In this document: one piece after another, positions 1-26,453 of the stretch
How positions within the stretch are numbered: position 1 is the stretch's first letter
Layout: every line of letters starts with the position of its first letter
Notes under the pieces: model-generated
Databases searched by the model: none
What the model was told of the DNA's origin: nothing
What the model saw: only the letters and a program-made list of their open reading frames with translations
Assembly (NCBI GenBank): GCA_036170915.1
Contig: JAVHQC010000015.1
Span: 179,898 to 206,350 of the forward strand
Direction: 5' to 3'
Source of the DNA: Cyanobacteria bacterium auto_48_18
GTDB lineage: Bacteria > Cyanobacteriota > Vampirovibrionia > Obscuribacterales > Obscuribacteraceae
Length of the DNA stretch: 26,453 nucleotides
Program-made: the position numbers and the translations under genes

Positions 1-917
1 GCAGCCGGTTTGGCTTTAGCTTTAGCAGCAGGCTTGGCTTTAGCTTTCGCTGAAGCTTTACGACCTGATGCCTTCTTGTTCGCTTGGCTGGATTTTTTAG
101 AGCTATCGCCATTCACAGACAATTCTGGCCACAAATCTTCGGTAGCCTGTAGTTCGGCGCGACGCTGATTAAACTCTTCATTTAGTTCGTCTTGCTCAGG
201 ATAATCTTTGACCTTGGGCAAAATTGAATGCTCTTCTTCTTTTACGTGATGTTCAACCACGTCGGTCAGCACTTTCATCTTGGCTTCGTAAGTGTCGTCT
301 ACCGACGTGAAACTTCTGATTTCCAGAATCAAATTATCGACAATAAAATGCTCTTCGTATCCTTCGAGGACAGGACCCTGTTCAGTGCTGAGAGATTTGA
401 CCGCAGTGTAAACGATTTCTTCTTCCAATTTGCTGTGAATGGTCAATTCTCGAGTGATCGTGCTGCCCAGCTCAAATTTTTCCTGCATTGAGTCACTTTT
501 GGCAAACTCTTTAAACAAACCTTTGACCTTTTTATGGTCATCCTTAAGAGTGTCCACAACGCCTTTTTTGACTTCCGGTTTCGGCTCTTTGGGTTGTTTT
601 GGTTTACGCTCCAGTTTCGACATCATTTCCATGACAATTGGCTGTGAGCCTGCTTTGTTTTCAGACTGATCTTCTTCTTCATTGCTCTGGTCAGGTTCGC
701 CGTCTTTCTGGTCCTGGTCGCTCTTTACAGAGTTGGCATGCTGTTCACCTTGAAGGCGTGATTGGGCTGAATCATCACCTTTCTCGTCTTGACTAGAATT
801 TTGTTCTTTATCCGTCGCGTCAGAATCTTCTTTTTCTTCTTTTCTAAAAGGGTTTTCAACGCCGTGGATTAGCTTAAGAATCGCGTCTTTGGCTGATTCA
901 ATAGGGTGGTCGTCCAT
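1..917 (-). CDS. Hemerythrin (HHE cation-binding) domain protein with acidic low-complexity N-terminus and Lys/Ala/Pro-rich tail; 3' end runs off the window
   Basis: Manual translation from ATG at 917 (GAGG upstream) is open to the window edge: MDDHPIESAKDAILKLIHG...DTLKDDHKKVKGLF...LTIHSKLEEEIVY...GYEEHFIVD...VEHHVKEEE...KASAKAKAKPAAKAKAKPA. The H...HxxxEE...H...HxxxEE pattern is the hemerythrin-like di-iron signature. It is absent from the ORF track because no stop lies in the window. Confidence 0.88.
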   Translation of the reverse strand, partial: MDDHPIESAKDAILKLIHGVENPFRKEEKEDSDATDKEQNSSQDEKGDDSAQSRLQGEQHANSVKSDQDQKDGEPDQSNEEEDQSENKAGSQPIVMEMMSKLERKPKQPKEPKPEVKKGVVDTLKDDHKKVKGLFKEFAKSDSMQEKFELGSTITRELTIHSKLEEEIVYTAVKSLSTEQGPVLEGYEEHFIVDNLILEIRSFTSVDDTYEAKMKVLTDVVEHHVKEEEHSILPKVKDYPEQDELNEEFNQRRAELQATEDLWPELSVNGDSSKKSSQANKKASGRKASAKAKAKPAAKAKAKPA

Positions 918-1022
918 TTTTAATCCTCATTGGCTTGCCCAAGTTGCGACGTTCCCGGAGGCTGTGGGTTCCCCAATTTTGATATTTTTTAGTTAACCGA
1001 CCTCAAGGTCTGAAACTAGAGC

Positions 1023-2849
1023 TTATTGCTTGACATTGCCGGCGTTTTTTAGCTGCAAGTCTAATGTGTTCAAAGTCTCCAGTTGCTCTGCCAGTATGCT
1101 GTCCCAGTGGTCCACCGCTTCCGCGCTTTGCCTCTCTTTTTCTGTTGCCCTAGTTAATGCGGCGGAAATTTCCTGCAGTGAAAAGGCAATTTGCGCTTTG
1201 AATTTGTGCAGAAAATCTTTGGTGGTCTTATTGATTCGCTCCTGAAAATCAGCACGCAAACGCCCGGCGTTGCGACTGAGTTCATTTGCCGCAGCCTTCA
1301 AAAACCTGGCCCTGATTATGGGGCGCGCCAGTGGAGCCGGCAGAAGTAAGGGCAAAGATTCAACTGCAAGAGTGAATGGGTCGTCTACAGCGTACCGATG
1401 CCTGCTTTCACAGGTAAGCGGTTCAAGTTCAAAGTGACTGCAAGTTTCAATGCCAAAATGGGTCTTAGTTAATTGCCGAATCTGCTCAATGATCAAATTG
1501 CCTTGAATGGTAAAGCGGGCTGTAATTTTCTCAAAACTACTTGCCACTTCAGTCTCTTCTAAAAGGCGCCACTGGTCAAAAATGCTTTGCATTTGCTGCA
1601 TTAGCTCTTGATGCAATGACTTAATCAAATCGCTTTTGCCCTGCGATTGATGGGTCAAATAGCAAGCATCTATTTTGCCGACTAGCTTTTGTTTGTTATC
1701 TTCTACAAACTGGTGCAAATGCTGCTCAATGGTATTAAGCAATTGAGCAGTCTCGCCGCGTACGATAAATTCTGCATCGGTTTCTTCTTGCAAAATTTTT
1801 GTTGTCGCAGCTTCAAACTCGCTGATGGTGTTTCGCAACTGATCAAGCGGCAGTCGCCTGCTGTGTTGTTCAAGTCTGAGAAGCTGTCTGGTGCCATCCA
1901 CTTCTCGAGTCAGGCGCCCGGCGGTAGCCTCAACTAAAGTCTGAGCTTTGCCCTGAGCGAGAAAATGCATAATTTCATCTTTTAGAGCAGCAAAACAATC
2001 GCCATATTCTTCTTCAGGTGTGTGGGCTGAATTCGATTCGTCGAAATGCAGAGAAATTTGCCGCAAATTTCTCTGCGTTTTAGCATCGCCGCTTCGAAGG
2101 GTCAGCGCCGCTCGGGCAGAAATGGGATAGATCGTCACTGCTACACCCAGAGCAGTTTCTACAGTCTTGCTTAAGTAGGCCAGCGACTGGTCTAGTTCTG
2201 CATTCGCCAGATAATCAATTTTATTCTGCACTAAAAATAGTTTTGGCGTCTGGGCACTGACCTCTTTCAAAAAATTCAATTCTGCTTGGCTGGCCGGCTG
2301 GTCTGCGCTGAACATGAAAATGGCGGCATCAATTTGCGGTAAATAATCGTAAGTAGTTTTTGTATTATGGGTGTTGGCAGAACCAACTCCAGGCGTATCA
2401 ATAATGCGCACTCCGTCTTTAAGAAACTGAGATGGATGCTCAATTTCAACCACAGATACTTGTTTGCAATTGTTTGGATTTTCACTTTCGCTGACATAAT
2501 CTTTTAAATTTTCAGCAGCTATTTCTTCTCGGGCACCATTAATGAAAATGACATTAACAACGGTTTTGGGCCCAGACGAAATTATGGTGGTTACAGAAGT
2601 AAGTGGTATCACTGCTGTGGGCAAAAGCGATTCTCTGATCAAGGCGTTTACCAGCGTAGATTTGCCACGCTTGAATTCACCTACCACGGCTAGGTTGAAG
2701 GTTGCACTGGCCAATTTATCGGCCAAATGCCGTGCCCTTTCACCAGCCGCTTTGTCGTCACGCTGGCGAGCTAATTCAGCTAATTGGTGGGCAGTAGCAA
2801 GAAGTGATTCCTTAGATCGGGTGAATTGATCTAAGGCTAAATCATGCAT
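1023..2849 (-). CDS. Bacterial dynamin-like GTPase (DLP/CrfC-like), about 608 aa
   Basis: G1 GEFKRGKST, G2 PLTS, G3 DTPG, G4 NKID, followed by a long helical C-terminal region. The likely start is ATG 2849 (MHDLALDQF), overlapping the proS stop (ATGCATGA), rather than 2969. Confidence 0.9.
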   Translation of the reverse strand: MHDLALDQFTRSKESLLATAHQLAELARQRDDKAAGERARHLADKLASATFNLAVVGEFKRGKSTLVNALIRESLLPTAVIPLTSVTTIISSGPKTVVNVIFINGAREEIAAENLKDYVSESENPNNCKQVSVVEIEHPSQFLKDGVRIIDTPGVGSANTHNTKTTYDYLPQIDAAIFMFSADQPASQAELNFLKEVSAQTPKLFLVQNKIDYLANAELDQSLAYLSKTVETALGVAVTIYPISARAALTLRSGDAKTQRNLRQISLHFDESNSAHTPEEEYGDCFAALKDEIMHFLAQGKAQTLVEATAGRLTREVDGTRQLLRLEQHSRRLPLDQLRNTISEFEAATTKILQEETDAEFIVRGETAQLLNTIEQHLHQFVEDNKQKLVGKIDACYLTHQSQGKSDLIKSLHQELMQQMQSIFDQWRLLEETEVASSFEKITARFTIQGNLIIEQIRQLTKTHFGIETCSHFELEPLTCESRHRYAVDDPFTLAVESLPLLLPAPLARPIIRARFLKAAANELSRNAGRLRADFQERINKTTKDFLHKFKAQIAFSLQEISAALTRATEKERQSAEAVDHWDSILAEQLETLNTLDLQLKNAGNVKQ

Positions 2850-4578
2850 TTTCTTCAGGCCGTAAGAGCGCGACAATTTTTTCAAAAGCTTGATCGGCTG
2901 CAATTTCTTCTTGCTGTCGGCCGCGGCGAGTAAGAAATTCCACTTTATGATCTTTGAGTTTTTTGCCAACTGTCACCCTGTAAGGAATGCCTATTAGCTC
3001 ACTTTCTGCGAACTTAATTCCGGCGCGCTCGTCGCGGTCATCAAACAAAACTTCTATGCCGCGCTTCTGCAAGCTCTCGTAAAGCTTTTCTGCATATTCA
3101 ACCATGGTGGCATCGCGCACGTCGGTGAGTGTGATTACCACCTCATATGGTGCTATGGTCGGGTGCCAGACGATGCCTTTTTCGTCATTAGAGGTTTCGA
3201 TACAGGCCGCCATCAGCCTCTCTACACCAATGCCATAACTGCCCATTACAAGTGGGCGTTTCTCACCTTTGGCATCGAGCACATTAGCTCCCATACTTTG
3301 CGAATATTTTAGACCGAGTTTGAAAATGTGGCCGATTTCTAGACCCTTGCTAAATTTTAGAGCGCCAGCACATTTAGCACAGGGCTCGCCTTCTTTAACT
3401 GTGCGTAGATCGGCATATTGTTCAACTTGCATGTCACGGGCCAGCCATACGTGGCGATAGTGAAAATCATCATCATTGGCGCCCGTAACCATATCGCTGG
3501 CGCCCTCAAGTTCAAGGTCGGCGATTACACCTTTGATGGCCGGATTATCTTTTGCCGTCACACCCACAGCACCAAGAGAACCAGGGTGGGCACCTAGTGC
3601 TTTGAAAATTTCGTCTTCAGTGGCAGGGCGCAAGTCAGAACTGCCTGTTACTTCCATCAACTTGCTCAAATTCAATTCATGGTCGCCGCGCAGCAAAAAT
3701 AGTTTTAGTTCACCAGCCACACTGTATACCAGTGTTTTGACCTGGCGCTCAGCGAGAGCACCACCATCAAACCGCACCAGATCTTCAATGGTGCGCACTT
3801 GCGGCGTGGGAAATTTTTCCAATTTTTCGGCGGCCGACTGAGGCGGATTTATTTTGACACTGGCGGCAATTGCCTTTTCTAGGTTGGCTGCATAGTTGCA
3901 TGAGCTGCAAGTGACAATCAAATCTTCACCACTTTCGCTGAGCACCATGAACTCAACTGACTGGCTGCCTCCCATGGCGCCCGAGCTTGCTTCGACCATC
4001 AAATAAGGAAGGCCCAGGCTGGCAAAAACATTGCAATAAGCTTGTCGGTGTGCTTCAAAAGAAATATCGAGCCCATCAAAATCTAAATCGAAAGAGTATG
4101 AGTCTTTCATTGTAAATTCGCGCACTCTAAGAAGCCCAGCTTTGGGTCTCAATTCGTCGCGAAATTTGGTTTGGAACTGATACCATATTTGGGGCAACTG
4201 TTTATATGATTGTAGTCCGTCGCGACTGATGGCCGTGAACACTTCTTCGTGAGTGGTGCCCAGCACCAGGGCCGCTCCCTTCCTGTCTTTGAGGGTGAAC
4301 ATAATTTCGCCCATGGTTTCAAGGCGCCCCGTTTCTTGCCATATCTCGGCTGGGTGGAGAGCGGGCAGTAAAAATTCTTGGGCCGATATCGCTGTCATTT
4401 CTTTGCGAATGGCTTGAATTACTTTGAGTCTGACTCGGTAGGCGAGCGGTAATAAATTATAGATGCCGGCGCCAAGCGGCCTGATATAACCGCCTCTGAG
4501 TAATAGCTTGTGGCTGATACTTTCAGCGTGTGCTGGATCCTCTTTCAGAGTCGGTATAAAAAGTTTTGACCAGCGCAT
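2842..4578 (-). CDS. proS: Prolyl-tRNA synthetase (bacterial type, with INS editing domain)
   Basis: MRWSKLFIPTLKEDP start; motif 2 FRDELRPKAGLLRVREFTMKDSYSF; INS domain VKTLVY...LLRGDHELN...GSLG; motif 3 MGSYGIGVERL; anticodon-binding DDRDERAGIKF. Confidence 0.98.
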   Translation of the reverse strand: MRWSKLFIPTLKEDPAHAESISHKLLLRGGYIRPLGAGIYNLLPLAYRVRLKVIQAIRKEMTAISAQEFLLPALHPAEIWQETGRLETMGEIMFTLKDRKGAALVLGTTHEEVFTAISRDGLQSYKQLPQIWYQFQTKFRDELRPKAGLLRVREFTMKDSYSFDLDFDGLDISFEAHRQAYCNVFASLGLPYLMVEASSGAMGGSQSVEFMVLSESGEDLIVTCSSCNYAANLEKAIAASVKINPPQSAAEKLEKFPTPQVRTIEDLVRFDGGALAERQVKTLVYSVAGELKLFLLRGDHELNLSKLMEVTGSSDLRPATEDEIFKALGAHPGSLGAVGVTAKDNPAIKGVIADLELEGASDMVTGANDDDFHYRHVWLARDMQVEQYADLRTVKEGEPCAKCAGALKFSKGLEIGHIFKLGLKYSQSMGANVLDAKGEKRPLVMGSYGIGVERLMAACIETSNDEKGIVWHPTIAPYEVVITLTDVRDATMVEYAEKLYESLQKRGIEVLFDDRDERAGIKFAESELIGIPYRVTVGKKLKDHKVEFLTRRGRQQEEIAADQAFEKIVALLRPEENA

Positions 4579-4589
4579 ATTTTTCCAAT

Positions 4590-5531
4590 TTAGTTTTGAG
4601 TGAGAGCTTTTTGTCTATCGGCTTTAGCTTTGCTATGGTCGCCCATTTTATCCCAGAGGTCTGCTCGAGCTTCAAAATATTTGGAATTGGGCTCGAGGGC
4701 AATGACTTTGTCCCAGTCTTTCATGGCATCTTTAAGCTTACCCATGGTGGTAAACATTCTGGCTCTGTCTGAATAAAGGGTTTCATCTTCCGGTTCTTTC
4801 GCAATCAACATATTCATGATTGCCAGGCATTCAGCAGGCTTGCCTGCCTTCAAATAGCATTTAGCCCGCCGCACTTTAACTGACGGCTTGCGATTGACCT
4901 GCTCTAAGCTGGTCAAGATCTTGATTGCTTTATCATATTGATGGCCATTTTCAAGAAAAGTAGCATATTCGTCGAGAACTTTAGGGTTCTGAAGACGCAT
5001 GGGGCCTGTTGCTAGAAATTTCTCGTAATCGGCCAGAGCTTCTTTATCTTGATGTAAATTGCTTCTAGCAATAGCGCGTGATTTATAGGCGTGTGGTGTT
5101 GGGTTAGGCACAGCCAGGGCGCGATTGCAATAATCTATTTGTGTTTTCCAGTCGCCGTCGATACCTGCCAGTTCTCCCATTTTGCGCAGAGCGTCGCTGT
5201 TTTTAGGGTCGATAGCCAGAGCCTTGCTAAAGCATTGACGCGCTACTTTGCTGGTGCCGTCCATGATCGTCATGTCTTCATGCGCTACGCCCAGCAAATA
5301 CCAGGCCCTGGCGTTGCCCGGTTCTTTTTTTACAATTTTGTCGAGCACACCTATGGCCAGCTCCGCTTTGTCTGCCTTAACGAGCATTTCCGCCTGCTCC
5401 ATAGGGATGCGCACCTTCAAGGCCGCATTAGCTGGGGCTGCCGTAGTGGGCTGGGCGCCGCACAAAAAGCCCGAAAAAAGAACGGCCAGAAATAACGAGC
5501 CCTGAAGTGTGAACGACTTATACATATTCAT
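4590..5531 (-). CDS. Secreted tetratricopeptide-repeat protein
   Basis: N-terminal hydrophobic signal and multiple TPR-like units (EPGNARAWYLLG, ALAIDPKNSDAL, VIALEPNSKYFEARA). It ends 11 nt before proS. Confidence 0.85.
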   Translation of the reverse strand: MNMYKSFTLQGSLFLAVLFSGFLCGAQPTTAAPANAALKVRIPMEQAEMLVKADKAELAIGVLDKIVKKEPGNARAWYLLGVAHEDMTIMDGTSKVARQCFSKALAIDPKNSDALRKMGELAGIDGDWKTQIDYCNRALAVPNPTPHAYKSRAIARSNLHQDKEALADYEKFLATGPMRLQNPKVLDEYATFLENGHQYDKAIKILTSLEQVNRKPSVKVRRAKCYLKAGKPAECLAIMNMLIAKEPEDETLYSDRARMFTTMGKLKDAMKDWDKVIALEPNSKYFEARADLWDKMGDHSKAKADRQKALTQN

Positions 5532-5595
5532 AGCGGTGATTTTAACATCTATAGAAAGAACTATAATTTGAGCCTAGTGCTCAAAGGTCTTGTCA

Positions 5596-7230
5596 ATGGA
5601 AATTGTCTGCGAATCCGCTTTTCCTGTTCTCACCCAGGCAGAACTGCTGCTGATGGCTCCACTGGCAAGCAGCGAACAGTTTTCCTCAGGGGAGTATTTG
5701 TTCAAAAGCGGTCAGGAAAAAATAGATTTATTCATCGTTGAAAGCGGCCAGGTTGATATGGTCAATCCGCGCCGAGGCAACGAGTTAATAGTCAGCCATC
5801 GTGTCGGCCAATTTTCGGGCGACATTGATTTATTGACACGGCGGCCGGTTCTACTATCAGCGATTGCTGTAGGTGACACTCGCGTTTTGCGCGTTAAAAA
5901 TGACCATGTAAGAGATGTTCTGCTAAAAATTCCGCACCTGTCTGACAAGCTTCTGAACGCTTTTCAGTTACGGCGGGAACTTCTCAGTCAGGCTAAAGAC
6001 ATTGGTTTGAAAATTTTGGGGCCAGCCATGTGCTCTGATACCAATATGATTCGCGAATTTTTGCATAAAAACTTTGTGCCATTTACCTGGCAAGACACCA
6101 CAGAGCGGGCAGATGACGGGCATCAGCAAGTTTGTCTGGCTGGAGAACCATCTGTTACTTGTGCCGACGGCACGGTTTTGAGCAGGCCAACCTTACGCCA
6201 AGTCGCTGTTGGTGCAGGAATGTGGCAGCATTGCCCCAGTCAGGCAATTGATTTTGCCGTAATTGGCGCTGGCCCGGCCGGTTTAGCGGCGGCTGTGTAT
6301 GCGGCATCAGAAGGGCTTTCCACTCTTGTGCTTGATCGCCTCGGCCCCGGCGGACAAGCTGGCGGCTCATCGAAAATCGAGAATTTTATGGGCTTTCCTT
6401 CAGGCATTTCTGGCACAGATCTGGCTACCAGAGGATCTTTGCAAATGCTCAAGTTTGGTGCTGAGATTATTGCGCCCGTTTCAGTTACTGATATTGCCCC
6501 TGGTGCCACAGAGCATGATCCGGTGCAGCTCACCCTTGACTGCGGTGCTGTTATAAGCGCCCAGGTGGTGCTGGTGGCAAGTGGAGTGGTCTGGCGTAAA
6601 TTAGAAGCTAAAGGCGCACGGCGTTTTGAACGTGCCGGTGTTTACTATGCTTGCACTACTGTTGAGGCGGTGCTTCACGATAATAGTGATGTGGCGGTGG
6701 TTGGCGCAGGTAATTCTGCTGGTCAGGCGGCTACTTTTCTCGCTGATTGCTGCCCAGAGCGACAGGTGCATTTGATTATTCGCGGCAAATTAGGACCTAA
6801 AATGTCTGATTATTTGTGCGCACGCATCCGTGCCAACCCCCGCATAACGGTGCACGAAGAAACCGAAATCACTGAGGTTATGGGAGTCAGTTTTATTGAA
6901 TCAGTATTATTGAGTAAAAAAGGTTCTCAATCAGTACCACTTGTGGTATCAGCAATTTTTGTCTTCATCGGTTCTGAATCTTCCGCTGAGTGGATACCTG
7001 AGACCATCGCCCGGGACAGCGATGGCTTTTTGTTAACCGGCCCTGATGTAGAAAAGGCCGGTGTTTGGCCTCTAGCCTATCGTGAGCCCTGCCCGCTTGA
7101 GACGTCTATGCCCCGAGTACTGGCTGCCGGTGACATTCGTTCAGGTACTACCAAGCGGGTTGGCTTTGCTGTGGGAGACGGTTCTCACGCAGTTAGTTGC
7201 GTGCACCGCTTGCGCAGCATCATTCGCTAG
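5596..7230 (+). CDS. Cyclic-nucleotide-binding domain fused to a thioredoxin-reductase-like FAD/NAD(P)H oxidoreductase
   Basis: N-terminal cNMP fold (FSSGEYLFKSG...LFIVESGQV...GQFSGDIDLL); FAD motif VIGAGPAGLAAA; GGQAGGSSKIENFMGFPSGISG; NAD(P)H motif VVGAGNSAGQAA; C-terminal AAGDIRSG...VGFAVGDG. Start is ATG 5596 or TTG 5590. Confidence 0.9.
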   Translation: MEIVCESAFPVLTQAELLLMAPLASSEQFSSGEYLFKSGQEKIDLFIVESGQVDMVNPRRGNELIVSHRVGQFSGDIDLLTRRPVLLSAIAVGDTRVLRVKNDHVRDVLLKIPHLSDKLLNAFQLRRELLSQAKDIGLKILGPAMCSDTNMIREFLHKNFVPFTWQDTTERADDGHQQVCLAGEPSVTCADGTVLSRPTLRQVAVGAGMWQHCPSQAIDFAVIGAGPAGLAAAVYAASEGLSTLVLDRLGPGGQAGGSSKIENFMGFPSGISGTDLATRGSLQMLKFGAEIIAPVSVTDIAPGATEHDPVQLTLDCGAVISAQVVLVASGVVWRKLEAKGARRFERAGVYYACTTVEAVLHDNSDVAVVGAGNSAGQAATFLADCCPERQVHLIIRGKLGPKMSDYLCARIRANPRITVHEETEITEVMGVSFIESVLLSKKGSQSVPLVVSAIFVFIGSESSAEWIPETIARDSDGFLLTGPDVEKAGVWPLAYREPCPLETSMPRVLAAGDIRSGTTKRVGFAVGDGSHAVSCVHRLRSIIR

Positions 7231-7528
7231 TTGAGCTGGGTAAGCAAAACTTACATAAGTTCACTGAACTTTGCCAAAAAAGCTTCGGCACCGTCAGCAG
7301 TGCGTGTCTGCATACCTGCACTATAACGGGCTTTCCGCCTTTGTGAATTTGATGAAGTGACACGGGAACCTTTTTGATTCTGTAACAAAAGCTTGTCAGA
7401 CACCAGGTTGACACTTAGGCTTGTGTTGAGGACATCCTCAATGATCGCTATCAGTTCTATCGTTCATCGTTACTAGCGTTACACACGAGAACCTTTGGTG
7501 ATGCTCACTCCATAGGGAGACATCTATT

Positions 7529-8452
7529 ATGTACGAAACAAAAACAACCAGCCAATCAAACAATCAGCGAAAATATAGTGCAGTGAAAACCAAACTGGTG
7601 ATCACCGATGTAGACGGCACGCTGGCCTCTTTCTGGGACTATTTCGTGCCTGCTATGCGCGATTTTCTCAGAGATCTGAGCAGCAGCAGCAACAAGCCTG
7701 TGCATGAACTGGCTCAAGATATTGGTCATATCATCGAAAGACGGGGCAGTCATGAATACCCATGGCTGTTGGAAGAAACTAGTTTTGCCTGGTCTTATTT
7801 CGAAAAAGATCCTGCGACTTTTACCAGAGACTATGTAAAACCATTCTGGGAAGCCCTCGACCACAACCGCTCGAAATATCTCCATGCTTATCCGCGAGTG
7901 CTTGACACTTTGGCTGAGCTGAAAAGTCGCGGTGTAAAAATCGTGGCTCTTAGTGACGCACCAGAGTACATGGCGAGAGTGCGTAACCAACAAGTATTTG
8001 ATGGTTTGCTCGATGCCGTTTATTCCCTTGAGACCGTTGAGCCTGACAAAGACGATATCTTCCATCCGATATCGCTTGCTCATGGCCGTGAGCGCGTCAA
8101 ACAGCTGCGCCAATCAACTGCAAATTTGAAAACAGCTTTGCACATTTTGCCTCAGTCTTATGAAAAACCATGTGCCGCTGGTCTTGATCGAATTCTTCAA
8201 GATTTTGAAGTATTCCCTCAAGAGTGTCTTTTCGTCGGCGATAGTCTGGCAAAAGATGGCATGGTGGCGGCCTCACGTGGCATTCCATTTATCTGGGCTC
8301 ACTATGGCACCAGCTTGCCTGCTGAGTACGAAGAAATGGTCAATCGCTCCCTCAAACCGCCAATTCAAGATCGTTTTCAACGTACACTGCCGCAAGAACT
8401 TATCACCGCCGTGGCAGCACGGTACGATGAAATTTTGCACTTTGTGGTTTAA
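7529..8452 (+). CDS. HAD-superfamily hydrolase (phosphatase-like)
   Basis: Motif I ITDVDGTL, motif II ALSD, motif III EKP, motif IV FVGDSLAKD; GGGAGA RBS upstream of the ATG. Confidence 0.9.
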   Translation: MYETKTTSQSNNQRKYSAVKTKLVITDVDGTLASFWDYFVPAMRDFLRDLSSSSNKPVHELAQDIGHIIERRGSHEYPWLLEETSFAWSYFEKDPATFTRDYVKPFWEALDHNRSKYLHAYPRVLDTLAELKSRGVKIVALSDAPEYMARVRNQQVFDGLLDAVYSLETVEPDKDDIFHPISLAHGRERVKQLRQSTANLKTALHILPQSYEKPCAAGLDRILQDFEVFPQECLFVGDSLAKDGMVAASRGIPFIWAHYGTSLPAEYEEMVNRSLKPPIQDRFQRTLPQELITAVAARYDEILHFVV

Positions 8453-8472
8453 GTCTCGCGCAAACCAATAAC

Positions 8473-9999
8473 TTAAGTACTGGTTTCGGCCTTCGCTTTT
8501 TCCATTATCTTCTCGAGATCGACCCTCAGCTCAGGCTGGCTTTTGCTTTCCTCTTGCAGGATTTGCATCACCAGCTTGTGCTGTTCGGCGTTGGAGGTCA
8601 GCGACCAGACGGCTGCTGCACCTATGGAAATTTTATTGATGTTGCCTGACAATTTTTTTGACCAGGATACGGTGGAGATGATTTTTCTGACGTAGCGTTT
8701 ATCGCCGGTGGCAAAAAAACAACCCCAGAGCATATCAAGATCGCTGGGTGCCGAAATAAAGAAAGTATCCAATTTGTCAGCTGCCAGATTGGCGTGAGTA
8801 ATAGTGCGATCTCTGGCTGGAATATTTTTTTCCACCATCTCCGCTTCGGCCAGGGCCTCAGGTGTGCGAGTCAAGCGCAAAGCTAGAGGAAGCAACGCGC
8901 TTTTGTGGTCGGTCGTAAGATCATTGATATCTTCCAGCCATTTTTTCATGCGATCTGGGTGTTGCACAAACAGACGACTCAAAAATGAGGCACTGGGGGC
9001 GATGGCGCTTTCTTTATCCAGTGCTCCTTCTTTCTCTAACAGATGCACGCCGGCCGGCACTAGATCAGGGGTGGGGAAGAGGTAGTAGTAAGTCATCCAC
9101 TGCCATAGGTCTTTACCGTTATTAAGAGCCGTAAGGGCCGCCTTGGGTTCACTGAGCGGTTCTTCACTGCCCTTGGTGCCCATGGTATTAAACTCTTTTT
9201 TAGAGGCACCGGCAGCAAACAGGCTATCTGATAAGGCGCTTTCTTCATTGCCACTGCCATCGTTTTCGGTGGTGGTGACACGACTTTGTTTGTCAGAGGC
9301 AGTGCTCAAATCTGTAGTCGCCGCTTCTGAATAAGCGATGTTATCTGGCTTGATAAATTTGTCGGCAGAAAAAGGCAGGGTTTTGTATGACAAATATTCT
9401 AAAGTACGCTTGCCTCTCGGGCTTGTAATCAGCATTTTGAGCGGCACAGAATTAGAATTGACGAGCAGCTCCAGTTGAATTGGACCCCCATCAAATTTAT
9501 ATGACGTAGTTTTGCCACCACTGATGGTGGGGCCATCAGCGCCGACAATATTTCGGCTTTTAAAAAATTGCAGTTCGCGACCGAATTCCAGATCAATAAA
9601 GGGCTGCTGGCGCGTGGCCAATATAGGCATGTGCACAGTGGAGACCTTCGCTTGATCGAGAAGGTGTTTACCGGTTTTGTCCGCTAAATTGATAATCCAG
9701 ACGTCAGGGCAAGAGATGACAATTAGACCGTGTAATCCTAATTTGCTGTCGAGCGCTTCTTCGATGCGGCCGTAAATTTCACCGGCCCGATAACAGTAAC
9801 GCGGTTGGCCTGCAAACGACTCAGGATCGATATCATCAGCCACATAGCGCAGCTTAATTTCCTGCATTTCTTTTAGATCTGATTTGCTTGCATCGGCAGC
9901 CCAGGCCGGCACCACCCAGGTGATGATACTAATCACCGCACCAGTCAGGGCGCTAAATTTAATTGCTGATTTGCCGCGGTTCCGCATGGTTGCCTTCAT
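8473..9999 (-). CDS. Secreted two-domain hypothetical protein
   Basis: Long ORF with a signal peptide (AVISIITWVVPAWA-A), a beta-rich N-domain, a Ser/Thr/Glu linker and a helical C-domain (DLDMLWGCFFATGDKRYVRKII). Start is uncertain (ATG 9999 or 9987). Confidence 0.75.
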   Translation of the reverse strand: MKATMRNRGKSAIKFSALTGAVISIITWVVPAWAADASKSDLKEMQEIKLRYVADDIDPESFAGQPRYCYRAGEIYGRIEEALDSKLGLHGLIVISCPDVWIINLADKTGKHLLDQAKVSTVHMPILATRQQPFIDLEFGRELQFFKSRNIVGADGPTISGGKTTSYKFDGGPIQLELLVNSNSVPLKMLITSPRGKRTLEYLSYKTLPFSADKFIKPDNIAYSEAATTDLSTASDKQSRVTTTENDGSGNEESALSDSLFAAGASKKEFNTMGTKGSEEPLSEPKAALTALNNGKDLWQWMTYYYLFPTPDLVPAGVHLLEKEGALDKESAIAPSASFLSRLFVQHPDRMKKWLEDINDLTTDHKSALLPLALRLTRTPEALAEAEMVEKNIPARDRTITHANLAADKLDTFFISAPSDLDMLWGCFFATGDKRYVRKIISTVSWSKKLSGNINKISIGAAAVWSLTSNAEQHKLVMQILQEESKSQPELRVDLEKIMEKAKAETST

Positions 10000-10014
10000 A
10001 GTTGCTACGTTCAA

Positions 10015-10047
10015 AGTATATTCGATTTGGAATTAAAGGGGTATAAT
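10015..10047. promoter_or_regulatory. Candidate back-to-back divergent -10 elements
   Basis: TATACT on the minus strand (10015-10020) and TATAAT on the plus strand (10042-10047) lie in the short divergent intergenic gap; no convincing -35 boxes. Confidence 0.35.
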
Positions 10048-11000
10048 TGGTCGCCCTTTTGCAGGTTCTTATCCTGGACGTTTTAATAACAGTTGACAAT
10101 CTCTGCAAGAGCTATCGCAACGGCACGATCAAGGCTGTTGACGGCGCCTCTTTCACTGTCAGCCAGGGCGAAATTTTTGGTTTAATTGGGCCCAATGGTG
10201 CCGGCAAGACTACAATTCTTGGCTGCCTGCTGGCCTTGATTCAACCCACCTCTGGCAAAGTGTTGATCGATGGTAGATCGCCCTATGACCTGGCTGTTAA
10301 ACCGTTAATTGGCTTTCTGCCTGAGCGGCCCTGTTACAACCGCTGGATGACCATTGAACAATTTCTGAAATATCAGCACCGCCTTGCCAAGCGACCGGAA
10401 GGAGAACTTTCGCAAGCGATTAAAGAAGTTCTTGCCCTGGTTGAACTTGATGTCGATCCGAAAAAGCGGCGCATTCGCGAATTATCTCGAGGTATGTTGC
10501 AACGCATTGGTTTGGCTCAGGCGCTAATTGGCAAACCACAGGTATGTTTCTTAGATGAGCCCACGTCGGGCATGGACCCGCTGGGCTTTGTCTTGATTCG
10601 CAAGCTCCTACTGAAATGCAAAGCCGAAGGCATAACCGTGGTGCTCAATTCGCACCACTTGCAAGAAGTGGAAAAAGTTTGCGACCGCATTGCTTTTATT
10701 CGCCGCGGAAAAATAGAATCTGTTCAAAGTGTTGAATCACTGGCACAGCTAAGTCAGGTGCTGGTTGTTGAATGGCAATCATCCACAGTTGAAGTAGATG
10801 GTGCCACACTAGAGAAAATAGCCCGGCAAGCAGGTTCTAATTTAATAGATATAAACGGCAACTCGGCTCGTTTTGCTGCCCCTGATAAAGATGTGGCAGC
10901 CGATTTAATTGTTGCCCTCACCAGCAGTGGTGTCAAAGTTTATCAGGCCACTTTTGAGAAACGGGAGTTGGTTGAAATGTTTTATGAGGGCATGAATTGA
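10047..11000 (+). CDS. ABC transporter ATP-binding protein (ABC-2/CcmA-like exporter)
   Basis: Walker A GPNGAGKTT, signature LSRGMLQR, Walker B CFLDEPTSGMD, H-loop NSHHL. Start codon uncertain (TTG 10047, TTG 10059 or CTG 10074). Confidence 0.95.
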   Translation: MVALLQVLILDVLITVDNLCKSYRNGTIKAVDGASFTVSQGEIFGLIGPNGAGKTTILGCLLALIQPTSGKVLIDGRSPYDLAVKPLIGFLPERPCYNRWMTIEQFLKYQHRLAKRPEGELSQAIKEVLALVELDVDPKKRRIRELSRGMLQRIGLAQALIGKPQVCFLDEPTSGMDPLGFVLIRKLLLKCKAEGITVVLNSHHLQEVEKVCDRIAFIRRGKIESVQSVESLAQLSQVLVVEWQSSTVEVDGATLEKIARQAGSNLIDINGNSARFAAPDKDVAADLIVALTSSGVKVYQATFEKRELVEMFYEGMN

Positions 11001-11776
11001 ATAAAGCAATTTTCGATTTTACTCTGCACGAAAAATTTTCTAATTGGAAATTGCAGCTGCCGTTGCTTGGTTTTGTCATTATGCCTGCTTATATGCTCTT
11101 TTTAGCAGTGCAGAGCACGCCGGAGAGAATCGCTGCTAGTGCTAGCGTTTGGCAATATTTTCAAAGTTCTGCGGTTTATTTGTTTTACAGCTATTTATTT
11201 GTCAGTGATGGTTTTGTCAGCTCAAGACCCACAGGCGACTCCACAGCTATGACACTGCTGTTCACCCGACCGATTACCCGATTTGAGTATGTAATGACAA
11301 AGTTTTTGGCAGCTTCGCTGGGAGTAATTGCGCTTCTATTGCCCGCGGCCTTGCTTACACATGTGGTCAGCTGTTTCCTCGGCCTGCCGCCTGCGTTCAA
11401 CGTCAGCGTGGCGGCCTCAATAGTACTCAATAGCATGCTCGCTTCGGCATTTGTTGTTTTTCTCCACTGTTTACCTGGCGTCCTGGGCGTTTTCACCTTT
11501 CTTTTGCTGGCTGGTTGTGCCGGTGTCGGCGACATGTTTGCCTCTCCGACATCGAGCGACATACCTGAAATAATGAAACACTTTGCTCAAATTATGCGTA
11601 ACATCAATTTCTGGGTCGGCGATTTTTTCTGTCCCTTTTTAAACGTGAGCGAGCTAAGCACCGGTGTTACTTTTGATTACACCGCCATTGTCGTTTATTT
11701 GTCGAATATAACATCGTATCTTTTTCTTGGCACTTATGTACTTGTGCATCGAGAATTTTTCTATGCCAATGAATAA
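10997..11776 (+). CDS. ABC-2 type exporter permease
   Basis: About 6 hydrophobic segments and the ABC-2 permease motif LLFTRPITRFEYVMTKFLA; the TTG start overlaps the ATPase stop. Confidence 0.88.
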   Translation: MNKAIFDFTLHEKFSNWKLQLPLLGFVIMPAYMLFLAVQSTPERIAASASVWQYFQSSAVYLFYSYLFVSDGFVSSRPTGDSTAMTLLFTRPITRFEYVMTKFLAASLGVIALLLPAALLTHVVSCFLGLPPAFNVSVAASIVLNSMLASAFVVFLHCLPGVLGVFTFLLLAGCAGVGDMFASPTSSDIPEIMKHFAQIMRNINFWVGDFFCPFLNVSELSTGVTFDYTAIVVYLSNITSYLFLGTYVLVHREFFYANE

Positions 11777-12731
11777 AGTGCCAGCGTCATCTACGCTTTA
11801 TATTCCTCTCTGGTTCGCCATTTTTGCTGCCATATTATTTGTGGCGCGAGTGGCTGTTAAAGTGGCAGACGAACAAATTAGCGCACAAGCACAGGCCGCT
11901 TTGCACTGGCACGATGCCAGCGCAATATCAGATGTGAAAGCCGCCGCCGGTAAGTTGTTATTGATCGATTTCACCGCCGACTGGTGTGGTCCCTGTAAAG
12001 AAATGGCTAGGACAACTTTCGTAAATCGAAAGGTTATTGAGCACATCAAAAGTGACTATGTGCCTATACGTGTTTATGCTCCCAGCCATGAGCAAACTAC
12101 ACCGCAGGCAGGTCTTGTGCGAGAACTGCAAGAGAAATATAACGCTACTTACATACCGTGTTTTGTCATTGCTTTCCCTGGTGGTGAGTATATTTGTCGA
12201 GCATCTGGGTACCGCGACAGTCGTGAATTTTTATCGGTTTTAGATGAAGGTCTGCTTGCTGCTCAATTTGCCAGAGCAATGCACGCCGTCTATATTTTCG
12301 ATTATGCCAGAGCAGCAACTTTTCTCGATAACGATGTATTGAGCGGTAAAAAAACTACAGGCACCAATCAGACTTTGGTTTATTTCCACATACTGTCATC
12401 ACTAGGCCGCGAGGTTGAGGGCAAGGCTTTAGTGCAAAGAAAACTGGGTGAAGACGAGCGAACGAACAAAAAAATTATTAGCGACCACTGGCCAAGGGCC
12501 CTTTGCAAATATCTACTGGGAGAGTTAAGCGAAGCACAGGCACTCGCTGCCACAACTCGCGATAATCAAAAAAGCCAGATGCATTTTGCCTTTGCTCTCA
12601 GTCGCTTAAGGAATAATGACCGTCCCGGCGCCATTCGTGAACTTAATAAAGTGATGGTTCTGCAGGAGACTTACCTCGATTGTTATCGCTCGAGCGGGGT
12701 TTGGCTAACTCAATTTGAAAAAGGCAAATAA
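11769..12731 (+). CDS. Membrane-anchored thioredoxin-fold protein (WCGPC) with a C-terminal TPR/NlpI-like helical domain
   Basis: N-terminal TM (LWFAIFAAILFVARVAV); LLLIDFTADWCGPCKEM; cis-Pro loop YIPCF; helical tail WPRALCKYLLGELSEAQAL...MHFAFAL. ATG 11769 (or 11763) overlaps the permease stop. Confidence 0.85.
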   Translation: MNKVPASSTLYIPLWFAIFAAILFVARVAVKVADEQISAQAQAALHWHDASAISDVKAAAGKLLLIDFTADWCGPCKEMARTTFVNRKVIEHIKSDYVPIRVYAPSHEQTTPQAGLVRELQEKYNATYIPCFVIAFPGGEYICRASGYRDSREFLSVLDEGLLAAQFARAMHAVYIFDYARAATFLDNDVLSGKKTTGTNQTLVYFHILSSLGREVEGKALVQRKLGEDERTNKKIISDHWPRALCKYLLGELSEAQALAATTRDNQKSQMHFAFALSRLRNNDRPGAIRELNKVMVLQETYLDCYRSSGVWLTQFEKGK

Positions 12732-12732
12732 A

Positions 12733-12762
12733 TTGCATGGCGCTTACAATGGCGCTTACAAT
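12733..12762 (+). promoter_or_regulatory. Candidate sigma70 promoter containing a 12-bp tandem direct repeat upstream of the peptide gene
   Basis: TTGCAT (12733-12738), 18-nt spacer, TACAAT (12757-12762). ATGGCGCTTACA occurs twice (12737-12748, 12749-12760). GGAGG RBS at 12777-12781. Confidence 0.45.
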
Positions 12763-12785
12763 AGAAGTATCGATTTGGAGGACTC

Positions 12786-13091
12786 ATGAAATTACCAGTT
12801 TCAACCCAAGATAAGTTGCGCGCCGCTTTAGGTTTAACCCTTCTGTGTGGCATGTGTATGCCGATCGAAGAAGTGCAGGCTAAAGCTAAAGAGACTGGCA
12901 AAGCCAATCAGTCGAAAGAAAGTGCGAAAAAAAGTGGCAGCAACCAAGAAGTTAAGCCTGACGGTGCAAAATCTGAAACCAAACCGTCTAAAGATCCTGT
13001 AGCCGATCCCGAACCGTCCGCTAAAGCTCCGCCTTCCGCTAAAGCTCCAGGATCCGGTAAAGACCCTTGCCCTGCTTGCGGTCGCGGCTAA
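12786..13091 (+). CDS. Putative RiPP precursor peptide, chryseobasin ChrA-like (C-terminal CPACGRG)
   Basis: Strong GGAGG RBS; signal-like N-terminus (LRAALGLTLLCGMCMPIEEVQA); Lys/Ser/Pro-rich low-complexity middle; ends DPCPACGRG-stop, like the CPACGMG terminus of ChrA; 7 nt upstream of a DUF692 gene. Confidence 0.85.
   Translation: MKLPVSTQDKLRAALGLTLLCGMCMPIEEVQAKAKETGKANQSKESAKKSGSNQEVKPDGAKSETKPSKDPVADPEPSAKAPPSAKAPGSGKDPCPACGRG
13014..13049 (+). repeat. 18-bp in-frame tandem duplication (PSAKAP x2) in the precursor
   Basis: ccgtccgctaaagctccg / ccttccgctaaagctcca. Confidence 0.8.
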
Positions 13092-13098
13092 AAAGCTA

Positions 13099-14259
13099 AT
13101 GACCATATTGTGCGGCCTGGCACTGATGCCTACAGCCGATTTTCTAGAGGCCGCATATCCCTTATTTGAATCCTCTCAAGTCGACTTGCTTGAATGGAGC
13201 TTCGACACGATCTGGAACGGCGCTGAGCTGCCTGATTGGGCAACTGACCTGATTAACTTTTACGCTTCGCAAGACAGGTTGCTTGGTCATGGTGTTTTCT
13301 TTTCACTGCTTTCCGGTCAGGCTATGGCTCATGAGCAGTGGCTTAGTAATCTGTCAAAAGAGTGTGGACAGTACAAATATTTGCACATCTCGGAGCACTA
13401 CGGATTTTCTCAAGCCGGGTCTTTTGTGGATAGCACTCAACTGCCCGTGCCTTGCACTGCGTCGACGGTGGCTCTGGGTTTAGCCCGTCTGCAGCTGGTG
13501 GCGCGGGCGGTGCCTGAAGTCAACTTTGGTTTGGAGAATCTGGCTTTTGCTTTTTCGGCGGCAGACGCACTGGCTCAAGGGCCCTTTTTGAAAAAACTAC
13601 TAGTCATGCCAGGTAATTTTTTAGTTCTAGATATTCACAACCTTTATTGTCAGTCCCATAATTTCAAAATTGATTTTGAGCAGTTACTCTTAACTTACCC
13701 GCTAGAGTTGGTAAGAGAAATTCACCTCTCAGGCGGCTCCTGGTCTCAATATGAGAACCTGGCGATTCGCCGTGATACTCACGATGATCAAGTTCCTGAA
13801 GAACTATTTCAACTGCTGGCACTTACACTAAAATTTTGCCCACATGTTGAATCAGTGATTTTAGAGAGGTTAGGCGGCACTATAAATGGTGGCGCTGCCG
13901 CTTCAAATTTTAGAGACGATTTTAGCCGTTTGAAAGCAGTGGTGAATAGTCATGATGTGCCTAATAATGCGCTTAATAACGCACTTAATTATGCATCAAA
14001 TGACCAGGTTAAAGCTGCCGGCCCTCTGCGTAAGATGAGAGGTCTCGAACAAGATCTAAAGCTGGCTTTGTATCAAGAGCGCTTGCTTGATTTGCTCAAT
14101 AGTGAATTGAGTGCCAAGCAAATTATTGATCTCTTACAAGACGACTCGAGTCTCAGTATTTACCGAGAATATATAGGCACTTTTGAACCGCGAATGGTGG
14201 ATGTGGCTAAACAACTGGTGAAGCGCTGGGGGAAGACAGCTGCTCAACTCGAATCTTAA
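13099..14259 (+). CDS. DUF692 multinuclear non-heme iron-dependent oxidative enzyme (MNIO), ChrH-like
   Basis: DUF692 metal-ligand motifs in order: LEWSFD, GHGVFFSL, SEHYGF, GLENLAF, LDIHNLYCQ, EIHLSGGS, RRDTHDD, VILERL. A C-terminal helical extension ends EPRMVDVAKQLVKRW. Confidence 0.92.
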   Translation: MTILCGLALMPTADFLEAAYPLFESSQVDLLEWSFDTIWNGAELPDWATDLINFYASQDRLLGHGVFFSLLSGQAMAHEQWLSNLSKECGQYKYLHISEHYGFSQAGSFVDSTQLPVPCTASTVALGLARLQLVARAVPEVNFGLENLAFAFSAADALAQGPFLKKLLVMPGNFLVLDIHNLYCQSHNFKIDFEQLLLTYPLELVREIHLSGGSWSQYENLAIRRDTHDDQVPEELFQLLALTLKFCPHVESVILERLGGTINGGAAASNFRDDFSRLKAVVNSHDVPNNALNNALNYASNDQVKAAGPLRKMRGLEQDLKLALYQERLLDLLNSELSAKQIIDLLQDDSSLSIYREYIGTFEPRMVDVAKQLVKRWGKTAAQLES

Positions 14260-14842
14260 GATGGTGATCGTCATTCCATAACTTAATTACAGGTTCGGAT
14301 AAATTGTGATCATAACCAAGGATGCTAATTGAGGCTGTTGAAAGGTTGAAAATGCGAGCGTCTGAGCTAGGTAAGCCCAGCCAGCGTGCTGCTACAAAGC
14401 GAAGCATATGACCGTGCGAGAAAAGCAACACATTGCCGCTCGCCTCACCTTCGCGCATCTTTTTGACCACGAGTTCGGCTCTGATACCAATTTCTTCTAC
14501 TGCTTCGCCTTGAGGAAAACCATCGCGGAAAGGTTGAAAGTTAGGTCGCTCTGCTCTAATTTCAGCAGTTGTTTTGCCTTCGTAATCACCATAATGCCAC
14601 TCAATAAGCCCTTCAAGCACCTCAGCTTGCTCACCAAATCCGGCCAGTTCGCAAGTTTTTCTCGCCCGTAAAAGGGGGCTTGTGTAAACGCGATCAAAAG
14701 TTAACCCTGCAAGAGCGGGCTTCAACTTTAGTGCTTGCTGCTCTCCCTTTGAGGTAAGCGGTTTATCGGTTAACCCTGTGTGCTGACCGCTCAGCGACCA
14801 TTCAGTTTCGCCGTGGCGCACCAGATAAATCAAGGGCAGCAT
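14207..14842 (-). CDS. Histidine phosphatase (phosphoglycerate mutase family)
   Basis: LVRHGETEWS, SPLLRARKT, EWHYGDYEG, FSHGH motifs; the start overlaps the pgm stop. Confidence 0.93.
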   Translation of the reverse strand: MLPLIYLVRHGETEWSLSGQHTGLTDKPLTSKGEQQALKLKPALAGLTFDRVYTSPLLRARKTCELAGFGEQAEVLEGLIEWHYGDYEGKTTAEIRAERPNFQPFRDGFPQGEAVEEIGIRAELVVKKMREGEASGNVLLFSHGHMLRFVAARWLGLPSSDARIFNLSTASISILGYDHNLSEPVIKLWNDDHHLKIRVEQLSSPSASPVV

Positions 14843-16491
14843 TTGGCTTCTCCTGCCAGCGTTGCGCTGACGATTTCTTGTGCTTCTTTGATGATTGTCT
14901 CGAGATGAGACTCATCTTTCATGCTTTCAGCATAGATTTTGTAGATGTTTTCTGTGCCGGATGGTCTTGCTGCAAACCAACCATTAGCAGTTGTCACCTT
15001 CAGCCCACCAATTGAAGCGTCATTACCAGGGGCCCGGGTAAGTTTGGCTTCGATTTTTTCACCGGCCAATTCAGTTGCTTTGACCGCATCTGGTGATAGC
15101 TTCAATAGCACTGCTTTTTCTTCCATTGTTGACGGCGCGTCTACACGTTTGTAATAGGATGTGCCAAATTTTGCCGTGAGCTCCTTGTAGTGTACGCCCG
15201 GGTCTTTACCGGTAATTGCCAGAATTTCAGCAGCCAGTAAGGCCATAGCCGGGCCGTCTTTATCAGTGGTCCATGTCTGGCCGTCTTTTTGCAAGAACGA
15301 CGCTCCGGCACTTTCTTCGCCACCAAAACAAACGCTGCCGTCATAGAGACCTGGTGCAAACCATTTAAAGCCTACGGGTACTTCACGCAAAATTCTTTGC
15401 AGGTCTTTAACCACTCGATCGATCATTGAACTGCTCACCAGAGTTTTACCCACAGCGGCTGCATTCGACCAATCTGGGCGATGAGTAAGCAAATAACTGA
15501 TGGCCACTGCCAGATAGTGGTTAGGATCCATTAGCCCCGCTGATGGTGTCACAATGCCGTGTCGATCAGCATCCGGGTCATTGCCAAAAGCAACCTGATA
15601 CTTGTCTTTCAATTTGACCAGATTAGCCATGGCAAACTTGCTCGAACAGTCCATGCGAATTTTGCCGTCGTGATCGAGCGGCATGAAAGCAAACTGGGGG
15701 TCGATTTTTTTGTTAACGATTTCAATGTCGAGGTTGTACATGGCATTGATTGGTTCCCACAAAACAACTGAGGCGCCACCTAGCGGATCTACAGCCAGTT
15801 TAAGTTTGGCGTTGGTAATCGCTTGCATGTCGATTACTTGCGCTAAGTCTTTAACATAAGGAGTAATGAAATCGGTGGTGTGAGTTGTGGCCGCCTTTAT
15901 CGCTTTTTCGTAGGGAATGCGCTTCACCTCTTGATTGCCGCTTTGCAATAGTTCGTTGGCGCGATTCTGAATCCAGGTGGTGACTTCAGTGTCTGCTGGG
16001 CCACCATTGGGTGGATTGTATTTGTAGCCGCCATCGGCCGGCGGATTGTGAGACGGGGTGGAAATTAAGGCATCAGCTAAATGATCCTTGCGCCCACGGT
16101 TATAATTCAGAATCGCTCGTGAGATAACAGGTACAGCTGTGATGCCGTCTTTTTCGGCAATCAAAACTTCCATATTGTTGGCGGCCAGCACTTCGAGAGC
16201 CGTGTGTTCAACTAATGAAGAAAGCGCGTGGGTGTCTTTGCCGAACAGAATTGGCCCGTCGTAGCCTTGCTGGCGTCGGTAATCACAGACAGCCTGAGTG
16301 ATTGCCAGAATATGAGCTTCTGTGAAAGTGCCGTTGGTGGATGTGCCGCGATGACCACTGGTGCCGAAAGTAACGCGCTGGGCTGGGTCCTGGTAGTCAG
16401 GGGTGCAGTCGTAATAAGCTTGCTCCAGCTTGGCTACGTTAATCAAGACATCTGCTGGTGCGGGTTTACCAGCTAGTTGGTGAATACTCAT
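14830..16491 (-). CDS. pgm: Phosphoglucomutase (alpha-D-glucose-1,6-bisphosphate dependent)
   Basis: FGTSGHRG, catalytic TPSHNPP, metal loop NDPDADRHG, FGGEESAG, RPSGTENIYKIYAES. Likely start ATG 16491 (MSIHQLAGKPAP) with AAGGA upstream. Confidence 0.96.
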   Translation of the reverse strand: MSIHQLAGKPAPADVLINVAKLEQAYYDCTPDYQDPAQRVTFGTSGHRGTSTNGTFTEAHILAITQAVCDYRRQQGYDGPILFGKDTHALSSLVEHTALEVLAANNMEVLIAEKDGITAVPVISRAILNYNRGRKDHLADALISTPSHNPPADGGYKYNPPNGGPADTEVTTWIQNRANELLQSGNQEVKRIPYEKAIKAATTHTTDFITPYVKDLAQVIDMQAITNAKLKLAVDPLGGASVVLWEPINAMYNLDIEIVNKKIDPQFAFMPLDHDGKIRMDCSSKFAMANLVKLKDKYQVAFGNDPDADRHGIVTPSAGLMDPNHYLAVAISYLLTHRPDWSNAAAVGKTLVSSSMIDRVVKDLQRILREVPVGFKWFAPGLYDGSVCFGGEESAGASFLQKDGQTWTTDKDGPAMALLAAEILAITGKDPGVHYKELTAKFGTSYYKRVDAPSTMEEKAVLLKLSPDAVKATELAGEKIEAKLTRAPGNDASIGGLKVTTANGWFAARPSGTENIYKIYAESMKDESHLETIIKEAQEIVSATLAGEAKCCP

Positions 16492-16712
16492 GCTGTTCTG
16501 GTCCTTTTTAAGTGCTAAACGGAACACCCTTTCCTGACAACGCGCTGTGCAGGAGGCAAGTGTAGAAAATGATATCAGCGCGCGAGCACAATTTTCAAAA
16601 ACTTAAGCCAATTGACCGGTAATACCCATTCCTTTTAATGCGCCTTTATGGCAAGGCGAAATATTTCACACTAACTACTGTCGACTGATGCCGACGGCGA
16701 ATATCTCTCTGG

Positions 16713-16728
16713 GCACCATATATGGTGC
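16713..16728. promoter_or_regulatory. Perfect 16-bp palindrome, candidate transcription-factor operator
   Basis: GCACCATATATGGTGC in the middle of the divergent pgm/BON intergenic region. Confidence 0.5.
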
Positions 16729-16917
16729 TGACTTTTAGATTCTTCATTTTCAGAATTTCATTATTGCTTGACAAGGTTATGCGGGTTTTAAACACTTCAA
16801 AAAAATTTAGTATTACTAACGAGAATTGAGGGAACTTAGGGGGCGATGCCTAGTCTCTAGCGGCAACGGTTTCTGATAGCGTTTCAGAAATCTTGCGTTG
16901 CCTAACAAGAGGAACAT

Positions 16918-17334
16918 ATGAAACGAATTCTAGCTCTGAGCGCACTATCCATTTTCGCTTGCAATGCAGCCATCGCCGCAGAGTCGGTAGAAAAATTCGG
17001 TCAATCGCAAGCTAAAGCGCCAAACAATACGGCTAAAAATAAGCGTGACAAGGCGCTGAGTAAGCCCACCGCTCAAGATCAATCGAATACGAAATCAGAC
17101 ACTAATATCACGATTGCTCTGCGCAAAGCCATTCTGTCTCAGAAAGGCATGTCTATAGATGCTCAGAACGTCAAAATCATTACCGAAAACGGAATCCTCT
17201 ATCTACGCGGCCCAGTTGCAACAGCAAATGAAAAAGATTTGATCGGCAACTTGGCTAAAACTTCTTGCGGCGCTCGTGCCATCACGAACCAGCTTGAAGT
17301 TAAAGGGCAAACCAGTCAAAAGACTGAGCCATAA
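16918..17334 (+). CDS. BON-domain (OsmY-like) periplasmic protein
   Basis: Signal peptide (ALSALSIFACNAAIA); BON signature SDTNITIALRKAI...AQNVKIITENGILYLRGPVATANEK...ITNQLEV; AAGAGG RBS. Confidence 0.9.
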   Translation: MKRILALSALSIFACNAAIAAESVEKFGQSQAKAPNNTAKNKRDKALSKPTAQDQSNTKSDTNITIALRKAILSQKGMSIDAQNVKIITENGILYLRGPVATANEKDLIGNLAKTSCGARAITNQLEVKGQTSQKTEP

Positions 17335-17418
17335 AACGAAGACGAAAGAGATTGATGGAGTAACCATCAACAACACACTCTGTGCACAAGCACTCACACA
17401 CACGTAATTGGAGAAATC

Positions 17419-17946
17419 ATGGCTAAGCAAGCAGTAATTTGTATCGTACCCAGTGAAGTAGAAGCAGAAAATATTGTTGACAGACTGAAAACATCTGGTT
17501 TTCTCAATACGGATATTTCAGTATTGATGCCAGACAGAACAGGCATTCGTGACCTCGGTACCGAAAAGCACAGTAAGGCACCAGAAGGCACATCTGCAGG
17601 CGCCAGCACCGGTGCTCTGCTTGGTGGCGCTTTAGGTTGGTTGGCTGGTATCGGCGCCCTCGCTATTCCTGGTGTTGGACCATTCGTAGCTGCCGGACCG
17701 ATTATGGCTGCTCTTAGTGGTGCCGCTATCGGTGCTGCTACTGGTGGTGTGACTGGTGGTTTGATCGGACTCGGCATGCCTGAGTACGAAGCCAAACAAT
17801 ATGAAGGTAAACTGCGCGACGGTAATATTCTTCTTTCAGTACACACCGACAACGGTGACCAGGCTAAGGCAGTAGAAGAAATCTTCAAGAACGGCGGCGC
17901 TAAAGACATTATGCGTTCGGGTGAAGAAGCTGTTAAAAGAGCCTAG
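17419..17946 (+). CDS. General stress protein-like membrane protein with glycine-zipper hairpin
   Basis: EAENIVDRLKTSGF..TDISVL N-domain; GASTGALLGGALGWLAGIGALAIPGVGPFVAAGPI glycine zipper; GMPEYEAKQYEGKLRDGNILLSVH; GGAGA RBS. Confidence 0.85.
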   Translation: MAKQAVICIVPSEVEAENIVDRLKTSGFLNTDISVLMPDRTGIRDLGTEKHSKAPEGTSAGASTGALLGGALGWLAGIGALAIPGVGPFVAAGPIMAALSGAAIGAATGGVTGGLIGLGMPEYEAKQYEGKLRDGNILLSVHTDNGDQAKAVEEIFKNGGAKDIMRSGEEAVKRA

Positions 17947-17964
17947 TATCACTAGTACATAGAG

Positions 17965-17996
17965 AAAAAAGGGGTGGTTGCAAGACCACCTCTTTT
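17965..17996. terminator. Intrinsic terminator, probably bidirectional
   Basis: A-run, GGGGTGGTT, GCAA tetraloop, GACCACCTC, TTTT; directly after the 17946 stop and between convergent genes. Confidence 0.85.
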
Positions 17997-18022
17997 GCTT
18001 TTCAAAACTAAAGCCTAGACGT

Positions 18023-18068
18023 TTGAGTTATTTAGAACCAGTAGCTTGAGTTATCTAAAACCCCTAGC
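18023..18068. repeat. Imperfect 23-bp tandem repeat
   Basis: TTGAGTTATTTAGAACCAGTAGC / TTGAGTTATCTAAAACCCCTAGC (19 of 23 identical). Confidence 0.7.
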
Positions 18069-18117
18069 GTATACGCTTCAGGTTTGCAAACACTCTGCCC
18101 CGAGCGACTAAGTTGCT

Positions 18118-18567
18118 TTAAGAGGCGAAATTTAAAACGCTTTTGCCATCCGGTCGTTTCAAGAGCCTTTTCACTTCCGCTTCTAGAGCCGTATTATCAA
18201 ACTGTTCCATGGCTATGCAAGACTCGGCCCCTAGAGCCTTAGCGGCTGTTCTAACACCGTTCACAAATGATTCGTTAATCATTCTTTTAACGGTAAAACA
18301 GACGAATGGAATATGCGAGAGTTCGGCGTCATGTTTAACAAAACTGAGAAAGTCGAAGCCGCAGGTAAAGGTTGATTGATTTTCAAACAACCCGATGTCA
18401 CAGATAACTAAATCAATCTTGGAATTTATCAAAGCGTTTAAGGCACCACGAAAAGTATGCGTAGTGATCAAATCGTGATTATCGCCAATGATTGAAGACA
18501 CCTTTTGATCTGAAGTATCTTCTTCATCTAGAATCGCTAATATCAAAGCCACAATGGTCACCGTCAT
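18118..18567 (-). CDS. Stand-alone response-regulator receiver domain (atypical)
   Basis: Acidic pocket ILDEE, phosphoacceptor region IDLVICDIGL, GFDFL...LSHIPFVCFT, AKALGA; the canonical beta5 Lys-Pro is not evident. Start uncertain. Confidence 0.75.
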   Translation of the reverse strand: MTVTIVALILAILDEEDTSDQKVSSIIGDNHDLITTHTFRGALNALINSKIDLVICDIGLFENQSTFTCGFDFLSFVKHDAELSHIPFVCFTVKRMINESFVNGVRTAAKALGAESCIAMEQFDNTALEAEVKRLLKRPDGKSVLNFAS

Positions 18568-18710
18568 TTTGTTCTACGCTCGCAATTACTCTGTAATTGC
18601 CTGCCTTGCGCCTTCAGAGACTATCCCCATACCCGTTTAGTTCCATCAGTGTGTTGAGAACTGGCTTATAGTGGGCATTCTACGCAATTTACCGCAGCGA
18701 ATTGGGCGCT

Positions 18711-18749
18711 AAAAGATAGCCCCGCTTCCGGTATAGAAGGCGGGACTAT
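18711..18749 (-). terminator. Intrinsic terminator for the 19490/19163 minus-strand genes
   Basis: Minus strand reads ATAGTCCCGCCTTC-TATACCG-GAAGCGGGGCTAT-CTTTT, about 37 nt downstream of the 18786 stop. Confidence 0.7.
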
Positions 18750-18785
18750 TGTGCTGCAAAAAATTAACGACTTAGCGAGCGGTTT

Positions 18786-19163
18786 TTAGCGATCAAACCC
18801 ATCAAGTTCGTTTAACTGTTTAGCTACCATGCCTCGCATTTGCAATTTGACGGCATCTGCTTCATGTTCTTTATTTTGTCCTTCGAGTTTTTCAGCCGTA
18901 TCTTGAAGCTGATCGACTTTTTCAAATTCATCACCACGAACGGTAAGGTCACCTTCACACGAAGATCCGTTGGTTTTAGCAACACAACTGGTACTGCTGA
19001 CAGTGGCGCTGGCAGGTTCAATTTGGGCTTCCAGGTCTCTTACTCGTTCGGCAATCTTTGCCAGACAGCTGTCATGCTGAGGTTGGCCGCTAAACTTAGC
19101 TTCGTGCTTGGCCTTGTCATTTTCCAGCCTTGATATCAGGCCTTGAATTTCAACTTTTTCCAT
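18786..19163 (-). CDS. Hypothetical coiled-coil protein
   Basis: ATG with GGGGA RBS, 9 nt after the upstream gene, followed by a terminator; two helical charged segments separated by a Ser/Thr linker. Confidence 0.7.
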   Translation of the reverse strand: MEKVEIQGLISRLENDKAKHEAKFSGQPQHDSCLAKIAERVRDLEAQIEPASATVSSTSCVAKTNGSSCEGDLTVRGDEFEKVDQLQDTAEKLEGQNKEHEADAVKLQMRGMVAKQLNELDGFDR

Positions 19164-19172
19164 TGGTCCCCC

Positions 19173-19490
19173 TTAGCTGGCTAATCTGCTGTGATCAGCG
19201 TGATCATGATTAGCTTTCTCAGCATCTAGTAATGTCTTAATGCGATCTAAAGTTTCAGCTGCAATCAGTTCGTTTTCGTCTGTAATTTCACCCATCGCCA
19301 CCGGCTGTGCCATCGGTTCTGGCGAGCGGGGTTTAGCAGGTTCCAGATTTCTGGCCAGAGCGCAGAAAAATTTGTCCCAAAGAATTGCAGTGCGCTCGCC
19401 AATTGAGTGGCGCAATTCGCATCCCTGTTTAGGAGCTAGCAAAATGCCGCCTAGTAGCCCCAATAAACCGACTAGTAAAAATTGTCCCAC
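19173..19490 (-). CDS. YtxH-like small protein
   Basis: N-terminal FLLVGLLGLLGGILLAPKQGCELRHSI matches the YtxH pattern (G...LLAPK.G.ELR); GTG start with AGAGGG upstream. Confidence 0.7.
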   Translation of the reverse strand: MGQFLLVGLLGLLGGILLAPKQGCELRHSIGERTAILWDKFFCALARNLEPAKPRSPEPMAQPVAMGEITDENELIAAETLDRIKTLLDAEKANHDHADHSRLAS

Positions 19491-19603
19491 TGTCCTACCC
19501 TCTTGTCTGAAGCTCGCGAAACACTAGACCGGTCACGGCATAATTTGTTCCGTTCAGAGTTCCTGCTAAAATCTCAGTCGTTAAACTCATCAGTGAGAGA
19601 ATT

Positions 19604-20551
19604 TTGAAACGCTTACATCAGTGTGTATTGGCTCTGCTAACTTCCATTCTGGCTGTCACTCCGGCTCGTGCCTGGGACGATTTTGGCCATATGGCGGTGG
19701 CGGGTATTGCTTACAAAAAGCTTGATCCGGCTATTCGAGAGCGTGCTGATCAGTTAGTCAGGCTAAATCCTAGCTATAGCAGCTGGCTGCATTACATGCC
19801 GAGACATCTTTCTACTGAAGAGAAAAATCTCTATGCTTTTATGCAAGCCGCTACCTGGCCCGACTCTATAAAGGGTGACGCCACTTATCAGTCAGACGGC
19901 CTTGATGGCGGTTATCGGCCTGATGGCATTACTTCAAATCTGAATGTCGGCTACAGCGATAAGCTCTTGCATAAGTACTGGCATTTTGTCGATTTGCCAA
20001 TCAGTGCTGACGGCGCGCCCTTGCCTGCGGTGCCTACTCCGAATGCCGAAACCGAGATGGCACTGTGCCGTACCACTCTTGCGTCATCTGCCCCTGATGA
20101 GCTCAAATCATACGACTTGTGTTGGCTTTTGCATCTGGTGGGAGACGTGCACCAGCCTTTGCATTGCGTTACTCGAGTAAGCAAAAAGATGCCTTACGGT
20201 GACAGCGGTGGTAATGCCGTAAAAATCTACGATACTGACCCGCCAACTTTGCTGCACACCTTCTGGGACCAAGTATTGGGAACCGAGCGTAGTCCGGCCA
20301 GTGTTATTCCTTTTATAGCTAGTCTCGAGCCCGCTGATACAAAATCTGCTGCAGACCTGAACGCTCGCAATTGGATAGAAGAGAGTTTTTCTCTAAGTAA
20401 AAGCAAAGTCTATGTCTCGCCAGTTAAAAAAGGCGTTGATGTCAAGCGTTTGTCGCCGGCTTATAAGAAAACTGCATATGAGTTGGCTCGAGTGCGAGTT
20501 GAGCTGGCAGGTGAGCGGCTGGCGAATGTTCTTAATAGAGAATTGAAATAG
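19604..20551 (+). CDS. S1/P1 nuclease, secreted
   Basis: Signal peptide ending ARA followed by the W1/H6 motif WDDFGHMAVA; ATWPDSIK; WHFVD; LLHLVGDVHQPLH; DSGGN; LHTFWD; AGERLA. Confidence 0.95.
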   Translation: MKRLHQCVLALLTSILAVTPARAWDDFGHMAVAGIAYKKLDPAIRERADQLVRLNPSYSSWLHYMPRHLSTEEKNLYAFMQAATWPDSIKGDATYQSDGLDGGYRPDGITSNLNVGYSDKLLHKYWHFVDLPISADGAPLPAVPTPNAETEMALCRTTLASSAPDELKSYDLCWLLHLVGDVHQPLHCVTRVSKKMPYGDSGGNAVKIYDTDPPTLLHTFWDQVLGTERSPASVIPFIASLEPADTKSAADLNARNWIEESFSLSKSKVYVSPVKKGVDVKRLSPAYKKTAYELARVRVELAGERLANVLNRELK

Positions 20552-20687
20552 CACCACCAGCGATAGCACTGCTTTTTTTGCTGTCAGCGTCTGGTAATAA
20601 TTTTTTCGCACCATAAATGCGAAGAACCTGAGTGAATCTCAGTTTTGCGGGCATAATAACTCTGTAGCCAATAGTGAAGAGTAAGTT

Positions 20688-22277
20688 TTGCCTCCGCGTA
20701 ATTCTAATGTTGCTGCTTTAAAGCCGCCACTTTCCCCCGAGGAAGTGGAGCAATATAATTTGGCTGTTCAAAAGTCAGCTGATCTGCTTTGCAATCTGCA
20801 TGCTCAGTCGTCTGTAGCGTTTGATACCGCACATAGTGGCAAGCGCATTTCGTCCGTCGACACATTTAATTGGCGTACAGCATTGATCGCCTTCATAGTA
20901 TCACTGCCTGCATTCTTCTATTTGTTGTTTGCTGCCTTTGAGCTTTATGGTGCCAGGCATATTGAGCTGGCGGCTCTCTTTTCGGCGGCCATGTGTAGTG
21001 CCTTTATTGTCTTCGTGGCAAGAGGAAATTCGTCGCCTCGCCCTGCTCATGAAATTTCCAGTTACGCCGTGGCCTTTCTCTTTTGCCTTCCGGCCTGGGT
21101 GCTCTGCTATTTACTTGTGGCCGCTTTTGCTCCTGTGCATACTGCCTTTGCGCTGGCATCTTTTCTTGCCACCGGCTTGAATCTTTATCTGGGTGGTCCC
21201 TTTGGTGAGAAAAAACGCAGGGCTACGGCGAACATTGCTCATCCTATTTTTAGTTTCAGTTTCAAGAATTCTAAGTTTTCTCCATTTTCTGTCCCCTCTG
21301 CCAAAGCGCCAAGGCTTGGGCTGCGGGCTGATTACATGAATGGCAAGCCAGCGGCCATTTGCCGCTACTACCAGCTCTATTTTACTAAGTCGGCGCTGGC
21401 TAAACTTTTTGAACAAAGTTTGACTTTCGCTTATATGAAAATAGAGAAAGAGCTAGTAATAGACGCCGAGGCACCAGGTTTGGATATTTTTCCTACTCAT
21501 AAAGCAGCGAAGTACATAAAGTCTTCAGCTAAAGTGCAGTTTGTCGAACTGACCGAACAATCTCGCCAGAATCGTTATCGTGAGTTTCTTGCATCGTGGG
21601 CTTTGCGTATGGCAGCAGACGCTCTTGTGGCTGACCGTGCCGGCGTGCTGGAAAGTGTTGTCTTTAACGCTTACGCACCGGTGCTGGTGCCTGAGACGGG
21701 TAAGTCAGTACGCGGCTGTTTACTTTCTGTGCGGCTGACAAAAGCAGATCTGGCTCAACTCAATGTTGCAAAAGTCGACAAAATCGCTTGTTTGCGAAAA
21801 CTCGGCGCTCGCATAAGCACACCTGTTGGTGCCGCTTCACATGTCGTCAGTGTGCAGCCTTTGCGCACCGCCGGAAGTGCACCTGTAGCTAACAACTCTC
21901 TTGGTCTGCTAAAGCTTGATCCTTTGCAGTTTGAGCATTTGCTGGCTGATTTACTCAGACGAATGGGCCTTGAAGCAAACCTGACAAAGGCCTCGCATGA
22001 TGGTGGCATCGATATCGTCGCTACAGACTCCAGGCCGATTCTCGGTGGTAAGATTGTCGTGCAGGCCAAGCGTTATAATCATACCGTGCCCGTTTCGGCT
22101 GTGCGAGATCTTTATGGTGCCATGCAGCACGAAGGTGCAAGTAAAGCTATTCTCTTTACCACCAGCAGGCTGAGTGCTGATGCCTGGCAGTTTGCCTCCG
22201 GTAAACCAATTCAGTTGATAGAAGGCGATCAGCTGGTGCGATTATTGCAAGCGCAAGGAATAGAAGCGCATTTGTAG
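20688..22277 (+). CDS. Mrr-like (type IV) restriction endonuclease domain protein with N-terminal transmembrane segments
   Basis: C-terminal Mrr_cat: LDPLQFEHLLADLLRRMG...TKASHDGGIDIVA...VVQAKRY...AVRDLYG...FTTSRLS...IQLIEGDQL; four hydrophobic segments in the N-terminal third. Confidence 0.88.
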   Translation: MPPRNSNVAALKPPLSPEEVEQYNLAVQKSADLLCNLHAQSSVAFDTAHSGKRISSVDTFNWRTALIAFIVSLPAFFYLLFAAFELYGARHIELAALFSAAMCSAFIVFVARGNSSPRPAHEISSYAVAFLFCLPAWVLCYLLVAAFAPVHTAFALASFLATGLNLYLGGPFGEKKRRATANIAHPIFSFSFKNSKFSPFSVPSAKAPRLGLRADYMNGKPAAICRYYQLYFTKSALAKLFEQSLTFAYMKIEKELVIDAEAPGLDIFPTHKAAKYIKSSAKVQFVELTEQSRQNRYREFLASWALRMAADALVADRAGVLESVVFNAYAPVLVPETGKSVRGCLLSVRLTKADLAQLNVAKVDKIACLRKLGARISTPVGAASHVVSVQPLRTAGSAPVANNSLGLLKLDPLQFEHLLADLLRRMGLEANLTKASHDGGIDIVATDSRPILGGKIVVQAKRYNHTVPVSAVRDLYGAMQHEGASKAILFTTSRLSADAWQFASGKPIQLIEGDQLVRLLQAQGIEAHL

Positions 22278-22290
22278 ATTGGTAACACGG

Positions 22291-23238
22291 TCAATTGCCT
22301 GAGTAGAGATCTTTTAAGGCCTGCCGCAACTGGCTCACAGAACGCCATCTTTCATTTGGATCTTTAGCCAGACACTTCATAATAATGTCGTTCAATTCTG
22401 GTGAAATTTCGCCCTCAGTTCTTGTTTGCGTAAGTGGCAGCGGCACTTCATAAAGGTGCATGGCAAAAGTATGAACCGCGCTGTCACCCTTGAATGGCGG
22501 GTCACCGCAAAGCATTTCATAGTACATACAGCCCAGCGAGTAAATGTCAGAGCGATAATCGACATCAAGGCCTTTGCACTGCTCAGGGCTCATATAGAGC
22601 GGGCTGCCGAAGACAAAACCGGGCTGAGTCAGTTGCATAGCGGGCTTTTCGTCGTGGCATTTGTTGCATTTAGCAATGCCGAAATCAAGCAATTTTACAT
22701 GTTGAGAAAATGGCCCCGGATACGATTTGTCGCTGTCACTGAGTTCATCAATGATCATGACGTTACTTGGTTTGATATCGCGGTGAATTATGCCCATATC
22801 GTGAGCAAACTGCAGGCCTTCGATGACGCCTGCGATAATGCGATAAGCCAGTTTTTCGTTCAGTCTGGTGTGCTTGTCGAGAATTGTATCGAGACCGTAT
22901 CCGGCTAAATGTTCCAACACCAGGTAGGGCAAAGGGTCTTTCCCTGGTGAATACTTAGCTTCCAGCCCTTCCGTTAAGTCGGAGAGAAAACCGTAAGAGT
23001 ACATGTGAACGATGTTGGGATGATTGAGGTTGTTAATGATTTCCGCTTCACGCTTGAACCTCTCACGACTTTCTTCGGTATCTGAATAATCGGAATGTAA
23101 AACTTTAACCGCCACTTGGAAACCGGCTTTTTCATGGCGACCCTGATAGACCGTGCTTAAACCGCCACGGCCAATGACGCTTTCAAGTTTAAAGCGCTTT
23201 TCAATAACTGCACCCAGCAGTTTTTCGCCGTTGTTCAT
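22291..23238 (-). CDS. Hanks-type Ser/Thr protein kinase (catalytic domain only)
   Basis: IGRGGLSTVY, VAVKVL, HRDIKPSN, DFGIAK, GSPLYMSPEQ, SDIYSLG. Confidence 0.96.
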   Translation of the reverse strand: MNNGEKLLGAVIEKRFKLESVIGRGGLSTVYQGRHEKAGFQVAVKVLHSDYSDTEESRERFKREAEIINNLNHPNIVHMYSYGFLSDLTEGLEAKYSPGKDPLPYLVLEHLAGYGLDTILDKHTRLNEKLAYRIIAGVIEGLQFAHDMGIIHRDIKPSNVMIIDELSDSDKSYPGPFSQHVKLLDFGIAKCNKCHDEKPAMQLTQPGFVFGSPLYMSPEQCKGLDVDYRSDIYSLGCMYYEMLCGDPPFKGDSAVHTFAMHLYEVPLPLTQTRTEGEISPELNDIIMKCLAKDPNERWRSVSQLRQALKDLYSGN

Positions 23239-23331
23239 TCTGGTCGAAGCCTCACGCGCGCATGCACTAGACTTATTATACGCCCAGCACGATTCTATAC
23301 GCGCAGCATGATTGGGCAGATTAAATTGGCT

Positions 23332-23868
23332 CTAGCGATTTTTGACCCAGGTGATACTGACGGTGGTGCCTTGAGTGGCGGGGTCCAGAGTGCAAGAAAG
23401 TTTGACTGCTTGCGTGTCTTTCGTCGCGTCCAGCATATAGACTTTGCCAAGTTTTCCAAGTTTTTCCATCAATTTTGGTGAAGCTGCCATTGATGACCAA
23501 CCGGCATTGCGCAGTTTCTCTTGATACCACTTGAACACAGCTTCAGGCGCATCTTTTGTAATGATGCCGGCAGTGGCAGTGGGTGAGCCTTTTGTCGTGT
23601 TGATAAAGCTGGTGCGGGTAACATTGCTGTTGTATGCAGGAAGAGGGAAATTAATCGGAATACGTTCGGTGATATTTACACGCTCAGTGCTCATTATGGA
23701 GAGATATTTTGATTTGGCCGCCTGTAAATTTCGTTCTCTGGTAGCAGGGTCTGATTGACCTGGTTGAGTGGGCGGATTTTGTGCAAAAGCCGCATTACTC
23801 GCCAATCCCGCTAGACCTAAAGAGACAGAGGCAGCGGCAGACAACACTAAGAATGCTCTAAAATTCAC
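23332..23868 (-). CDS. Secreted hypothetical protein
   Basis: Likely GTG start at 23868 with GGAG RBS; signal peptide ending AFA; mature part ...PINFPLPAY...VFKWYQEKLRNAGW; co-oriented with the Tad-like genes. Confidence 0.7.
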   Translation of the reverse strand: MNFRAFLVLSAAASVSLGLAGLASNAAFAQNPPTQPGQSDPATRERNLQAAKSKYLSIMSTERVNITERIPINFPLPAYNSNVTRTSFINTTKGSPTATAGIITKDAPEAVFKWYQEKLRNAGWSSMAASPKLMEKLGKLGKVYMLDATKDTQAVKLSCTLDPATQGTTVSITWVKNR

Positions 23869-23902
23869 AATTACTCCATTGATTATGACTAAAGTGATTT
23901 GA

Positions 23903-25597
23903 CTAAAGTGGGTTGCAGACGCCAACTGTGTGTACTTCGCTCCAGCGTTTTACTCTGATTTCGCCCAGGCTGCCGTTATAGCCGGTGCCTGGTTTCCAGT
24001 AAACATCTTTGTCCCATAATACCCAGCTGACATTTACAAGCGGAGTTGGCGAGCAGAATGGGAGTGGAACAGGAGCGTGAGGCAACGGAAAACCGCCAGG
24101 CATATAATCGTCGTCGATGATTTTCTTTTCGGTGCCGTCTGCGTCTTTGCCTGAAATCAGAGGCATCCAGGTAAAGGCTAGAGCATCGGCTGCAATTTTT
24201 GGCAGGCACTCCAGAGTTTCGCCGTCTTTGCTAAACAAATAAAAGTTCTTTTCACCGGCAATCAAAGCCAGCCTGGTTACGGCTGAGCCGAGGCAGGAGT
24301 GCAGTTTTGCCGGTGTAATAACCACACCAGGTTTGCTTATCATTTGATTGGCGCGACTGACCATCTGGTCTTCTACTTTTTTCGTTTCTGAGGTGTGCAG
24401 GTTAGGTAGACTGAAAATTACTTCGTCCAGGGAGCGACCAGCAATATCAAGACCAATCATTTGTGATGGTGGGGTAACGCTGGAGCAAAGCACACCACCC
24501 CCCGGCATCGTTGTGCCAGTCATACCAGTGGGAGAGCTATTAAAATCATAATTTTGAGCGGCACCAAATTCAACTTTGATTGGTGGGATTGGATAGAAAT
24601 ACCAGTGACATTTCGGCTGATCTACTTTAATTTTCAAGAATGAATGTGGTGCTGATAATTTGAACGGTTTACGCGGATTACTAAGCACCCAGGATGTTGC
24701 TTTTTCGCCGGGGGCGCCAGCTTTAAGAGCCTGACCTTCGGCAGAGAAAGCATTAGGTACAGGGTTAGACCATTCAAGCGCTTTAGTGGTGGCTTTTTCA
24801 GCATCAAATTTAGAACTGGCTACGAGAATAGGTTTGTTATCCCATTTGAAAGGCACCTGCCAGATGGTTTTGCCGCCGATTTGAATTGGTACATAGCCCT
24901 TGAGAAAATACTTGTTGCCTACACCGTCGGGCTTCGGCGAGCGGGTGCACTGAGTGCTGGCCCCTGCAGGCAGAGAGTAACCGGGTGGCAAATAGAAATT
25001 ATCACTGGGGCTGCCGGTGAGCTCAATATTGCTCTCAGCTTCCCGGTCCATCAATGATGTCTGCCAGCCTGCTCCTGGAAGCACCTGTGTGCTTGAGCCC
25101 ACGCCGATCATGCGCACCGAGTTTTGTTGCGAAAGTTCGTTGAAGAAACCGTGAAGGTTTGAGGGAGTCTTCAATTTCGCGGCCAGTGAATTACTAATCT
25201 CTTCGGCACCTGAAACAGCCTGGCTGGCGTTGCCGCTGCCTGAGCCGGCTTGCCCGTCAGCACCTGCAGCTTCTGCGTTGATGGCGATCAGCATGGCTTT
25301 CGACCAAACTCGATTGATTCGACCTAAAGTTATCTTATTGTCTCTAAGGGCGTTATTGTCGATAGAATCGCTGGCGCAATCGGCGAAGACGTCGGTGGGC
25401 ATTACCGGTACGCTAATATCTGTCAGTGCCTTTTTACCAACGTTGAGGGCACCAGCATCGGTGGCATTTTTTGTTTCACGCTGGGCTCCCATGTAGAGCA
25501 CGATAAACAGAAAACCAATACCGAGAACCAGAAGCGCCAGGGCAAGCACTGCAGAAAACGCTGTCACCGACCCTCGTTTGTCACGCTTAGTTTTCAT
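23903..25597 (-). CDS. TadG-like pilus-associated protein
   Basis: Basic N-terminus, then RG|SVT and a hydrophobic helix, followed by the QRETKNATDAGAL motif typical of Tad N-terminal domains; GGAGG RBS; downstream of TadE-like genes. Confidence 0.7.
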   Translation of the reverse strand: MKTKRDKRGSVTAFSAVLALALLVLGIGFLFIVLYMGAQRETKNATDAGALNVGKKALTDISVPVMPTDVFADCASDSIDNNALRDNKITLGRINRVWSKAMLIAINAEAAGADGQAGSGSGNASQAVSGAEEISNSLAAKLKTPSNLHGFFNELSQQNSVRMIGVGSSTQVLPGAGWQTSLMDREAESNIELTGSPSDNFYLPPGYSLPAGASTQCTRSPKPDGVGNKYFLKGYVPIQIGGKTIWQVPFKWDNKPILVASSKFDAEKATTKALEWSNPVPNAFSAEGQALKAGAPGEKATSWVLSNPRKPFKLSAPHSFLKIKVDQPKCHWYFYPIPPIKVEFGAAQNYDFNSSPTGMTGTTMPGGGVLCSSVTPPSQMIGLDIAGRSLDEVIFSLPNLHTSETKKVEDQMVSRANQMISKPGVVITPAKLHSCLGSAVTRLALIAGEKNFYLFSKDGETLECLPKIAADALAFTWMPLISGKDADGTEKKIIDDDYMPGGFPLPHAPVPLPFCSPTPLVNVSWVLWDKDVYWKPGTGYNGSLGEIRVKRWSEVHTVGVCNPL

Positions 25598-25638
25598 TTA
25601 CTTGCTCAACCTCCAGAATCAAAAATTCTAAAATGGGT

Positions 25639-26070
25639 TTATTCTTCAACTTTGGTGCCGACCACTGGCTCAACATCTTTTGCCGTAAATGTATAACCGG
25701 CGAAGCCCGGGAAGGGCACCGGCAATTTCACTTCCATAACTGTGGTGAGAGAGATTGAACCTTTGCCGCCAGCAGGATAATCAAAGTCGTTTATCTTCAA
25801 CGACTTGACTAGAGTTGAAGCTTGAAAAGTTTTGAGAGTAAGTTCTGCCGCGGCGTGTGCTGCTTCGCCGGTAGACTGATTAGCCGCAGCACGAGCGGCA
25901 TTTTTAGCGGCGGTATCATTCATCGAGTTGGCAATTACCATCACTGTCAAATCAAGTAAGGCCAGGGCAATTGGTACCAGAATGATGGCAGCCATAACAG
26001 ATTCCATTAAACCGCTGCCGCGATTGCCTCGTTTTTTAATGGTGCGAATTGGCTTTGTCATTTGTTTCAA
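25639..26070 (-). CDS. TadE-like pseudopilin
   Basis: Prepilin-like cleavage site RG|SGLME (Glu+5), hydrophobic helix, then AAKNAARAAA. Start is TTG 26070 or ATG 26061. Confidence 0.78.
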   Translation of the reverse strand: MKQMTKPIRTIKKRGNRGSGLMESVMAAIILVPIALALLDLTVMVIANSMNDTAAKNAARAAANQSTGEAAHAAAELTLKTFQASTLVKSLKINDFDYPAGGKGSISLTTVMEVKLPVPFPGFAGYTFTAKDVEPVVGTKVEE

Positions 26071-26137
26071 ACTGTCCTTTTCAAATACTCAAGTCAATTT
26101 TTACTCTGTGTCAGTACATACTGAGCCGGCTCAAAAA

Positions 26138-26453
26138 TTATGGGGCATTATCTGGATTTTCCATGGGGCGCTCGGATGTAATCTGGAAAAGCATGGGGCC
26201 GTTTAAGCCTGGAACGTTCACCACAGGCAGGGGAATGGTAAGGAATGGACTGCAGGTAACGCTAGTGCGCACCATCACGATACGATCTGTAACTTTGTCT
26301 GGACCGGTTTGCCCATCTCTATATGAGATATCGCATTGCGGATAACCCTGAGTTTTGACAAAGTGCCCCATACCAGCCAGCCACTGGTCGGTAATGCCTT
26401 TGCGCACCGCGCCGGTGGCGCTCACGGCGTCGGCCATGGGCAGCAGTGACGCC
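26138..26453 (-). CDS. TadE-like protein, 5' part outside the window
   Basis: The frame is open to the window edge upstream of ATG 26437. The C-terminal V.T.V...PFLTIPLP..VPGLNGP parallels the VKLPVPFPG end of the neighbouring TadE-like gene. Confidence 0.6.
   Translation of the reverse strand, partial: ASLLPMADAVSATGAVRKGITDQWLAGMGHFVKTQGYPQCDISYRDGQTGPDKVTDRIVMVRTSVTCSPFLTIPLPVVNVPGLNGPMLFQITSERPMENPDNAP

Follow-up and report, generated by a model that had tools for sequence, protein, structure and literature searches.

The window analysed here is a stretch of 26,453 nucleotides from the genome of Cyanobacteria bacterium auto_48_18. It contains a gene for a short peptide directly upstream of a gene for a DUF692 enzyme, which raises the question of whether the two genes form a RiPP pathway and, if so, of what type. 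The genes are adjacent, co-oriented, and conserved, and it is highly probable that they make up a RiPP cassette of two genes that belongs to the ChrH/DybH subfamily. A sequence-only reading had described a 101-aa peptide that ends in CPACGRG and lies 7 nt before a DUF692 enzyme, and both open reading frames were confirmed. The features of the locus are as follows.

10047 to 12731, plus strand: genes for an ABC ATPase, a permease, and a thioredoxin-like protein, ending 54 nt before the peptide gene
12757 to 12762, plus strand: TACAAT box, a putative -10 element of the peptide-gene promoter
12777 to 12781, plus strand: Shine-Dalgarno sequence GGAGG, 4 nt before the ATG of the peptide gene
12786 to 13091, plus strand: precursor peptide gene, ATG start, 101 aa, ChrA-like architecture
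12786 to 12881, plus strand: predicted Sec/SPI signal peptide, residues 1-32, ending in VQA and hydrophobic from residue 15
13068 to 13088, plus strand: core motif CPACGRG at residues 95-101, where the macrocycle and hydantoin are predicted to form; it fits the CPxCGxG of PMC13056109
13099 to 14259, plus strand: MNIO (DUF692) of the ChrH/DybH subfamily, fused type, 386 aa, starting 7 nt after the peptide gene
13099 to 13950, plus strand: predicted TIM-barrel catalytic domain, approximately residues 1-284, with nine iron ligands (AlphaFold2 model, mean pLDDT 92.5)
14056 to 14229, plus strand: predicted C-terminal helical bundle, approximately residues 320-377, the counterpart of MelHc (four helices in the model, after a low-confidence linker)

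The peptide gene and its terminal motif

The peptide ends in DPCPACGRG, followed by the stop codon. Its ribosome-binding site had been called strong, and the GGAGG is indeed good in sequence but short in spacing. A GAGG-like purine-rich site is present upstream of the gene in all 14 orthologues. The TACAAT box, or TAGAAT, is found at the matching place in 14 of the 14 regions upstream of the peptide orthologues; it was absent from the output of a consensus promoter scanner. The box of the window belongs to the second unit of a tandem repeat of 12 nt (12737-12760), which was seen in this genome only. Arrival of the locus as a horizontally acquired island was rejected on its GC content of 0.46-0.50, which is like that of the neighbours (genome, 0.48).

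Orthologues of the peptide were identified in 14 of the 15 genomes of the genus, fixed beside pgm. The locus is probably unassembled in the remaining genome, G001, since the match to the neighbouring pgm is missing there as well. The orthologues are 81-102 aa long and have a conserved N-terminus and a variable middle that is rich in Lys and Pro. The D-x-CPACGRG tail is invariant in all 14, and each of the seven motif codons varies silently. Among 114,410 stop-to-stop segments of the genome (at least 25 aa), this peptide alone ends exactly in CPxCGxG; one 35-aa segment that contains no Met carries the motif 3 residues from its end. When 61 related genomes were searched with the DNA pattern for CPxCGxG-stop, 21 matches were found versus 4 for a reversed control. 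Thus, the uniqueness of the ending among the segments, the lower reversed control, and the silent codon variation indicate that the CPACGRG ending is not due to chance.

At metagenome scale, the CPAC-G-R/S-G-stop motif alone is not specific. At least 120 matches were obtained from metagenome contigs, nearly all of them chance occurrences in GC-rich non-coding frames. An MNIO lies beside two of the 120 matches listed (L222 and L269) and beside none of the 14 listed matches that have an ORF of at least 45 aa and 400 nt of downstream DNA. The ChrA models NF050124 and NF050125 gave no match to the peptide (E 0.1); as a control, the peptide of the chr locus L084 scored 122 bits with NF050124.

The N-terminus, described earlier as signal-like, appears to be of the signal peptidase I type. 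All 14 orthologues possess a hydrophobic core and [VA][QE]A, which ends at residue 32 (residue 35 in G002). Cleavage of the predicted signal would leave 69 aa of approximately 6.9 kDa with a net charge of about +5. The two motif cysteines are the only Cys residues of this predicted mature peptide.

The MNIO enzyme

The enzyme matched PF05114 at an E value of 4e-29. With the NCBIfam model MNIO_ChrH (NF050165), it scored 318 bits (E 6e-95) over model positions 3-360 of 363, which is below the cut-off of 600 bits. The scores with other MNIO models were 87 bits for BufB (cut-off 310) and 73 bits for HvfB (cut-off 360). The start that gives 386 aa is kept in genomes G006 and G009. The sequence-only reading had claimed His, Glu, and Asp iron ligands. 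Ligand columns were taken as positions at which at least 41 of the 42 MNIOs in an alignment share a His, Glu, or Asp, and the window enzyme has all nine: E32, H64, H100, E146, D178, H209, D226, H228, and E256. Of these, D226 and H228 align with D228 and H230 of ChrH, which form its third iron site according to PMC13733907.

The AlphaFold2 model was built on a 39-row alignment, and its nearest solved folds are TglH and MbnB. A search of solved structures by sequence found no ChrH or DybH entry; the best matches were the TglH-type 8hci and 3bww. The predicted bundle is 45% identical over 58 aa to the separate 68-aa ORF of a split paralogue. A complex of the enzyme, peptide residues 70-101, and three irons, predicted without alignments, scored 0.29 against a mark of 0.34.

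Seven ChrH loci over the cut-off (650-711 bits) were found among 301 genomes sampled around G061 and served as positives. L084 is a chrA-chrH-chrI locus, and its enzyme carries a Chryseobacterium label. In a tree of the barrel domain (42 rows), the window enzyme and 34 ChrH-type rows, seven of which exceed the ChrH cut-off, form a clade apart from seven other MNIOs with 100/100 support. The sequence-only reading is supported in that the enzyme is of the ChrH subfamily and the peptide is the substrate to be expected for it. A bufferin/oxazolin-type MNIO was rejected on the model scores and the tree branch. Within the ChrH-type clade, a separate long branch (100/100) unites the window enzyme with those of G006 and G009; it is distinct from a fused clade found in eight genomes of the genus and from a split clade of eight rows. 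The order of these branches is weakly supported. Since the enzyme is only 36-39% identical to the seven ChrH proteins and lies on this long branch, its chemistry could differ from that of ChrH.

A survey of gene neighbourhoods, which had been proposed as a check, found adjacent CxxCGxG precursors at six of six ChrH-type loci (L001-L006) and at 12 of 13 loci of a further set; the one miss, L313, is at a contig edge. When the phylum was sampled evenly, one further ChrH-type genome was found among 400. By every feature that could be checked, the window enzyme belongs to the ChrH/DybH subfamily.

Comparison with characterised systems

The published subfamily is marked by a C-terminal helical bundle of about 8 kDa, either fused or separate, and by the CPxCGxG motif, and it is reported from Bacteroidota, Cyanobacteriota, Myxococcota, and Planctomycetota (PMC13056109). 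The cassette resembles ChrA/ChrH (PMC10214503, PMC13056109; NF050124, NF050165) in its short, apparently SPI-type precursor with a Lys-rich spacer and a terminal CPACGxG. As in chr, the precursor is directly upstream of a fused MNIO of 365-390 aa that has the same iron ligands. However, the window cassette has Arg in place of Met, possesses no chrI, scores below the 600-bit cut-off, is missed by the ChrA models, and comes from a different phylum. All seven true chr loci end in CPACGMG. By the cut-off, the ChrA model, the CPACGMG ending, and chrI, the window cassette is not a chryseobasin in the strict sense.

It shares its layout with DybA/DybH, ChsA/ChsH, and HymA/HymH of the Bacteroidota, which likewise consist of two genes with a fused enzyme and no partner. 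The unmethylated product of -4 Da, with macrocycle and hydantoin, would be expected here as well, and position 6 of the motif varies there too, being Leu in HymA. DybA-type precursors are described as lipobox lipoproteins (PMC13056109, PMC13733907), whereas the window precursor appears to be SPI-type. A third comparison is MelA1/MelH/MelHc of Candidatus Melainabacteria (PMC13056109), which shares the broad lineage, the subfamily, a substrate predicted to be secreted, and an expected product of -4 Da. In mel, the bundle is separate and a TPR protein of 34 kDa with the ending CPACGMG serves as the substrate, whereas here the bundle is fused and the expected substrate is a 101-aa peptide. The mel-type architecture, a separate MelHc with a TPR precursor of more than 30 kDa, is not that of the window cassette but is found at another locus of the genome, L037. 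The Melainabacteria-like origin that had been guessed holds, since the enzyme of G033, a genome of the same family, is identical to protein P0045, whose source label is Candidatus Obscuribacterales; the supposed novelty of the lineage does not, given the published mel system. Bufferins and oxazolins (BufB and HvfB, copper-binding; PMC12452194) are also made by an MNIO that acts on Cys of an exported peptide, but the window enzyme has low scores for these models and a separate branch, and the cassette contains neither a DUF2063 partner nor EGKCG.

The change of Met to Arg had been considered special. It appears less so: the motif is published as CPxCGxG, and tails of the form CxxCGRG accompany ChrH-type enzymes in the Bacteroidota and elsewhere. 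The tails with Arg at motif position 6 are CEACGRG (L001-L003), CPPCGRG (L005), CPGCGRG (L006), CIACGRG (L019), CPACGRG (L020), and CAECGRG (L308). The string CPACGRG did not occur among the literature matches listed, nor CGRG in PMC12636315, although figures, logos, and datasets may hold it, and no test of an Arg-bearing substrate was found in the available text of the subfamily literature. The same chemistry would be expected with Arg, because the residue at motif position 6 contributes its backbone nitrogen to the hydantoin and not its side chain (PMC10214503). With this cassette, a family characterised in 2023-2026 gains a member that has a fused enzyme, a short peptide, and Arg in the motif.

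Position of the enzyme gene across the genus

The gene after the enzyme encodes a histidine phosphatase and is convergent. The enzyme gene lies between it and the peptide gene only in G000, G006, and G009 (3 of 14 genomes). In the other 11, the stop of the peptide gene is within -4 to +12 nt of the histidine phosphatase stop, so that neither an enzyme gene nor a remnant of one could fit between them. Trees of ProS and Pgm place G000, G006, and G009 as a sister clade to the other genomes of the genus and do not distinguish gain of the adjacent enzyme from loss. Tests of the window enzyme clade as a relocated orthologue of the fused (p-AU 0.26) or split (p-AU 0.14) enzymes rejected neither.

A ChrH-type enzyme is present in all 15 genomes of the genus, and in the 11 that lack an adjacent enzyme it is located elsewhere. 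This suggests that the peptide is modified in trans. Because the enzyme is universal in the genus, its co-occurrence with the peptide is not independent evidence. Modification in trans is feasible, as DybH modifies GFP that bears only the 7-residue motif (PMC12636315). Taken together with this result, the simplest reading is that an unlinked ChrH-type paralogue acts in trans on the peptide of the 11 sister genomes, and we consider this probable.

Two genomes bear directly on this point. G003 is a single contig; its only ChrH-type enzyme is encoded at 5.48 Mb, and the peptide gene lies 1.07 Mb from it, at 4.41 Mb. Near the enzyme there is only a 31-aa remnant that ends in CLGCGMG. G007 (30 contigs, 94% complete) has one ChrH-type enzyme, and its peptide is on a different contig. 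No CGMG-stop was found in G007, and its two other CxxCGxG pattern matches are not credible genes. Under the patterns tried, G003 and G007 have no intact gene ending in CxxCGxG other than that of the peptide. Other genomes speak against a simple pairing of the unlinked enzyme with the peptide. In G005, G010, G011, and G012, a 200-aa CLGCGMG protein is encoded about 3 kb from the fused enzyme. In G004 the CLGCGMG gene is present, and the 15 kb around it contain no MNIO. G002 and G004 have a split-type enzyme only, and its local substrates have a different tail.

Proposed maturation of the peptide

Judging from its homologues, the enzyme would be cytoplasmic, would bind two to three irons, and would recognise only the C-terminal CPACGRG. 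No partner should be needed, because the helical bundle is fused. The remaining chemistry is modelled on that of DybH. With O2, a four-electron oxidation would convert Cys98 into a thioaldehyde, and the Cys98 carbonyl would come to lie between two backbone nitrogens, those of Gly99 and Arg100, to give a hydantoin. Cys95 would close a thioether macrocycle and a free thiol would be left. The net change would be -4 Da, with the product mostly unmethylated. In published work, the thioaldehyde forms first and the macrocycle last, and glutathione is captured when the first Cys is missing (PMC13733907). One extra ring residue is accepted (PMC12636315).

Sec export and cleavage by signal peptidase I after Ala32 would then release a 69-aa cationic peptide, rich in Lys and Pro, into the periplasm or the medium. 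The modified tail is most likely, by way of speculation, a general binding handle on the envelope side. This idea comes from the retention of the gene at one site across the genus and from the presence of the tail on unrelated secreted TPR-like proteins. For the subfamily, a resemblance to ring B of nisin, which binds lipid II, has been noted (PMC13056109). The free thiol of such a handle may serve in metal or thiol-redox chemistry, a speculation whose chances are somewhat below even. Binding to an anionic envelope ligand ranks behind this and would be rather unlikely. A precursor that is kept at one site genus-wide while its maturase moves suggests a basic envelope function, and this bears on the question of what the products of the subfamily do.

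Alternative explanations

The sequence-only reading had expected a thiomethyl group and a ChrI-like partner. An S-methylated, chryseobasin-like product of +10 Da that needs such a partner, or a chemistry diverted by Arg100, is quite improbable here. In E. coli, ChrA does give +10 Da and ArlA gives a mixture (PMC13056109), the window enzyme is on a divergent branch, and the Arg, being fixed in 14 of 14 orthologues, must matter for something. However, PF08592 (DUF1772, ChrI-like) had no match in the 86%-complete genome, whereas the control locus L084 has one, and DybH and even ChrH work without a partner (PMC13056109). Four of the six characterised pairs, those of DybA, ChsA, HymA (CPGCGLG), and MelA1, give the unmethylated -4 Da macrocycle-hydantoin (PMC13056109), and SAM can transfer the methyl group spontaneously, with no enzyme (PMC13733907). 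Neither the partner nor the thiomethyl group is thus retained. Against a role of Arg in diverting the reaction stand the use of the backbone nitrogen and the tolerance of Leu at the same position.

Disulfide formation and metal binding are both within the capacity of a CxxC. The peptide might, then, act unmodified as a secreted disulfide or metal binder, at least in the 11 genomes that keep the motif with no enzyme adjacent. This is improbable, as the entire CPxCGxG-stop motif is kept, beyond CxxC, and each of the 11 has a ChrH-type enzyme elsewhere. In 22 other genomes of the family, moreover, all of the CPxCGxG-ending genes that were read as real (in G029 and G033, and a 19-aa piece in G025) are in genomes with a ChrH-type enzyme; the matches in G021, G028, and G036 looked spurious. 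Lipidation is more improbable still. A PROSITE-like lipobox pattern fits the orthologue of G005 only (1 of 14) and not the window's peptide, and a DybA-type lipoprotein (DAG-RiPP) was rejected on this basis. A lipidated product would be anchored through Cys21, which is invariant in 14 of 14 and lies within the hydrophobic stretch. Leu or Val precedes Cys21 in 13 of the 14, however, and the SPI-like [VA][QE]A follows further on in every one. Although DybA-type members are lipoproteins, SPI cleavage is predicted for ChrA and MelA1 (PMC13056109).

The upstream ABC ATPase, permease, and thioredoxin-like genes could be an exporter and a thiol handler for the pathway, being on the same strand and close to the peptide gene. 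They are at the locus, with the enzyme, in three of three clade-A genomes and are absent from it in the two clade-B genomes mapped. Such a role has a low probability. Thioredoxin-like homologues are at other loci in 14 further genomes, including G018 and G022, where no ChrH-type enzyme was seen, and none of the 15 homologue loci has an MNIO or a CGxG-ending ORF within 1.5 kb. The permease and thioredoxin-like genes stay together elsewhere in G002, G003, and G010, and the peptide has its own predicted signal peptide and conserved -10-like box. The three genes were rejected as pathway members because they are unlinked elsewhere. The two-gene cassette of the ChrH/DybH subfamily is preferred over these alternatives.

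A second ChrH-type cluster and tails with long spacing

The genome of the window has a second ChrH-type enzyme, which could share the work of modifying the peptide. It is at locus L037, approximately 181 kb away on the same contig, where the split enzyme is accompanied by a bundle gene of 68 aa and by three further genes, each of about 330 aa. These three end in CGMG, and the previous Cys is 15, 16, or 18 residues upstream. L037 resembles mel in architecture, but its tails are not the published CPxCG motif; such genes may be listed in the mel supplement.

Secreted or TPR-like proteins with CGxG tails also lie away from any enzyme found, in G013 (L163), G029 (L039), and G033 (L059). It is conceivable, at somewhat less than an even chance, that the ChrH-type enzymes of Obscuribacterales are genome-wide modifiers of protein tails and are not bound to clusters. 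The peptide and the TPR-like proteins would then be modified in trans, the portable CGxG tail allowing scattered secreted proteins to be reached, and the sister enzyme clade would act on the long-spaced tails. That clade would close rings of 17-20 residues or capture another thiol. If so, the mining of gene neighbourhoods would miss such unlinked substrates. Together with the long-spaced tails, they would give a broader substrate range to an enzyme already attractive for a 7-residue protein tag. The long-spaced tails could give much larger macrocycles, the largest ring in the available reports having one extra residue. The unlinked peptide gene and the long-spaced tails are the parts added here.

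The long spacing is consistent. At the eight split-clade loci examined, the spacer is 15-18 residues long in all 25 ORFs that end in CGMG, two of which are fragments, and none of the 25 has CPxC. Both CG pairs are invariant in 21 aligned long-spacer proteins. These proteins give weak TPR matches, below the cut-off. The model of a long-spacer precursor has a helical-repeat body and a disordered tail, with pLDDT below 50 for residues 317-329.

Additional MNIO genes in the genome

Two further MNIO genes of Cyanobacteria bacterium auto_48_18 lie outside the window.

Contig C15, about 7,750-11,870 (L037:5749-9866), minus strand: second ChrH-type cluster
Contig C16, about 136,260-136,840 (L038): third MNIO gene

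In the second cluster, L037, a split ChrH-type enzyme is accompanied by a 68-aa bundle gene and by genes for three secreted proteins, each of about 330 aa and of helical-repeat type. The tails of these three proteins are C-x15-CGMG, C-x16-CGMG, and C-x18-CGMG in place of CPxCGxG, and tails of this long-spaced type were found in 25 ORFs across eight genomes. These tails could form very large macrocycles, or another thiol could be captured. An 84-aa ORF that adjoins the split cluster (L037:5460-5714) repeats almost exactly the C-terminal part of the hydrolase encoded at L037:2598-3995 and is a partial duplication of the hydrolase gene. The third MNIO, L038, falls outside the ChrH subfamily.

Precursors and tailed proteins at other loci

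Precursors were also seen beside ChrH-type enzymes in other loci. In the Bacteroidia loci L001-L003, one fused enzyme is preceded by three tandem precursors that end in CGKCGKG, CEACGRG, and CPPCGMG. The precursors at two other loci, L010 and L028, adjoin ChrH-type enzymes and have CLACGMG or CYGCGMG tails. Their N-termini are atypical and possess an internal hydrophobic stretch; that of L010 looks pilin-like by eye. Secreted or TPR-like proteins with CPGCGRG, CTGCGMG, CPACGGG, or CLGCGMG tails occur at L039, L163, L059, L169, and L068-L071. The nearest of them lie 3 kb from a ChrH-type enzyme; others are far from any that was found.

DNA and genes around the cassette

An exact 12-nt tandem repeat (12737-12760) lies directly 5' of the ribosome-binding site of the peptide gene and doubles the TACAAT box. 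The repeat is absent from the upstream regions of the other 13 peptide orthologues. On the opposite strand, a histidine phosphatase gene shares 53 nt (14207-14259) with the 3'-terminal part of the MNIO gene. In genomes that have no MNIO at this locus, the phosphatase is shorter by about 14 residues.

The window also contains a three-gene module.

10047-12731: ABC ATPase, permease, and thioredoxin-like protein (WCGPC site)

This module is kept elsewhere in the family at about 28% identity. ORFs of 513, 197, and 564 aa (8473-10014 and 23332-25597) had no Pfam match. At all four of the genus loci mapped, the 513-aa gene keeps its syntenic position.
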